Shown: positions 1-64,000 of the stretch, piece by piece
How the letters are laid out: each line of letters opens with the position of its first letter
Numbering within the stretch: the first letter of the stretch is position 1
DNA from: Pseudomonadota bacterium
Lineage (GTDB): Bacteria; Desulfobacterota; Desulfobacteria; Desulfobacterales; RPRI01
Direction: 5' to 3'
Length of the DNA stretch: 64,000 nt
NCBI GenBank assembly: GCA_043825875.1
Contig: JBDRRF010000067.1
Location: 32,001-96,000 of the forward strand
Position numbers and translations under genes: made by a program
Notes under the pieces: generated by a model
The model's input: only the letters and a program-made list of their open reading frames with translations
Database searches by the model: none
Told to the model about the DNA's origin: nothing

Positions 1-1580
1 AATTAAGCAATACTTTATTTACCGTACAAAATGTTCAAAAAAAATCAACCGTAAGAAACCCCTTTCCGCCGTTCATTACAAGTAAGTTGCAACAGGAAGC
101 CATTACAAAACTAAAATTTTCTGCTAAAAAAACAATGGTTGTGGCCCAACAGCTTTACGAAGGAATAGATCTTGGCCCCGGGGAACCGGTTGGATTGATA
201 ACTTACATGAGAACCGATTCCACAAGAATATCCAAAGAATCGGCGGAAGAAGCATTAATGCTGATAAAAGATACTTTCGGGGAACAATATGCTCTTAAGG
301 AACCAAGGTTTTTTAAAAACACTAAAAAGGTTCAGGATGCCCATGAAGCAATACGCCCTTCATCGGTTTACAATACCCCTGAAAAAGTTGCACCTTATCT
401 TTCTAAAGAACAGCTTGATCTATATACTCTTATCTGGAAACGCTTTGTAGCATCGCAGATGACTCAGGCCATAATAGACAAAGTAACCGTATCCGTATCT
501 GCTGGCCCGTATACTTTTAATGCAAGCGGATCAAGTGTCAAATTCCCCGGTTTCATGTCTCTTTATTTGACCGCAGATGATGAACAGGAAGAAGAAGAAA
601 AGAAAAAAATGCTCCCCGATATTGCAGAGGGTATGGTTTTAAATTTAAACAAACTTGATCCTAAACAGCACTTTACGCAACCACCCCCAAGATTTTCCGA
701 AGCATCTCTTGTGAAAGAACTTGAAGAAAACGGGATCGGGCGCCCCAGTACATATGCTGCTATCCTTTCAACCATAAGGGAAAAAGGTTACGTTGATTTC
801 ATAAAAGGCTATTTTAAGCCAAGTGAACTTGGATTTATAGTAAATGATCTTTTGGTAGAAAGCTTTCCAAATATAGTTAATGTTGATTTTACTGCCAAAA
901 TGGAAGATGACCTTGATCGGATAGAAGGTAAGGAAGCAAATGCGCTTGATGTTCTCAGCAGTTTTTATACACCTTTTAAAATTGAGCTTGATAAGGCTTC
1001 GGAAGATATGTTGAGCATAAAAGGAGTTGGTTTCCCTACAGGCCTGAAATGTCCTGAATGCGATAATGAACTAAAAATTAAAGTTGGGAAAAACGGCCAT
1101 TTTCTTGCCTGTAGCGCTTATCCGAAATGTTCTTATTCCAGAAATTATAATCGCGATGAAAAAGGGGTAATTTCACCTGTAAACGTTCCTGAAAGTGAAG
1201 CTACGGATTTGTTTTGTGATAAATGCCAAAAGCCCATGGTGTTAAAGCACGGCAAGTACGGAGATTTCTTTGCCTGCTCCGGCTATCCTGACTGCAAGAA
1301 CACGCAATCTATAAATTCAGACGGACAAACAAGCAATACAGGAATTAAATGCCCGGAACAGAAATGTACAGGTGAAATCGTCGGGAAAAAATCGAAAAGA
1401 GGGAAGCTCTTTTATGGCTGCAACCGTTATCCTGAATGTACTTATGCAACCTGGGACAAACCGATTGAACAAAATTGTCCCTCATGCGGTGCGAACTTTC
1501 TTCTTGAAAAAACCACAAAAAAAAGCGGCACGGTTTTATATTGTATAGTGCAAGATTGCGGTTACAAAGAAAATATATGA
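1..1580 (+). CDS. topA: DNA topoisomerase I (type IA), 5'-truncated by window edge
   Basis: Frame is open from window start (PPFITSKLQQEA). Contains GLITYMRTDS active-site motif, QDAHEAIRP, GIGRPSTYA and C-terminal C4 zinc ribbons. Confidence 0.97.
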   Translation, partial: LSNTLFTVQNVQKKSTVRNPFPPFITSKLQQEAITKLKFSAKKTMVVAQQLYEGIDLGPGEPVGLITYMRTDSTRISKESAEEALMLIKDTFGEQYALKEPRFFKNTKKVQDAHEAIRPSSVYNTPEKVAPYLSKEQLDLYTLIWKRFVASQMTQAIIDKVTVSVSAGPYTFNASGSSVKFPGFMSLYLTADDEQEEEEKKKMLPDIAEGMVLNLNKLDPKQHFTQPPPRFSEASLVKELEENGIGRPSTYAAILSTIREKGYVDFIKGYFKPSELGFIVNDLLVESFPNIVNVDFTAKMEDDLDRIEGKEANALDVLSSFYTPFKIELDKASEDMLSIKGVGFPTGLKCPECDNELKIKVGKNGHFLACSAYPKCSYSRNYNRDEKGVISPVNVPESEATDLFCDKCQKPMVLKHGKYGDFFACSGYPDCKNTQSINSDGQTSNTGIKCPEQKCTGEIVGKKSKRGKLFYGCNRYPECTYATWDKPIEQNCPSCGANFLLEKTTKKSGTVLYCIVQDCGYKENI

Positions 1581-1604
1581 GTAAATTGTTATTGGAGGAC
1601 CGGT

Positions 1605-2447
1605 ATGAAATTTGGTAACTATGATTGCTTTTCAATAGAACTAGGAGATTTTGTTTTAGATGGTGGTGCCATGTTCGGTGTTGTTCCAAAAATTTTATGG
1701 GAAAAGAAAATACCGGCTGATAAAAATAATTTTATCCCCATGAAAGCAAGGTCTCTTTTAATACAGGGAAACGGGAAAAATATCCTTGTTGATAATGGCC
1801 CAGGAAGCAAATTGTCCGAAAAAATGAAAAATATTTATAGAATCGATGATCAAACAACTGATATTAAGGCTATACTTTCAAAACACCAACTGACATGCGA
1901 TGATATTACCGATGTAATTATAACCCACCTTCATTTTGATCATGCAGGGGGCTCAACTATAGTAAAAGATAATAATATAGTCCCGACATTTCCTGCGGCA
2001 AAATACTATGTGCAAAAAAGCCAGTTTGAAGCAGCCATAAATCCCGGCATAAAAGAAGCCGGAAGTTATTTTGAAGAAAATTTTCTGCCTTTGGAAAAAT
2101 CCGGCGTCCTGGAAATTCTTGATGGTCCTGCGGATTTATTTGATGGCATAGAAATTATTATATCAAATGGTCACACTCCGGGACAGCAACATCCGCTTGT
2201 AAAGGGGAAGGAAGCCTCACTTTTTTATTGCGCCGATCTTATTCCTACCTCAGCCCATATCCCGATTCCATGGCATATGGCATATGATAATGAACCATTA
2301 TCTATTCTTGATGAAAAACAGGAAATACTTTCTAAAACTATATTGGGAAACTGGATCTTATTTTTCGAACACGACCCTTTAGTGGCTGCCGCTTCAGTTA
2401 AAAAAGGCGATAAAGGCATTACTATAGATAAAATCATTACTATTTAA
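1605..2447 (+). CDS. MBL-fold metallo-hydrolase (YtnP-like)
   Basis: THLHFDHAGG, LDGGAMFGVVPK and GHTPG motifs; GGAGG RBS. Confidence 0.9.
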   Translation: MKFGNYDCFSIELGDFVLDGGAMFGVVPKILWEKKIPADKNNFIPMKARSLLIQGNGKNILVDNGPGSKLSEKMKNIYRIDDQTTDIKAILSKHQLTCDDITDVIITHLHFDHAGGSTIVKDNNIVPTFPAAKYYVQKSQFEAAINPGIKEAGSYFEENFLPLEKSGVLEILDGPADLFDGIEIIISNGHTPGQQHPLVKGKEASLFYCADLIPTSAHIPIPWHMAYDNEPLSILDEKQEILSKTILGNWILFFEHDPLVAAASVKKGDKGITIDKIITI

Positions 2448-2470
2448 TATTAGCTTTTGCTATTAGAAAT

Positions 2471-2577
2471 AACTCCTCCCGCACCGCTTTTTGATTGTGG
2501 TTTTTAAATTAAGAACCTTACAGTACTTATTTCAAAGCAATCCAGCCATAATCCAGCCGATTGGGCAGGAGTTTTTT
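2471..2577. terminator. Long imperfect stem-loop between convergent genes, possible terminator
   Basis: AACTCCT-CCC ... GGGCAGGAGTT outer arms, GATTGTGG/CCATAATC inner arms, followed by a T-run. Confidence 0.4.
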
Positions 2578-2590
2578 CTAAAAAAGCTGC

Positions 2591-3403
2591 TTAAAATTCA
2601 AGCGAAGCATTCAATCCGCAAACTAAAGTGTTGTCAAGTTTTCCATTAACATTATAGGGGCTCCCGTCTATCATTCTGTCAGCTCTTTTTGAAAGCGGAA
2701 ACCAGTACTGTACTACAGGCTGTATCGAAGCATTTCCGGCAATCGGAATAGTAAATCCGGCCATAACCATGCCATCATGAAATGCCTTATATTTTTCACC
2801 GGTGTATGCACTTGTTGATCTTTCGTATGTTTTCCAATAATCGGAATCTCCTATAAAATAACCGGCTGAAGCACCCAAATCCAAAGTAATTTCTTTAACA
2901 ATCGGAATAGAATGTGACAGTGAAAAATTGATATATGTTCCTGAATATTCGTTGATATCACGATATACAGCCAATGTTGGGCATAAAAGAACATCTAAGC
3001 TGGCCGACAGGAAAATTTCCTCAGTCTGGTCCGCATATCGCGTGCTGTAGAAAATATAACCGCCTGTAAGTGCAAGTTTGTCTATTTCATAAGTATAGCT
3101 TAATGTAAGGTCGGTTTCGTTGAAGCTTTGCTCATCTGCTATGTCAGGAACAAAAGACTGAGTTGCGTTTTCATTAGTATCGATATTTCCCCAAAGTGAT
3201 GCGCTGAATCCTTTGTAGGAAGCCTCCAGCGCAGGCTGGATGATTGCACTATCCTTGCTTAATTCATAGCCCCTGAAGACATACTTGTTAAAAATCCCAA
3301 CCGAAGCGCTCCCTGATACCACATCTTCTTCTGCATAGACCACAGATGTAGCTATCGTAATAATTATTAAAAATAAAGCTGCCGATAATAAATATTTTTT
3401 CAT
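2591..3403 (-). CDS. TorF/TIGR02001-like putative outer-membrane beta-barrel protein
   Basis: Signal peptide, KYVFRGY, ETDLTLSY and C-terminal Phe. GGAGG RBS favours ATG at 3403 over TTG at 3415. Confidence 0.7.
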   Translation of the reverse strand: MKKYLLSAALFLIIITIATSVVYAEEDVVSGSASVGIFNKYVFRGYELSKDSAIIQPALEASYKGFSASLWGNIDTNENATQSFVPDIADEQSFNETDLTLSYTYEIDKLALTGGYIFYSTRYADQTEEIFLSASLDVLLCPTLAVYRDINEYSGTYINFSLSHSIPIVKEITLDLGASAGYFIGDSDYWKTYERSTSAYTGEKYKAFHDGMVMAGFTIPIAGNASIQPVVQYWFPLSKRADRMIDGSPYNVNGKLDNTLVCGLNASLEF

Positions 3404-3580
3404 TTTTTCCTCCAAATCTAATTTAAATAATAAATATATTTTTGTTACCCTTCAAAAAAACTCTTGCTTACAGTCATATATACGCATGAAAATAATTCTT
3501 ACACCGATCGTTTCTTTTCCATCCACCCCCTTTGCAAATATTTTGGTTTTTGATTAGTATTCTTGCTCTGACATGAATAT

Positions 3581-3596
3581 AGCTATAACCGTGCCA
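3581..3596 (-). promoter_or_regulatory. sigma54 -24/-12 promoter for the TorF-like gene
   Basis: Minus strand reads TGGCACGGTTATAGCT (GG-N10-GC). Confidence 0.7.
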
Positions 3597-3739
3597 AAGC
3601 TTAACCATTTGATTTCATGAGATAAGTATACAATTGTATATTACAATAGTGTAATATTAATATAATATATTTACATTTATGTATTGTTTGGCATGTTTTA
3701 TTGGGGCTGGTTTGTATAAGTTCAATGGTTTAAAACTGA

Positions 3740-3883
3740 AGAGCCAGTTCCGAAACGCCCCATTTTGGCCGATCTCTGCGTTGGGCTCAAATTTCAATCC
3801 TCGAAATACTAAATGTATTCCTGTGGTTGAAATTCTCTCCCGCCTTGAGCTTGACCAAACTGAAACGTTTTGAAAGTGGCTCT
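3740..3883 (+). mobile_element. MITE-like element, copy 1 (144 bp)
   Basis: Terminal inverted repeats AGAGCCAGTTCCGAAACG / CGTTTTGAAAGTGGCTCT; near-identical inverted copy at 29549-29690. Confidence 0.8.
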
Positions 3884-3912
3884 AAACTTATTCTTTTAAA
3901 AAGCAGAGCCTA

Positions 3913-4974
3913 TTAAGAATAAATGATATTATAGGGAAGAGGGGGATATTTCCATACTCCCGGAACCGGCAGAATGTATTGAGCCTCAACAGCCTGCCAG
4001 TAGAGATCGGGCCTTAGCTCTCTTAACTTTCCATCATCCGGTGGTCTTGCATGATCAGTGAAAGAATAAATTACCTGGAATATACAAATACTATCCTTTT
4101 TATCTTTAGCCACAACATAATGTTTCTTGAAAACATTAGGAGAAATAAAGTTTGATGTGGAAATCTGATTAATTTCATCATCACCAAGCTTCATCAATAT
4201 TGCTTTTGAAACCCCGCGTTCTGAAATCCGAATCAACGCCCTTGAACCGCTACTTCCAACATAAACAGTTGTAATGCAGGGAATCCTTTTAAAGTACTGT
4301 GCAGCCACTATCGCGGCAGTTCTTCTGCCTCCTGCCATTACAGGAAGAGCATAATACTCATAAAATTTTTTCTGGATATCTTCTGCGTACTTATCTCCTT
4401 TTTCATAAATATCCTTTGAAATATAACGGAGGTTGCTTGCAAGATTTTCAGCTGCTTCCATCACAGGCCAATCTATCCGTACATGAAAATGCGACAGGAT
4501 ATATCTGTCATTTATTCTGCTTGCAGGATCCCTTTGAATTAGAAGGGCATAATCAACGGGAAGCAGCATCCGTGTAAAATCAAAGAAACGCGCCGAATCA
4601 AAAAATTTTTGGGTTCTGTCAAATTTACAGGAAAGCGGCAAAGTTTTTGACTTTAATATATTATCCTTGGTTGTTTTATTTATATCATAGAAACTGATAT
4701 ATTTTTTATGGTCCGCAGATATTGAGTCTTCAACAAATATTATAAGAAAAGTATTCTGAGCTTCATACTCTATGTCGGTTATTCGGGCGCGGGGTTTTAG
4801 TTCGCGTTTTTCAACGAAAGGATAGTCTGTATTTTTGCTTAAAAAATTATTATAGGAATCAACAAGGGCATATTGGAGCAAAAACTGGTCAAGGTCATCT
4901 CTTAACAACTCATAATATGAGCGTCTCAACTTATTAGCCTGACTTAACGATTCTCTTACGCTCCAGAAAGTCAC
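3913..4974 (-). CDS. Hypothetical protein (353 aa)
   Basis: Long ORF with GTG start and AGGAG RBS; no motif recognised. Confidence 0.8.
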   Translation of the reverse strand: MTFWSVRESLSQANKLRRSYYELLRDDLDQFLLQYALVDSYNNFLSKNTDYPFVEKRELKPRARITDIEYEAQNTFLIIFVEDSISADHKKYISFYDINKTTKDNILKSKTLPLSCKFDRTQKFFDSARFFDFTRMLLPVDYALLIQRDPASRINDRYILSHFHVRIDWPVMEAAENLASNLRYISKDIYEKGDKYAEDIQKKFYEYYALPVMAGGRRTAAIVAAQYFKRIPCITTVYVGSSGSRALIRISERGVSKAILMKLGDDEINQISTSNFISPNVFKKHYVVAKDKKDSICIFQVIYSFTDHARPPDDGKLRELRPDLYWQAVEAQYILPVPGVWKYPPLPYNIIYS

Positions 4975-5096
4975 AATTTATTCTCCTGATATTTTGTTTT
5001 TATATAGGTGGTTTATAGCATTGTTTAAGAATACAGTCAATGCTAATAATAAAGTAAAAACAAATCTTGGGAAATAAACCGAAATTATAATTCTTA

Positions 5097-6098
5097 TTAG
5101 TTTGTAAAAAGTTTAATTTGATTACGCCCTTCTTCTTTTGCCTGATAAAGAGCCTTATCTGCCATTGTTATAAATGAAGCATATAATGAATCCTGCATTG
5201 GGACCCCTCCCGCAACTCCCATACTTACAGTAACTATTTTTGCTACAGGAGAAAATTCATGTGGCATATTCAAATCCTGTATTGACAATCTTAGTCTTTC
5301 AGCAACTATTATTGCGTCATTTGCATCTGTATCTGAAAGCACAGCAACGAACTCTTCACCTCCGTAACGCGCAATAAGATCTCTCGGTCTTTTAGAAGCT
5401 TCATTTAGAACTCTTCCTACCTGTTTGAGACACTCATCACCAGCTTGATGGCCATAATTATCATTAAAAGCCTTAAAATGGTCTATATCTATCATAACAA
5501 ATGACAAAGGTGTTCTCTCCCGAATAGCGTTTCTCCATTCTTTATCAACAAAATCATCAAAATGCCGGCGATTTGGAATTCCTGTCAATCCGTCTATGGA
5601 AGAAAGATCCTGTAGTATGCTGTTAGCTTTTTCAAGTTCTTTTTTTACTATCAGCAATTCTTCTACTTTTTGTTTTAGCTCAAGTGACTGTTCATTAATA
5701 AGCCTTTTTTGATTATACAAAGCAAGGAAAATCTTTACCTTGCTCATCAGGATAATCGGTTCTATGGGCTTAAATAAAAAATCAACAGCCCCTGCTTCAT
5801 AACCACTCAATAAATATTTTTGCTCCTTACTGATCGCAGTCAAAAAAATTATGGGGACGCTTTTACTTCTTTTAATTCCCTGCATAAGCTTTGCAGTTTC
5901 ATAGCCGTCCATTTCAGGCATCTGCACATCAAGAAGTATAAGAGCAAAGTCGTATTCCAAAACAAGGCCAAGGGCTTCATTGCCTGAAGATGCTTTTACA
6001 ATATTTAATTCAGGATTCTCAAGCAACGCTTCCAGAGCAATTAAATTCTCCGGCCTGTCATCTACAATAAGTATGTCTGTTTTTTCCTTAAAAGTCAT
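5097..6098 (-). CDS. Response-regulator diguanylate cyclase (REC-coiled coil-GGDEF)
   Basis: REC (IVDD, LLDVQMPEMDG), DGLTG, RPRD I-site and RYGGEEF. Confidence 0.95.
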   Translation of the reverse strand: MTFKEKTDILIVDDRPENLIALEALLENPELNIVKASSGNEALGLVLEYDFALILLDVQMPEMDGYETAKLMQGIKRSKSVPIIFLTAISKEQKYLLSGYEAGAVDFLFKPIEPIILMSKVKIFLALYNQKRLINEQSLELKQKVEELLIVKKELEKANSILQDLSSIDGLTGIPNRRHFDDFVDKEWRNAIRERTPLSFVMIDIDHFKAFNDNYGHQAGDECLKQVGRVLNEASKRPRDLIARYGGEEFVAVLSDTDANDAIIVAERLRLSIQDLNMPHEFSPVAKIVTVSMGVAGGVPMQDSLYASFITMADKALYQAKEEGRNQIKLFTN

Positions 6099-6130
6099 AA
6101 CAAATCTCCGTTTTATTATCTTACAGACAG

Positions 6131-6715
6131 CTACTGTTTGAGAAAACCGGCAAGTAGCAAACCAATTTTATCCAGAGTTAAAATATAATCAATTTCGGAA
6201 ACTGCTATCGCAGCTAAGGGCATTGAATCACGCTCAGCAGTAAATGGGTCCTGGACAATTGCAAGCCCTCCGTATTCCTTTATTTTATGCAGGCCTTGGC
6301 TGCCGTCACTGTTGGCTCCGGTAAGAATTGTACCGATAAGCTTTTCTCCGTAGGCATCTGCAGCAGTTTCAAACAAAACATCAATCGAAGGTCTCGCATA
6401 GTTGATATGTCCGGAAACAGACAAAGAAAATGTTTCGTCTTCCTCTACCATCAAATGGTAGTTAGGTGGAGCAGTATAAACTACTCCACCCTTAATTATT
6501 TCTTTTTCTTCGGCTTCTTTTATTTTTATATGGCATTGCCTGCTTAACACTTGATGCAACCCTCTTGATTGTGGAGATAAATGCAAAACAACAATTATTG
6601 CCTGTTTAAAATCATCCGGCAAATAGGATAAAATGATACCAAGAGCCTCAATTCCCCCGGTCGAAGCTCCAATTACAACTGCCCTATATTTATTCATCAA
6701 TTCAGCTTTACTCAT
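6131..6715 (-). CDS. cheB: CheB-type methylesterase, stand-alone (no REC domain)
   Basis: IGASTGG, RPSIDVLF and LTGANSDG motifs. Confidence 0.93.
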   Translation of the reverse strand: MSKAELMNKYRAVVIGASTGGIEALGIILSYLPDDFKQAIIVVLHLSPQSRGLHQVLSRQCHIKIKEAEEKEIIKGGVVYTAPPNYHLMVEEDETFSLSVSGHINYARPSIDVLFETAADAYGEKLIGTILTGANSDGSQGLHKIKEYGGLAIVQDPFTAERDSMPLAAIAVSEIDYILTLDKIGLLLAGFLKQ

Positions 6716-6738
6716 ATATATAGTTGTTCAGGTTTTTA

Positions 6739-6889
6739 GGTTCACGGTTCACGGTTCACAGTTGGTTACTTGAGCCTTTCATATTTCTTGAGATAGTTAA
6801 TAAATCCACGTACGGCGGCACGGGTTCGTCTGGCTTGCACGTAGATTTCGAACTCTAACCTTGAACCCTTGAACCTTGAACCTTGAACC
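6739..6889. repeat. Inverted heptamer tandem repeats (GGTTCAC x3 / TTGAACC x4)
   Basis: Tracts at 6739-6759 and 6861-6889 are near reverse complements of each other. Confidence 0.85.
6766..6849 (-). pseudogene. 3' remnant of a four-helix-bundle protein gene
   Basis: Minus frame reads EIYVQARRTRAAVRGFINYLKKYERLK*, resembling the GFIxYL C-terminus of TIGR02436-type proteins. It is enclosed by heptamer repeats and has no start codon. Confidence 0.55.
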
Positions 6890-6914
6890 AGTAAACCATG
6901 GTAATTACCATGGT

Positions 6915-7739
6915 TTATGATATTTTTCTGTAGATAGCTTCACCTTCTACCGCATTCTCAAAATTATCGGCACATTCTGAAAATCTTATGCTCTCTTTTG
7001 AACCCAAACAAAGAAATCCTCCGTGACAAAGGCTTTCATGGAAAAGGTTTAAAACGCGATTCTGCAATGTCTTATCAAAATAGATAAGAACATTTCTGCA
7101 CATAATCAAATTCATTTCACCGAATACCCCGTCTGTTACCAGATTATGGTCGGCAAATACTACATTTGCTTTCAGATCCTTCTCCATTATCGCTGAATCA
7201 TATTTTGCCGTATAGTAGTCGGAAAACGATCTTATTCCACCGGCTTTTATATAGTTGGAAATATATTTTTTCATATGATCAATTGGGAATATACCATCTC
7301 TTGCCTTACAGAGGATAACCTCATTGAAATCAGTTGCGTAAATCTGTGTTCTTTTATAAATAGCTTCTTCTTTAAGCAGAATGGCCATAGAATAAACCTC
7401 TTCACCTGATGAACATCCGGCATTCCATATTTTAATAAACGGGTATGTTTCTAAGATCGGTATCACTTCTGTTCTAAGCGCTAAGTAGAATGAAGGATCA
7501 CGGAACATTTCAGTTACATTTATAGAAAGATCCAATAGCAGGGTTTCAAAAAATATAGTGTCATATAAAAGTTTATGCTGCATCGCAGAAAGGCTTTGAA
7601 GCCCTGAAGCTGTTAGCCTGTGCACTAATCTCCGTTTAATGGAAGCCATTGAGTAATTTCTGAAATCATAGCCATATTTCAGAAAAATTGATTCTAAAAG
7701 AAGTTTTATCTCAATATTTTCACTTTCCATGGATTTCAA
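6915..7739 (-). CDS. cheR: CheR-type protein-glutamate O-methyltransferase
   Basis: YGYDFRNY, VTEMFRDP, WNAGCSSGEEVYS and CRNVLIYF motifs. Start may be ATG at 7730. Confidence 0.95.
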   Translation of the reverse strand: MKSMESENIEIKLLLESIFLKYGYDFRNYSMASIKRRLVHRLTASGLQSLSAMQHKLLYDTIFFETLLLDLSINVTEMFRDPSFYLALRTEVIPILETYPFIKIWNAGCSSGEEVYSMAILLKEEAIYKRTQIYATDFNEVILCKARDGIFPIDHMKKYISNYIKAGGIRSFSDYYTAKYDSAIMEKDLKANVVFADHNLVTDGVFGEMNLIMCRNVLIYFDKTLQNRVLNLFHESLCHGGFLCLGSKESIRFSECADNFENAVEGEAIYRKIS

Positions 7740-10700
7740 TTTTTATACAACCACACCCGCATAAGAGAGAGTAATTTCTCAATTTCAAACGGCTTTGCCA
7801 GATAATCACTTGCTCCGGCTTCTATGCACTTATTCCTTTCGCCGGTCATAGCTTTAGCCGTAAGCGCAATAATCGGCAAAGATTTAAACCTGTCTTGCTT
7901 TCTAATCTCCCCCATTGCTTCATATCCGTCCATTTCGGGCATCATTATATCCATCAAAACAAGATCGATTTCAGGATTATCACTTAAGCGATCCAGTCCT
8001 TCCCTGCCATTCTTTCCCACAATTATTTCCATCCCTTTTTCCTCAAGAATATTTGATACTGCAAAAACATTTCGCATATCATCATCTACAATAAGGACTT
8101 TTTTGTTTTTAAACACTGATTCCTTATCATGAACCATGCGGATCATCTTTTGTTTTTGTTCCGGAAGATCCTTCTCCACCCTATGCAAAAACAGGGTTGT
8201 TTCATTAAGAAGTCTTTCATAGGATTTCTCGCCTTTTATAATAATTGCTCCGGCCTGCCTTTGCAAAGCAACCTCATCTTCACGTGAGAATTCTTTGCTG
8301 GTATAGATAATAACCGGAACATCCTTTATGCTTTTATCGCTTTTAATCTTTTCCATAAGGTCCGGTCCGGACAAATCCTTTAAATCAAGATCAAGTATGA
8401 CACAATCGAATGCTCCTGTCCTTAATAATTCATAAGCTTTATCTCCGGCTTCGGCAATTTCTATACGGACATCTTTCCCATCAAGCAACTCTACGATATT
8501 CTTTCGTTCCATGTCATTATCTTCTACAATAAGAAGATGCCCAACCTTTTTTGTAATAATGTTTTCTATCTTTAAAAAAGCCGAATCAATATCCTCTATA
8601 GACACAGGCTTGACAAGAAATCCTATTGCCCCCATTTTTTTTGCAATATGGCTTTTATCATCAGAAGCAGAGATGAAATGAACGGGTATATGCCGGGTTA
8701 CAGCGTTTTCTTTTAATCTTTCCATTAGGCTTAAACCGTCCATCCCCGGTAAACCGATGTCTAAGATAATAGCTTTCGGTTTATAATAATCCGCAAAATG
8801 CAGTCCTGTTTCACCGGAACCGGCAATTAATCCTTTGAAGCCTCTTTCACGTGCAAGGTCCAGCAAAACTTCTGCAAATTTTGAATCATCTTCGATAATT
8901 AATATTGCTTTATCTTCTGCTGTAATCGTTTTTCTATCATCCTTTATAGATTCCAGCTCTGTTTGTATGGGTTCGGTTTGTTGATTGCTTCTTCTTTTAT
9001 CTGCCTCAGCAGCCGGGCTTATATCAGGTGACTTTATCGGAAAAGCCGTTACATCCGATTCTTTGGTTTTGTCCTTAGCTTCTTGTTCTTTGGGGGTTTC
9101 CGGAAGATATAGAGTAAACACCGTACCCTTTCCTTCCGTGCTTTCAAGCATAATCTCTCCTCCAAGCAGTGCAGCCATTTTTCTTGAAATAGTGAGCCCC
9201 AGACCTGTGCCTCCGTATTTTCTGGATGTGGTACCGTCTGCCTGTTGAAATGCTTCAAAAATTGATTGTTTTTTATCTTCCGGAATTCCTATGCCTGTAT
9301 CTGAAACGGAGAACGCAATAACTTTTTGATTGTCAAGGCCAATTTGTGAAAGATCAACATCATTACCGGGACGGAAAATATCAAGAGTAACAGCTCCCTG
9401 TTCGGTAAACTTAAAAGAATTGGAAAGAAGATTTTTTGCAATCTGTTCAATCTTTTGCCTATCGGTAATAAAACCGGGCGGAACTCCATCTTCCTGTTTT
9501 ATTGTAAAAGTCAGTCCTTTTTCCTCAGCTATGGCCATAAAATACCGCTTTAAGGTGTCACTTAAATCCGCTATTTCCATATGCTCAAAAACACATTCCA
9601 TCTTTCCGGATTCTACTTTAGCAAGGTCCAATGCCTCATTGATAAGCTTTAAGAGGTCTGCTCCGGCATCATGGATAGTTTGAACAAATTCAATGTTTTT
9701 CTGATCAAGATTCCCCTTCTTGTTTCCGGAAAGCAGTTTTGATAGAATAAGAATACTGTTTAGCGGCGTTCTTAGCTCATGCGACATGTTTGATAGAAAA
9801 TCCGATTTGTATTTACTCGCCACCTCCAGATCCCGTGCCTTTATTTCAACTAGCCTTTTTGCTTCTTCCAGCTCAACATTCTTCTTCCTGACATTTTCTT
9901 TTTGCGTTTCGAGCAACAGTGCGTTCTCTTCAAGATCAACATTCATCTCTTCCAAAGCTTTCTTCTGATCCTTCAATTTTTCTTCAGATTCTGTTAAAGC
10001 CAGTGCCTGTTCCTCAAGTTCCTGATTTACCAGTCGGAGCTCCTCCTGCTGGACCTTCAGTTCGGAAGACTGTGCCTGGGTTTCTTCCAGAAGTTTATGG
10101 GTACGGATATAAGCTTCGCAGGCGTAAATGGAAATCGCAACCCCATTACCTGCCTGATCAAGAAAATCCTTTTGCATGTCGGTAAATTCCTGAAAGGAGC
10201 CAATCTCTATTACCCCTTTAAGTTCATCTTCATAGAAAAAGGGTACAACCAGGATGTTGCGGGGAGCGGATTCACCCAGGCCTGAATTGATTTTTATATA
10301 ATCATCAGGCACATTATTTATGGTAATGCTTTTCTTTTCTATCGCAGCTTGTCCGACCAGACCTTCGCCGAATTTGAACTGATCAGGTATTTCCTTCCTT
10401 TTTTTATAGGCATAACCGCTTACCATACGAAGTATATTTTTGCCCTCAACCAGATAGAGCGCACCGATCTTTGCATCCAGACGGACACAAAGATAATCGA
10501 TAATTTTTCGGGCTAATACTGCTATATCCTGTTCGCCGCGTATCCGTTCGCCTAATTCAGCCTTGCCATTTTTTAACCAGTTTCGCTCCTGTTCCTTATG
10601 CTTATTATCTTTTAATGCTCGCGTCATGTTATTAAAAGCAAGCGTCAGAATCCCTATTTCGTCACGTGATTTTGAAGCAATCTCTTCCTGAGTAAAATCA

Positions 10701-11485
10701 CCGGCAGCAATTTTTTTAGCGCTTTTGGTTAACTCCATAAGAGGAGTTGTTATGGAACGCACTATTTTAATTCCGATAAAAGTATTTATAGCAACTAATA
10801 TTCCGGCCAATATAAAAAAGATCCATAAAGAAGCCGAAACCATCCATGATGAATAAGCACTTATATTGGAAGTGTATGCAGCAAAAAGCTCTTTATTTTT
10901 TTTGTCAAGATTAAATATTTGCACTAACTGCCAATTTTTTCTCATATTGAATTCATCTGTTTTATGATATTGTTCCGCTAATATGAGAATCTGTTGCATA
11001 TTCTTCAAAGATTCTGATGAAGTATTAGCGATTTTTTTTCTCAGTTGAGTTTGAGGAACAAGAATCGCCACTATCCCAGTAGCTTTGGCACTGTTGTAGT
11101 TTAGTGTCTCAAAGCTTTCAGAAACTCTTCCGGCAATATCGTCTAAAGATGTTGTTTTTGTTATTTTCACTAAATCCGTGAGAGCCTTTGTAGCGGCTAT
11201 AGAGCTATTAAGATGCTTTGCAAAGTCATTGTATGTTAAAACTGCCGTTTCATCCACCTGATCAGAAGGGTCATCTCTTTGTTTCAGTAAATATTCCCGA
11301 AACAACGAGATTGCATCAGAATATTGAATTTCAGTTTTGTGTTCGGCGCTCATTACAGTTCCTACCATATTAATCACGACCATTAAAAAAGCTGAAACAA
11401 CAAAGAGCAATACAAACGCTGCAATAGTAGAGGTGATAAACGCATAAATTTTTTTGCCGATGGAATCCTTTATAGAAAGTTTCAT
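7736..11485 (-). CDS. Hybrid sensor histidine kinase (2 TM-HAMP-GAF-coiled coil-HisKA-HATPase-3xREC)
   Basis: MSHELRTPLN H-box, NLLSNSFKFT, DTGIG and GGTGLGL; three receiver domains. Confidence 0.95.
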   Translation of the reverse strand: MKLSIKDSIGKKIYAFITSTIAAFVLLFVVSAFLMVVINMVGTVMSAEHKTEIQYSDAISLFREYLLKQRDDPSDQVDETAVLTYNDFAKHLNSSIAATKALTDLVKITKTTSLDDIAGRVSESFETLNYNSAKATGIVAILVPQTQLRKKIANTSSESLKNMQQILILAEQYHKTDEFNMRKNWQLVQIFNLDKKNKELFAAYTSNISAYSSWMVSASLWIFFILAGILVAINTFIGIKIVRSITTPLMELTKSAKKIAAGDFTQEEIASKSRDEIGILTLAFNNMTRALKDNKHKEQERNWLKNGKAELGERIRGEQDIAVLARKIIDYLCVRLDAKIGALYLVEGKNILRMVSGYAYKKRKEIPDQFKFGEGLVGQAAIEKKSITINNVPDDYIKINSGLGESAPRNILVVPFFYEDELKGVIEIGSFQEFTDMQKDFLDQAGNGVAISIYACEAYIRTHKLLEETQAQSSELKVQQEELRLVNQELEEQALALTESEEKLKDQKKALEEMNVDLEENALLLETQKENVRKKNVELEEAKRLVEIKARDLEVASKYKSDFLSNMSHELRTPLNSILILSKLLSGNKKGNLDQKNIEFVQTIHDAGADLLKLINEALDLAKVESGKMECVFEHMEIADLSDTLKRYFMAIAEEKGLTFTIKQEDGVPPGFITDRQKIEQIAKNLLSNSFKFTEQGAVTLDIFRPGNDVDLSQIGLDNQKVIAFSVSDTGIGIPEDKKQSIFEAFQQADGTTSRKYGGTGLGLTISRKMAALLGGEIMLESTEGKGTVFTLYLPETPKEQEAKDKTKESDVTAFPIKSPDISPAAEADKRRSNQQTEPIQTELESIKDDRKTITAEDKAILIIEDDSKFAEVLLDLARERGFKGLIAGSGETGLHFADYYKPKAIILDIGLPGMDGLSLMERLKENAVTRHIPVHFISASDDKSHIAKKMGAIGFLVKPVSIEDIDSAFLKIENIITKKVGHLLIVEDNDMERKNIVELLDGKDVRIEIAEAGDKAYELLRTGAFDCVILDLDLKDLSGPDLMEKIKSDKSIKDVPVIIYTSKEFSREDEVALQRQAGAIIIKGEKSYERLLNETTLFLHRVEKDLPEQKQKMIRMVHDKESVFKNKKVLIVDDDMRNVFAVSNILEEKGMEIIVGKNGREGLDRLSDNPEIDLVLMDIMMPEMDGYEAMGEIRKQDRFKSLPIIALTAKAMTGERNKCIEAGASDYLAKPFEIEKLLSLMRVWLYKN

Positions 11486-13350
11486 AGCTTAAATCTCTCT
11501 TCATTAAAAAGTTTAAGACAGGCATCAACAGCAGCCGGATCATAAAGGATGCCCTTATTCCTGGAAATTTCATCCAGAGCTTTTTCGATTCCATGAGCAG
11601 GGCGGTAAGGACGGTGTGAAGCTATGGCCTCCACCACATCAGCTACGGCAAGTATTCGTGACTCAAGAAGAATGTTCTCCTCTTTAAGGCCCTGAGGATA
11701 TCCTGAACCGTTTATTCTCTCGTGATGTTGAAGAACGATTTGAGCCACAGGATATGGGAAATCTATAGTTTCAAGAATTTTATAACCGGCTGTGGCATGC
11801 ATTTTTACAAGTTCAAATTCTATATTGTTCAGTTGTGATGGTTTGGTAAGAATCTCCGATGGAACATTCAGTTTGCCGATATCATGTATAATTCCGGCCA
11901 TTCTCAGTCCCTTGATCTGCACTTCGGTTAGTTTCATCTCCTTTGCAATAGCTACAGCCAGGCTTGTTGTCCTTTCCTGGTGGCCGGCTGTATACATATC
12001 CCGGTTTTCCACGATCATAGCCATTGCACGTACGATATCTTCTACGTTTTGTATCAGCCGTTCCTCTGCCTGTTTGCGTTTGCTTATGTCGGAAAAAATA
12101 CCCTCATAGTATAGCAAAACACCGCTTTCATCTCTTACGGCACGCGCATTCTCTGATACCCAGGCTTTGGTTTTATCTTTGCGGTAGACAGGATATTCAA
12201 AATCCCTGACTTCACCATGGCTTTCCATAATACGGCTAAACTCGGCATAATCATCAGGGTTAATATATACCTGATGGCAAATATCCGTAATATTTGTCAT
12301 CAGATCCTGGGGAGAATCGTAACCAAACACACGGGCAAGGGCCGGATTGGCAGAAATTATTTTCCCATCCGGCAAACGCTGATAGATTCCATCAAGCATG
12401 TTTTCAAAAATCGAACGGTATTTTTTCTCACCTTCACGTATCTGTAAATAAAGTTGCGTTCTTTCCAGAATCGGGGAAATAATGCTGACAAGAATACCAA
12501 GCACATTCAACTGCCCCATCGTGAAATGGCGGTGGTTTTTTGTAATATTTACATTCAGCACGCCGACTAGTTTGCCGCTTGACATCATTGGCATGGAAAC
12601 AGACGTTTGAATGTCGCTGCGCTGCATGAAGGGCGTAACACGCGGGTCATTAACTTCTCCCCGCAACACCATGGGCTCAAGGTTGCGTGCCACCCATCCG
12701 GCAACCCCTTGCTCCAAAGGTATTCGCACCCCGATTTTTTCTGTACTCCCATTGCCGCGTACTATAGCAACATAAAGCGCTTTACCGTCTGCTGTGGGCA
12801 GCATGATGGAAACTTCATCTGCCTCACACTGTAAAAGAGCAGCATCGGCTACTCTATTCATAATTGAATCCAGATCGGAAGAAAAAGCTATAGCTTTTCC
12901 CAATTCATGAATAGCAACTGTTTCACGCAATTGCATGTTTTCTGTTCGCAGACTACGCATCTGCATGGCACGGGAAAGTATAGGCAGAAGATTCTTCAGC
13001 CTGAAGGGTTTCTGAATGTAGTCGAAAGCTCCAGTCTTCATTGCTTCAACAGCAGTTTGTATAGTTCCATATCCTGTCATCACAATGCAGACAAGATTAG
13101 GATCAATTTCAAGTCCTGCACGCAGAAAATCTATTCCATTTATGCCCGGCATCATCAAATCGGTTATGAGCAGATCGAATTCCTGTTTTTTAAGAGATTC
13201 TAAAGCTTCTGCTCCTTTGCAAAAACCCGCTGCTTCATAACCCTCTTCTACTAGCAATTTACAAAGAGGTTCCATCATTCCGATTTCGTCATCCAAGACC
13301 AAAACACGCCCTGCTTTACCATTTGATTTCTCAGTTGTCATATTTTCCAT
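11482..13350 (-). CDS. REC-GAF-PAS-HD-GYP c-di-GMP phosphodiesterase
   Basis: IHDIGK, HHERINGSGYP and HRPYR motifs. Confidence 0.93.
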   Translation of the reverse strand: MENMTTEKSNGKAGRVLVLDDEIGMMEPLCKLLVEEGYEAAGFCKGAEALESLKKQEFDLLITDLMMPGINGIDFLRAGLEIDPNLVCIVMTGYGTIQTAVEAMKTGAFDYIQKPFRLKNLLPILSRAMQMRSLRTENMQLRETVAIHELGKAIAFSSDLDSIMNRVADAALLQCEADEVSIMLPTADGKALYVAIVRGNGSTEKIGVRIPLEQGVAGWVARNLEPMVLRGEVNDPRVTPFMQRSDIQTSVSMPMMSSGKLVGVLNVNITKNHRHFTMGQLNVLGILVSIISPILERTQLYLQIREGEKKYRSIFENMLDGIYQRLPDGKIISANPALARVFGYDSPQDLMTNITDICHQVYINPDDYAEFSRIMESHGEVRDFEYPVYRKDKTKAWVSENARAVRDESGVLLYYEGIFSDISKRKQAEERLIQNVEDIVRAMAMIVENRDMYTAGHQERTTSLAVAIAKEMKLTEVQIKGLRMAGIIHDIGKLNVPSEILTKPSQLNNIEFELVKMHATAGYKILETIDFPYPVAQIVLQHHERINGSGYPQGLKEENILLESRILAVADVVEAIASHRPYRPAHGIEKALDEISRNKGILYDPAAVDACLKLFNEERFKL

Positions 13351-13374
13351 CGGCCAACCTCTTAAACAAAAAAA

Positions 13375-14751
13375 TTAAAACTCAAATCCCTTTTCATTAA
13401 AAGTCCTAAGACAGGCATCCACAACTGCCGGATCATAAAGAATGCCTTTTTTCTCCGAGATTTCCTCAAGAGCTTTGCCAACTCCCAAAGCCGGGCGGTA
13501 AGGGCGGTGGGATGCCATGGCTTCTACAACATCGGCAACACTCAATATGCGTGTTTCTAAAAGAATATCATCGCCTTTAAGGGCATTTGGGTAGCCTGAA
13601 CCATCCAACCTTTCGTGATGTTGTAAAACAATTTGTGCAACCGGCCAGGGTAATTCTATATCTTTTAAGATATTATAACCGGCTTCCGGATGAGTCCTTA
13701 TAAGCTGGTATTCAAGTTCACTTAATTTCGAAGGTTTGCTCAAAATATCGGCAGGAACCGACAACTTGCCTATGTCATGTATTGACCCTACCATGCCGAT
13801 TCCCTCTATCTGCTGCGTTGGTAAATTCATTTCTGAGGCAATTGCCTCCGCAAGTTTGGCCACACGCCTCTGATGGCCGGATGTGTATGGGTCGCGGGTT
13901 TCTATCGTTAATGCCATGGTTTGAATAATGCCTTTGGTGGCTTTTTGCAGCCTTTCCAGGCTTTCTTTTAGGCTTTCTTTAAATTTTTTGTCTTCATCTA
14001 TATTGATAATCAGACCGCGTAAGCCGACAATTTTATTATCTCTGATTATCGAGCGGCTTGAAGAACTTATCCAAATTGTTTCCCCTGTTTTTTTAACAAT
14101 CCGGTATTCACTTGGTTCAAGACGGTTTGACAGCCTTTTTTCAAACTGCTTCTTAATATAGGGGAGATCATCCGGACAGATAAGCATAAATAATGAACGG
14201 CCGGTTATTTCTTCCTGACTATATCCTGTCAATGGCAGTATAGAGGGAGTGATATAGGTAACAATCCCTTTGGTATCTACCGTATAAATTATATTGCTGA
14301 TGTTTTCGACAAGCTCCCGGTATTTTTCCTCCGACTCTTTCAATGCGTTTTCACTTTGCGTTCGCTGTATTTTTAACTCCGATTCCTTCAAAGCCCTTTT
14401 AACTGCCTGTCCAAGCCGGAAAAGTCTTCCTTTAATAACATAATCAGTTGCACCGCTTTTTAACGATTCAACGGCAATTTCCTCGCCTATCGTACCGGAA
14501 ACAAAAATGAACGGCACATCAGGGCATCTTTTCAGAGCAATCTTCAGCGCGGACAGTCCGTCAAATGCAGGGAGTGTGAAATCTGCAAGAATCAGGTCCA
14601 CGTTGTGGTTTTCTATTGTAAAAAGAAAGTCTTTTTCATTATCCACACGAATAAATTCATACTCAATTCCTGCAGCAGAAAGGGTTTCCTTTATCAGCTC
14701 AGCATCAAGCAAATTGTCTTCAAGATTTAGAATATGTAAATTTTGTTTCAT
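13375..14751 (-). CDS. REC-PAS-HD-GYP c-di-GMP phosphodiesterase
   Basis: IHDIGK and HHERLDGSGYP motifs. Confidence 0.93.
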   Translation of the reverse strand: MKQNLHILNLEDNLLDAELIKETLSAAGIEYEFIRVDNEKDFLFTIENHNVDLILADFTLPAFDGLSALKIALKRCPDVPFIFVSGTIGEEIAVESLKSGATDYVIKGRLFRLGQAVKRALKESELKIQRTQSENALKESEEKYRELVENISNIIYTVDTKGIVTYITPSILPLTGYSQEEITGRSLFMLICPDDLPYIKKQFEKRLSNRLEPSEYRIVKKTGETIWISSSSRSIIRDNKIVGLRGLIINIDEDKKFKESLKESLERLQKATKGIIQTMALTIETRDPYTSGHQRRVAKLAEAIASEMNLPTQQIEGIGMVGSIHDIGKLSVPADILSKPSKLSELEYQLIRTHPEAGYNILKDIELPWPVAQIVLQHHERLDGSGYPNALKGDDILLETRILSVADVVEAMASHRPYRPALGVGKALEEISEKKGILYDPAVVDACLRTFNEKGFEF

Positions 14752-14763
14752 AATAGTCAGTTG

Positions 14764-15207
14764 TTACAAATCCGGAGGAGATTCATTTATTATTGCCCAG
14801 AATAATCCAAGCATCTTGACTGCTCTAACAAATTCATTGAAATCTATAGGTTTTACAACATAGGCATTTACTCCCAGCTTATAGCTTGCAATCAGATCTT
14901 TTTCCTCATTTGATGATGTAAAAATAACCACAGGTATTAATCTGAGCTTCTCATCATTTCTGATTATTTTAAGCACTTCAAGCCCGTTTATTTTTGGGAG
15001 CTTAATATCTAAAAAAATGACCACTGGATTAACTGCAGAACGTGATGAATATTTCCCCCTGCATTGCAGATATTCAATAGCTTCTTCCCCGTCACGGACC
15101 ACATCGACCGGGTTTGCGATATTGTTTTCAGCAAGAGCTTCCATGGCCAGTTCCACATCATTAATATTATCTTCCACCAGTAGAATTCTTTTTAAAGCGA
15201 TAGGCAT
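14764..15207 (-). CDS. Single-domain response regulator (Rcp1/BphR-like)
   Basis: LVEDN, FLDIKLPKING, GVNAYVVKP and FW motifs. Confidence 0.93.
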   Translation of the reverse strand: MPIALKRILLVEDNINDVELAMEALAENNIANPVDVVRDGEEAIEYLQCRGKYSSRSAVNPVVIFLDIKLPKINGLEVLKIIRNDEKLRLIPVVIFTSSNEEKDLIASYKLGVNAYVVKPIDFNEFVRAVKMLGLFWAIINESPPDL

Positions 15208-15284
15208 AGATTCTCCGTATTAGTTGCCAAAATAATTATCCGATTCCCGTAATAATTGTTTGGTTAAGCATCAATCTTACTTTT

Positions 15285-18200
15285 TCACACCGATCCCTGT
15301 TGCCCCGGCAAACTAAAATAAAACGTAGCCCCCTTATCCACGGCTCCTTTGGCCCAGGTTTTCCCTCCATGCCGGTGTATTATCCTGCGAACATTAGCAA
15401 GCCCTATGCCTGTGCCTTCAAATTCCTCATCCCGGTGCAGACGCTGAAAAACGCCGAAAAGTTTATCTACATATTTCATATCAAAACCAGCACCATTATC
15501 TTTAACATAAATACATATTTCATCTTTAATATCGGGCATACTTCCGATTTCTATAATAGCCATGTTTCTTTCCTTTGTAAATTTTAAAGCATTCGATATA
15601 AGATTTGCAAAAACCAGCTTTAACATGGCAGGATCTCCGGTAACATCGGGGAGGTTGCTGATTTTCCATTCGATATTTCTTGCTTTCGTTTCAATTTTAA
15701 AATCATTTATCACTTCGCTGACAAGGTTGCCGATATTTACATTCTTTTTCATCATTTCAGTGCGTCCCATGCGTGAAAAAGAAAGAAGGTCATCAATAAG
15801 CGCTCCCATTCTGGCTGCCGAATCCTTGATAATTTCCAGATAGTGCCTGCTTTTTTCATCAAGCGATTGATTTATGCGTTTATCAAGCAGTTGCGCAAAG
15901 CCTGTTATATGTTGAAGTGGTGATCTTAAATCATGAGAAACAGAATAGCTGAAGGACTCAAGCTCTCTGATCATTTCTTCAAGCCTGGCTGTTCGCTCCT
16001 GTACTCGTTTTTCCAGCTCGGCGTTTAATTTCTGGATTTGTTTCTGAGCCTCTTTCTGATCCTCCACAATACTTAACAGTACATAACGCGATTCTTCGGC
16101 ATCCTTAAGCAGTTTCTGTATTTCTTCATTTGCAGCAAGCATCTTCTCTTCCGCCTGCTTTTGCTTGGTTATATCCATTATATTGCCGAATACACGGGCT
16201 ATCTTGCCTTCTTTGCGTTCGGCCTGTCCGGTCGTCCAGACCCATAGCAATGTTCCGTCCGCCTTGGTGGAGCGTATGATAAGATCATAGGGTTCGCCAT
16301 TTTCAAGAGCCCGCCGGAATGCTTCGTTAATTTTTCCCCGGTCTTCAGGAAAATAAAACTTTGTTTCAAAGTCAGGGTTGTTAGGATCGTATTCTTTTGA
16401 TACGCCGTGAATATTATAAACTTCATCACTCCATAACATCCTTTTGCTTTCTACATCATATTCCCAGCCTCCAACATGGCTTATTTTCTGGGTTTCTTTA
16501 AGAAGACTTTCACTTTTTTTGAGGTTTTCCTCCGCTTGTTTTTGTGAAGTGATATCTCCATGTATCCCAAGCATTTCTATCGGGTGGCCCTCATTGTCCC
16601 ATTCAACAATCTTTCCTACAGAAAGAATCCATACCCATTCCCCTGATTTTGACTGCAATCTGAATTCTGCTCTGAAAATTGGAAGTTTTCCCTGAATGCA
16701 TGCTTCATATATTTTCATGACGTTTTGACAGTCGTCAGGGTGTACCTTTTTGAAAAATTCATCTATTGTTTCCAATATATCAACTGAACCCAGACCCGTC
16801 ATGACAGAGTATTCAGGATCGGTATTTGCCTTGCCGGTTATTAAGTTCAAATTATAAATGCCAAACTTAGCAGTCCTTAATGCCAGTTGCAGCCTATCTT
16901 TACTCTCGCGTAAGGTTTTTTCCGCAGCTTTTCGTTCAGAAATATCGGTAATAAAGGCATAGTAGTAGTCCGGCAGGCCTTTTTCATCTCTTACAAGGTG
17001 AACTAACAATTCAACCGGAACACGGGAGCCGTCTTTACGAATATATTCTTTTTTATAACGTATTGGATTTCCTGTGATGTATAATTCTTTAAGAGCTAAC
17101 CGTTCGGATTCAATCCATTCCGTATGTGTGAAATAGTTCGGTTGTTTAATATTTTCAATCTCTTCCCTGCTGTAACCAAGAAGTCTTGCAAAAGCATTGT
17201 TGAATAAGCCGATACGACCGTTGGGATAGCCTACAGCAAAGGGTTGTGATGATTTTTCAAGAAGATTTGCAAAAAAAGCGGTTTTTTGCCGGCTTTCATT
17301 AAGAGCTTCCGCTATGATGCGGCGTTCCTGTTCAGCTGTAAGCTGCTGTTTAAGACTACGGTTGTTTTGCTGTTTTAATATAAAACCTACACCTGTAAAA
17401 AAGAATAGAAGCAGAGTAAGTAATATTGCTCCGCTTTGCCAAGCCTGTTGGCGTGCAGCTGTATAAATTTCCTCCCGGTCTATTTTTGCCACCATAAACC
17501 AGTCTGTCCCTGGAATGTTTCGAATATCGGCAAGTACCGGCACATCGCGATAGTCAATTCCTTCTATAATTCCTTTTTGCCCAGATACGGCCATAGCAGC
17601 AGGAAGGCTCATCTTCGAATCAAAAGGTATTCGCAATTTAAGCGCTGTGTTTTTACGGTGGCGCAGTTCATTTAAAAACAATATATTATTGCCTTCGCGT
17701 CGTACAAGAAGAGTTTCAGCACTATATCTGGCAGATGGCCATGTTTGAATTAAGGGATACAATAACTTATAGGGATCGATCTGTATCATCCAGGCGCCTT
17801 TTGCCCTGCCATCTTCGCCCTGTTTGATTCCTACCGGGATATATATGCTAAGATGAATATATTTCCAGGCATGGTCATCCCTGTGAAGATCTATGGGTAA
17901 AACAGTATCGGATAAAATAGCAGCCTGAAAATATTTGTTGTGCGAAATATCAAAAGCCGGCAAAGCTTTCGGAACAGATAAAAGCGGCATTCCCTTTGAA
18001 TCGAAAAGAATCATCTGCTTGTATTCATGATTTTTCTGCCGGTTTTCCATCCATTCAAGCAATTCCTGCTGAAGAACAACATTTTTTGAACCAGACAGTA
18101 ACTCTATGGTTTTTTCCTGAACTATTTGATTGTTTGAAATAACCTTGGCATCTCTTAAATGATATTTATACCAGCTTTCAATCTGGCTGACTTTAAGATC

Positions 18201-18392
18201 TGCTACCGCAGAAATTTCTATTTGTGCCGCCTCTCTTGCTTCTGAAAACTGGCGTTTTATATCGAAATAACCCAGAATTGCTAAAGCAATAACCAGAAAT
18301 ATAAAGATTGCCGCAATTTCTGTCACAGACCAGCGGGGCGGTGAAAATTTTTGCTGTGCGGTAGTATTTTCTAAGGGTGTTTTCAGGTTCAT
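15285..18392 (-). CDS. Membrane Cache/multi-PAS sensor histidine kinase (phytochrome-kinase-like HisKA)
   Basis: FSYSVSHDLRSPL, DNGAGF, FQRLH and GTGIGLA motifs; three PAS domains. Start placed at ATG 18392, just after the upstream stop. Confidence 0.93.
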   Translation of the reverse strand: MNLKTPLENTTAQQKFSPPRWSVTEIAAIFIFLVIALAILGYFDIKRQFSEAREAAQIEISAVADLKVSQIESWYKYHLRDAKVISNNQIVQEKTIELLSGSKNVVLQQELLEWMENRQKNHEYKQMILFDSKGMPLLSVPKALPAFDISHNKYFQAAILSDTVLPIDLHRDDHAWKYIHLSIYIPVGIKQGEDGRAKGAWMIQIDPYKLLYPLIQTWPSARYSAETLLVRREGNNILFLNELRHRKNTALKLRIPFDSKMSLPAAMAVSGQKGIIEGIDYRDVPVLADIRNIPGTDWFMVAKIDREEIYTAARQQAWQSGAILLTLLLFFFTGVGFILKQQNNRSLKQQLTAEQERRIIAEALNESRQKTAFFANLLEKSSQPFAVGYPNGRIGLFNNAFARLLGYSREEIENIKQPNYFTHTEWIESERLALKELYITGNPIRYKKEYIRKDGSRVPVELLVHLVRDEKGLPDYYYAFITDISERKAAEKTLRESKDRLQLALRTAKFGIYNLNLITGKANTDPEYSVMTGLGSVDILETIDEFFKKVHPDDCQNVMKIYEACIQGKLPIFRAEFRLQSKSGEWVWILSVGKIVEWDNEGHPIEMLGIHGDITSQKQAEENLKKSESLLKETQKISHVGGWEYDVESKRMLWSDEVYNIHGVSKEYDPNNPDFETKFYFPEDRGKINEAFRRALENGEPYDLIIRSTKADGTLLWVWTTGQAERKEGKIARVFGNIMDITKQKQAEEKMLAANEEIQKLLKDAEESRYVLLSIVEDQKEAQKQIQKLNAELEKRVQERTARLEEMIRELESFSYSVSHDLRSPLQHITGFAQLLDKRINQSLDEKSRHYLEIIKDSAARMGALIDDLLSFSRMGRTEMMKKNVNIGNLVSEVINDFKIETKARNIEWKISNLPDVTGDPAMLKLVFANLISNALKFTKERNMAIIEIGSMPDIKDEICIYVKDNGAGFDMKYVDKLFGVFQRLHRDEEFEGTGIGLANVRRIIHRHGGKTWAKGAVDKGATFYFSLPGQQGSV

Positions 18393-18396
18393 GGTA

Positions 18397-19833
18397 TCAG
18401 TTATCAGTTGACGGTTGGCAATTATCAGGTTTTGGTAATGTATCAGCATAACGTGGCGGCTGTCCTGCTTTTTCCAGCAGCTTGTTCACCTCGCGCTTTA
18501 ATTCGATTACACGTGTTTCACGACCCAATACTGCTCTGTTCCAGCGTTCTAGTTCTTCGATTTTTCCACCAAGCTCCATATTTGTCCTGATTTGCTCTGT
18601 GATATCGCGTGCTGTTGAAAGTGCGCCTTTCACATTTCCATGTTCATCTTTTAACATCCGGCACCACCATTCCAGCAGCCGAATTTTACCATCTTTGCGT
18701 TTCTGCCAGCTTTCAAGATGTATAACATGTTCACTGCCGTTAAAAAGAGGGTCCACCTGATCGTAAGTATTCTGATTGCCTGTAAAATAAAAAGAAGCTT
18801 CTTTGCCTATAATATCTGTCCCGAAGAATTCTATTCCGGCATTGTTTGCCCAAGTATATACTTTATTGGCATCCACCTCCACGATAATATCGGGAATTGC
18901 CGAAAGAAGCGCCTTCTGGCGATGAGATAAAGCCTGCAATTGTCTTTCCGTCTGCTTTTGTGCTGTAACATCAACAAGCATGATCCGATTTCCGGTCGTA
19001 CGGCCATCAACGCTTTTTTCAGGAACAGCTTGCAGCAAGGTATCTATTATTCTTCCATCACGTGTAAGAAGCCCGCAATCTTCACTTACAAAACGGTTTG
19101 AAAAAACCAGCCGGCAAACGCTGACTTCAAGTAATTCAATACACGATTCAGGCGTACAGAAGTCAGACAGAGGATGTTCCAAAACTTCGGAAATTGCATA
19201 TCCCAGGGTGTTCAAAAAGGATTTGTTGCATTCAGCAATAACAGGAATACCTCCATTATTACGTGTAATAACATACATAACCGGTGCTTCTTCAAACAAA
19301 CTACGATAACGCTGTTGGGATTCTTTTATTGCATCTTGTGCAAGTTTTCTTTCTGTTATATCTGTGGCAAAAACATAATAATAGTTCGGTTGGCCATTTT
19401 CATCTACCATTAAGTGAACAAGCAATTCGACCGGTACAAGCGTTTTATCTTTTCTTATATATTCTTTTTCGTAGCTTATCGGTCGGCCGGTGCGCTGTAG
19501 CTCTTCCAGGTTGGCTATTGTAATTTCCCGCCATTCGGGTGGAGTGAAATCCATAGCCCATTCAATCTTATTAAATTCCTTTATGTTCAACCCCAAAAGA
19601 TTTGCGAACGCTTCGTTGCAGGATTTTGTTTTTGTGTCTGAGTTAACAATCAAAACAGGTTGGGATAACTTCTGAATAATTGCAGAGTACAATTCTACCT
19701 CTTTATGACTTTGCAGAACGGCTCCTTCAGCAACTGTGAGTTTATGTTTAGCCGTAAAGGCTTTTACAAGTCTGCGGATAGACGTAGTTTTGGGTAGAAC
19801 AAAAGTCTTTTCAGTTTGCATTTCCGGTTTCAT
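18397..19833 (-). CDS. Multi-PAS protein without output domain, with C-terminal coiled coil
   Basis: Three PAS/PAC units (DITERK, DVTAQK, DITEQ) ending in GRETRVIELKREVNKLL. GGAGGG RBS precedes ATG 19833. Confidence 0.85.
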   Translation of the reverse strand: MKPEMQTEKTFVLPKTTSIRRLVKAFTAKHKLTVAEGAVLQSHKEVELYSAIIQKLSQPVLIVNSDTKTKSCNEAFANLLGLNIKEFNKIEWAMDFTPPEWREITIANLEELQRTGRPISYEKEYIRKDKTLVPVELLVHLMVDENGQPNYYYVFATDITERKLAQDAIKESQQRYRSLFEEAPVMYVITRNNGGIPVIAECNKSFLNTLGYAISEVLEHPLSDFCTPESCIELLEVSVCRLVFSNRFVSEDCGLLTRDGRIIDTLLQAVPEKSVDGRTTGNRIMLVDVTAQKQTERQLQALSHRQKALLSAIPDIIVEVDANKVYTWANNAGIEFFGTDIIGKEASFYFTGNQNTYDQVDPLFNGSEHVIHLESWQKRKDGKIRLLEWWCRMLKDEHGNVKGALSTARDITEQIRTNMELGGKIEELERWNRAVLGRETRVIELKREVNKLLEKAGQPPRYADTLPKPDNCQPSTDN

Positions 19834-20248
19834 AATGCCCTCCAAAAACCAAAGGTTAAACCAAGGTCATTCCCGGCACAGTATCCGTTGATGCTTTCTA
19901 AACTATATTATATACTTTTAAACATTTATGCTCAATATGTCAAACAATTAATATAAGATACAGCAATTCCCGGTGGAATAAAATTTTTATTATAAGATCT
20001 ATAGGCATAGAAAGAATTGATAAAGTATTATGGTTGAAAGACAATAACCAATAATGTCTATAACAACATGAAATAAATTGAAAATGTTTCTTTCCATTGA
20101 CGATAATTTAATATTCTGTTAGTTTAATGACAGTAATATTTGCATTATAAAACTAATAACATGCTAAATAAATTAAAATGTGCTTATAAGAAAAGCTTAT
20201 AAGCTAAAGTGTGTAAATAATAGTTGTTTATTATTTAACAAGGTATCA

Positions 20249-20716
20249 ATGCGTATGGAAGAAGAATTAAATATAAAACGAATTTGTGTAATAGACGGCC
20301 AGGGTGGCGGAATCGGAAGTGCAATCATCAAAAGACTGAGGGAAGTTGTTGTTGAGACAATTGAAATTCTTGCTCTTGGTACAAATGCCATAGCAACATC
20401 ACAAATGCTAAAAGCCGGAGCAAATCGTGGAGCATCAGGTGAAAACTCAATAGTTCATACCGTACAACAGGTTGACATTGTTATTGGGCCTATAGGGATA
20501 ATTCTCGCAAATGCCATGATGGGTGAGGTAACACCTCAAATTGCACAATCTGTTTCATCTTGCAGCGCAAGAAAGCTTCTGCTTCCGCTTTCTCAGGAAA
20601 ATGTTGAAATAATCGGGGTTTCTTCTTCTCCGCTTCCCCATATGATTGAAGAAATGATAGATAAAAATCTTAAAGAGGTTACAAAGCCAAAACAAAAGGA
20701 AGGTAAAAATGTGTGA
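20249..20716 (+). CDS. DUF3842 family protein
   Basis: VIDGQGGGIG, ALGTNAIAT and GASGEN motifs. Exact start is uncertain. Confidence 0.85.
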   Translation: MRMEEELNIKRICVIDGQGGGIGSAIIKRLREVVVETIEILALGTNAIATSQMLKAGANRGASGENSIVHTVQQVDIVIGPIGIILANAMMGEVTPQIAQSVSSCSARKLLLPLSQENVEIIGVSSSPLPHMIEEMIDKNLKEVTKPKQKEGKNV

Positions 20717-20903
20717 AGCCAATGCATATCTTATAGAAGAGAATGACAATAAACTTATAATGGAAGCAGTCGATAGTGTTGAGCCTGAAGGTGATGGAAT
20801 CAGACTTGTCAACATATTCGGAGATCAAAAATTCATAAAAGCCAGAGTGCACTCTCTATCACTTGTAGATCATAAAATATTTCTAAAACCTCATAATTCG
20901 TAA
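20709..20903 (+). CDS. CooT-family small nickel-binding protein
   Basis: MCEANAY N-terminus, NIFGDQK and LVDHKI. Confidence 0.85.
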   Translation: MCEANAYLIEENDNKLIMEAVDSVEPEGDGIRLVNIFGDQKFIKARVHSLSLVDHKIFLKPHNS

Positions 20904-22624
20904 TGAAAATTCTTGTAGCCAAGACAGCGGGTTTTTGTATGGGTGTACGAAGAGCCGTAGAAATGGCTCTTGATATGCCCAATAAGTACAAATGCCCGAT
21001 ATTTACTTTCGGGCCGCTTATCCACAACCCACAGGTGCTTGATCTTTTACGCGAAAAAGGTATTACAGTTATCAAGGATATTCCTGAAAACGGGTCAGGC
21101 ACTGTGCTGATAAGGGCTCATGGGGTACCGCCAGGCACAAAAAAAAGTCTTAAAGATTCCGGTTTTAAGGTAATTGATGCTACTTGTCCCCGTGTTATTA
21201 AAGTACAAACTATAATCGGCAAACATGCAAAAGACGGGTATACCTCCATAATCATCGGGGATAAAAATCATCCGGAAGTAATTGGTCTGCTCGGGTATGC
21301 CAGAGGTCATGGATATGCTGTAGCAAGCATTGAAGAGCTTGAGGCTCTTCCCGAATTTGAGAAGGCGATAGTTGTCGCCCAGACTACACAAAACGTCCAT
21401 TTTTATGAAAAAGTAAAGCAATTAGTTGCAAGTAATTACCCTCATTTTAAGCTTTATGATACTATATGCAATTCAACATCTATGAGGCAAGCTGAAGTAA
21501 AAGAACTTGCAGAGCAAGTTGATGCAATAGTTGTAGTGGGGGGACATAACAGCGGAAATACACAAAGGCTCACAGAAGCAGTTATACAGGCCGGAAAGCC
21601 GGCTTATCAGATTGAAACAGAATCCGAGCTTGACCTGGCATCTCTTTCTTCTGCCAAAAATATCGGAATAACAGCAGGGGCTTCTACACCAAACTGGTTG
21701 ATTAAAAGAGTTTACAGGTCTTTAGAAGATCTTTCATATAACAAGGCGCGTGGCTGGCGCAAGCAACTTTACAACATACAATATTCTTTGTTCATAGGAA
21801 ATATCTATGTATCTATAGGAGCCGGATGTCTTTGTTATGCAAACATCAAACTGCTGGGCGCTTCAAATTATTTTCCATATGTGGTTATGTCAATGCTTTA
21901 TATTTTTTCAATGCATGTAATAAACAATCTTATAGGCATGAACGCCGATTATTACAATGATCCGGACAGAGCGGTTTTTTACAACAAGTATAAAGTACCA
22001 CTTGCTTTTCTCGCTCTTTCGGCGGGAGGCGCGGGCATTTTAACTGCATATTCTGTAGGTCTTACTCCTTTTATTGTTCTTTCATCTATCAGCATAATGG
22101 GTCTTTCCTACAATTTGAGAATTATCCCGGAAAAAATAACAAATGGAAAATACAGAAGTATAAGAGATATCCCAGGCTCTAAAACAGTTCTGATTTCTGC
22201 TGCATGGGGTGTTGTAACTTCACTTCTGCCAGCCTTGTGTTTAAAAGCCAGCCCAGCAATTATTATAGTTTTTACATGGTCTGTGTGCATGGCTTTTGTG
22301 AGAACCTCCTTTTTTGATATTCTTGATATGCAGGGCGACCGCATTGTAGGCAGGGAAACAATTCCAATAATCATAGGAGAAGAGCGTACTATACGCCTTT
22401 TAAAGGCTATTCTTGTTTCGATGGTTGCGCTTTTGCTTGTATCAGGTGCATTTAATATTATCACAAATCTTGGGTTTATTCTTTTTATATGTCCTTTATC
22501 TTTGTTTTTTATTCTATTAAAACATATTGAGGGCTATATGCTTTCAGGAACAAAGCTTGAATTTCTTGTAGAATCTCATTTTATAATTGCAGGCATAATA
22601 GCTTTGTTATGGCCGTTTGCCTGA
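20903..22624 (+). CDS. ispH: 4-hydroxy-3-methylbut-2-enyl diphosphate reductase fused to a UbiA-like membrane domain
   Basis: AGFCMGV, DATCP, TICNST and TAGASTP motifs, followed by several TM helices with DILDMQGD...GRETIP. Confidence 0.93.
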   Translation: MKILVAKTAGFCMGVRRAVEMALDMPNKYKCPIFTFGPLIHNPQVLDLLREKGITVIKDIPENGSGTVLIRAHGVPPGTKKSLKDSGFKVIDATCPRVIKVQTIIGKHAKDGYTSIIIGDKNHPEVIGLLGYARGHGYAVASIEELEALPEFEKAIVVAQTTQNVHFYEKVKQLVASNYPHFKLYDTICNSTSMRQAEVKELAEQVDAIVVVGGHNSGNTQRLTEAVIQAGKPAYQIETESELDLASLSSAKNIGITAGASTPNWLIKRVYRSLEDLSYNKARGWRKQLYNIQYSLFIGNIYVSIGAGCLCYANIKLLGASNYFPYVVMSMLYIFSMHVINNLIGMNADYYNDPDRAVFYNKYKVPLAFLALSAGGAGILTAYSVGLTPFIVLSSISIMGLSYNLRIIPEKITNGKYRSIRDIPGSKTVLISAAWGVVTSLLPALCLKASPAIIIVFTWSVCMAFVRTSFFDILDMQGDRIVGRETIPIIIGEERTIRLLKAILVSMVALLLVSGAFNIITNLGFILFICPLSLFFILLKHIEGYMLSGTKLEFLVESHFIIAGIIALLWPFA

Positions 22625-22637
22625 AAAATATTCTCTT

Positions 22638-24536
22638 CTATTCCAAAGCCACGGCAATGGCATCCAGCTTTTCCCAGCGCTTATAAGCAGCTAAGATTTC
22701 CGTCTCAATGACTTTCAGGCGTGCGGTGATGGCAGCAATTTTATCTTTATCTTTTTTATAAAAATCCGGGTCTGACATATCGGCGAATAGCTGTTTTTGT
22801 TCAGTTTCCAATTCGTCGATTACACGTGGCAGGCTTTCTAAGTCCCGTTGCTCCTTAAATCCCAGTTTGCGGGGTTTTCCCGGTTTATTTTTTAAAACAC
22901 GAGGCTTGGATGTTTTATTTTCCTGTTTGGGTAAAGGCTCTATAACCTGGCGTTGGGCCAGCCAGTCATCATAGCCACCGGGGTATTCACGCACTGTGCC
23001 GTTTCCCTCAAAGGCAAGAGTGCTTGTTACCACGTTATTTAAAAAGCTACGGTCATGGCTTACAAGCAAAAGGGTTCCCGTATAGTCTAACAGCAGATCT
23101 TCTAAAAGCTCCAGTGTTTCTGCATCCAGATCGTTTGTCGGCTCATCCATAACAAGCAAATTGGCCGGTTTGGCAAACATCTTTGCAAGCAGCAGGCGAT
23201 TTTTTTCACCACCGGAGAGAATGTGTACCGGTGTACGAGTGCGTTCGGGAGGAAATAAAAAATCCTGAAGATAGGAAATCACATGGCGTTTTTGTCCATT
23301 AAATTCTATGAAATCATTTCCTTCGCCAATATTTTGAACTACGGTTTTGTTTTCATCAAGCAAAAGTCGCAACTGATCAAAATAGGCTACCTGAAGCTTG
23401 GTGCCGTGACGTATACTGCCACTATCCGGAGCAATTTCTTCAAGCAGTATTTTAAGCAGGGTGGTTTTACCCGAGCCATTGGGACCAATAAGCCCTATTT
23501 TATCCCCTCTCATAATCACAGTGCTAAAACCCTTGATATATGGCACATTGGCATAAGAATATAAAATATCTTTGGCTTCGATGACCAGCTTGCCACTTCG
23601 TTCGGCATCCTGGGTCTTCATGTTCGCACGGCCTATTTGTGCCCGCCGCGCCTGAAAAGCCTCCCGTAATTTTTTTAAAGCACGAACGCGTCCTTCATTT
23701 CTTGTACGGCGGGCTTTGATTCCCTGGCGAATCCAGACCTCTTCTGCTGAAAGCTTTTTATCGAATCGCTTGTTTTGGTTTGCCTCACTTATTGCATCTT
23801 CTTCCCTGCGTTTTAAATAATTTGTATAATTACAGGCATAGGAAATTAAACGGCCTCTATCTAGTTCCAGAATCCGGTTTGCGATTCTTTTTACAAATGC
23901 CCGGTCATGGGATACAAAAAGCAAGGTTTGAATATTTTTTGCAATGTAGTCCTCCATCCAGACAATGGTATCTATATCCAGATGGTTGGTGGGTTCGTCC
24001 AAAAGAAGTATATCGGGCTGTCGGATCATGGCACGGCAAAGCAAGGTGCGGCGCTTCATACCTGCGGACAGGGTGGCAAAATCCAGGCCTTGATTAAGTC
24101 CTGCACGCGCCAGCAAATCTTCGATTTGTGGTGCCAACACCCATCCATTGGCAGCATCCATCTGATGCTGTAAAGTTTCATACAGGGAAATGTGCTCAGG
24201 GTTATCTGCCACAAGGTTGTTGGATAAGCGGCGGTACTGGATAAGAGTTTCGCCTTTATGTCCCAAACCAAGAGCTACCATATCGAAAACAGTGCCTCCG
24301 GATTGGCTGGGTACTTCCTGCTCTAAAATAGCTGTGGTTGTACCCTGCTGGAATCTGATTTCTCCGCTGTCTTGCAACAGGCTGCCGTTTATAAGGTTGA
24401 TCAGGCTCGATTTGCCTACACCGTTTCGCCCTAGCAGGCAGATCCGCTCGCCCTTTTCAATTTGAAGGCTTACTTTATCGATTAAAGGCGTACCTCCCAG
24501 GCCCCAACTCACATCCTGCATGCTGATTAATGACAT
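22638..24536 (-). CDS. uup: ABC-F ATPase, Uup family
   Basis: Two ABC domains (GRNGVGKS, GPNGSGKT), EEVWIRQGIKARRTRNEGRVRAL linker and C-terminal coiled coil. Confidence 0.93.
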   Translation of the reverse strand: MSLISMQDVSWGLGGTPLIDKVSLQIEKGERICLLGRNGVGKSSLINLINGSLLQDSGEIRFQQGTTTAILEQEVPSQSGGTVFDMVALGLGHKGETLIQYRRLSNNLVADNPEHISLYETLQHQMDAANGWVLAPQIEDLLARAGLNQGLDFATLSAGMKRRTLLCRAMIRQPDILLLDEPTNHLDIDTIVWMEDYIAKNIQTLLFVSHDRAFVKRIANRILELDRGRLISYACNYTNYLKRREEDAISEANQNKRFDKKLSAEEVWIRQGIKARRTRNEGRVRALKKLREAFQARRAQIGRANMKTQDAERSGKLVIEAKDILYSYANVPYIKGFSTVIMRGDKIGLIGPNGSGKTTLLKILLEEIAPDSGSIRHGTKLQVAYFDQLRLLLDENKTVVQNIGEGNDFIEFNGQKRHVISYLQDFLFPPERTRTPVHILSGGEKNRLLLAKMFAKPANLLVMDEPTNDLDAETLELLEDLLLDYTGTLLLVSHDRSFLNNVVTSTLAFEGNGTVREYPGGYDDWLAQRQVIEPLPKQENKTSKPRVLKNKPGKPRKLGFKEQRDLESLPRVIDELETEQKQLFADMSDPDFYKKDKDKIAAITARLKVIETEILAAYKRWEKLDAIAVALE

Positions 24537-24651
24537 AAAGTATTATCCTTGAAACCTAAAGTTGTAAAAATACGTGCATCTTTTGAATTCGTCTGGCTTT
24601 TATAATGCAAACCATACATATTTATAAGTTTATCATTAGTATAACGCATTA

Positions 24652-24885
24652 TTAATCACTTTTTGTTATTATATCATTATTTGTTTTTGTCATCTTTTCA
24701 AAGATTTTTGTCAGATCAAAGCCAAAATACCGCAAACACATCAAAAGCAGCAAAGCTGCACCTCCTTCATCTAAATTACCTACAAATGGAATATTGTCGG
24801 GAATAATTTCAATTATTCCGACGCCGATATTAAGAAGATAAAGAAGCGATATAAGACCTAAACATGCTACAATAATCTTTTTCAT
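24652..24885 (-). CDS. DUF1232/YkvA-like small membrane protein
   Basis: IIPDNIPFVGNLDE motif. Confidence 0.8.
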   Translation of the reverse strand: MKKIIVACLGLISLLYLLNIGVGIIEIIPDNIPFVGNLDEGGAALLLLMCLRYFGFDLTKIFEKMTKTNNDIITKSD

Positions 24886-25044
24886 CGGGGCTCACCTTTA
24901 TTTGTATTTAAATTCAAGGCCTTAACCTGCCATTTCTTTGTGATTTTCCGCAAGCATACAACCGAGTGGCCGTATGATACCTTATGTTATAAGGAAAAAG
25001 CAAATATTGCTTCTCCTTATCACTTTTGATATACTGGTTTACAA

Positions 25045-25521
25045 ATGAATACATGTAAAAATATATTCTTTGTTTATATTTTGCTTTTATTTATATCAGG
25101 CTGTGCCGCAAAATATGGGATAGAAACAGATTCTACAGCCAGGTATAATGAAACTGTTGAAAAGCAATTACGCAAAGAAGTAGAGCTGTGGCTTGATACT
25201 CCTCATCGTATGGGTGGAACAGGACCTGACGGTATTGACTGCTCAGGCTTAGTAATGGTTGTCTATAAAAAATTATTTAAAATACAATTGCCGCGTGATA
25301 CCGACAAGCAGGTTTTAGCTGGCATACCTGTTAAAAAAAGTAAGCTTAAAGCAGGTGATCTGGTTTTTTTTGATCCTCCTCGGTATAAAAGACATGTAGG
25401 AATTTATATCGGAAAAGGAGAATTCGCTCACACTTCAAGCAGTAAAGGGGTAATTGTTTCCAAACTTTCCAATCCTTACTGGAAAAAACATTATATGAAA
25501 TCACGCCGGATACTCCAATGA
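25045..25521 (+). CDS. NlpC/P60 lipoprotein endopeptidase
   Basis: Lipobox ISGC; GIDCSG, GDLVFF and HVGIY motifs. Confidence 0.93.
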   Translation: MNTCKNIFFVYILLLFISGCAAKYGIETDSTARYNETVEKQLRKEVELWLDTPHRMGGTGPDGIDCSGLVMVVYKKLFKIQLPRDTDKQVLAGIPVKKSKLKAGDLVFFDPPRYKRHVGIYIGKGEFAHTSSSKGVIVSKLSNPYWKKHYMKSRRILQ

Positions 25522-25946
25522 TTCAAATTACAGATCAAATATCAATTTCAGAAGGTGAAATAAAAGAAGATTTCATTCAGGCTTCGGGACCGGGTGGTCA
25601 AAATGTTAACAAGGTTGCATCTGCCGTTCAGCTCCGTTTTGATGTAAAAAACTCTACTTCACTGCCAGATGATGTGCGCAACAGGCTCATTCAGATTTCA
25701 GGGAAAAAAGTTTCATCGGAAGGCATACTTATAATAAATGCCAAACGATTCCGCGACCAGATAAAAAACCGCAAAGATGCAACAGACCGCCTTGTTAAAT
25801 TAATACAAAAAGCAGCCGAGATACAAAAGAAGCGTATCAGGACAAACCCATCCATTGCTTCAAGAAAAAAACGGCTCGAAGCAAAACACCGCAGAAGCAC
25901 AATAAAAAAAATCAGAACAAATGTCCCTTCGGCAGAAGAATACTAG
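25518..25946 (+). CDS. arfB: Alternative ribosome-rescue peptidyl-tRNA hydrolase
   Basis: SGPGGQNVNK motif and basic C-terminal tail. Confidence 0.93.
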   Translation: MIQITDQISISEGEIKEDFIQASGPGGQNVNKVASAVQLRFDVKNSTSLPDDVRNRLIQISGKKVSSEGILIINAKRFRDQIKNRKDATDRLVKLIQKAAEIQKKRIRTNPSIASRKKRLEAKHRRSTIKKIRTNVPSAEEY

Positions 25947-26233
25947 AACTTAAAATCCACAACAATAGTACTATCACTCATCTCTTTAATCAATCCAGCC
26001 ACTTCCTGATGCAACGGGTGCACCGTGTATTTACCCAATGAATCCAAGTCCACAAAAACAGATACTATAGCAAAATCGTAAGATCTTTCGGAATGCAGAA
26101 CATCACATCCGAATTTATAATATGTGATCTCAGAAATTTTATCAGGTAAAGCTCCCAGCTTTTTTTCAAGTTTATCTATCTCGCTTTTATCTACTTCTTT
26201 TTTAAACTTTATAACAACAACATGTTTTATCAT
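25943..26233 (-). CDS. Dabb (stress-responsive A/B barrel) protein
   Basis: MIKHVV, YTVHPLH and VVDF motifs. Confidence 0.88.
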   Translation of the reverse strand: MIKHVVVIKFKKEVDKSEIDKLEKKLGALPDKISEITYYKFGCDVLHSERSYDFAIVSVFVDLDSLGKYTVHPLHQEVAGLIKEMSDSTIVVDFKF

Positions 26234-26249
26234 TTTACTTTCCTTCCGG

Positions 26250-27410
26250 CTATTTCAGAAATACCCTTTTTACGCGATCTGAAACCGATGTAACAATCTC
26301 ATAGTTAATAGTGTTTAGTATGGATGCTATTTCATCAACTGTAATAGAATTGCCCTGTTGTTTCCCAAAAATCACAACTCCGTCTCCCTGCTTTACTTCC
26401 GGTATATCGCCAACATCAAGCATAGTCAGATCCATGCACACACGTCCGGCTATTGGGGCTTTCTGTCCGCAAACAAGCATAGAAGCCCGCGAAGAAAGAA
26501 GCCTGTTGTATCCGTCGGCATATCCGACCGGAATTGTGGCAATGGTTGTTTGTCTGGCTGCTTCATAGGTTGCGCCATAGCTGACTTTGAATCCGGCAGC
26601 AACATCTTTTAATTGTGTAATTACTGCTTTAAGAGACATGGCAGGCCGTAATGATATTTTATCTTTATTTACTTCTTCAGATGGATAAAGTCCGTAAATT
26701 GATATGCCTGCACGAACCATATCAAGATGGGTTTGAGGCATATCAATAATTGCCGCACTGTTTGCCGCATGCTTAAGCTTAAATTCAATGTTTTTTGACT
26801 TAAGCTGATCTGTAAATTCAGTAAATATTTCAAACTGCTTTAGTGCAAATGATTTGTCAAAACTATCTGCCATTGAAAAATGGGTATATATTCCTTCTGC
26901 TTCAATGCCGGAAAGTTGTACAATTGATTCAACTTCAGCCAATGCGCTTTGAGGTTTAATTCCGTTTTTATCATAGCTTCTGAAACAATCGGGTAATATT
27001 CCGATTCTTCCCATACCAGTATCTATCTTAAGATGTACCTTGATTTTATTGTTTTTTGATAATGCAAATAAAGAAAGAGATTTAGCAAAAGAATATGAGC
27101 AGACAGTTTGAATAAGATTGTACTTTATAATATCTCCATATTGAGCCGGTTGCGTAAATCCGAAAATTAAAATCGGAGCATCAATTTTCTTTTCTCTTAA
27201 TAATATTGCCTCTTCTATCCGGGCAACACCTAAATAATCGGCTCCACTATCAAGAGCACAGCGCGCAACCTCGAAAGACCCATGACCATATGCATTTGCT
27301 TTTACAACAGCCATAAGAAGTGAACCAGGATTTGCAATCCGTCTTAATTCACATATATTATGAGCAATCGCTTTAAGATCAATCTCAGCCCAAAGAATAT
27401 TTTCAGCCAA
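26250..27410 (-). CDS. alr: Alanine racemase
   Basis: AVVKANAYGHG, KIDTGMGRIG, GYADG and GRVCMD motifs. Confidence 0.97.
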   Translation of the reverse strand: MAENILWAEIDLKAIAHNICELRRIANPGSLLMAVVKANAYGHGSFEVARCALDSGADYLGVARIEEAILLREKKIDAPILIFGFTQPAQYGDIIKYNLIQTVCSYSFAKSLSLFALSKNNKIKVHLKIDTGMGRIGILPDCFRSYDKNGIKPQSALAEVESIVQLSGIEAEGIYTHFSMADSFDKSFALKQFEIFTEFTDQLKSKNIEFKLKHAANSAAIIDMPQTHLDMVRAGISIYGLYPSEEVNKDKISLRPAMSLKAVITQLKDVAAGFKVSYGATYEAARQTTIATIPVGYADGYNRLLSSRASMLVCGQKAPIAGRVCMDLTMLDVGDIPEVKQGDGVVIFGKQQGNSITVDEIASILNTINYEIVTSVSDRVKRVFLK

Positions 27411-27420
27411 TACACACTCC

Positions 27421-28521
27421 CTATAGTTTTGAGTACTCCAGGCCGAATGCGTCGGCCACTCCCTTGCATGTTATTTTTCCACACACTATGTTAGCACCGG
27501 ATCTGATCTCGGTATTTTCTTTAAATGCTTTTTTCCATCCCTTATTTGCAATCTTGATAGCATATGGCAAAGTAGCATTTGTTAACGCAAGCGTAGATGT
27601 TTTGGGGACGACTCCCGGCATATTGGCCACACAATAATGGACAACACCATCAACTATATATGTAGGATTTTTATGCGTTGTGGGTTTGGAAGTCTCAAAA
27701 CATCCTCCCTGATCGATAGCCACATCTACCATAACAGAACCCTTTTTCATGCTTTTTAACATTTCTTTTGTAACCAGCATAGGCGCTTTAGATCCGGGTA
27801 TGAGTACAGCTCCTATGACTACATCAGCCACTTTAACAAGCTTTCTGATAACAGCCGGAGTAGACATAATAAGAAAACAATTTTTTGGCATAACATCGCT
27901 AAGATAACGCAGACGATCCAGATCTTTATCGAGAAGATATACCTTTGCACCTATACCGCAGGCCATTTTCGCTGCATTGGTTCCAACTTCACCTGCTCCG
28001 ATTATAAGAACTGTTCCCGGATCTACACCGGGCACACCACCTAGAAGAACCCCCTGGCCGCCATTTCCCATCTCCAGATATTTGGCACCTTGCTGAATCG
28101 CCATTCTCCCGGCTACTTCACTCATCGGGGTAAGCAAAGGAAGTGATCCATCAGATTTCTGTATGGTCTCGTACGCAATATTTACAGATTCTTTACTGAT
28201 AAGTACTTTCGTCAATTCTTCAAAAGCAGCAAGATGAAGATAAGTAAAAATAATCTGATTTTTCTTTATCAGATCATATTCTAAAGGCATGGGTTCTTTC
28301 ACATGCATTATCATTGTCGCCCGATCAAAAATCTCAGCAGAAGTTGTTATAATACTTGCACCCGCTTTCTCATACGCCGAATCTTTAAAACCGCTTTCAA
28401 CACCGGCACCTTTTTCGATCAAAATATCATGCCCGTTTTGCGTCATCAATTCGACTCCGGCGGGAGTCATTGCCACCCTATGTTCTTCTTCTTTTATTTC
28501 CTTAGGAATTCCGACAATCAT
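27421..28521 (-). CDS. ald: Alanine dehydrogenase
   Basis: MIVGIPKEIK, PMSEVAGR, DVAIDQGGCFET and YCVANMPG motifs. ATG 28521 chosen as start. Confidence 0.96.
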   Translation of the reverse strand: MIVGIPKEIKEEEHRVAMTPAGVELMTQNGHDILIEKGAGVESGFKDSAYEKAGASIITTSAEIFDRATMIMHVKEPMPLEYDLIKKNQIIFTYLHLAAFEELTKVLISKESVNIAYETIQKSDGSLPLLTPMSEVAGRMAIQQGAKYLEMGNGGQGVLLGGVPGVDPGTVLIIGAGEVGTNAAKMACGIGAKVYLLDKDLDRLRYLSDVMPKNCFLIMSTPAVIRKLVKVADVVIGAVLIPGSKAPMLVTKEMLKSMKKGSVMVDVAIDQGGCFETSKPTTHKNPTYIVDGVVHYCVANMPGVVPKTSTLALTNATLPYAIKIANKGWKKAFKENTEIRSGANIVCGKITCKGVADAFGLEYSKL

Positions 28522-28586
28522 CTTTAAGCCTTTCTCATATCGCAAATGGATAGATAATTTCTTAAAAGCAAAGTCTGTAAAAAAGC

Positions 28587-29528
28587 CTACCGGTCATTAT
28601 TCATTACTTTTTCTATTCTCCGCCTGCGTCTTTCCATATATTCAGGGTATAAATCGGCATAAAACTTTTTCCACCTTTTATGCAACCAAAGCCATTGATC
28701 CGGATATTCTTTTATTATCTTCTCAACAACATCATTCATTAACTGTGTGTTTGTTACCAAATCATCACGCAAGCTTTTTGTTCTTGTTATTTGGATCGGG
28801 GGTTCAAAAATTATTCCCAGTTTATTGTCTTTATCTCTGATACAAAAAGCTGGAATCACGGGACTTTTACACCTTAAAGCGACAACTGCCGCAGCTGGAG
28901 TTGCTGTTACTTTTTTACCGAAGAAATTAACTTCAACTCCCTCAGAAGCTGTGGTGCTCTGGTCTATAAGAATCGCCAGAATATTACCACTGCGCACGGT
29001 CCGGTTCATTTCAGGCAAAGCCCCTTCCTTATCTATTATTGAATTTCCAAACCGGGTTCTCATTTTTAATGCCAATTTATTGATAATCGCAGAATCTATC
29101 TTTCTTGCAACAGAGGTCACAGAATGGCCAAAATAACAGGGGATATACAAAGAGGCTGACTCCCAGTTACCTATGTGAGCAGAAACTACTACAACTCCAT
29201 TCCCACCATTAATCGCATTACGAAAATGCTCCTCACCTTTTATTATATGAATATTTGCAAGAATATGTCTTTTTTTAAAAAAAGACATATGTATGATTTC
29301 AATAATAGTAATCCCAAAATTTTGAAAAACTCTTTTAGAAACTTTTCTTATTTTTTCATTATCCCATTCAGGATATATAAACTTTAAATTACTCTTTGTT
29401 GTCCGCCTGTGAGATATATCCGTATAATATAAAACAGCTCCGAGTATTTTACCTAAAGTACATACTATGCCTTTCGCTATTTTTCCGGTAAAAGGCATTT
29501 TTTTATCTTTTATCATATCTTCTTTCAT
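28587..29528 (-). CDS. lpxL: Lipid A biosynthesis acyltransferase (LpxL/HtrB family)
   Basis: HIGNWE, LIDQ, FFG and PDQWLWLHKRWK motifs. Confidence 0.85.
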   Translation of the reverse strand: MKEDMIKDKKMPFTGKIAKGIVCTLGKILGAVLYYTDISHRRTTKSNLKFIYPEWDNEKIRKVSKRVFQNFGITIIEIIHMSFFKKRHILANIHIIKGEEHFRNAINGGNGVVVVSAHIGNWESASLYIPCYFGHSVTSVARKIDSAIINKLALKMRTRFGNSIIDKEGALPEMNRTVRSGNILAILIDQSTTASEGVEVNFFGKKVTATPAAAVVALRCKSPVIPAFCIRDKDNKLGIIFEPPIQITRTKSLRDDLVTNTQLMNDVVEKIIKEYPDQWLWLHKRWKKFYADLYPEYMERRRRRIEKVMNNDR

Positions 29529-29548
29529 TAAATATTTTCAATAATACG

Positions 29549-29690
29549 GAGCCACTTTAAACAATTCAGTTTGGTCAAGCTCAAGGCGGGAGAAAATTTC
29601 AACCACAGGAATACACCGAGTATTTCGAGGATTGAAATTTGAGCCCAACGCTTAAGATCGGCCAAAATGGGGCGTTTTGAAACTGGCTCT
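29549..29690 (-). mobile_element. MITE-like element, copy 2
   Basis: Reverse complement of 3740-3883 with few mismatches. Confidence 0.8.
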
Positions 29691-29919
29691 ACGGTATAGC
29701 TTAAATATCAGGTTTATAAAATCAAATTTATATGGATATTTCCAAAAGTTATAAATTATGATACACATCACTGATGTATATATTATAGTATTGATATACA
29801 ATCACGCACTTATTAATAATTTAAACAGAAAAACAGGCTGTTATCAACAATTATAGCTTAAATAAAAACTATACCGTAATTTATCAAGGATTTTTTTTAA
29901 GGACAACCAATTATAACGC

Positions 29920-31065
29920 ATGAAATTAGCTTTTTGTTTATTTAATTATTTTCCTTTCGGAGGTCTTGAACAAGACTTTCTTAAAATCAGCACAGAATGC
30001 CTTGATAGAGGGCATAGTATTGATATTTATACAATGAATTGGGAGGGAGAAAAACCGGACGGAACAACGGTTATTTCTGTCCCGTACCGGGGGAAAAGCA
30101 ACCACAGCCAGGTTGCCTCATATGCAGCTAATCTATTAAAACTAATTAAGCAAAAACATTATAATCTTGTAATAGGATTTAACAGGATTCCCGGACTTGA
30201 TATCTATTATGCTGCAGATGTTTGTTTTGCCGCACGAATAAAAAAACAACGCTCATTTTTATCCAGATACACACCCCGCTACCGCCTGTTTTCTGAGTTT
30301 GAAAAGGCTGTTTTTTCCAGGGACTCAAAAACCGAAATTATCATTCTTTCCGAAAAGGAAAAACTGATTTATCAATCCATATACAATACCGGGGAAAGTA
30401 GAATCCATATTGCACCTCCGGGTGTTGATAAAGATTATATTCGCTCATCTCTTGGCATTGAAACCCGAAATAATATCCGCAATAAGCTCGGACTTAATAA
30501 AAAAGATATATTTCTTTTAATGATAGGATCACATTTTCATACCAAGGGAGTAGACCGGTCAATCAAAGCTTTGGCCTCCCTGCCTTCTTTAATGCGGGAA
30601 TCAACTTATCTTTTTATTATAGGCAAGGGTAAAGAAAAGCCATACATCAAACTGGCGAAAAAACTGGGTGTTGAAAATAATGTTCGTTTTTTAGGTTCAA
30701 GAAGTGATATCCCTTTATTTCTGGAAGGAGCTGATTTTGTGCTACAGCCTTCACGCATTGAAAATACCGGCAATGTAATAGTTGAAGCCATTACCGCAGG
30801 AGTTCCGGTCATGGCAACGGATACTTGCGGTTATGCAATACATATTGAACGTGCAGATGCAGGCATAATACTGCCGTCTTCCCCGTTTAGCCAAAAAACA
30901 ATGAACAATATGCTAAAAGAAATGCTGACATCAGATAAAAAAGAAGCCTGGAAACACAATGCTTTGGCATATGCCGAAAAAACCGATCTTTATAATCGAG
31001 TCCGGATTGTAGCTGACCTGATTGAAGATATTGCAAAGAAAAAAATAGCGGCAAACAGTAAATGA
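29920..31065 (+). CDS. waaG: GT4 glycosyltransferase, WaaG/RfaG-like
   Basis: YFPFGGL, GLDIYYAAD, KGVDRSI and ENTG...EA motifs. Confidence 0.85.
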   Translation: MKLAFCLFNYFPFGGLEQDFLKISTECLDRGHSIDIYTMNWEGEKPDGTTVISVPYRGKSNHSQVASYAANLLKLIKQKHYNLVIGFNRIPGLDIYYAADVCFAARIKKQRSFLSRYTPRYRLFSEFEKAVFSRDSKTEIIILSEKEKLIYQSIYNTGESRIHIAPPGVDKDYIRSSLGIETRNNIRNKLGLNKKDIFLLMIGSHFHTKGVDRSIKALASLPSLMRESTYLFIIGKGKEKPYIKLAKKLGVENNVRFLGSRSDIPLFLEGADFVLQPSRIENTGNVIVEAITAGVPVMATDTCGYAIHIERADAGIILPSSPFSQKTMNNMLKEMLTSDKKEAWKHNALAYAEKTDLYNRVRIVADLIEDIAKKKIAANSK

Positions 31066-31991
31066 ATTTTAGCAATTACAATACTCCAATATCAATTATA
31101 GAAAAACCGGGAAATGACGACGAAAGGCTGATAATCAACCGAAACTATCAGGATGTTTTATCTGATATTGGTTTTACAAGTTTTGATGTAGCCTGGTCTG
31201 ATATGAACAGTGAATTAATTGAACAAAAAAAAGACAGAAGTATTCTCCGTCTACAATTTCCTCTTACAAAAGAATATAAAATAAATAACCATAACAATCT
31301 GACTAAAAACACTTATTTTTATATAAAAAAATTCCGGCAGAAATTAACTTTAGGGCAAAGAGTAAAAAGTATATTCATGAAAGCAAATTTTTTGCCTGAA
31401 GGATTAATAGAATTTAATAACTACTGTCTTTTTCGTAAAAACGATTTAGCTACAGCCTCCCCCATTGCTACCGGCTATAAATTTGACAACTCTTCTTATG
31501 TTGATTCTTTTTTTGTTACGCAGGACTTTGCACCATTTATCGAACTTGAAAATATTATCCTAAATCAACCAGAAACACTTCATGGTAAAGAAAATCATAT
31601 CAAAAAAAGAAATATTCTTCGTGAAATAGCCTTATATGCCAAAAGAATGCACGATTGCGGTATCAACCATAAAGACTTTAACGCAACACATATTCTTCTT
31701 CAAAACCAGGATACACCAAAGCCTTTGATTGCTCTTTTTGATCTGCAAAGAATAGATTTAAATCCGCTTAACCGCATGCGCTGGCCGATAAAAGCTTTTG
31801 CTGAATTAAACTATACCTTGCCGTCATCTATTTTTACTGAAGAAGACAGGCTCTTTCTCTACTTAACTTATAAAAACAAAAAACAGCTTTCCACGATCGA
31901 CAGATTACAATATTTATGTATAAAAAGAAAAACCGAAAAGATTGCAAGGCATAGCAAAAAGAAAAACCTTGCGCCTAAGGCAGGTAATTAG
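31062..31991 (+). CDS. LPS core kinase (Kdo/WaaP/InaA family)
   Basis: MHDCGINHKDFNATHIL and FDLQR motifs; follows waaG. Confidence 0.85.
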   Translation: MNFSNYNTPISIIEKPGNDDERLIINRNYQDVLSDIGFTSFDVAWSDMNSELIEQKKDRSILRLQFPLTKEYKINNHNNLTKNTYFYIKKFRQKLTLGQRVKSIFMKANFLPEGLIEFNNYCLFRKNDLATASPIATGYKFDNSSYVDSFFVTQDFAPFIELENIILNQPETLHGKENHIKKRNILREIALYAKRMHDCGINHKDFNATHILLQNQDTPKPLIALFDLQRIDLNPLNRMRWPIKAFAELNYTLPSSIFTEEDRLFLYLTYKNKKQLSTIDRLQYLCIKRKTEKIARHSKKKNLAPKAGN

Positions 31992-32031
31992 GATTTATAG
32001 CGTTTGTCAAAATAGTATTCCGAAAAACATA

Positions 32032-32358
32032 TTATCCGTCCAATAATCGTTGCTGTAAAAGCGACTGCATGTCACGGCGGCCATCTGCAATCATCAGAAC
32101 GTAGACATTCTTATCAATAATTCGGTATATGATACGGTAAGGTTTGAAAAATATTTCCCGATATTCGCGAATCCCCAATGAAAGAAGTTCTTCAGGATAG
32201 GTACCCCGTTCCGGTAATTCCGACAATTTGGAAAAGGTCTTCTCGATCTGTCCTAAAACGTATTCCGCTTTTCGAGGGGTATCGTGTTTAGCAATGAAAC
32301 CATAAAGTTCATCAAGATCACGCGCTGCATCATAAGTCAACAAAACCGTGTATGGCAT
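32032..32358 (-). CDS. RelE/ParE-family toxin
   Basis: AARDLDEL, PERG, YRIIYRI and DGRRD motifs. Confidence 0.9.
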   Translation of the reverse strand: MPYTVLLTYDAARDLDELYGFIAKHDTPRKAEYVLGQIEKTFSKLSELPERGTYPEELLSLGIREYREIFFKPYRIIYRIIDKNVYVLMIADGRRDMQSLLQQRLLDG

Positions 32359-32633
32359 TACGGAGCCTTCCGCTTATTGCGGATACGATTAATCACGTTC
32401 TCAACGGGTAACACCTTACCTTTCTCAATTTGATGCATACCAAGTGCAAGAATTTTAAGAAGAGCCATTGTTTGCTGGGTTTTTTCGTAGCTCTCGATAT
32501 TTTGTATGACTACCTTGGCTTCGCCATTTTGTGTGATAATCAATGGCTCCTGCTGCTTTTCAAGATTTCTTACAATTTCTGCTGCATGAGCCTTCAGGTA
32601 ACTGATAGGTTTAATTTGGTTAGATAGTTTCAT
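32358..32633 (-). CDS. Phd/YefM-family antitoxin
   Basis: IKPISYLKAHAAE and PLIITQNGEAKVV; 1-bp overlap with the toxin gene. Confidence 0.92.
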   Translation of the reverse strand: MKLSNQIKPISYLKAHAAEIVRNLEKQQEPLIITQNGEAKVVIQNIESYEKTQQTMALLKILALGMHQIEKGKVLPVENVINRIRNKRKAP

Positions 32634-32662
32634 GAGTATAATCCCTCCTGCTTTTCTAATAT

Positions 32663-32697
32663 GACTAAATTTAGTCCATAAACAGGTCGCATGTCAA
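32663..32697 (-). promoter_or_regulatory. sigma70 promoter with palindromic TA operator
   Basis: TTGACA (32692-32697, minus) and perfect palindrome GACTAAATTTAGTC (32663-32676) overlapping the -10. Confidence 0.65.
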
Positions 32698-32727
32698 GAT
32701 TAAATTTGAGTATTACCGATTGAAAGA

Positions 32728-32816
32728 ATGTAATGGCAAGCTAAGCAGGCTGCGCACTGTGCTTTCTATGAAAAGCCGAAAGTACTTCCCATCTGCTTAA
32801 GCGACAGGGGTTATGC
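32728..32816 (-). other. Degenerate integron attC-like site
   Basis: GCATAAC (contains the stop of the upstream gene) ... GCTTAAGCAG / CTGCTTAGC arms differing by one extra base ... ATTACAT in place of GTTRRRY. Confidence 0.45.
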
Positions 32817-33125
32817 CGTTGAAGTATCAACTTTCACTGCTTCTGCATGCAATTTTAAGCCAAGTGCACTTATAACCTTAAGGACTGTGTCGAAATTTGG
32901 AGTTCGGTCACCAGAAAGTGCTTTGTAAAGGCTTTCCCGGGACAGGCCAGCATCACGTGCCACTTGTGACATGCCCTTGGCTCGTGCGATATCGCCAAGA
33001 GCTTTTGCGATAAAAGCAGCATCACCATGCGCCTCTTCAAGGCAAGCCTCAAGATAAGCCGCCATTTCTTCCGGGGTTCGAAGATGTTCAGCGATATCGT
33101 ATCGTGTAGTGTTGGTTTTTACCAT
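32811..33125 (-). CDS. Addiction-module antidote, HI1420 family (HTH)
   Basis: MAAYLEA, ALGDIARAKGMSQVARDAGLSRESLYKALS. Confidence 0.92.
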   Translation of the reverse strand: MVKTNTTRYDIAEHLRTPEEMAAYLEACLEEAHGDAAFIAKALGDIARAKGMSQVARDAGLSRESLYKALSGDRTPNFDTVLKVISALGLKLHAEAVKVDTSTA

Positions 33126-33134
33126 AATCCACTC

Positions 33135-33310
33135 CTATAAATTTTGTGCAAGGCGAAGAGCGGTTTTGATATCCTTGGCTTGGGTACGCTTATCAGCACC
33201 AGGATTTCCGGTTGCCAATCTTTCTATTCGAACAAGGCTGCGGCCACGTGCACGTATATCACGCAACTCATCGATTTGGTAAAATATTCAGGTTTGCGTA
33301 TTTCGATTAT
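33135..33310 (-). pseudogene. HI1419-family (RelE-like) addiction-module killer pseudogene
   Basis: Reads IIEIRKPEYFTK / frameshift / DELRDIRARGRSLVRIERLATGNPG-ADKRTQAKDIKTALRLAQNL*. Start is ATA and the central part is deleted. Confidence 0.85.
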
Positions 33311-33777
33311 ACGCAGAATGTATCCTATAGGCTATACAATATCAATTTATATTATGCGGCGTGGGCATGAACGCCCAACATTGACCTGCCTATCTATCCG
33401 TATGAGAATATCTATCCCACCTGTAAGAAAATCGGACAGCCGGAAGGAGAAACTCACAAGGGCGCATGTAAGTTTATAAGTTTACTACGTTATATATTTC
33501 CTTCGCGTCCAACCCAACGAAAATAATCTTTGCGTGTTCAGGATCTTGACCTTGATAACCTTTAAAAAAATGGGGCTAATGTTAAATGCATATCATATGT
33601 TACCAAAGTATAGCCTCCAAAACATAATATTATTTTTCAGTATTAGGTATTTGTCATAAATGAGATTTCCAGATGGAAAGAGAGTAACGCAAGTTTTAGT
33701 GTGCTTGCCGGTGCGTCGGGTGAATGTCAGGAAAACCATAACGAATTCGACAGCTTGTTATATCTTATAATAAGCTT

Positions 33778-34062
33778 TTAAAATCTAGAATCATTTTCAC
33801 AAGGGATACCATCGTTATCACCATCCATTTTTGTATCAGGACAGTTCCGAATAAAGAACTCAGCCTCCGCACGAGACGTCATTTCACTGCAATATTGCCT
33901 ACCATCACATTTGAACGATTCATTGTGTGAATAGTGTTGATCGCTTTCTACTTCAGTGGTTTCATACTCTGCCGCCGTATCGGCATATTTTGGCTCAATA
34001 TATTTACCATAAATGGACCAGCCTATTGCGAGGGCGATAGCAAGAAATAGTAGTTTCTTCAT
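33778..34062 (-). CDS. Excalibur calcium-binding domain protein (membrane-anchored or secreted)
   Basis: FKCDGRQYCSEMTSRAEA...MDGDNDGIPCE. Confidence 0.9.
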   Translation of the reverse strand: MKKLLFLAIALAIGWSIYGKYIEPKYADTAAEYETTEVESDQHYSHNESFKCDGRQYCSEMTSRAEAEFFIRNCPDTKMDGDNDGIPCENDSRF

Positions 34063-34188
34063 AGATAAAAATTCTTCCTATATAAAGCGTTAACAATTAA
34101 TATAAGGAACATGCTTTTACTTGATACTGGAAAAATATGTATAATAATTCATTAAGTTGTAAAGGAATTTGTGGTTATTAAGTTCAAT

Positions 34189-34298
34189 TGAAATAATTTT
34201 TGATACCGTCATTTTTCCCAATCTTCAAGCATCTGATCTACATTCATACTTTTAAAGATACAGAAAATATTACAATTTGGGCATTACTTCTGTTTAAT
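34189..34298 (+). repeat. 110-bp direct repeat, copy A (degenerate copy of the small CxxC ORF)
   Basis: 4 mismatches versus 35093-35202; two of them create stops in the minus-strand frame. Confidence 0.9.
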
Positions 34299-34350
34299 TT
34301 TATTCCTCTAAAAAAAGTCGCATAGCTCGTTTTAAAGACTTTCCCATAAT

Positions 34351-35037
34351 TTAAAGACCGATGTTTTTAATTTTTTCATCCTTTATAATTTCGTACATAT
34401 CTTTACCAATTAGGACTGTTCTTTTTGATATGCAAAAAGAAGATGCGTTCCAGTATTCGTGAGATTCAAATGTATTGACATAAAAAGTCACTATAAAATA
34501 GTTATCTTTTTGATCGCTTTCCGGATTTTTAAGATTATTTACTATTCTTTTGGATAATTTATTAATTGCTTCTGTGTTTCGATTGTGAACATGTTTTTCA
34601 TATTCACCATATAAAAGCCCATTTTGTTGAAGTATTTGGTCGTTCCTATTCATGCAATAGGTAATTAATGCAGAATACTTTATCGCTTCAGCTTTGGACT
34701 TGGGGTATATCTCTAATTTAGTTAAAATATCCAGTATTTCTGAAGTATGGTATATGCTGCCGTCAGGCGCGCGAATAAATCGGTTTGGAGCTGGGATTGG
34801 GTCTTTTGCAAGGGTATGGTATACGCCGTATAATTTAAAATCGTTTATCCAGAATAATTTTGGAGGATCCAGAAGGACGATTCGCGGATCCATCTCTTTC
34901 TTGTTTTGCAAATTATCCTTAAGGAATTGTTTTTGATCCTTATAAAAATATTCACCTGCCCGGCAGTCCAGGATGTTGCTACTAATCGCCATAAGAATTA
35001 AAATTGCTGAGTAAATAGTTATTTTCATTATATTCAC
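34351..35037 (-). CDS. Hypothetical exported protein (228 aa)
   Basis: GTG start with AGGAG upstream; hydrophobic N-terminus; no motif recognised. Confidence 0.7.
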   Translation of the reverse strand: MNIMKITIYSAILILMAISSNILDCRAGEYFYKDQKQFLKDNLQNKKEMDPRIVLLDPPKLFWINDFKLYGVYHTLAKDPIPAPNRFIRAPDGSIYHTSEILDILTKLEIYPKSKAEAIKYSALITYCMNRNDQILQQNGLLYGEYEKHVHNRNTEAINKLSKRIVNNLKNPESDQKDNYFIVTFYVNTFESHEYWNASSFCISKRTVLIGKDMYEIIKDEKIKNIGL

Positions 35038-35058
35038 TCCTAATGCTATTCACAGATC

Positions 35059-35238
35059 CTAACCATAACAACGCTTATATTTTTCAATAAACTGAAATAA
35101 TTTTTGATACCGTCCTTTTGCCCAATCTTCAAGCATCTGATCTACATTCATACTTTTAAAGATACAGAAAATTTTACAATTTGGGCATTGCTTCTGTTTA
35201 ATCTCATCTAGTATAATTCTTTTTTGTAAATCATCCAC
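35059..35238 (-). CDS. Small hypothetical protein (59 aa) with CPNC motif, below the ORF-track cutoff
   Basis: GTG start, MDDLQKRIILDEIKQKQCPNCKIFCIFKSMNVDQMLEDWAKGRYQKLFQFIEKYKRCYG*; AGGGGG upstream. Confidence 0.45.
   Translation of the reverse strand: MDDLQKRIILDEIKQKQCPNCKIFCIFKSMNVDQMLEDWAKGRYQKLFQFIEKYKRCYG
35093..35202 (+). repeat. 110-bp direct repeat, copy B
   Basis: Matches 34189-34298. Confidence 0.9.
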
Positions 35239-35405
35239 AATAAATTCTTTGCACCCCCTAATTAATTTTTAAAACAGTGCTTTCTTTTCTGATTAGATTC
35301 TATAATTATCATGATTTTCGATAGAATTCTATAAGTATTATGATAATGTTCGATTAATTGGTTTTAGCAAGATAAAGATTGAGAAGATATATCTTCCGGC
35401 AGCTT

Positions 35406-35580
35406 TTAATCCTTGAAGAATTGCCATATGATCTCTTTGGTATTAAGATTTGCTGCTGTTTTCACGTATATTTTTTCCGGAAAAAAGCTTAAGCCTTCCC
35501 GGCCTGGTATGGCCACCTCCTTCAATTCTATTAAAAATACTTTTACTTCTTTGCTGCATTTTCAATAGATATAGCCATTT
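35406..35580 (-). pseudogene. C-terminal remnant of a PHB-depolymerase/LpqC-like esterase
   Basis: IEGGGHTRPG (family motif GGGHTWPG) in one frame and LNTKEIIWQFFKD* in another. Confidence 0.45.
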
Positions 35581-35756
35581 ATTAAATGACGGCCTGTAGT
35601 TTCTTCCGGGTATTTGAGAATTTAACATTAAATAACATAATTGTAATTATATATGGTTTATATTACATAATTGTTTTTATAATAAAGCGGTTTTGTGTGT
35701 TTTGTGATAATTTATTAAGTTATTATATCAATATGTTATCAATATTAATTTAAGTA

Positions 35757-35772
35757 TGGCACAGTGATTGCT
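35757..35772 (+). promoter_or_regulatory. sigma54 -24/-12 promoter of glnK-amtB
   Basis: TGGCACAGTGATTGCT. Confidence 0.85.
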
Positions 35773-35834
35773 CAGATATTAAGGCAATTGGTGCTATTGC
35801 CAAGTTCGCAATAAATGACGGGAGGGATATTTAA

Positions 35835-36173
<339 letters not shown>

Positions 36174-36228
36174 TTTATTTAAATATAACCATAAATATTA
36201 ACAAAATAATTTTAAACCTGGGGAGACA

Positions 36229-37548
36229 ATGAAAATGAAAAAGATGTTATTAATACTAATTTTTATAGCGTGCATTTCAACAGCTTTTGCAGCCGATCCT
36301 GAACCTACGGCTGTTAGCAATAAAGAAGCAATTGAACTGGTGCAGACACATGCTAATTATTTATGGACACTTGTTGCGGCTGCGCTTGTTTTTTTTATGC
36401 AGGCTGGATTTGCAATGGTTGAGGCCGGATTTACCCGCGCAAAAAATGCAATTAATATAATGATGAAAAATCTTATGGATTTTTCTTTAGGTTCTTTAGC
36501 ATATTGGGCTGTTGGGTTTGGCTTGATGTTCGGGGTTACAAATACAGGCTGGTTTGGAACCTCCGGGTTTTTCTTAAGCGATTTTACACCGGGCGGAGAC
36601 CCATGGGTTCTGGCCTTCTGGATGTTCCAGGTTGTGTTTGCGGCAACAGCAGCCACTATTGTGTCAGGCGCTATGGCCGAGCGTACCAAATTTTCGGGGT
36701 ATCTTATATACAGCGTTATTATTAGTGCTCTTGTTTATCCGATATTCGGCAGCTGGGCTTGGGGAAGTCTTTTTAATGGCAAAGGCTGGCTGGAGGGTTT
36801 AGGCTTTATAGATTTTGCAGGTTCAACTGTAGTACACTCAGTAGGTGGATGGTCAGCTCTTGCCGGTGCTATAGTATTGGGGCCACGCATCGGAAAATAC
36901 GGGAAAGACGGGAAAATTAAACCAATTCTGGGACATAATATTACACTTGCTGCTCTTGGAGTCTTTATTCTCTGGCTGGGATGGTTCGGTTTTAACCCTG
37001 GCTCAACTACTACAGCAGATAAAAGCATTGCAATGATTTTTGTTAATACAAACCTTGCGGCTGCTGCCGGATGTGCTGTTGCCATGTTTGTTTCATGGTT
37101 AAAGTTCGGAAAACCGGAAGTCGGTATGAGTTTAAACGGCGCTTTAGCGGGACTGGTTGCAATAACTGCAGGTTGCGCAAATGTAACTCCAACCAGCTCC
37201 ATTATTATCGGTGCTATAGCAGGGGTACTTGTTGTGTTTTCTGTTCTGTTTTTCGATAAGATAAAGATAGACGACCCTGTAGGAGCCATCTCCGTTCATG
37301 GCGTATGCGGTGCATGGGGAACTCTTGCTGCCGGAATATTTAATATGGAAGGAGCAACACTTGCAATCGTTGGAGTGCAGGCTTTAGGTATTGTATCCTG
37401 TTTTCTCTGGACATTTCCAACAACATTTTTACTGTTCAAACTTATCTCTAAAACTATTGGCTTAAGAGTTTCACCTGAAGAAGAACTTGAAGGACTAGAT
37501 CACGCAGAACATGGTGGTATGGCATATCCTGATTTCGTACAGCAGTAA
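36229..37548 (+). CDS. amtB: Ammonium transporter
   Basis: FFMQAGFAMVEAG, DFAGSTVVH, GWFGFNPGS and DDPVGAISVHG motifs. Confidence 0.97.
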   Translation: MKMKKMLLILIFIACISTAFAADPEPTAVSNKEAIELVQTHANYLWTLVAAALVFFMQAGFAMVEAGFTRAKNAINIMMKNLMDFSLGSLAYWAVGFGLMFGVTNTGWFGTSGFFLSDFTPGGDPWVLAFWMFQVVFAATAATIVSGAMAERTKFSGYLIYSVIISALVYPIFGSWAWGSLFNGKGWLEGLGFIDFAGSTVVHSVGGWSALAGAIVLGPRIGKYGKDGKIKPILGHNITLAALGVFILWLGWFGFNPGSTTTADKSIAMIFVNTNLAAAAGCAVAMFVSWLKFGKPEVGMSLNGALAGLVAITAGCANVTPTSSIIIGAIAGVLVVFSVLFFDKIKIDDPVGAISVHGVCGAWGTLAAGIFNMEGATLAIVGVQALGIVSCFLWTFPTTFLLFKLISKTIGLRVSPEEELEGLDHAEHGGMAYPDFVQQ

Positions 37549-37585
37549 CATATCATACTTTCCTGACTCCCCCTATACAGGAAAA

Positions 37586-37619
37586 AAAGAGCCAGGTTTG
37601 TTAAAGAGCCGGGCTCTTT
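37586..37619. terminator. Probable bidirectional intrinsic terminator
   Basis: AAAGAGCC...GGCTCTTT stem with flanking A/T runs between convergent genes. Confidence 0.6.
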
Positions 37620-37626
37620 AATTTTA

Positions 37627-37860
37627 TTAGCGTTTCTGCGGAGTATAATTAACAGTATTATACATATTAAGTTCTGCCACGCTTGCTTCTTCTACTTCCG
37701 TATAATACAATGCTCCGGCATCAATGCCGCTATTTTCTATAAACTCTGCAATAGGTTTTACTGCAGGCAACTTTTCAATATATGGGGCAATAATAAAAAT
37801 AAAAACCCATATAAGAAAAAAACACGTAAAAAGATACACCCACTTTTTGAGAAGTGACAT
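37627..37860 (-). CDS. Small hypothetical membrane protein
   Basis: One TM helix then GIDAGALYYTEVE; directly downstream of the YeiH-family gene. Confidence 0.7.
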   Translation of the reverse strand: MSLLKKWVYLFTCFFLIWVFIFIIAPYIEKLPAVKPIAEFIENSGIDAGALYYTEVEEASVAELNMYNTVNYTPQKR

Positions 37861-37884
37861 GAGATGTAAAAACCTATATTTTAT

Positions 37885-39627
37885 CTAAATTGCTGCTGTA
37901 ATTTCAGGAAATACCAAGTAAAACATAATATATGCCATAACAAGAGTTAGGATCAGATTAAGGGTTTGACCAAATACGTAAAGTATGAGAGGTTTACCTC
38001 CTTTGAAGTGATGAGCTAACTCCTTGAAGTTTGTTGCCAATCCTATACTGGTAAATGCCAGGCAAAAAAACCATCCTCTTCCGATTTTAGATAAACCTCG
38101 AATAGCGCCATGATCTATTAAGGCATAACTGACATCTTTTCCCATATAACTGTATATAAGAGAAAAGACTATCGAAGCAGCAATAAAGCCTATGACAAAC
38201 TTGGGAAACCTGTACCAGATTTCCATAGCACTTACCTTCTGTCCGGGAATACAATCAACTTTTGCACACCAGTATACGGCAACGCCAAATGCAATTACAC
38301 CGATCATTACATTTTGGATCATTTTGACCGTGGCTGCCACATAAAGAGCCTTATCGCTAAGAAAAGCACCCGCTGCGGCAACTGCTCCGGTAGCATCTAT
38401 TGTTCCACCCATCCATGCGCCTCCGAGAACATGAGGCATTCCGACAGCCTTAATAAGGGCTGGCATTAATATCATCATAATAGAAGTAAAAACAAGTGAA
38501 AGCCCGACTGCTAATGTCAATTCTTCCTTCTTTGCCCTGCACGCTGCGGCAGTAGCTATTGCAGCAGAAACTCCGCAGACGGACATATCTGCCGATATTG
38601 TAATATTCAGTGTTTTAGAAGGCATTTTAATTACTTTTTGTCCGAAAATATATGTGGTAACAAGTACAATAGGTGTTACAACCCAGGCAACAAAAATGCC
38701 GGGAATTCCTATTGAAAGTATTTTACCAAACAGTATTTCCGCTCCCAGCAATACCAGACCGGTCTTGATATAATATTCAACCTGTACGGCAGGCATAACC
38801 CATTTGGGAGTTCCAACAGTATTGCTGATTATCAGTCCGAAGAGAATTGCCCATGCGGCATATCCTATGCCATAATGTTTCATAGTAGAATTTGATGCGG
38901 CAGTATATGAAAGAACAGCTATTATGAACACAAAAACAAATCCCAATAAGAACTTTCCCATATCTTTATTCATAACCTGTCTTCCGATACCGAAAAAAAG
39001 TGCAATAATAATCATAAGGCCAAAAAGATATGGGATCTGGTTATATGCTTTTACCTTGGCTTTGGACTTAGCAGAGGATGCGGATAGATGAGCTTTTCGC
39101 CATTTGTCAATGGCCTCAACAGCAGCTGCATTAAGAGAAGAATCATTGAACTCGGATAATTTGGCGATATTTTCAGCAGTCGTGGCAACTTCAAGCGCTT
39201 TTTTTTCTTTTATGAGCGCTTCCTGATATTTTTTTTCAGCTTTTGCTTTTTTTGCTTCTGCTGCTTTGCTACTCATAAAAAAAGCTTCAAGCGGATTATT
39301 GCTCCATTTATGAGGTTTGTTTGTAAAGTTTTTTATTGTTTTTCCGATGTCTGAATTTGTAGCTTTGAGTTTCTTTTTGGAATCGGTTGCTTTATACCAT
39401 GCAATAGTTTTAAAAGGGGTGCTATTTGCTTCTTTAGCAAGAGTTGCATTTGCTTCTTTAATTTTTTCGTGCATATTTTCCGGCCCAAGCGGAAAATAAA
39501 TAATAATCCCGATAATCAGCAATATAAAACCAAGCCAGATAGACCAGTAATCCTCCTTTTTCCATAAATCAGAAAGACTGCCTTTTGCCTGGTCAATGAC
39601 AATATCGGATGATTGATTTGCCGCCAT
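37885..39627 (-). CDS. YeiH/UPF0324 putative sulfate exporter family transporter
   Basis: EDYWSIWLG, SVCGVSAAIAT, GGTIDATGAV and FPKFVIGF motifs. Confidence 0.9.
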   Translation of the reverse strand: MAANQSSDIVIDQAKGSLSDLWKKEDYWSIWLGFILLIIGIIIYFPLGPENMHEKIKEANATLAKEANSTPFKTIAWYKATDSKKKLKATNSDIGKTIKNFTNKPHKWSNNPLEAFFMSSKAAEAKKAKAEKKYQEALIKEKKALEVATTAENIAKLSEFNDSSLNAAAVEAIDKWRKAHLSASSAKSKAKVKAYNQIPYLFGLMIIIALFFGIGRQVMNKDMGKFLLGFVFVFIIAVLSYTAASNSTMKHYGIGYAAWAILFGLIISNTVGTPKWVMPAVQVEYYIKTGLVLLGAEILFGKILSIGIPGIFVAWVVTPIVLVTTYIFGQKVIKMPSKTLNITISADMSVCGVSAAIATAAACRAKKEELTLAVGLSLVFTSIMMILMPALIKAVGMPHVLGGAWMGGTIDATGAVAAAGAFLSDKALYVAATVKMIQNVMIGVIAFGVAVYWCAKVDCIPGQKVSAMEIWYRFPKFVIGFIAASIVFSLIYSYMGKDVSYALIDHGAIRGLSKIGRGWFFCLAFTSIGLATNFKELAHHFKGGKPLILYVFGQTLNLILTLVMAYIMFYLVFPEITAAI

Positions 39628-39766
39628 AAGCCAACTCCTTTCTTGATATGATTTTATAATAAAGATATTAAGGCATTAACTCTATATTACTACTATCACA
39701 CATTAGATCCGGGAATATTTTTAGCATGTGTAATATACTTGATTGATTTGTAAAAATCAAATTTAT

Positions 39767-39795
39767 TTGACAGTATTCATACCACGTTGTATTTT
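39767..39795 (+). promoter_or_regulatory. sigma70-type promoter for the amr locus
   Basis: TTGACA-17 bp-TATTTT. Confidence 0.5.
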
Positions 39796-39865
39796 AATGA
39801 AATAAGTTTGATATTCTGAGCACTTTAAATAACTCACATTTGCTGTGTCAGAATACGGGGTGCAA

Positions 39866-41350
39866 ATGAGAACAAAAATATTCATCTTATTTTATACAGC
39901 TTGCCTGGTAACCTTTTTTTTGCCGCTAGCAGTTTTTGGAGCAGAAAATGTGCGAACACCAGCATATGCCGGTTCTTTTTATCCATCAGACAAGCAGAAG
40001 CTTGAACAGACCATAAGCAGCCTGACTCAAAAAACAAAGAATAAATCATTTACTATTCCTTCCGGCAAAACACTAAAAGCTCTTGTTCTGCCTCATGCCG
40101 GTTATATCTATTCCGGGCCTACTGCTTCTTATGCATCTTTGGTTCTTTCTAAAAATCAATTTTCAAAAGTAATATTAATGGGTCCTGATCACAGGGTAGG
40201 TTTTAACAATTGCGCTCTTACCGATACGAAAGCATATGAAACTCCGCTTGGATTTGTGAGAATCCACAAAGATGCAGCAAAATTAAGCAATAATAAGGAA
40301 TTATTTAAATCTATTCCTGTTTCGGATAAATACGAGCATTCTATTGAAGTTGTTCTTCCTTTCCTGCAAACTTATCTTAATGAATTTGAAATTATTCCTA
40401 TCGTTGTCGGTTCAGTTGATTATCAAGCTGTAGCAAAAGCTATAGAGCCATTGCTTGATGACAACACACTGCTTGTTGCAAGCTCCGATCTTTCGCATTA
40501 TTTAAAATACCAGGATGCTGTGAAAAAAGATCAGGAAACGATAAACATGGTATTGAACCTTGAAAAAGAGAAACTAGTAAAGCATGATAACAGTGCCTGT
40601 GGTAAAATTCCTATCTTAACAATCATGGATCTTGTCGGTCAATTCGGATGGAAGCCGTTTCTTATTCATTATTCAAACAGTGGCGACACGGCCGGGGAAC
40701 GTTCACGGGTTGTCGGATATGCAGCAATTGCTTTTTATGGAGAACCATATATGAAAGAAAATAATAATGTTTCAAGCCGATTAAATGAAAAACAAGGACA
40801 AATACTGGTAAAACTTGCAAGGCAAACTATTGCAGACAAACTCGGAATAAAAAACAACCTGGGGCAGGTTCTAACCTCTATCAGTGAAGATATAAGTCTT
40901 AAAAGAAAAAGCGGCACATTCGTCACACTTAAAATCCATGACCAGCTTCGCGGCTGCATAGGGAATCTCGACAACTCAGAAACAATTACAGAAGGAGTTA
41001 AACGTAATGCCATAAATGCGGCATTTAATGATCATCGTTTTTCTCCTCTTATTAAACAGGAATTTGAAGATGTTGAAATTGAAATAAGTATTCTTTCCGA
41101 ATCAAAACCGCTTGAATATAAAGATGGCAAAGATCTTGTCAAAAAACTCCGTCCGAATGTTGATGGTGTAATTATCCGGAAAGGTTTTGCAAGTGCGACT
41201 TTTTTACCTCAGGTCTGGGAACAGTTGCCGCGTACCGAAGATTTTCTCACACATCTTTGCATGAAAGCCGGTCTTTCTTCCGATGAATGGAAAAGCTCAA
41301 AACTGGAAGTCCTGACATATAATGTTCAATATTTTGAAGAGGAAAAATGA
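39866..41350 (+). CDS. amrB: AmmeMemoRadiSam protein B (Memo)-protein A (AMMECR1) fusion with N-terminal signal peptide
   Basis: Memo motifs PHAGYIYSG, EHSIEV, SSDLSHY and VVGY, then AMMECR1 motifs GTFVTL, LRGCIG and ATFLPQV. Confidence 0.92.
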   Translation: MRTKIFILFYTACLVTFFLPLAVFGAENVRTPAYAGSFYPSDKQKLEQTISSLTQKTKNKSFTIPSGKTLKALVLPHAGYIYSGPTASYASLVLSKNQFSKVILMGPDHRVGFNNCALTDTKAYETPLGFVRIHKDAAKLSNNKELFKSIPVSDKYEHSIEVVLPFLQTYLNEFEIIPIVVGSVDYQAVAKAIEPLLDDNTLLVASSDLSHYLKYQDAVKKDQETINMVLNLEKEKLVKHDNSACGKIPILTIMDLVGQFGWKPFLIHYSNSGDTAGERSRVVGYAAIAFYGEPYMKENNNVSSRLNEKQGQILVKLARQTIADKLGIKNNLGQVLTSISEDISLKRKSGTFVTLKIHDQLRGCIGNLDNSETITEGVKRNAINAAFNDHRFSPLIKQEFEDVEIEISILSESKPLEYKDGKDLVKKLRPNVDGVIIRKGFASATFLPQVWEQLPRTEDFLTHLCMKAGLSSDEWKSSKLEVLTYNVQYFEEEK

Positions 41351-43445
41351 AAGCCCTGTATTACTGGTAGTAATTGCAACGGGGATTTCTTCCGTTGTAA
41401 CCCAGTTATTAACAATTCGCGAATTTTTGGCCCAGTTTCAAGGCAATGAATTCGTTGTTGCCCTTATATTGTTTTCATGGCTTGTATTAGGCGGCATTGG
41501 GACTTTACTTTCACAATTGCACATTAAAAAAAGACTTCCTTCAGCTAAATTTCTTGGCTTTCTTTCCCTCCTGGTTGCACTACTTCCAGCTATACAGATT
41601 CTTTTGATAAGAAAACTTCGTGATGCTTTGTTTATACACGGGAGTTCAGTAGGATTTTATCCCACATTCGGATTTATTTTTTTAACAATATTACCTTATG
41701 CTGTTCTTATAGGTTTTGTGCTTCCGTACAGTCTTTTCGTGTTAAGATCTTTTCAGCCGGACTACTCCGGAACAAAGATATATATAGTCGACAATATAGG
41801 AGATATAGCCGGGGGCGCTTTTTTTTCTTTTTTACTTGTGTATTTTTTTTCACCGTTTCAATCGATTTTCATATCAAACCTTTTTGTTCTTGGCGCAACA
41901 TTTCTACTTTTAATAAACTCCGGAACCCGGCATATTAAGGCTATCATAGGCGTATGCATTACCCTTGCAATTCTTGTTTCAGGCCTTTTCCTTGAGAAAA
42001 GCTCTCTGCTGACACATGAAGGAAATCTTGTTTATTATAAGGAATCAAAATACGGACGTATTGAAGTGCATAAGGATAATGAGCAGTTTACTTTAATAGG
42101 TGACGGAGTTCCCTTATTTTCAAATCAGAATACATCAAATGCAGAAAAAACTATTCATTACCCTCTTTCACAGGTATTGAATCCAAAGCATATTCTTATA
42201 ATATCCGCCGAAGGCGGGATAATGGAAGAACTTGAGAAATATCACCCGGAAAGTATAGACTATATCGAACTTGACCCGGAAGTATCCGGTGTATTATTTG
42301 GTTTTGGCCTGCTGAAAAAAATTCCGGGGCTAAATGTGATCAACCAAGACGGGCGCTCGTATCTTTCACATTTGGATAAAAAATATGATGCAATAATTAT
42401 CAACATGCCTGAGCCAGATACTTACCAGATTAACAGATTTTATACAGATGCTTTTTTTGGTACAGTCAAAAAGCGTTTATCGCCTCAGGGAATTTTAAGT
42501 TTTTCTATGGAAGGATACGATAACTATCTGGCAGAACCTCAACGTCAAAAAATATCATCTGTTTATAATACGTTATCAAGGCATTTTAAAAAAATCCTTT
42601 TACTGCCTGGCCCCGAAATTTATTTTTTAGCTTCACAGGTTCCTGTTAATGCTGATATTCCTGATTTGCTGGACAAAAAAGGTATAAAAACCGATTACGT
42701 CAGCAATTTTTTTTATGGCAATCTCACAGAAGATAGAATCAGACATTTAAAAGAACTTATCGATTTATCTGCTCCGGTTAATACAGATAATTACCCTCAG
42801 CTTATGCGGATTATGTTTTTGCAATGGTTTGCAAAATTTTCAACATCTCCTGTTGCCTTTATTCTTGTTTTGTCAGTTTTATGCATAATTTACCTTTCAC
42901 GAATAACAAAAGAAGAATTTGTGCTTTTTTCAACAGGATGTATGGAAATGGGAACAGAAATTCTTGTTATATTTGCGTTTCAGATTTATTTCGGATATAT
43001 TTATCTTAAAATCGGTCTGATAATAACTGTTTTTCTTGCGGGTCTTCTGCCGGGAGCCTGGGCCGGAAACAAAATGGCAAACCAATACGATCATTTTAAC
43101 AGGTCATTTCTTGCAATAACTGATGGGATTCTTATATTTCTTACAGGACTTCTGATTCTGGCTTTTTTAAAGGGCGGGGATAAGATTCCTTTATTTGTTT
43201 TTCTGGCATATGGTTTTATCGTATCAATGACATGCGGATTTCAGTTTCCCACTGCTCTTAAGCTGATGGGAGACAATAATCCATCTGTGACAAGGCTGTT
43301 TTCAGCCGATCTTATCGGGGCAGCCGCAGGTACGCTTCTGATAAGTGTTGCTGTTATACCCTATTTCGGAATTATCTGGGCGGCAATTGCGCTGATCGGA
43401 TTAAAATTTGTAAGCCTGATTTTGATACAGATTAAAAGAGCTTGA
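41322..43445 (+). CDS. Membrane spermidine-synthase-like protein (TM bundle-SAM fold-TM bundle)
   Basis: YIELDP, DGRSYL, YDAIIINMPEP and NRFYT motifs flanked by multiple TM helices. Start is uncertain. Confidence 0.85.
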   Translation: MFNILKRKNESPVLLVVIATGISSVVTQLLTIREFLAQFQGNEFVVALILFSWLVLGGIGTLLSQLHIKKRLPSAKFLGFLSLLVALLPAIQILLIRKLRDALFIHGSSVGFYPTFGFIFLTILPYAVLIGFVLPYSLFVLRSFQPDYSGTKIYIVDNIGDIAGGAFFSFLLVYFFSPFQSIFISNLFVLGATFLLLINSGTRHIKAIIGVCITLAILVSGLFLEKSSLLTHEGNLVYYKESKYGRIEVHKDNEQFTLIGDGVPLFSNQNTSNAEKTIHYPLSQVLNPKHILIISAEGGIMEELEKYHPESIDYIELDPEVSGVLFGFGLLKKIPGLNVINQDGRSYLSHLDKKYDAIIINMPEPDTYQINRFYTDAFFGTVKKRLSPQGILSFSMEGYDNYLAEPQRQKISSVYNTLSRHFKKILLLPGPEIYFLASQVPVNADIPDLLDKKGIKTDYVSNFFYGNLTEDRIRHLKELIDLSAPVNTDNYPQLMRIMFLQWFAKFSTSPVAFILVLSVLCIIYLSRITKEEFVLFSTGCMEMGTEILVIFAFQIYFGYIYLKIGLIITVFLAGLLPGAWAGNKMANQYDHFNRSFLAITDGILIFLTGLLILAFLKGGDKIPLFVFLAYGFIVSMTCGFQFPTALKLMGDNNPSVTRLFSADLIGAAAGTLLISVAVIPYFGIIWAAIALIGLKFVSLILIQIKRA

Positions 43446-43498
43446 ATTATTTTTATCAATACTTTCGCACATATACTTAAGGCTATATGTTATAAATT

Positions 43499-44698
43499 AT
43501 GAATAAAATAAACAGAAGAAAATTTTTATGCAATGCAGCATTACTTCTTTCGGCTCCTGTTTCATCTTATGCCCTTTGGCCTTTTAGTGCGAAGAAAAGT
43601 GAAGCAGCGGGTTCGAATAACATTCGGGGCAGTATTTTTAAAGGAGATGCTCCTGATAAGCCTGGGAAATGGTCGCACGAAGCATTATTATATAAAAAGC
43701 TTGATAATAAAAAAGTGGCATGCGGAATATGTCCTCACAGATGTTTGCTGTCGCCGGGAGACAGAAGTGTATGCCGTGCAAAAGCAAACATAGATGGAGT
43801 ATTATATAGCCTTTCGTACGGAAACCCCTGCACAGTTAATGTTGATCCTATCGAAAAAAAACCACTTTTTCACTTCAAACCTCAAACAAAAGCTTTTTCA
43901 GTTGCAGCAGCCGGATGTAATTTCCGTTGCCTGAATTGTCAGAACTGGGAAATTTCACAGGCCAAACCTGGCGAAGTGCGCCATACCGAGCTATTCCCCG
44001 AAGATGTTGTTAAGGCGGCATTGAAAACAGGTTCCGAATCAATCGCATGCACATATTCCGAGCCGATTTCTTACATTGAATATATGCTTGATATAGCAAG
44101 TATTGCAAAAGAAAAAGGTCTTTCCAATCTCTGGATATCAAACGGATATATAAACAATAAACCGCTGCGTAAATTATGTAAATATATTGACGGCGCTAAT
44201 GTTAATATCAAATCTTTCAGTGACGAAATATACAGAAAATTAAACGGGGGAAGGCTTGAACCGGTTTTAAATACTTTTAAAACCATGAATGAAAACGGTA
44301 TTCACTTTGAAATGACCAACCTTGTTGTACCTGGTTATACGGATGATGCCGAAATGGTTAAACGTATGTGCGGATGGATTCTATCTAATCTTGGTCCCGA
44401 TCACCCTCTTCATTTCCTGCGCTTCTTTCCACAATATAAACTTGACAGACTTGTGCCTACACCTATATCGACACTCGAAAACTTTCGGGACATTGCGATC
44501 AATGAAGGAATTCATTATGCATACGTCGGCAATGTTCCGAATCATGAAGGGATGAACACATACTGTCACAATTGTAAAAAACTGCTTATAAAACGAAAGG
44601 GCTATTTTATCCCTGAGTATAATATTTCTGAAAACAGATGTAAATTCTGCAATACTATTATACCCGGCGTTTGGGGAAAAAATATAAGGATGGTTTAA
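43499..44698 (+). CDS. amrS: AmmeMemoRadiSam radical SAM enzyme with twin-arginine-like leader
   Basis: DPIEKKPLFHF, GCNFRCLNCQNWEISQ (CxxxCxxC), YVGNV; N-terminal INRRKFL. Confidence 0.93.
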   Translation: MNKINRRKFLCNAALLLSAPVSSYALWPFSAKKSEAAGSNNIRGSIFKGDAPDKPGKWSHEALLYKKLDNKKVACGICPHRCLLSPGDRSVCRAKANIDGVLYSLSYGNPCTVNVDPIEKKPLFHFKPQTKAFSVAAAGCNFRCLNCQNWEISQAKPGEVRHTELFPEDVVKAALKTGSESIACTYSEPISYIEYMLDIASIAKEKGLSNLWISNGYINNKPLRKLCKYIDGANVNIKSFSDEIYRKLNGGRLEPVLNTFKTMNENGIHFEMTNLVVPGYTDDAEMVKRMCGWILSNLGPDHPLHFLRFFPQYKLDRLVPTPISTLENFRDIAINEGIHYAYVGNVPNHEGMNTYCHNCKKLLIKRKGYFIPEYNISENRCKFCNTIIPGVWGKNIRMV

Positions 44699-44746
44699 TC
44701 AATCCCTGCGGTTTTTCTAATAAATTGTATCCCGGAGATTCTTACA

Positions 44747-46003
44747 ATGGATTTTATGGATAAGAAAAAACCAGGCACAAAAAGTATTACAAGTTATTTT
44801 ATAATTCTTCTTGTGATCTGGACATTTGGAGTCCTTGCAGCTCTGGGATGGAATATATATCAGATAAAAAAATCAAGCTTTCTGGTTGCCAGAAGAAGTG
44901 CGGAGATATCTTATAATAAGGATCTTATCTATCGATATTGGGTGGCAAAGCATGGTGGAGTTTATGTGCCGGTTTCTGATGCAAACCCTCCTAACCCTTA
45001 TCTTAGAGTTCCACACAGGGATATTACCTCCTCAGACGGAAAGAAATTCACTTTGATAAATCCTGCTTATATGACACGCCAGGTAAATGAATTGAGTGAA
45101 GAAGCAGGGGGATTCAAAGGTCACATCACCAGCCTTAATTGCATTCGGCCTGAAAATCATCCTGATCCATGGGAGATAGAAGCTCTCAAATCATTTGAAA
45201 GCGGCACAAAAGAAGCAGCTTCTTTTGTGATGAAATCAGGCAAAGAGTACTTTCGTTATATGCGTCCTTTTACTACAGAAGAGAGTTGCATGAAATGTCA
45301 TGCCGCGCAGGGATATAAGGTGGGTGATATTCGCGGAGGAGTGAGCATCTCAATACCTATGGAGCCATTAAAGTTTATTGAACAGTCACAGGTAAGCAAA
45401 GTGCTTTTTGCCTACGTTTTTTTATGGTTTATAGGCATAGGTGGAATTGCTGTCAGCACACGGCGTTTATGGAACCAGATGCTTTATCGTGAAAAAATAG
45501 AGGATGAAATTCTCACCCTGTCTATGACTGACCAGCTTACCGGTCTTTACAATAGAAGAGGCTTTTTATCTCTTGCCGAACAGCAGCTCAAATTAGCATA
45601 CAGAAGCAAGAGCAAAATGATGCTATTTTTTGCGGATCTGGATGGTTTGAAGGACATTAACGACAGGTTCGGGCATAAGGAAGGAGATAAAGCTCTTATT
45701 GAAGCAGCATCGGTATTTAAAGAGACTTTCAGGACAACCGACATAATCGCTCGTCTGGGAGGGGATGAATTTGCTGCACTTGCAATAGATATACAAGATA
45801 AAAATCCCGAAATCTTTTCTTCCCGCCTTCAGTATTTGATAGACACACAAAACAAGCAAGAAAATCGATCTTACATGCTGTCAATCAGTATGGGCGGCTC
45901 TTTCCAAAATCAGGAAAAACCCTTTTCCATAGATGAGCTCATATCTCAGGCTGATAAATTAATGTATGAGCATAAAAAACAAAAGAAAACCCATCCGGCT
46001 TAA
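44747..46003 (+). CDS. Diguanylate cyclase with periplasmic DUF3365-type heme-c sensor domain
   Basis: Two TM helices, CMKCH heme-binding motif and RLGGDEF. Confidence 0.9.
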   Translation: MDFMDKKKPGTKSITSYFIILLVIWTFGVLAALGWNIYQIKKSSFLVARRSAEISYNKDLIYRYWVAKHGGVYVPVSDANPPNPYLRVPHRDITSSDGKKFTLINPAYMTRQVNELSEEAGGFKGHITSLNCIRPENHPDPWEIEALKSFESGTKEAASFVMKSGKEYFRYMRPFTTEESCMKCHAAQGYKVGDIRGGVSISIPMEPLKFIEQSQVSKVLFAYVFLWFIGIGGIAVSTRRLWNQMLYREKIEDEILTLSMTDQLTGLYNRRGFLSLAEQQLKLAYRSKSKMMLFFADLDGLKDINDRFGHKEGDKALIEAASVFKETFRTTDIIARLGGDEFAALAIDIQDKNPEIFSSRLQYLIDTQNKQENRSYMLSISMGGSFQNQEKPFSIDELISQADKLMYEHKKQKKTHPA

Positions 46004-46250
46004 ATACGCTGATCATAACTTAATCTAATCAAATTATAAGTAAAATCCAAATGCGGTTACCCTGTGTCGTAAAACAAGGTTTCTTGACTTTTCGGTCTTG
46101 TGCTGATAGTAAAAATAAAATTTGCCTGCTTTACGGGCAGATATCTTGAACAAAAAAAGGAGGATAGCAAACGGTTAAAACATATAAGTAATATTGGCAA
46201 ACTATCCGGTCTGTTCTGATTTGATTTCAATAAGGTTGAGGAAAAGTTTA

Positions 46251-47567
46251 ATGAAAAGATTTATGTTGTTATTACTTACATTTTTATTGGTTTCAGCTTT
46301 TGCGATGCCGGCGTCAGCTCTTGAACACATTTTCGGCGGTTACTGGCGAACCAGGTTTGCTATTCAGGAAAATTTTTCCGGTGATGATACAGGCACCAGC
46401 CTTGACAGCAAGCAGGTTGATACAAGAGCCAGATTTTATTATACAGCCAAAATAAATGAAAACTTAAAGCTGGTAAACAAGTTAGAGCTTGATGCTATCT
46501 GGGGTGAAAACGATGGTTACGGCAAGGTAGGAGCAGATGGCACTGATATTGAAATTAAAAATTTATATGCTGATTTTAAAATTAATTCATTTAATGTTTT
46601 AGTCGGAGTCCAGAATTTTAATGTTGCGCGCACTTTTATATATGATGATGATTTTGCAGGCATAAAAGCCATCTATAAAATAGATGACCGTTTCAGTGTG
46701 GTTTTTGATTATCAGAAACACAAAGAAGGCGGAAGAGGTGAAAACGATCAGGATGTAGAATCATATATTCTTACTCCGGTTATTAATCTGAACAAAGATA
46801 TTTGCATTAAACCCTACTATATGTTCCTGCATTCAAAAGACGGCTTTTTGTTGCCGTATGAAGTATCAACTACAGCATCAAACTATCTTGATAATGTTAA
46901 TATCAATTATTTGGGTATTGATTTTGATGCCAAAATAGATGCAACAACGCTTTGGTTCACAGGTGTTAAACAGTTTGGGAGCTTAACCTCACAAGGTGGA
47001 GCGGGAAATCCATTCGGAGATATCAAAGGCACAAAAGTTGATCTTAAAGGATGGCTTATTGCTGCCGGAGGAAAATATGATTTCGGCAAAACGGATATTC
47101 ATGGCCAGTCCTTCTGGGCAACAGGTGATGACAATAAAGGTTTTACAGATAAAGAAATGAACGGGTTCTACGTAACCTCATCCAGCCAGTATTACTGGGC
47201 GGAAATACTTGGCCGTGGTATGTTCGATGGTTCAGCCGGTGCCAATGGTTTAAACAGTCAGCCAACCGGTTCACCCGGGTATTCTCCCACAAACATTATA
47301 GCCGTGAATCTCGGCGCAACCCACAAACCGACCGATAAGCTTAGTATCACCGGTGACCTTTGGTATGCAAAGCTTGACGAGAAAAATAGTTTCGGAGAAG
47401 ATGAAATAGGCATAGAAGCAGATCTTAAATTAACTTATAAACTGCTTGACGGGTTAAGCCTTGATATAGTAGGTGCATATCTTTTTGCAGGAGATGCGGT
47501 ATCATCTGATGGCAAAAACGATGATAATCCTTTTGAAATAGGTACGCGCCTTTCTCTAAGTTTCTAA
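46251..47567 (+). CDS. Outer-membrane porin-like beta-barrel protein
   Basis: Signal peptide ending [13 protein letters not shown], amphipathic strands and terminal Phe. ATG 46251 follows GAGG. Confidence 0.8.
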
Positions 47568-48997
47568 GAAGCCGACAGTTTCTCTTTCAATATTCTGTTT
47601 ACTATTTCAGGATTTGCTTTTCCTTTTGTTTCCCTCATAATTTTTCCCACAAAAAATCCAAGTACTTTTGTTTTGCCACCTTTGTATTCCGCAACCTCTT
47701 TAGGGCTTGATGCTATTAATTTTACCACAATTTCTTCAAGCAAAGTTTCATCCGTAACCTGGACAAGGTCTTTTTCTTTTATTATTTCTTCAGGCGTTTT
47801 TCCGGTTTTTGCCATTTCATCAAAAACAGTTTTTGCTATCTTGCCGCTTATTATTTTTTGGTCGATAAGCTTTAACATTTGTGCAAGGTTTGAAGGTGAT
47901 ACGGGGGATTCTTCTATGGTTTTATTTTCGGCGTTAAGAAGCCCTAAAAGAGAACCCATTATCCAGTTGCTTACCTGTTTCGGATTATTAAATTCATTTG
48001 TGCAGGCTTCGAAATACCCGGCGAGTTCAATAGCACCGGTTAAAACATCAGCATCGTATTCAGGAAGCCCGTATTGAGCAATAAAGCGTTCTTTCTTTTC
48101 ATCAGGAAGCTCAGGAAGCTTTTTCTTCAACTCCTCAACCCAGGCGTCATCTATTGAAAGAGGAAGAAGATCGGGATCGGGGAAATATCTGTAATCATGC
48201 GCATCTTCCTTGCCTCTCATGGATATAGTGTTGTTTTTTTCAGGATCCCAAAGCCTTGTCTCCTGAATAACCTCTTCTCCGTCAAACAAAACATCTTTTT
48301 GTCTTTCAATTTCATATAAAATTGCTTTTTCAACATTTTTAAATGAGTTTAAATTCTTAAGCTCTGTTCTTGTTCCGAAAGGCTGGCTGCCTACAGGACG
48401 TATGGAAATGTTCGCATCGCATCTGAAGCTGCCTTCTTCCATGTTTCCATCGCAGATATCAAGATATCTTAATATTGATCTTATCTTTCTTAAGTAAGCA
48501 CCCGCTTCTTCAGATGAGCGTATGTCCGGCTCACTCACTATTTCAATAAGGGGAACACCCGTTCTGTTGAAATCTACCATAGAATAAGGGCGGTCAGGAT
48601 CATGTATAAGTTTGCCGGCATCTTCTTCCATATGAATTCTTGTAATACCGATTCTTTTTTTTGAGCCACTAACATCAATATCGATATAACCATGTTCACA
48701 AATTGGAAGCTCATACTGAGAAATCTGGTATCCTTTGGGAAGATCAGGATAAAAATAATTCTTTCGCGCAAACCCGTTGGTTTTTGAAATTTTACAGTTT
48801 GTCGCTATTCCCATGAGCATAGCATATTCAACGACTTTTTTATTCAGTACCGGAAGAACGCCCGGCATGCCAAGGCATACAGGACAAGTATGGGTATTGG
48901 GCGGTGCTCCGAAAGAAGTAGGGCACGAGCAAAATATTTTTGTTTTGGTTTTCAACTGGGCATGAACTTCAAGCCCGATTACGGCTTCAAACTCCAT
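47564..48997 (-). CDS. gatB: Asp/Glu-tRNA amidotransferase subunit B
   Basis: [27 protein letters not shown] and [10 protein letters not shown] motifs. Confidence 0.98.
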
Positions 48998-49233
48998 TAA
49001 TTAAATTCCTTATTTTATTACCTGTTGTTACAGATTAGATGTGGTTCTCAGTATTATAGTGCAAATATAAAGATGCGTTATGATAGTGTCAAGCTATAAG
49101 GCTATAAGCTATGTGGCTTTTTACCTTTTTCACGGCAATTTTGCAGAGTATGTACGATTTTTCAGGCTTGATTTTAAGCACCCGTGGTTTAAAGAATAAA
49201 AAGGTGTGCCAAACATAATCGGGCAGTTTGGCC

Positions 49234-49497
49234 TTATGCAACATGCAAATTTAAATTCAGCGCGTCACATACTTTTATGTAAGTTACGATATTGCAGTTA
49301 GCTCCGTTCTCGATCTTAGAAAGTTGCTGCTGTGTAACTTGCGCTTTTTTTGCAAGTTGTATTTGTGATAATCCCGCCTTTTCCCTTGCCTCGGCAATCT
49401 TAATTGCAAGCTCGATCTGTTTTTTTTCTTTTTCAAAGGCTGCCTTAAATTTCGGGTCATTCATTTTTTCATTAAGTTTTCCTCTAAATGTTTTCAT
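49234..49497 (-). CDS. XRE-family HTH protein (HigA-like antitoxin), orphan
   Basis: DPKFKAAFE...AREKAGLSQIQLAKKAQVTQQQLSKIENG. Confidence 0.85.
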   Translation of the reverse strand: MKTFRGKLNEKMNDPKFKAAFEKEKKQIELAIKIAEAREKAGLSQIQLAKKAQVTQQQLSKIENGANCNIVTYIKVCDALNLNLHVA

Positions 49498-49888
49498 TAT
49501 ATATCCACTATGAATTACTTGTGAGCATGTGGCAAATCAAAGAAAAAGCTCTTTCAGTTTTTCCGTGTTTCCCTTCAATTCATCCGGTTTGCCCAACAGC
49601 TAAAAATGTTCAGCCAACTTTAACTAAATCTTCCAATAATGCTCACCCCTCATGTTCGGTCCTTTATGTTCAACTTTCTGCCAATCATAAAAATATATAG
49701 CAATTTGATAGTGCTAAATCACTACTGGGTTTATCATTCCAAACTTACCCATAAAGTAACCGCCAATTGGCCTTTTTATTATGCTTTATTACATCAGCGC
49801 CCCATTGCTTAAAAAAGAATAAAACACCTATCATTTTACCCGTTGTTTCAACCTCAATATATCATAAATCTGGCTATAAAGCCTTACA

Positions 49889-50054
49889 TGAGATCATTGA
49901 AAAATAGCCCCTCTCGCTCGATTTCAGTGTAAGGCTTAAATCTCGCACGGAGTGAAGCTTTAGCGCTATCCTTGAAATACTCAATATATTCCTGCGGCTG
50001 AAATTATCACCTTCCTTGAACTTGAGAAAAATTGAAAATTTTTAAGAGGTCTCA
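49889..50054 (+). mobile_element. Diverged MITE-like element, copy 3
   Basis: ATCCTTGAAATACTCAATATATTCCTGCGGCTGAAATT...CCTTGAACTTGA aligns with the core of copy 1. Imperfect TIRs TGAGATC/GGTCTCA and a ~20-bp insert. Confidence 0.6.
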
Positions 50055-50070
50055 ATTTTTTCTCTTTTAG

Positions 50071-50610
50071 TTATTTTATCCAGTTTTCAAATTCAATTTC
50101 AATATCTCCACCAGAGATTTCATGAATTGGTGACATTGCATCATCCGTCACAAGTATCAGGTTGTATGCCAATGCAACGGCCGTTATCCAAAGATCATTC
50201 TCCTGTATCTGAAGTTCTTTTGAAGTAGTTGGATCTTTCCATTCTTCAATGCGTTTTTTTCCGGCTGACTGACCTTTTTTTCGCCTTGGCGCATATTTAT
50301 CATAAAGCTTTGCCCGGAGTAGAGAATAATGTTGTCGGGCGATATCGCAATCAATAGTCAGGCAAGGATATCTTGTCAGAATACCAGCCAGTTGTTTGTA
50401 TTTTTCTTTATGCGGATCAGCAAATGGTCCCACTCTGATACCGTATTCTACTTCTCCGGCTGTGACAGGCGAAAGAAGTATTCTGGCGTTTTTCGGCAAC
50501 GATTCAAGCTTCTCTCTTAACTGAATGCATTCACTGCTTTGACTGCCTGCTTCCAGTTCATGAATATATCGAATAATATTGGTGTCAAGCAAATAGTCTT
50601 TCTGTTTCAT
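50071..50610 (-). CDS. PIN-domain (VapC-like) ribonuclease with a basic insertion
   Basis: LLDTNII, GEVEYG, ENDLWI and LVTDD acidic motifs. ATG 50610 overlaps the upstream TGA (ATGA). Confidence 0.88.
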   Translation of the reverse strand: MKQKDYLLDTNIIRYIHELEAGSQSSECIQLREKLESLPKNARILLSPVTAGEVEYGIRVGPFADPHKEKYKQLAGILTRYPCLTIDCDIARQHYSLLRAKLYDKYAPRRKKGQSAGKKRIEEWKDPTTSKELQIQENDLWITAVALAYNLILVTDDAMSPIHEISGGDIEIEFENWIK

Positions 50611-53141
50611 GGGATTTCCTGCCAAATCTCTTTTATATCCTTAAGCAACTCTTCGTCTGGTTGCTTTTGAATATTTTTCAGAATTTTTTCAGGTGTTGCC
50701 TCCTTATACTGATCCGAAATAAAAATGTGTAAGGGAATCCATGAAGCGTTTTCCGGGGGGATATAGCCCTTGAATTCAAAAGGTACTTTTCTTCGAGTAT
50801 CGCCCCAAAATAAATCGAGCAACTGTCTTTCCAGTTTTGGAGGCAGGTTGTATAGCTTTAGTATCTCCGCATCAATATGGAAAAGAAGTTCCTTTGCAGC
50901 TTCAGGGTCTGTATATTGAGTTGCTATATATTTGTTCACCAAAGATTGAATGAATAAATCAGCTTTTTCAAAATTTAGTGGAACAGGTATGGAGCTATAA
51001 ACTCTTGCAGAGATGTTCCGTTGGAAACTATGGGCGTAAACAAATGCTTGTGCAATAGGTGAATTTAGCAGAGCTGCCAGTAATTCTACATTTATAGTTT
51101 TTTGAGTTGGCCAAATTACGTAAAACATACGGCTGACAATACGGCCAGTATTGTCAGTTGCAGCAGCATATCGCCATGGGCCTCTCGAAGTACGCGCTGT
51201 CGGCACAAGTACTTTAGGAAGATCCCAGTCCAAATCCCAGGCGCCTATCGCCCGTTTTCTTCTCAATTTTTCATTCGTATCTAAATAAACAATATCCTCT
51301 GCCACAAATGTTCTAAAACCTTCGCTTACTTCGTAAATTCCCGGTCTTGATTCTGGAAAGGGTTTTGCCTGAATCACTTCATGACGTCTGTTTTTAATAA
51401 TACCTGATTCATATTCAACTCCCTTTTTTATATCTATATATTTTTCGAGTTTAGGCAACACACCCAGATAACTCCATACTTCCCTTAACACAGGAACAAT
51501 CAGCCTGTTTTGCTGATTTTCTGAGAAATAGATTTGCGGGACTTTGTCTTCCCATGTGGCTTCTGCATTCAAACGAAACCTTTCTTTGTGATGATCTTTT
51601 ACTTCCCGATAGGTTGTCAGATTACCCTTTTTTGCTTTACGCTTCCTGGCCACAAGTATAGCTGTTTCAGCTTCAGAATGAAGAAATATTTTATCAGGAA
51701 GAGCGGCTAAGGTTAGTATTTCAAAATCTTTAAGCAAAATGGATCGTTCGTTTCGATAATCTTTCCCGTCAAGAAAAGACCGCGGTAAAACCATGCCGAT
51801 CATACCTGCCTGAGATATTGCAGGAAGAGCTCTTTTTAAAAGATATGCCGGTTTTGGCTGCTCCTTACCATTTACAATAAGTTTCTCAAAAGGCGGGTTG
51901 CCGATAAGAATTGTTGTTTCGGAAGTATTTTGTTCAAGAATCTTTCCTGAAAAAATATCCGCACGTTGCAAGTCCCAGCTGTTGGATTCCGGGAAATCGG
52001 CCAGCATCAAACACATTCGTGCAACTTCAATGGAAAAAGCATCAATCTCTATACCGTGCAGTTTATCAACAAAGAATTGATGACGCTTTTTGCCGCTCCA
52101 GTTCGCCGGCAGCAGTTCCCGCATACGCCTCATGGCTGCAATCAAAAATATTCCGTGCCCGCATGTTGGGTCCAGAAAATTCCATTCGTTTCTCGGCAAT
52201 TCTTCAATTGGAAGCTGAGAGACAACATACTCCGCCACATATGACGGCGTGCTGTGAATTCCCATCTCTTTCCGGCTTTTTTCGGTGACAAAAGTATTTT
52301 CATATATGTATGTGAGAGTATCCACCGATATGTTTTTTAATGAAAAGATCCCACCAATTTCATCTGACATACAGCTTAATATGTCTTTAGGTATGTTTTT
52401 TATTAAAGGTTTTTCAGAGCTTCCGTAATATCCTGAAACAATTTTCAATATTTGATCCGGGGATTTGAAATCGATATCGTTTGACTGTGGGATTGAGCTG
52501 TCTTTTATCAACTTTGCGGTAAGAAACCGAAATAATACCTGGAATATTTTTTGTGCATCAAATTTTATTTTATCTTTTAGATGCGCCTGTTCAACAACGT
52601 AAAGAATTCCTTTGATAACTCCATCCAGTTTTCTTGATGCTTCCGTCTCAAGTGCGGGCATTAATCCAATATCAACAAAATCAAGTTGTCTTGGTCCAGG
52701 TTTTTTGAAACCGGTTTTTGCACGAATCATCACTTCCGGTTCCCAAATCTCTTTTTTGCTTTTAATGAAATTTGGAAGCTGATCTGTTTTAATTTCATCT
52801 TCCGGAATTAATCGCTGCCCAGTGTTACGCCAGGTTCGTGTGATTCCATTTTGTATGATAAAGATGACAGGTGAACCAAAAGCTCGAAATTCATTTATCG
52901 AATCTTCATGAATGTCATCGCGCTTACGGAAATCAACGCCAAAGCAGGCAGAACGATAGTTCAGAGGTTCCTGCCCGAATACGCCAAGCTTAATATGACG
53001 GGTAAAGGCTGCTTTTTCAAAAAAATCGGCAAATTCATAATCAGACCGAATTAGGTGATTTTTATAACCGATTTCTTTGAAAGCCGCTATTATTGGGCTT
53101 AAGTCTGTTGTGATATCTCCTGTATGCTGGATATTAATCAT
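50607..53141 (-). CDS. N6-adenine DNA methyltransferase, type IIG/Eco57I-like architecture (844 aa)
   Basis: GIHSTP (motif X), LDPTCGHGIFL (I), GIEID and IGNPPF (IV); C-terminal TRD-like region (LAALLNS, EIL.LY.L). Confidence 0.88.
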   Translation of the reverse strand: MINIQHTGDITTDLSPIIAAFKEIGYKNHLIRSDYEFADFFEKAAFTRHIKLGVFGQEPLNYRSACFGVDFRKRDDIHEDSINEFRAFGSPVIFIIQNGITRTWRNTGQRLIPEDEIKTDQLPNFIKSKKEIWEPEVMIRAKTGFKKPGPRQLDFVDIGLMPALETEASRKLDGVIKGILYVVEQAHLKDKIKFDAQKIFQVLFRFLTAKLIKDSSIPQSNDIDFKSPDQILKIVSGYYGSSEKPLIKNIPKDILSCMSDEIGGIFSLKNISVDTLTYIYENTFVTEKSRKEMGIHSTPSYVAEYVVSQLPIEELPRNEWNFLDPTCGHGIFLIAAMRRMRELLPANWSGKKRHQFFVDKLHGIEIDAFSIEVARMCLMLADFPESNSWDLQRADIFSGKILEQNTSETTILIGNPPFEKLIVNGKEQPKPAYLLKRALPAISQAGMIGMVLPRSFLDGKDYRNERSILLKDFEILTLAALPDKIFLHSEAETAILVARKRKAKKGNLTTYREVKDHHKERFRLNAEATWEDKVPQIYFSENQQNRLIVPVLREVWSYLGVLPKLEKYIDIKKGVEYESGIIKNRRHEVIQAKPFPESRPGIYEVSEGFRTFVAEDIVYLDTNEKLRRKRAIGAWDLDWDLPKVLVPTARTSRGPWRYAAATDNTGRIVSRMFYVIWPTQKTINVELLAALLNSPIAQAFVYAHSFQRNISARVYSSIPVPLNFEKADLFIQSLVNKYIATQYTDPEAAKELLFHIDAEILKLYNLPPKLERQLLDLFWGDTRRKVPFEFKGYIPPENASWIPLHIFISDQYKEATPEKILKNIQKQPDEELLKDIKEIWQEIP

Positions 53142-53481
53142 TATGTAGAATTAGCCAATAGTTTGATTTGTTAGAAACCTGTAACGGTATAGATATTGAT
53201 GCCTTATTCTATTAAGTCGGTATCATATATTATACAAAAAGATCAATTAAAACTATCTGAAATTTCATATAAAGATACTAAAATCAGTTCTTACAAAAAA
53301 TATACTGCTCATGATAGGTGTGCGGTATAACAAATAAATATAAAAAAGAAAAGACTATATAAGCTTTTGTGGGTGGCTTTTCTTTTATTATTATTTTATT
53401 TTGACAAAATTTTAAGATAATGTGTAACTTCTTTAAAAATATCTGTTACAAAAATTTGAAAAACATGGGGCTGGAGTAAAA

Positions 53482-53667
53482 ATGAAGTATTTTCTTTGTG
53501 TTATCGGGATGGTTATGGTTATTGAAGGGCTTCCGTATTTTGCGTTCCCCGAAAAAATGAAAAAATGGGTTATTAAAATTGTTGAAATGAATGAAAGCTC
53601 TTTAAGGTGGATGGGTTTGTTTTTCATGCTTATCGGTTGCCTGCTTGTTTTTATCGGGAGACAATAG
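53482..53667 (+). CDS. DUF2065 (YjeT-like) small membrane protein
   Basis: GMVMVIEGLPYFAFP...LRWMG. Confidence 0.85.
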   Translation: MKYFLCVIGMVMVIEGLPYFAFPEKMKKWVIKIVEMNESSLRWMGLFFMLIGCLLVFIGRQ

Positions 53668-53669
53668 GC

Positions 53670-54737
53670 GTGTTTTTGTTATCCGATTATGATTACGAAC
53701 TTAGCGAAGAAAATATTGCCCAAAAGCCGGTATCTTGCAGAGATGCGTCCAGGCTTTTGGTTCTTGACAAAAAAACCGGGGCCACTTCTCACCATAACTT
53801 TTTTGAAATATGCGATTTTATTACACCTGAAGATATCATTGTAATAAATAATACAAAGGTAATACCGGGCAGGTTATTCGGGGAAAAAGAAACCGGAGGC
53901 AAAGCTGAAATTCTTATTCTGGATTTTGCAGGCGGAATCACAGAGCAAAAAGAATCCGGGAGTTTTACTTGCGAGTGTCTTGTAAAAACCTCCAAACCTC
54001 CGAAAAAAGGATCATTGATTTTATTCGCAGATAACCTTAAGGCAAAAGTGGTTAATGAAATAAAAAACGGAATTTGCCTGCTAAATTTTTCATCTTCCGA
54101 AAGTTTTGAAGATGTGCTTGGTCAAATCGGTCATATGCCGCTTCCGCCGTATATCAGGCGTGATAAAGACGGCACCCGATTATCCGATGATAAAATTTCA
54201 TATCAGACCGTATATGCCTCAAATAAAGGAGCTGTAGCAGCTCCCACCGCAGGACTTCATTTTACAAAAGACCTTCTTGATAAAATTAAATCAAAAGGCA
54301 TCAAAACAGCGGAAATAACTCTTCATGTGGGTTACGGCACATTTCTTCCTGTAAGGGTAAACGATATCAGGGAGCATAAAATGCATTCCGAGAGATTTCA
54401 TATTCCGCAAGATGCAGCTGATGCAATTAATAAGGTAAGAGAAGAAGGCGGTAAAGTAATCGCTGTTGGAACGACAAGCATCAGAACTCTGGAATATTTC
54501 TGCGATAATAAAGGAAGGGTTAAGGCTGGAAGCGGCCAATGCGATCTTTTTATATATCCGGGATACAGTTTTAAAATTGTTGATTCAATAATTACAAATT
54601 TTCATCTGCCGCGCTCCACCCTTCTAATGCTTGTATCAGCTTTTGCCGGCAGGGAAAAAATTCTTGCTGCTTACAGGGAAGCTGTGCAAAAAGGGTACAG
54701 ATTTTATAGCTACGGAGATGCAATGTTCATTAAATAG
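53670..54737 (+). CDS. queA: S-adenosylmethionine:tRNA ribosyltransferase-isomerase
   Basis: DYDYEL...IAQKP, PLPPYI, AAPTAGLHFT, TNFHLP and YSYGDAM motifs; GTG start at 53670. Confidence 0.97.
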   Translation: MFLLSDYDYELSEENIAQKPVSCRDASRLLVLDKKTGATSHHNFFEICDFITPEDIIVINNTKVIPGRLFGEKETGGKAEILILDFAGGITEQKESGSFTCECLVKTSKPPKKGSLILFADNLKAKVVNEIKNGICLLNFSSSESFEDVLGQIGHMPLPPYIRRDKDGTRLSDDKISYQTVYASNKGAVAAPTAGLHFTKDLLDKIKSKGIKTAEITLHVGYGTFLPVRVNDIREHKMHSERFHIPQDAADAINKVREEGGKVIAVGTTSIRTLEYFCDNKGRVKAGSGQCDLFIYPGYSFKIVDSIITNFHLPRSTLLMLVSAFAGREKILAAYREAVQKGYRFYSYGDAMFIK

Positions 54738-54805
54738 TTGGAGGATAGGCAATTCAGTGTCTGGCGTAAAAGTTTTAATTGATCGATTTAATCCAAAAAT
54801 AATTT

Positions 54806-54912
54806 GAATGTAGAATATAGAATAAGAAATAATGAATGTAGAAGGAAGATAGCAAAGATTAAAAATAAAAAAACTTCATAATTCGAAATTCCTTGTTCAA
54901 TATTCGATATTC
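54806..54912. repeat. Inverted heptamer-period repeat hairpin
   Basis: GAATGTA GAATATA GAATAAG AAATAAT GAATGTA GAAG ... CTTC ATAATTC GAAATTC CTTGTTC AATATTC GATATTC. Confidence 0.7.
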
Positions 54913-54924
54913 GATTTTTTATAA

Positions 54925-56321
<1,397 letters not shown>

Positions 56322-56352
56322 TAATATAAGATATTTTTCTTAGGAGTCCTGT

Positions 56353-57519
56353 ATGATGCAAAGAATAGTAATATGTTGTCTATTGTTTCTTTCAGTTATT
56401 GCCTTATCAGGATGCAAGGAAAAAATTGAACCCGGAACAACTGAAGAAAAAAGTGCTGCAACAGTTAAAGCTGCTGTCCTTATAGCAAAAGCTGTAAACC
56501 AACCTCTTTTTTATGAAACCACAGGAACCATTCATGCCAAGACGGAAAGTATTTTATCAAGCAAACTTTTAGCTGAAATAAAAAAAATAAACGTAAAAGA
56601 AGGCGATACAATTAAAGAAGGTGATGTGCTTGTCCTTCTTGATAACAGCCAGGTAAAAGCTCAGCTCCAGCAGGCCCGGCAGGCAAAAAAAGAAGCGCTG
56701 AATGCATATGATGCAGCAGCATCCGGCGTGGATTCGGCAAGAGCTGCGGCAAAACTTGCCAGTGACACATACAAACGTTTTTTAAATTTGTATAATGATA
56801 ATGCAATAAGCAAGCAGAATTTTGAAGACATTGAAACCAAAAACATTCAGGCAAAAGCGGCTTTGCTTCAGTCAGAGGCGATGGCGCAGGCCGCAGGTAA
56901 CCGTATCAAACAGGCTGAAGCAGCACTTTTATCTGCAAAATCATATGACAAAGATTCTGTAATTTATGCTCCGTATGACGGGCTTGTAACAGCTAAAATG
57001 GTGGAACCCGGAGATCTTGCGTCACCTGGCGTACCTATCATTGGTGTTGAGGAGACTAAGGGTTATTATGCGGAATTTGTTGTTCCTGAAGCCCAGGTAA
57101 AAACCGTAGGTATGGGCTCAAAGGTAAGTATAGTAATCGCGGCATTAAACGATCTTTTACTCGAAGGAACAATTTATACCGTATCTCAGGCAGCAGATTC
57201 CAACACACGTTCTTTCATGTTTAAAGCCTCTTTCACTTCAGACCAATCGGTCCGCTCAGGACTATATGCAAAAGTATTAATTCCCATAGGCAAAAAAGAT
57301 ATACTTTCCGTTCCGTCTTCGTCATTAATCTACCAGGGCCAGTTAACAGGAATATATATTCTTGATGACAAAAACATAGCCCGTTTCAGAGTAATTCGCA
57401 CCGGCAGAACTTTTGCCAAATCCATAGAAGTTCTTTCGGGATTAAATCCCAAAGACCGCTATATATCAAATCCTGACGTAAACATAAAAGATGGTGTCAA
57501 GGTGGAGGCATCCACATGA
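56353..57519 (+). CDS. RND efflux periplasmic adaptor lipoprotein
   Basis: Lipobox LSGC, lipoyl half motifs, alpha-hairpin and APYDG. Confidence 0.92.
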
Positions 57520-60500
57520 GCAATAAGCTTGGTGTGGCGGGGAAAATAGCAAATTATTTCATAGAATCCAAACTCACGCCTCTTATTATCATAGCTTCCA
57601 TACTTTTGGGCATTGCTTCGGTTATTGCCCTGCCAAGAGAAGAAGAGCCCCAAATCATAGTTCCCATGATAGATATTTTTGTAAGTATGCCTGGGGCAAG
57701 CTCAAAAGAAGTTGAAGAGCGTGTCACATCGCCTATGGAAAAGCTTTTATGGGAAATACCCGGAGTCGAATACATTTATTCCACCTCAAGCCCCGGCATG
57801 TCAATGGCTATAGTACGCTTTTTAGTCGGGCAGAATGAAGAACAAGCTATTGTCAGGCTTCAATCCAAACTTATGGCAAACATGGACCGGATTCCGCATT
57901 CCGTATCGCAGCCTTTGATAAAACCGCGTTATATAGATGATGTGCCCATTCTTGCATTAACCTTTTGGGGAAAAGATGCCGATCACTACTTATTAAGGCG
58001 CGTAGCTGCCGAAGTAGAAAACATCGCAAAGATGGAAGAAAATACTTCTATCACTACAATTATAGGTGGAGAAAAGAGACAGGTTGAGGTAAATATTGAT
58101 CCGGTTAAGCTTTCTGCTTTCGGCATTGATCCTGAACGTGTTTTTTCTATGTTATCTGCCGCAAACCAGAGTTCCGATTCAGGATCTTTTCCATCACTTT
58201 CAGGCCAGACCATAGTTCATACCGGCGGGTTTTTAAATAATGTCGAAGATGTTAAAAAAGTCGTTATTTCCGTTTATAACGGCAAGCCTGTTTATCTGGA
58301 AGAAATTGCTGCAATCACGGACGGCCCCGGCGAACCCGGCCAGTATGTTTTTTTCGGAGCAGGTCCTGCTGCAAAAGAAAAAAATATTTCAAAAGATTCT
58401 TTGCCTAAAGATGCATGCCCGGCAGTTACTCTTACAATAGCCAAAAGAAAGGGCACAAACGCAATTGATGTTGCAAATAAAATACTTGCAAGAATCAAAG
58501 ACGCAAAGGGTACTATCATCCCGGACAATATAAACATGACCATAACAAGGCACTATGGCGAAACTGCAAAAGAAAAGTCGGATGAACTGCTTTTGCATAT
58601 GATGATAGCCATTGTGTCGGTATCAATTCTTATCTGGTTTACATTGGGTCATCGCGAATCAGGTATAGTCGCTCTTGCAATACCTGTTACGCTTGCCTTA
58701 ACTCTTTCTGTATTTTATTTATACGGTTACACATTAAACAGAATTACGCTTTTTGCTCTTATTTTTTCTATAGGAATTCTTGTTGATGATGCAATCGTCA
58801 TTGTTGAAAATATAGTGAGACATTTCAGGTTACCTGAAAATGCAAATCGCCCTAAAATCCTTATTACTATCGAAGCAGTTGATGAAGTCGGAAATCCGAC
58901 CATACTTGCAACCATGACAGTTATCGCCGCCATTTTGCCTATGGCTTTTGTCGGCGGTCTTATGGGTCCTTATATGCGACCGATTCCTGTAGGTGCTTCG
59001 GCAGCAATGGTCTTTTCGCTTATAGTAGCTTTTATAGTCACACCATGGGCTTCCATGAAGCTTATAAGCCACAAGGAAAATGAAACGGCAAAACATGAGA
59101 AAGAAGGATGGAGCACACTGTTTTACCGTAAGGTTATGACTCCACTTATTGAAATACCTTTCTGGCGTTATACGTTTCTTTTGTTGGTGGTAGGTCTTCT
59201 TTTAATCTCCTGTGCTCTTGTTGCGATTAAGAAAGTCCATGTCAAGATGCTTCCTTTCGATAATAAAAGCGAATTTCAGGTCATAATTGATATGCCGGAA
59301 AATTCCACCCTGGAAAATACACTTTCGGCAGCTCTTGAAATGGGTGATTATATAAAAACCGTAAATGAGGTTGTTGACTATGAAATCTATGCCGGTACTG
59401 CGGCGCCTTTCAATTTTAACGGGCTTGTACGCCATTATTTCATGCGTAAAGGAAATAATGTTGCTGACATTCAGGTTAATCTCGTCTCAAAAGGGCAAAG
59501 AAAAGACCAGTGTCATGAGATAGCAAAACGCGTAAGGCCTGCATTGCAAATAATTGCCCAAAAGTATAATGCCAGAATTAAAGTTGCGGAAGTGCCGCCC
59601 GGTCCTCCTGTGTTATCTACACTTGTTGCTGAAATATACGGCCCTGATTACAACCGGCAGCGGCTTATCGCTAAACAAGTTATGAAAATATTTGAGCAAA
59701 CATCAGGGGTTGTTGATGTTGACTGGTACATGGAAGATGATCAGCCAAGGGTGAACATTGAAGTTGACAGGCAAAAGGCAGCACTTCACGGTATCAGCGC
59801 GGCACAAATTGCAAATGTTCTTAGGCTTGCTCTTTCAGGAAGACAAGCCGGCCTTCTTCACCAGCCAAAAGAAAAGGAAGAGGTTCCGATTATGGTAAAA
59901 CTTCCTCTTTCGAAAAGGGCCGGAATTGAACGATTGGAATCCATAAAAATATCTCAACCGGATGGAAAGCTTATATCGCTGTCCAGCCTTGTTAAAATAT
60001 CCGATACAAAAAACGATAAAAGCATATATCATAAAAATCTTATGCCTGTGGTTTATATAACAGGTGATGTAGCAGGTGAGAAAGAAAGCCCTGTTTATGC
60101 CATACTGGAGATGAAAAAAGCTATTGATGCCATATCACTTCCGGAAGGATATAAAATTGTTCAGCATACCGCAGCGCTACCGGAATCGGATCGCCGGTTT
60201 TCCATGAAATGGGATGGAGAATGGCATATCACTTATGAGGTTTTCCGTGATCTGGGAATAGCTTTTGCCGTTGTGCTTATTTTAATATTTGTTCTTGTAG
60301 TCGGATGGTTTCAATCCTTTTCAACCCCTCTTGTAATTATGGCAGCTATTCCGTTTTCCTTAATCGGCATATTGCCCGGACACTGGATAATGGGCGCTTT
60401 CTTTTCGGCAACATCCATGATAGGTTTTATTGCAGGTGCAGGTATTGTTGTACGAAACTCAATAATCCTTGTTGATTTCATTGAACTTCGTGTTTCACAG

Positions 60501-60761
60501 GGCATGCCCCTTGATCTTGCCGTAATTGATGCAGGCGCTGTTAGATTCAGACCGATGATGCTAACTGCGGCTGCTGTTGTTGTAGGAGCTTCGGTAATAT
60601 TGTTTGATCCTATATTCCAGGGGCTTGCCATATCTCTTATGGCCGGCGAAGTCGCTTCTCTTCTTTTCTCACGTATGACTGTTCCTATTTTGTATTATCT
60701 TGATAAACGCTGGGAATCACAGCATTTACATAGTAAGATGTTAAATGATAATTCGACATGA
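57516..60761 (+). CDS. RND efflux permease (AcrB/CzcA superfamily)
   Basis: [35 protein letters not shown] and RFRPMMLT motifs. Confidence 0.95.
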
Positions 60762-60833
60762 CCTATGATCTTTATATACAGATTTATAATATACGAATAA
60801 ACCTTATTAAATTTCTGTATTCGGATTAAAACA

Positions 60834-60875
60834 AAGCGAATATTCTAAATACAGAAGCGAATATTCTAAATACAG
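60834..60875 (+). repeat. 21-bp tandem direct repeat x2
   Basis: AAGCGAATATTCTAAATACAG occurs twice, exact. Confidence 0.9.
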
Positions 60876-60929
60876 AAATATATACATATGTATTCATATA
60901 ACTATCTGATATGAATACATATTTAATGT

Positions 60930-60945
60930 TGGCACGATTTGAGCA
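60930..60945 (+). promoter_or_regulatory. sigma54 -24/-12 promoter of the methyltransferase/corrinoid operon
   Basis: TGGCACGATTTGAGCA (GG-N10-GC). Confidence 0.75.
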
Positions 60946-61053
60946 AACAATTATTATAAAATATGATAGCTTTGCACAAAATATTATAAAAATTTATACC
61001 TAAGAAAAAAAAGACACCCATAATGCAAGTTTGCAAAAGGAGGAATGGTTGCA

Positions 61054-62166
61054 ATGAAAGATTATGGAATTCAATTGACCAAGGAAGAAGAAGCACAAGT
61101 TGATGATATTTGTGCCAAGATCAGAGAGCGGGTGAAAAAGGAACCCATTACACCCCGCCAGCGCTTTGAGGCTGTTTACAGAGGGGAAACGCCTGACCGC
61201 ATTCCGATTCAGGTATGCGCCCTTGGTTTGCACGCAGCCTCCAATTACGGTGTAACACCTGGAGATTTATACAGTAAACCCAAAGTATCACTTTTAGCCT
61301 ACCTTACACATCTCGAGAGATTTGGATATGATACTCCTTCCACTTTCCGTTTCAGCGCCGGTGAGAAGGAGTTTGGACAGGAAATAGCACATACGGATTC
61401 GGCCGTGCCGTTTGGTATTAAGGGAGTAGTGGAAACAGCAAAAGATCTCGGCAAGGTAAAATTGCCAAATGTTTACAAGGACGGTTCACTACCATGGCAG
61501 CTCTGGATGATCAGTGTTCTAAAGGAAAAACTTGGCGATATCATGCCTATCCACGGATTTACAGTTATTCCGGGTGCGGTTGGACCGGTTATCATGCCTA
61601 TGGATAAGTTGTTATTGGCGCTTCGCAAGGATCCGGTTCTGGCACACTGTCTGGCTGCTTTGCTGATGAAGTTTGTTATTGATTACGGCACAGCCTTGTT
61701 CGAGGCAGGCGCCGATATGCTGAATATTGTAGGTATTGATGATCAGGTTTCATATGCAATGCACAGGCAATTCGAATTTCCTTATGTCTGCGGTTTGCTT
61801 AAGTCCCTTCCGGGGCCCTGCTTTATAAATGGTGCCGGTGACTGGTCTCATGTTCTTGAGTCATATGCCCAGGCAGGAATACATGGATTTTTCCTGCACA
61901 GCGGTCAACCCACACCTCTTGATAAGATTAATGAAGTGGCAGATAAATATAATTGTACAGTACGCTATGGCGTTAGCGCCAACACGCTGGTACACGGGCC
62001 TGCTGAAAAGATCCGTGAGGAGGTAAAAAGCGTAATTAAACAGGGATGGCGAGGAGGCCGCTTTGTGTTGACCACAGACACATTGGATATAAATACTCCG
62101 ACTGAAAACTTGGATGTCTTTATGGAAGCAGCCAGAGAGTATGGTAAACTTCCCTTAAAGGTTTAA
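61054..62166 (+). CDS. Uroporphyrinogen decarboxylase/MtaA-CmuA family corrinoid methyltransferase-like protein, copy 1
   Basis: TPRQRFEAVYRGETPDRIP N-terminus and GPAEKIREEVK...TPTENL C-terminus. AGGAGG spacing favours ATG 61054. Confidence 0.85.
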   Translation: MKDYGIQLTKEEEAQVDDICAKIRERVKKEPITPRQRFEAVYRGETPDRIPIQVCALGLHAASNYGVTPGDLYSKPKVSLLAYLTHLERFGYDTPSTFRFSAGEKEFGQEIAHTDSAVPFGIKGVVETAKDLGKVKLPNVYKDGSLPWQLWMISVLKEKLGDIMPIHGFTVIPGAVGPVIMPMDKLLLALRKDPVLAHCLAALLMKFVIDYGTALFEAGADMLNIVGIDDQVSYAMHRQFEFPYVCGLLKSLPGPCFINGAGDWSHVLESYAQAGIHGFFLHSGQPTPLDKINEVADKYNCTVRYGVSANTLVHGPAEKIREEVKSVIKQGWRGGRFVLTTDTLDINTPTENLDVFMEAAREYGKLPLKV

Positions 62167-62205
62167 GAATACCAACAAAGGATGAGCTGATTGAAAAGAG
62201 ATATT

Positions 62206-62272
62206 ATGACTCAAGATACAATCTACCCCGGATGGGGATTCGGATCAAACACAAAGAGTATGCGGCGAAGCG
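62206..62272 (+). pseudogene. 5' remnant of a corrinoid protein gene
   Basis: MTQDTI.. then DGDSDQTQRVCGEA, versus intact MTQEAI..DGDAEQTQKVCGNA at 63525. Confidence 0.75.
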
Positions 62273-62377
62273 ATTGTATGCAAAATATGATAGTTTTGCA
62301 CAAAATATTATAAAAATTTATACCTAAGAAAAAAAATACACCCATAATGAAAGTTTGAAAAAGGAGGAATGATTGCA

Positions 62378-63490
62378 ATGAAAGATTATGGAATTCAATT
62401 GACCAAGGAAGAAGAAGCACAAGTCGATGATATTTGTGCCAAAATCAGAGAGCGGGTGAAAAAGGAATCCATGACGCCCCGCCAGCGCTTTGAAGCTGTT
62501 TACAGAGGGGAAACACCTGACCGCATTCCAATTCAGGTATGCGCCCTTGGTTTGCACGCAGCCTCCAATTATGGCGTAACACCTGGAGACCTATACAATG
62601 ACCCGAAAATATCACTCATGGCATATCTTACACATCTCGAAAGATTTGGATACGACACTCCTTCAGCTTTCCGTTTCAGTACCGGTGAAAAGGAGTTTGG
62701 GCAGGAAATAGCTCATACGGATTCCGCCGTGCCCTTTGGTATCAAGGGTATAGTGGAAACAGCAAGTGATCTGGGCAAGCTGAAAATGCCTAATGTTATG
62801 ACAGACGGATCATTGCCATGGCAGCTATGGATGCTAAGTGTTCTAAAGGAAAAACTTGGCGATATTATGCCTATCCATGGATTTACGGTAATTCCCGGTG
62901 CAGTAGGTCCGGTTATAATGCCTATGGATAAACTTTTACTTGCGCTTCGCAAGGACCCTGTACTGGCTCACTCTCTGGCAGCCATACTTATGAACTTTGT
63001 TATAGATTACGGTACGGCAATGTATGAGGCAGGTGCTGATATGCTGCATATTGTTGGAATTGATGATCAGGTATCATATGCTATGCACAGGAAATTTGAA
63101 TTTCCTTATGTTTGCGGATTGGTTAAATCATTGCCGTGCCCTGTCTTTATAATTGGCGCAGGTGACTGGTCACATGTTATTGAGTCATATGCTCAGGCAG
63201 GAGTTCAAGGATTTTATCTCCACAGCGGACAACCTACACCTCTTGATAAGATTAATGAAGTGGCAGACAAATATAATTGTACAGTACGCTATGGCGTAAG
63301 TTCCAACACACTTGTACATGGACCGGCAGAAAAGATTCGTGAGGAAGTGAAAAACGTAATTAAACAGGGATGGCGGGGCGGTCGTTTTGTATTGACCACA
63401 GACACATTGGATATCAATACTCCGACTGAAAACCTGGATGTTTTTATGGAAGCAGCTTTAGAGTATGGTAAACTTCCATTAAAAATTTAA
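62378..63490 (+). CDS. UroD/MtaA-CmuA family methyltransferase-like protein, copy 2
   Basis: Same length as copy 1 and highly similar. Confidence 0.85.
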   Translation: MKDYGIQLTKEEEAQVDDICAKIRERVKKESMTPRQRFEAVYRGETPDRIPIQVCALGLHAASNYGVTPGDLYNDPKISLMAYLTHLERFGYDTPSAFRFSTGEKEFGQEIAHTDSAVPFGIKGIVETASDLGKLKMPNVMTDGSLPWQLWMLSVLKEKLGDIMPIHGFTVIPGAVGPVIMPMDKLLLALRKDPVLAHSLAAILMNFVIDYGTAMYEAGADMLHIVGIDDQVSYAMHRKFEFPYVCGLVKSLPCPVFIIGAGDWSHVIESYAQAGVQGFYLHSGQPTPLDKINEVADKYNCTVRYGVSSNTLVHGPAEKIREEVKNVIKQGWRGGRFVLTTDTLDINTPTENLDVFMEAALEYGKLPLKI

Positions 63491-63524
63491 CAACTTTTAC
63501 AGAAGCTGATTGAAAGGAGATATT

Positions 63525-64000
63525 ATGACACAAGAAGCAATTCTCGAATCTCTCAGGCAGGCCATCCTTGATGGAGATGCAGAGCAGACACAAAAAGTAT
63601 GCGGTAACGCTTTGGAAGCAAAAATTGAAACCTCAGCTATTCTCCAGGAAGGCATGACTAAAGCCATGAAATTGGTCGGTGCAAAATGGGACGCAAAAGA
63701 ATTTTTTCTGCCTGAAGTACTAGCTGCTGCCGATGCAATGAAAAGCGCTATTGAATTTATGAAACCACACTTGCTGGGAAAGGATGGCGGAGGAGCAATT
63801 GGAACTGCAGTTATCGGGACAGTCAAAGGCGACGTTCACAATATAGGCAAGAACTTGGTTGCATTATTTTTGGAATTGGGCGGTTTTAATGTTTTTAACC
63901 TTGGTGAAGATGTGCCTGCCGAGAAATTTGTTCAGACCGCTCTTGAAAACAATGCAGATGTTATTGGTTCATCAGCATTTGTATCGACAGTTGCCACTGA
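63525..64000 (+). CDS. Cobalamin-binding corrinoid protein (MtaC/MtbC-like), 3'-truncated by window edge
   Basis: EFFLPEV cap motif, GTVKGDVHNIGKNLV (DxHxxG) and NLGEDVP; frame is open to the window end; GGAG RBS. Confidence 0.92.
   Translation, partial: MTQEAILESLRQAILDGDAEQTQKVCGNALEAKIETSAILQEGMTKAMKLVGAKWDAKEFFLPEVLAAADAMKSAIEFMKPHLLGKDGGGAIGTAVIGTVKGDVHNIGKNLVALFLELGGFNVFNLGEDVPAEKFVQTALENNADVIGSSAFVSTVAT

Follow-up and report, generated by a model that had tools for sequence, protein, structure and literature searches.

A Type IIG-like DNA methyltransferase gene coupled to a PIN ribonuclease gene: member of an undescribed family, probably of anti-phage suicide switches, in which tail and toxin are exchanged together

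The window, the whole stretch of 64,000 nucleotides that was analysed, contains a gene for a DNA methyltransferase (MTase) which overlaps the gene for a PIN-domain ribonuclease in the sequence ATGA (50610-50607), as the ORF coordinates confirm. No separate small antitoxin ORF is present in the ORF list between or ahead of the two genes, in agreement with the first-pass annotation. The pair had been placed in a gap between gatB and queA, a setting which can be refined, as a DUF2065 gene recognised with Pfam (53482-53667) lies between the MTase gene and queA. The features of the locus are:

49234-49497, minus strand: orphan Xre/HTH_3 gene (Pfam HTH_3, E=2.6e-13); context, outside the system
49890..50053, no strand assigned: degenerate MITE copy of 164 bp, 3' of the PIN gene; context, outside the system
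50071..50610, minus strand: PIN/VapC-like RNase effector gene, 179 aa (Pfam PIN), translationally coupled
50607..53141, minus strand: Type IIG-like N6-adenine MTase gene, 844 aa (ORF, Pfam and fold search)
50610..50756, minus strand: C-terminal tail of the MTase, aa 796-844, specific to the effector and predicted to be an antitoxin segment that binds the PIN
50976..51506, minus strand: target-recognition domain (TRD), TaqI_C-like, aa ~546-722 (TaqI_C, E=5e-5)
51507..52331, minus strand: MTase catalytic domain, aa 271-545, with motif I and NPPF
52707..53108, minus strand: N-terminal nuclease-like domain, aa ~12-145, conserved, putatively a dead restriction domain

The MITE beside the pair is real, with terminal inverted repeats common to its copies and 149 blastn matches in its own genome, and the element is also present in same-genus genomes; it did not fold better than shuffled sequences (z -0.86). 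The HTH_3 gene is an orphan as described earlier, with no intact toxin ORF preceding it. A decayed toxin was sought ahead of it but could not be demonstrated, and a copy with 85% identity is found elsewhere in G210. There were no Rfam matches in 48900-53700, promoter and terminator counts at the locus were at chance level, and neither ATPase nor hsd genes were found in the gap of the window with the ORF list and Pfam. In relatives, this gap is occupied by Mza/DrmMII-like genes or, in three cases, by a Phd-VapC-like pair.

The 844 amino acid protein has Type IIG architecture, combining a nuclease-like domain, a gamma-class MTase and a TRD in one chain; the order is nuclease-like N-domain, helical domain, MTase, TRD and a C-terminal tail of ~50 amino acids. 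It matches Pfam N6_Mtase (E=1.6e-15), and the folds nearest to its AF2 model (pLDDT 86.5) are those of CamA, M.BseCI, BrxX, DrdV, MmeI and BpuSI (Z 20.8-25.8), DrdV being matched over residues 4-765 (Z 21.2-21.5, rmsd 8.8-9.3, 621-628 residues aligned). Motif I is located at D324-L333 (52172-52143) and the motif IV sequence NPPF at 415-418 (51899-51888). NPP(F/Y) is present in 97 of 98 sequences of the unfiltered locus set and in 356 of 357 full-length homologues, in which the P-ids had been pre-filtered for NPP, and together with motif I and several TRD residues it is nearly invariant among homologues of ~30% identity. Motifs I and IV are intact, and SAM-dependent adenine methylation is predicted. 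PglX and MAD2 profiles scored about 40 bits with the MTase, compared with cut-offs of 400-720. At two loci (L121/L137) the MTase catalytic domain is missing, with TRD, tail and PIN still in place.

The description of the N-terminal ~145 amino acids can be refined, since feature and fold comparison showed them to resemble the nuclease domain of Type IIG/IIL enzymes. The ESM Atlas features of the domain scored 0.91 to MmeI_N and 0.86 to HSDR_N; sequence searches with it against Pfam and PDB gave nothing meaningful. No conserved D..(D/E)xK / PD-(D/E)xK catalytic set was found in the domain in either 98 or 357 homologues: in the 357 sequences the best acidic column is D39 (80%), and every Lys column before K142 reaches at most 28%. 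The earlier claim that no intact restriction nuclease is present was therefore borne out, and the domain is probably a dead restriction domain. The sequence suggests that the methylase derives from a restriction enzyme and has apparently lost its own cutter.

The PIN protein (Pfam PIN, E=2.3e-8) has kept its acidic motifs, as had been noted: 72 paired homologues show no variation at D9, E53, E137/D139 and D157. Its nearest fold is VapC1 of H. influenzae (Z 15.8, rmsd 2.1 over 134), followed by Rickettsia VapC2 (Z 15.6) and Shigella VapC (Z 15.2). The match to the NCBIfam VapC tRNA-fMet profile is weak (34.5 bits, cut-off 140), and the protein carries a family-specific basic insertion of ~40 amino acids.

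Structure prediction of the MTase-PIN complex gave an ipSAE of 0.80, compared with 0.02 for the best control. The ipSAE mark used was reached by 116 of 157 solved pairs and by 2 of 215 mismatched pairs. At least 92% of the contacts agreed between runs, and the pLDDT of the partner was at least 84. The predicted interface consists of MTase residues 796-844 and 765-769 and of PIN residues including 10, 53-63, 136 and 138; nearly all of it is supplied by the tail, which wraps the PIN protein up to the rim of its active site. The score may have passed the mark through likeness to solved VapBC structures, the PIN protein having Z 15.8 to VapC1. Since the tail is predicted to wrap the PIN protein, the methylase most likely carries the "missing VapB" as a fusion. 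The statement that there is no VapB holds for separate genes only, for the MTase itself appears to supply the antitoxin as its C-terminal tail. The suggestion that the MTase may guard the PIN is plausible insofar as the predicted complex has the one holding the other. The last ~50 amino acids, formerly regarded as part of a TRD-like tail, do not belong to the TRD; they form a tail specific to the effector, very probably a toxin-binding antitoxin.

The pair is conserved. An intact coupled effector was found in 70 of 74 assessable GTDB loci (53 PIN, 10 HEPN, 5 HNH and 2 MBL, with none intact in 4), so that PIN stands as a conserved partner but is only one of several interchangeable effectors. 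The MTase is adjacent in 68 of 80 PIN loci, separated by one PIN gene in 3, and represented by its tail at a contig edge in 6 more; no third gene is consistently upstream across the 68 loci and the unit comprises two genes. This conservation across loci led to rejection of chance adjacency and of an ordinary VapBC beside an orphan MTase. Scoring of 7999 candidates assigned 1150 protein clusters to the MTase family at E<=1e-50; the family spans at least ten phyla as named in the records, and there are cultured carriers among the alphaproteobacterial relatives. The system is patchy, present in 1 of 16 same-genus genomes, and occurs on 3 plasmids, two of them with adjoining IS or Tn7-like genes. 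No MTase relatives were found in viral contigs and annotated phages, and a phage orphan MTase was consequently rejected for the collections searched. One relative (L014) sits after hsdM-hsdS. A clear defence neighbour (E<=1e-20) was present at 5 of 37 loci, a count with no control set which does not establish enrichment in defence islands.

Sequence comparison showed that the tail class tracks the effector class, the final 50-170 residues of the MTase changing whenever the toxin class changes. The MTase tree (FastTree, 67 rows, with L059 and about half of the PIN rows excluded) shows repeated swaps, with three changes for HEPN, three for HNH, two for Xre and one for MBL; in the 357-sequence set, tail clustering fused classes that have leading residues in common, and the class counts do not draw on it. 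The tail slot of P0457 contains Xre_MbcA_ParS_C (47.8 bits, cut-off 24.5) and that of P0460, a single protein with no gene context, DUF433 (63.9 bits). On a plasmid (L201), Xre M and C domains, matched below the Pfam cut-off, occupy the slot and are followed by a RES toxin gene; 21 of 120 relatives of this protein among the matches listed carry an Xre label, and gene context for the Xre-RES pairing comes from this one locus. HEPN- and MBL-type tails also end non-MTase proteins ahead of the same effectors, the HEPN type following a TIGR04255-like protein as well. A stand-alone tail of the PIN type seen in the window was not found; this tail occurred in 5 of 301 genomes, always on frames of 753-899 amino acids, and had no match in Pfam or PDB. 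HNH- and MBL-type tails did not match known antitoxin families. A separate search with the HNH-type tail gave only two marginal matches. Mirror-tree correlations of PIN identity with the tail (0.57) and with the neighbouring helices (0.58) were uninformative. The joint exchange of tail and toxin in many bacterial groups suggests a family that has not been described before and whose members are probably anti-phage suicide switches. No named system was matched in PADLOC and NCBIfam profile searches, and no prior description was found there or in the main texts of the largely open-access literature searched.

The proposed system is a two-gene toxin-antitoxin-type defence in which the antitoxin is fused to a sensor resembling a restriction-modification (RM) enzyme. 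Translational coupling would yield a matched MTase-PIN complex with the PIN silent, and the MTase body, resembling an ordinary methylating RM enzyme, would act as bait or guard. An anti-restriction factor from a phage or plasmid (a DNA mimic, another RM-binding protein or possibly loss of SAM) would jam, distort or destabilise the MTase, upon which the tail would release the PIN, and the freed VapC-like RNase would cut tRNA or rRNA and arrest the infected cell. For this mechanism as a whole, anti-restriction trigger included, we consider the balance to be even. A bait role is supported by the lack of TRD exchange among close relatives, by the two loci which lack the catalytic domain, by the genes occupying the same gap in relatives and by the precedent of Ronin (10.1101/2023.04.06.535777). 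The nearly invariant catalytic motif counts against a pure decoy, which would not need catalysis.

Alternatively, restriction may have been replaced by toxin release: the MTase would mark host sites, and its binding of unmethylated sites on incoming DNA would free or activate the effector, with the dead nuclease domain perhaps mediating oligomerisation, so that discrimination of self from non-self by methylation would lead to abortive infection in place of DNA cleavage. The near invariance of NPP(F/Y), motif I and TRD residues at ~30% identity, the retention of the nuclease-like domain though its catalytic residues are gone and the full-length structural match to Type IIG DrdV are in keeping with this, and the tail evidence fits it equally. 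The exchange of specificity expected of a site-based defence is however absent, with 0 of 2637 pairs of MTase identity >=70% having TRD identity <40%, a comparison with no control family; L121/L137 keep the remaining parts without a catalytic domain, and newly replicated unmethylated host sites would presumably pose a risk of suicide. We consider this reading rather unlikely. Still less probable is an addiction module, in which a solitary MTase would repeatedly have captured toxin-antitoxin modules by antitoxin fusion and post-segregational killing would stabilise the gene or a mobile element, with no sensing of infection. The patchy distribution, the plasmids with IS or Tn7-like genes, the plain Phd-VapC-like pair in the same gap and the weak defence-island signal would all suit such a module, which leaves unexplained why a 790 amino acid scaffold with a dead nuclease domain persists across many phyla with a toxin in nearly all loci, and why the effectors are of defence types (PtuB-like HNH, MBL, HEPN).

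The tail could also be an adaptor instead of an inhibitor, recruiting the effector to MTase-bound DNA, where it would take the place of a nuclease subunit. Some effectors are of DNase type (HNH, MBL); RES toxins, on the other hand, are not known to be nucleases, the combination of Xre/MbcA/ParS and RES is recognised as an antitoxin-toxin pair, and the tail is predicted to touch the rim of the PIN active site. A two-gene PIN system, DS-5, offers a parallel in which defence depends on a partner that is not an antitoxin (PMC13092281). We regard an adaptor role as very improbable.

It may tentatively be proposed, as a possibility on the doubtful side, that a Type IIG lineage gave up DNA cleavage and gained a universal antitoxin socket instead. 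Its methylase, still active, would respond to methylation state, SAM level or anti-restriction proteins by freeing whichever toxin is plugged in (PIN, HEPN, HNH, MBL or RES), and tail-effector cassettes would be portable among unrelated sensors, including the MTase, a HATPase plus receiver-like protein and the TIGR04255-like protein. Such a "restriction-to-abortion" switch would have arisen naturally and could be re-wired, and an engineerable sensor might be built from a methylase that accepts plug-in toxins. If the proposed system is real, it defines a widespread, unnamed defence family and a path by which restriction-modification could evolve directly into abortive infection. Through the swap rule, several small domains that lack annotation become candidate antitoxins, and the way in which bacteria detect anti-restriction factors or methylation loss becomes testable, with cultured carriers at hand.

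The closest parallel is Ronin, in which HsdMS and RonA cause cell death in response to the anti-restriction proteins Ocr, ArdA and Aop1, independently of MTase catalysis (10.1101/2023.04.06.535777). Both combine an RM-like methylase without a working nuclease with a tightly linked toxin; suppression and trigger have been shown for Ronin and are inferred here. Ronin, as described there, consists of Type I HsdM and HsdS, the 61 amino acid membrane toxin RonA and an essential non-coding region, whereas the present system has one 844 amino acid Type IIG-like chain with a built-in TRD, a putatively dead nuclease-like domain and a dedicated C-terminal segment predicted to be the antitoxin, and in place of the transmembrane RonA a 179 amino acid PIN protein, or HEPN, HNH, MBL or RES in relatives. 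In PrrC/EcoprrI, an RNase is silenced by an RM-type complex and freed on phage attack, a hold that is predicted and a release that is proposed here; PrrC is an ABC-ATPase-HEPN protein whose guard is a complete Type IC system capable of restriction (PMC3710099, PMC12707154), while the present system, unlike PrrC/RloC, has neither ATPase nor HsdR and its effector is exchangeable.

The order of nuclease-like, helical, MTase and TRD domains is shared with the Type IIG/IIL enzymes DrdV, BpuSI and MmeI and with the orphan CamA, but the conserved nuclease catalytic set of Type IIG/IIL enzymes is missing and a swappable tail and a coupled toxin gene are added. VapBC of H. influenzae (VapBC1) and Shigella have a similar PIN fold (Z 15-16) and acidic tetrad, and an upstream, overlapping antitoxin gene whose peptide, as predicted here for the tail, wraps the toxin; in contrast to VapBC there is no separate DNA-binding VapB, the predicted toxin-binding segment terminates an 844 amino acid enzyme and the PIN has the basic insertion. 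Unlike BREX, MADS and DISARM, the two-gene unit has no multi-gene cassette and no family-level MTase match. Systems such as CapRel and toxin-antitoxin-chaperone systems place the antitoxin under the control of a component that senses a phage protein. The present system resembles these in that the antitoxin would be under the control of a sensor, in this case a DNA methyltransferase, and differs in that one scaffold takes several unrelated antitoxin-toxin modules.

The features of the locus and its immediate surroundings are as follows.

53141-50607, reverse strand: MTase, a Type IIG-like N6-adenine methylase of 844 aa (Pfam N6_Mtase, E 1.6e-15)
50610-50071, reverse strand: PIN, a VapC-like putative RNase of 179 aa (Pfam PIN, E 2.3e-8)
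49890-50053: degenerate copy of a MITE, downstream of the pair (149 blastn matches in its own genome)
49234-49497: orphan HTH gene, downstream of the pair

The MTase stop codon overlaps the PIN start codon in an ATGA junction, and this overlap, like the position of the pair beside a MITE and an orphan HTH gene, agrees with the first-pass annotation. The MITE family (approximately 160 bp, with terminal inverted repeats) is abundant in this genome, with many copies across the genus. The gap between gatB and queA, earlier described as accessory, is a hotspot with varying content among 16 same-genus genomes, being nearly empty in some and containing in three (G202, G015 and G208) a gene pair which, from its motifs, we take to be Phd-VapC-like. 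In the closest relative, G206 (L176:1245-7099), it contains a partial Mza-like cluster (MzaE- and MzaD-like genes) together with HNH-, DrmMII- (a C5-MTase) and PDC-S05-like genes. The MTase-PIN pair was found in one of the 16 genomes (G205), on a short contig without flanks. Searches with PADLOC and NCBIfam gave only generic methylase matches, far under the system cut-offs where such exist, and PIN had zero PADLOC matches, in line with the suggestion that no named system covers the pair.

The best 80 of 188 MTase relatives in a GTDB scan were, by record title, from Desulfobacterota, Nitrospirota, Nitrospinota, Planctomycetota, Chloroflexota, Bacteroidota, Verrucomicrobiota, Acidobacteriota, KSB1, a CPR lineage and Pseudomonadota. 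Six truncated loci were set aside, and in 53 of the remaining 74 the gene directly 3' of the MTase encoded a PIN protein of the same clade. The other effectors were HEPN-like (10), HNH nucleases (5) and MBL-fold proteins (2); the HNH and MBL labels are backed by Pfam matches, and the HEPN label is tentative, drawn from motifs and weak PADLOC matches. Four loci had no intact effector: PIN was deleted in L012, the MBL gene truncated in L047 and both MTase and MBL frameshifted in L057, all decayed copies, and no decay was assigned to L059. Among the best 80 of 341 metagenomic PIN loci, the MTase was adjacent in 68 and one PIN gene away in 3, its C-terminal segment (the tail, residues 796-844 in the window) was at a contig edge in 6, and one locus each had a second PIN alone at an edge, was uninformative or had a tail remnant alone. 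In the last of these (L133) the MTase has been lost and the in-frame remnant lies just 5' of an intact PIN. The homologue searches thus bear out the proposed conservation of the pair, with PIN as the commonest partner; HEPN, HNH, MBL and RES genes also take its place.

The system also occurs on three alphaproteobacterial plasmids and in four more proteobacterial genomes. Its frequency is low: with centres counted, 5 of 301 planctomycete genomes have it, as do 3 of 401 genomes in one proteobacterial sample and 3 of 401 in another. A C-terminal profile matched 648 representatives (50 % identity) at E<=0.001, many of them fragments, and judged by such matches the MTase family is large. In five proteobacterial loci (L202, L203, L205, L206 and L200) a probable HTH regulator gene of 160-210 aa is coupled upstream of the MTase.

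The AlphaFold2 model of the MTase (pLDDT 86.5) resembles CamA, M.BseCI, BrxX, DrdV, MmeI and BpuSI (Z 20.8-25.8), the DrdV alignment spanning residues 4-765. Residues 1-160 had language-model features like those of MmeI_N (0.91) and HSDR_N (0.86), and sequence searches with this N-domain gave nothing meaningful. Across 357 sequences the N-domain is kept without a conserved catalytic set (the top acidic column, D39, reaches 80 %, and Lys is at most 28 % in every column before K142), which upholds the earlier claim that no intact restriction nuclease is present; the N-domain is probably a dead restriction domain.

The methylase ends and the effectors change together. In 98 MTase proteins, read by eye, a shared C-terminal helical region precedes the tail, which is 50-64 aa when PIN-coupled, a domain of 109-121 aa when HEPN-coupled, helical and 65-98 aa when HNH-coupled, and a domain of 89-97 aa when MBL-coupled. 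On an MTase-core tree (FastTree, 67 rows, L059 and about half of the PIN rows left out) there were 12 changes in total against a minimum of 7, including HEPN 3, HNH 3, Xre 2 and MBL 1. On plasmid LR606151.1 the place of the tail is taken by Xre-MbcA-ParS domains, middle and C-terminal, which score below cut-off (E 7e-4 and 1.3e-4), and the MTase gene overlaps one for a RES toxin (E 1.5e-16). Xre-type tails above cut-off were found in P0457 (47.8 bits), P0404 (26.3) and P0401 (28.3), known from the proteins alone, as is a relative ending in DUF433 (63.9 bits); 21 of the 120 relatives listed carry an Xre label, again from proteins without gene context. At least one tail-effector module is a recognised antitoxin-toxin pair.

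The tails are also shared with non-methylase proteins. The HEPN-type tail terminates proteins of 126-216 aa located 5' of the same HEPN (L162-L164), and the MBL-type tail terminates receiver-like proteins lying between HATPase_c and MBL genes (L193, L194). From this sharing and the co-swapping, the methylase end is, on sequence grounds, a socket that accepts portable tail-effector modules. At L162:387-1989 and L163:495-2221 the stand-alone HEPN-type tail protein follows a TIGR04255-like protein, presumably a chaperone, and the arrangement looks like a chaperone-antitoxin-toxin triplet. The Chloroflexota unit of HATPase_c, receiver-like protein with MBL-type tail and MBL-fold gene (L193:498-3257, L194, L195) occurred in 3 of 200 sampled genomes, with MBL seen in two, and is possibly another sensor using the same module. 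In L127, L142 and L152 the PIN tail carries an extra extension (~45 aa) and a second, different PIN gene is inserted, so that two toxins apparently share one methylase.

The acidic motifs of PIN are kept, as had been noted, with D9, E53, E137, D139 and D157 invariant across 72 paired homologues. Its closest solved fold is H. influenzae VapC1 (Z 15.8, rmsd 2.1, 134 residues), followed by Rickettsia VapC2 and Shigella VapC, and from this family likeness its target would be tRNA or rRNA. Modelling of MTase residues 720-844 with PIN (72-row alignment each) predicted a complex with an ipSAE of 0.80, the best control scoring 0.02; the mark was reached in 116 of 157 solved complexes and 2 of 215 mismatched pairs. 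Runs shared at least 92 % of contacts, with partner pLDDT of at least 84. Residues 796-844, the part that swaps, supplied nearly all predicted contacts; those on PIN included residues 10, 53-63, 136 and 138, neighbours of the catalytic acids. The tail is thus predicted to bind PIN; it had no match in PDB or Pfam, though likeness to solved VapBC structures may have helped the model to pass. The earlier statement that no VapB is present holds in that the MTase lies directly 5' of PIN, and needs amending in that the tail is a predicted fused antitoxin.

The compared loci show, as read from gene order and sequence, conserved coupling and co-swapping of tail and effector, and the tail very probably binds the toxin as its antitoxin. 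The tail would keep the toxin silent and the methylase body would act as sensor; anti-restriction factors aimed at RM enzymes would disturb this body and so release the toxin. We favour a bait or guard role for the body, at about an even chance. Such a role fits the lack of exchange of the TRD (target-recognition domain), the forms in L121 and L137, where the catalytic domain is missing and TRD, tail and PIN persist, and the precedent of Ronin (HsdMS with the RonA toxin), in which HsdMS without HsdR suppresses the toxin until ArdA or Aop1 appears (10.1101/2023.04.06.535777). By pairwise identities the TRD is not exchanged among close MTase relatives. Where MTase identity was at least 70 %, TRD identity fell below 40 % in 0 of 2637 pairs, and at 60-70 % in 22 of 6671, both without a control family; TRD and N-domain have diverged about equally fast. 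At L121:4737-6498 and L137:403-2161 a UPF0175 domain is fused to TRD and tail, with an intact PIN next.

The invariance of the catalytic motif, with motif IV reading NPP(F/Y) in 97 of 98 locus-derived proteins, speaks for the main rival, in which the toxin is released when the MTase binds unmethylated DNA; we consider this rather unlikely. An addiction role is less probable still, and an adaptor role would be surprising. Against any defence reading, a clear defence-type neighbour was found at only 5 of 37 long loci (L005, L007, L011, L014 and L074), in a scan of 134 of 138 picked ORFs, some probably spurious, without a control set. In L014 (1-12626) only 19 bp separate the MTase-HEPN version from the Type I hsdM-hsdS genes directly before it, and downstream there is a gene for a CBASS-type phospholipase. 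L200 has a Shedu gene as neighbour; the neighbour of L201, which has the Xre domains and RES gene, is Type IIG-like.

The two-gene system is real and conserved, and apparently unnamed so far. A literature search, with subscription journals and supplements outside its reach, gave no account of this architecture, which is absent from the accessible portions of 10.1101/2023.04.06.535777, PMC12839542, PMC13092281, PMC12707154 and PMC3710099; according to the last, RM-associated HEPN domains are fused to nucleases, helicases and ATPases, not methylases. The system would work like Ronin and PrrC, yet belongs to neither, and is distinct from canonical Type IIG and canonical VapBC. We place it among guard/decoy systems, where its modular design with a fused antitoxin is unusual.
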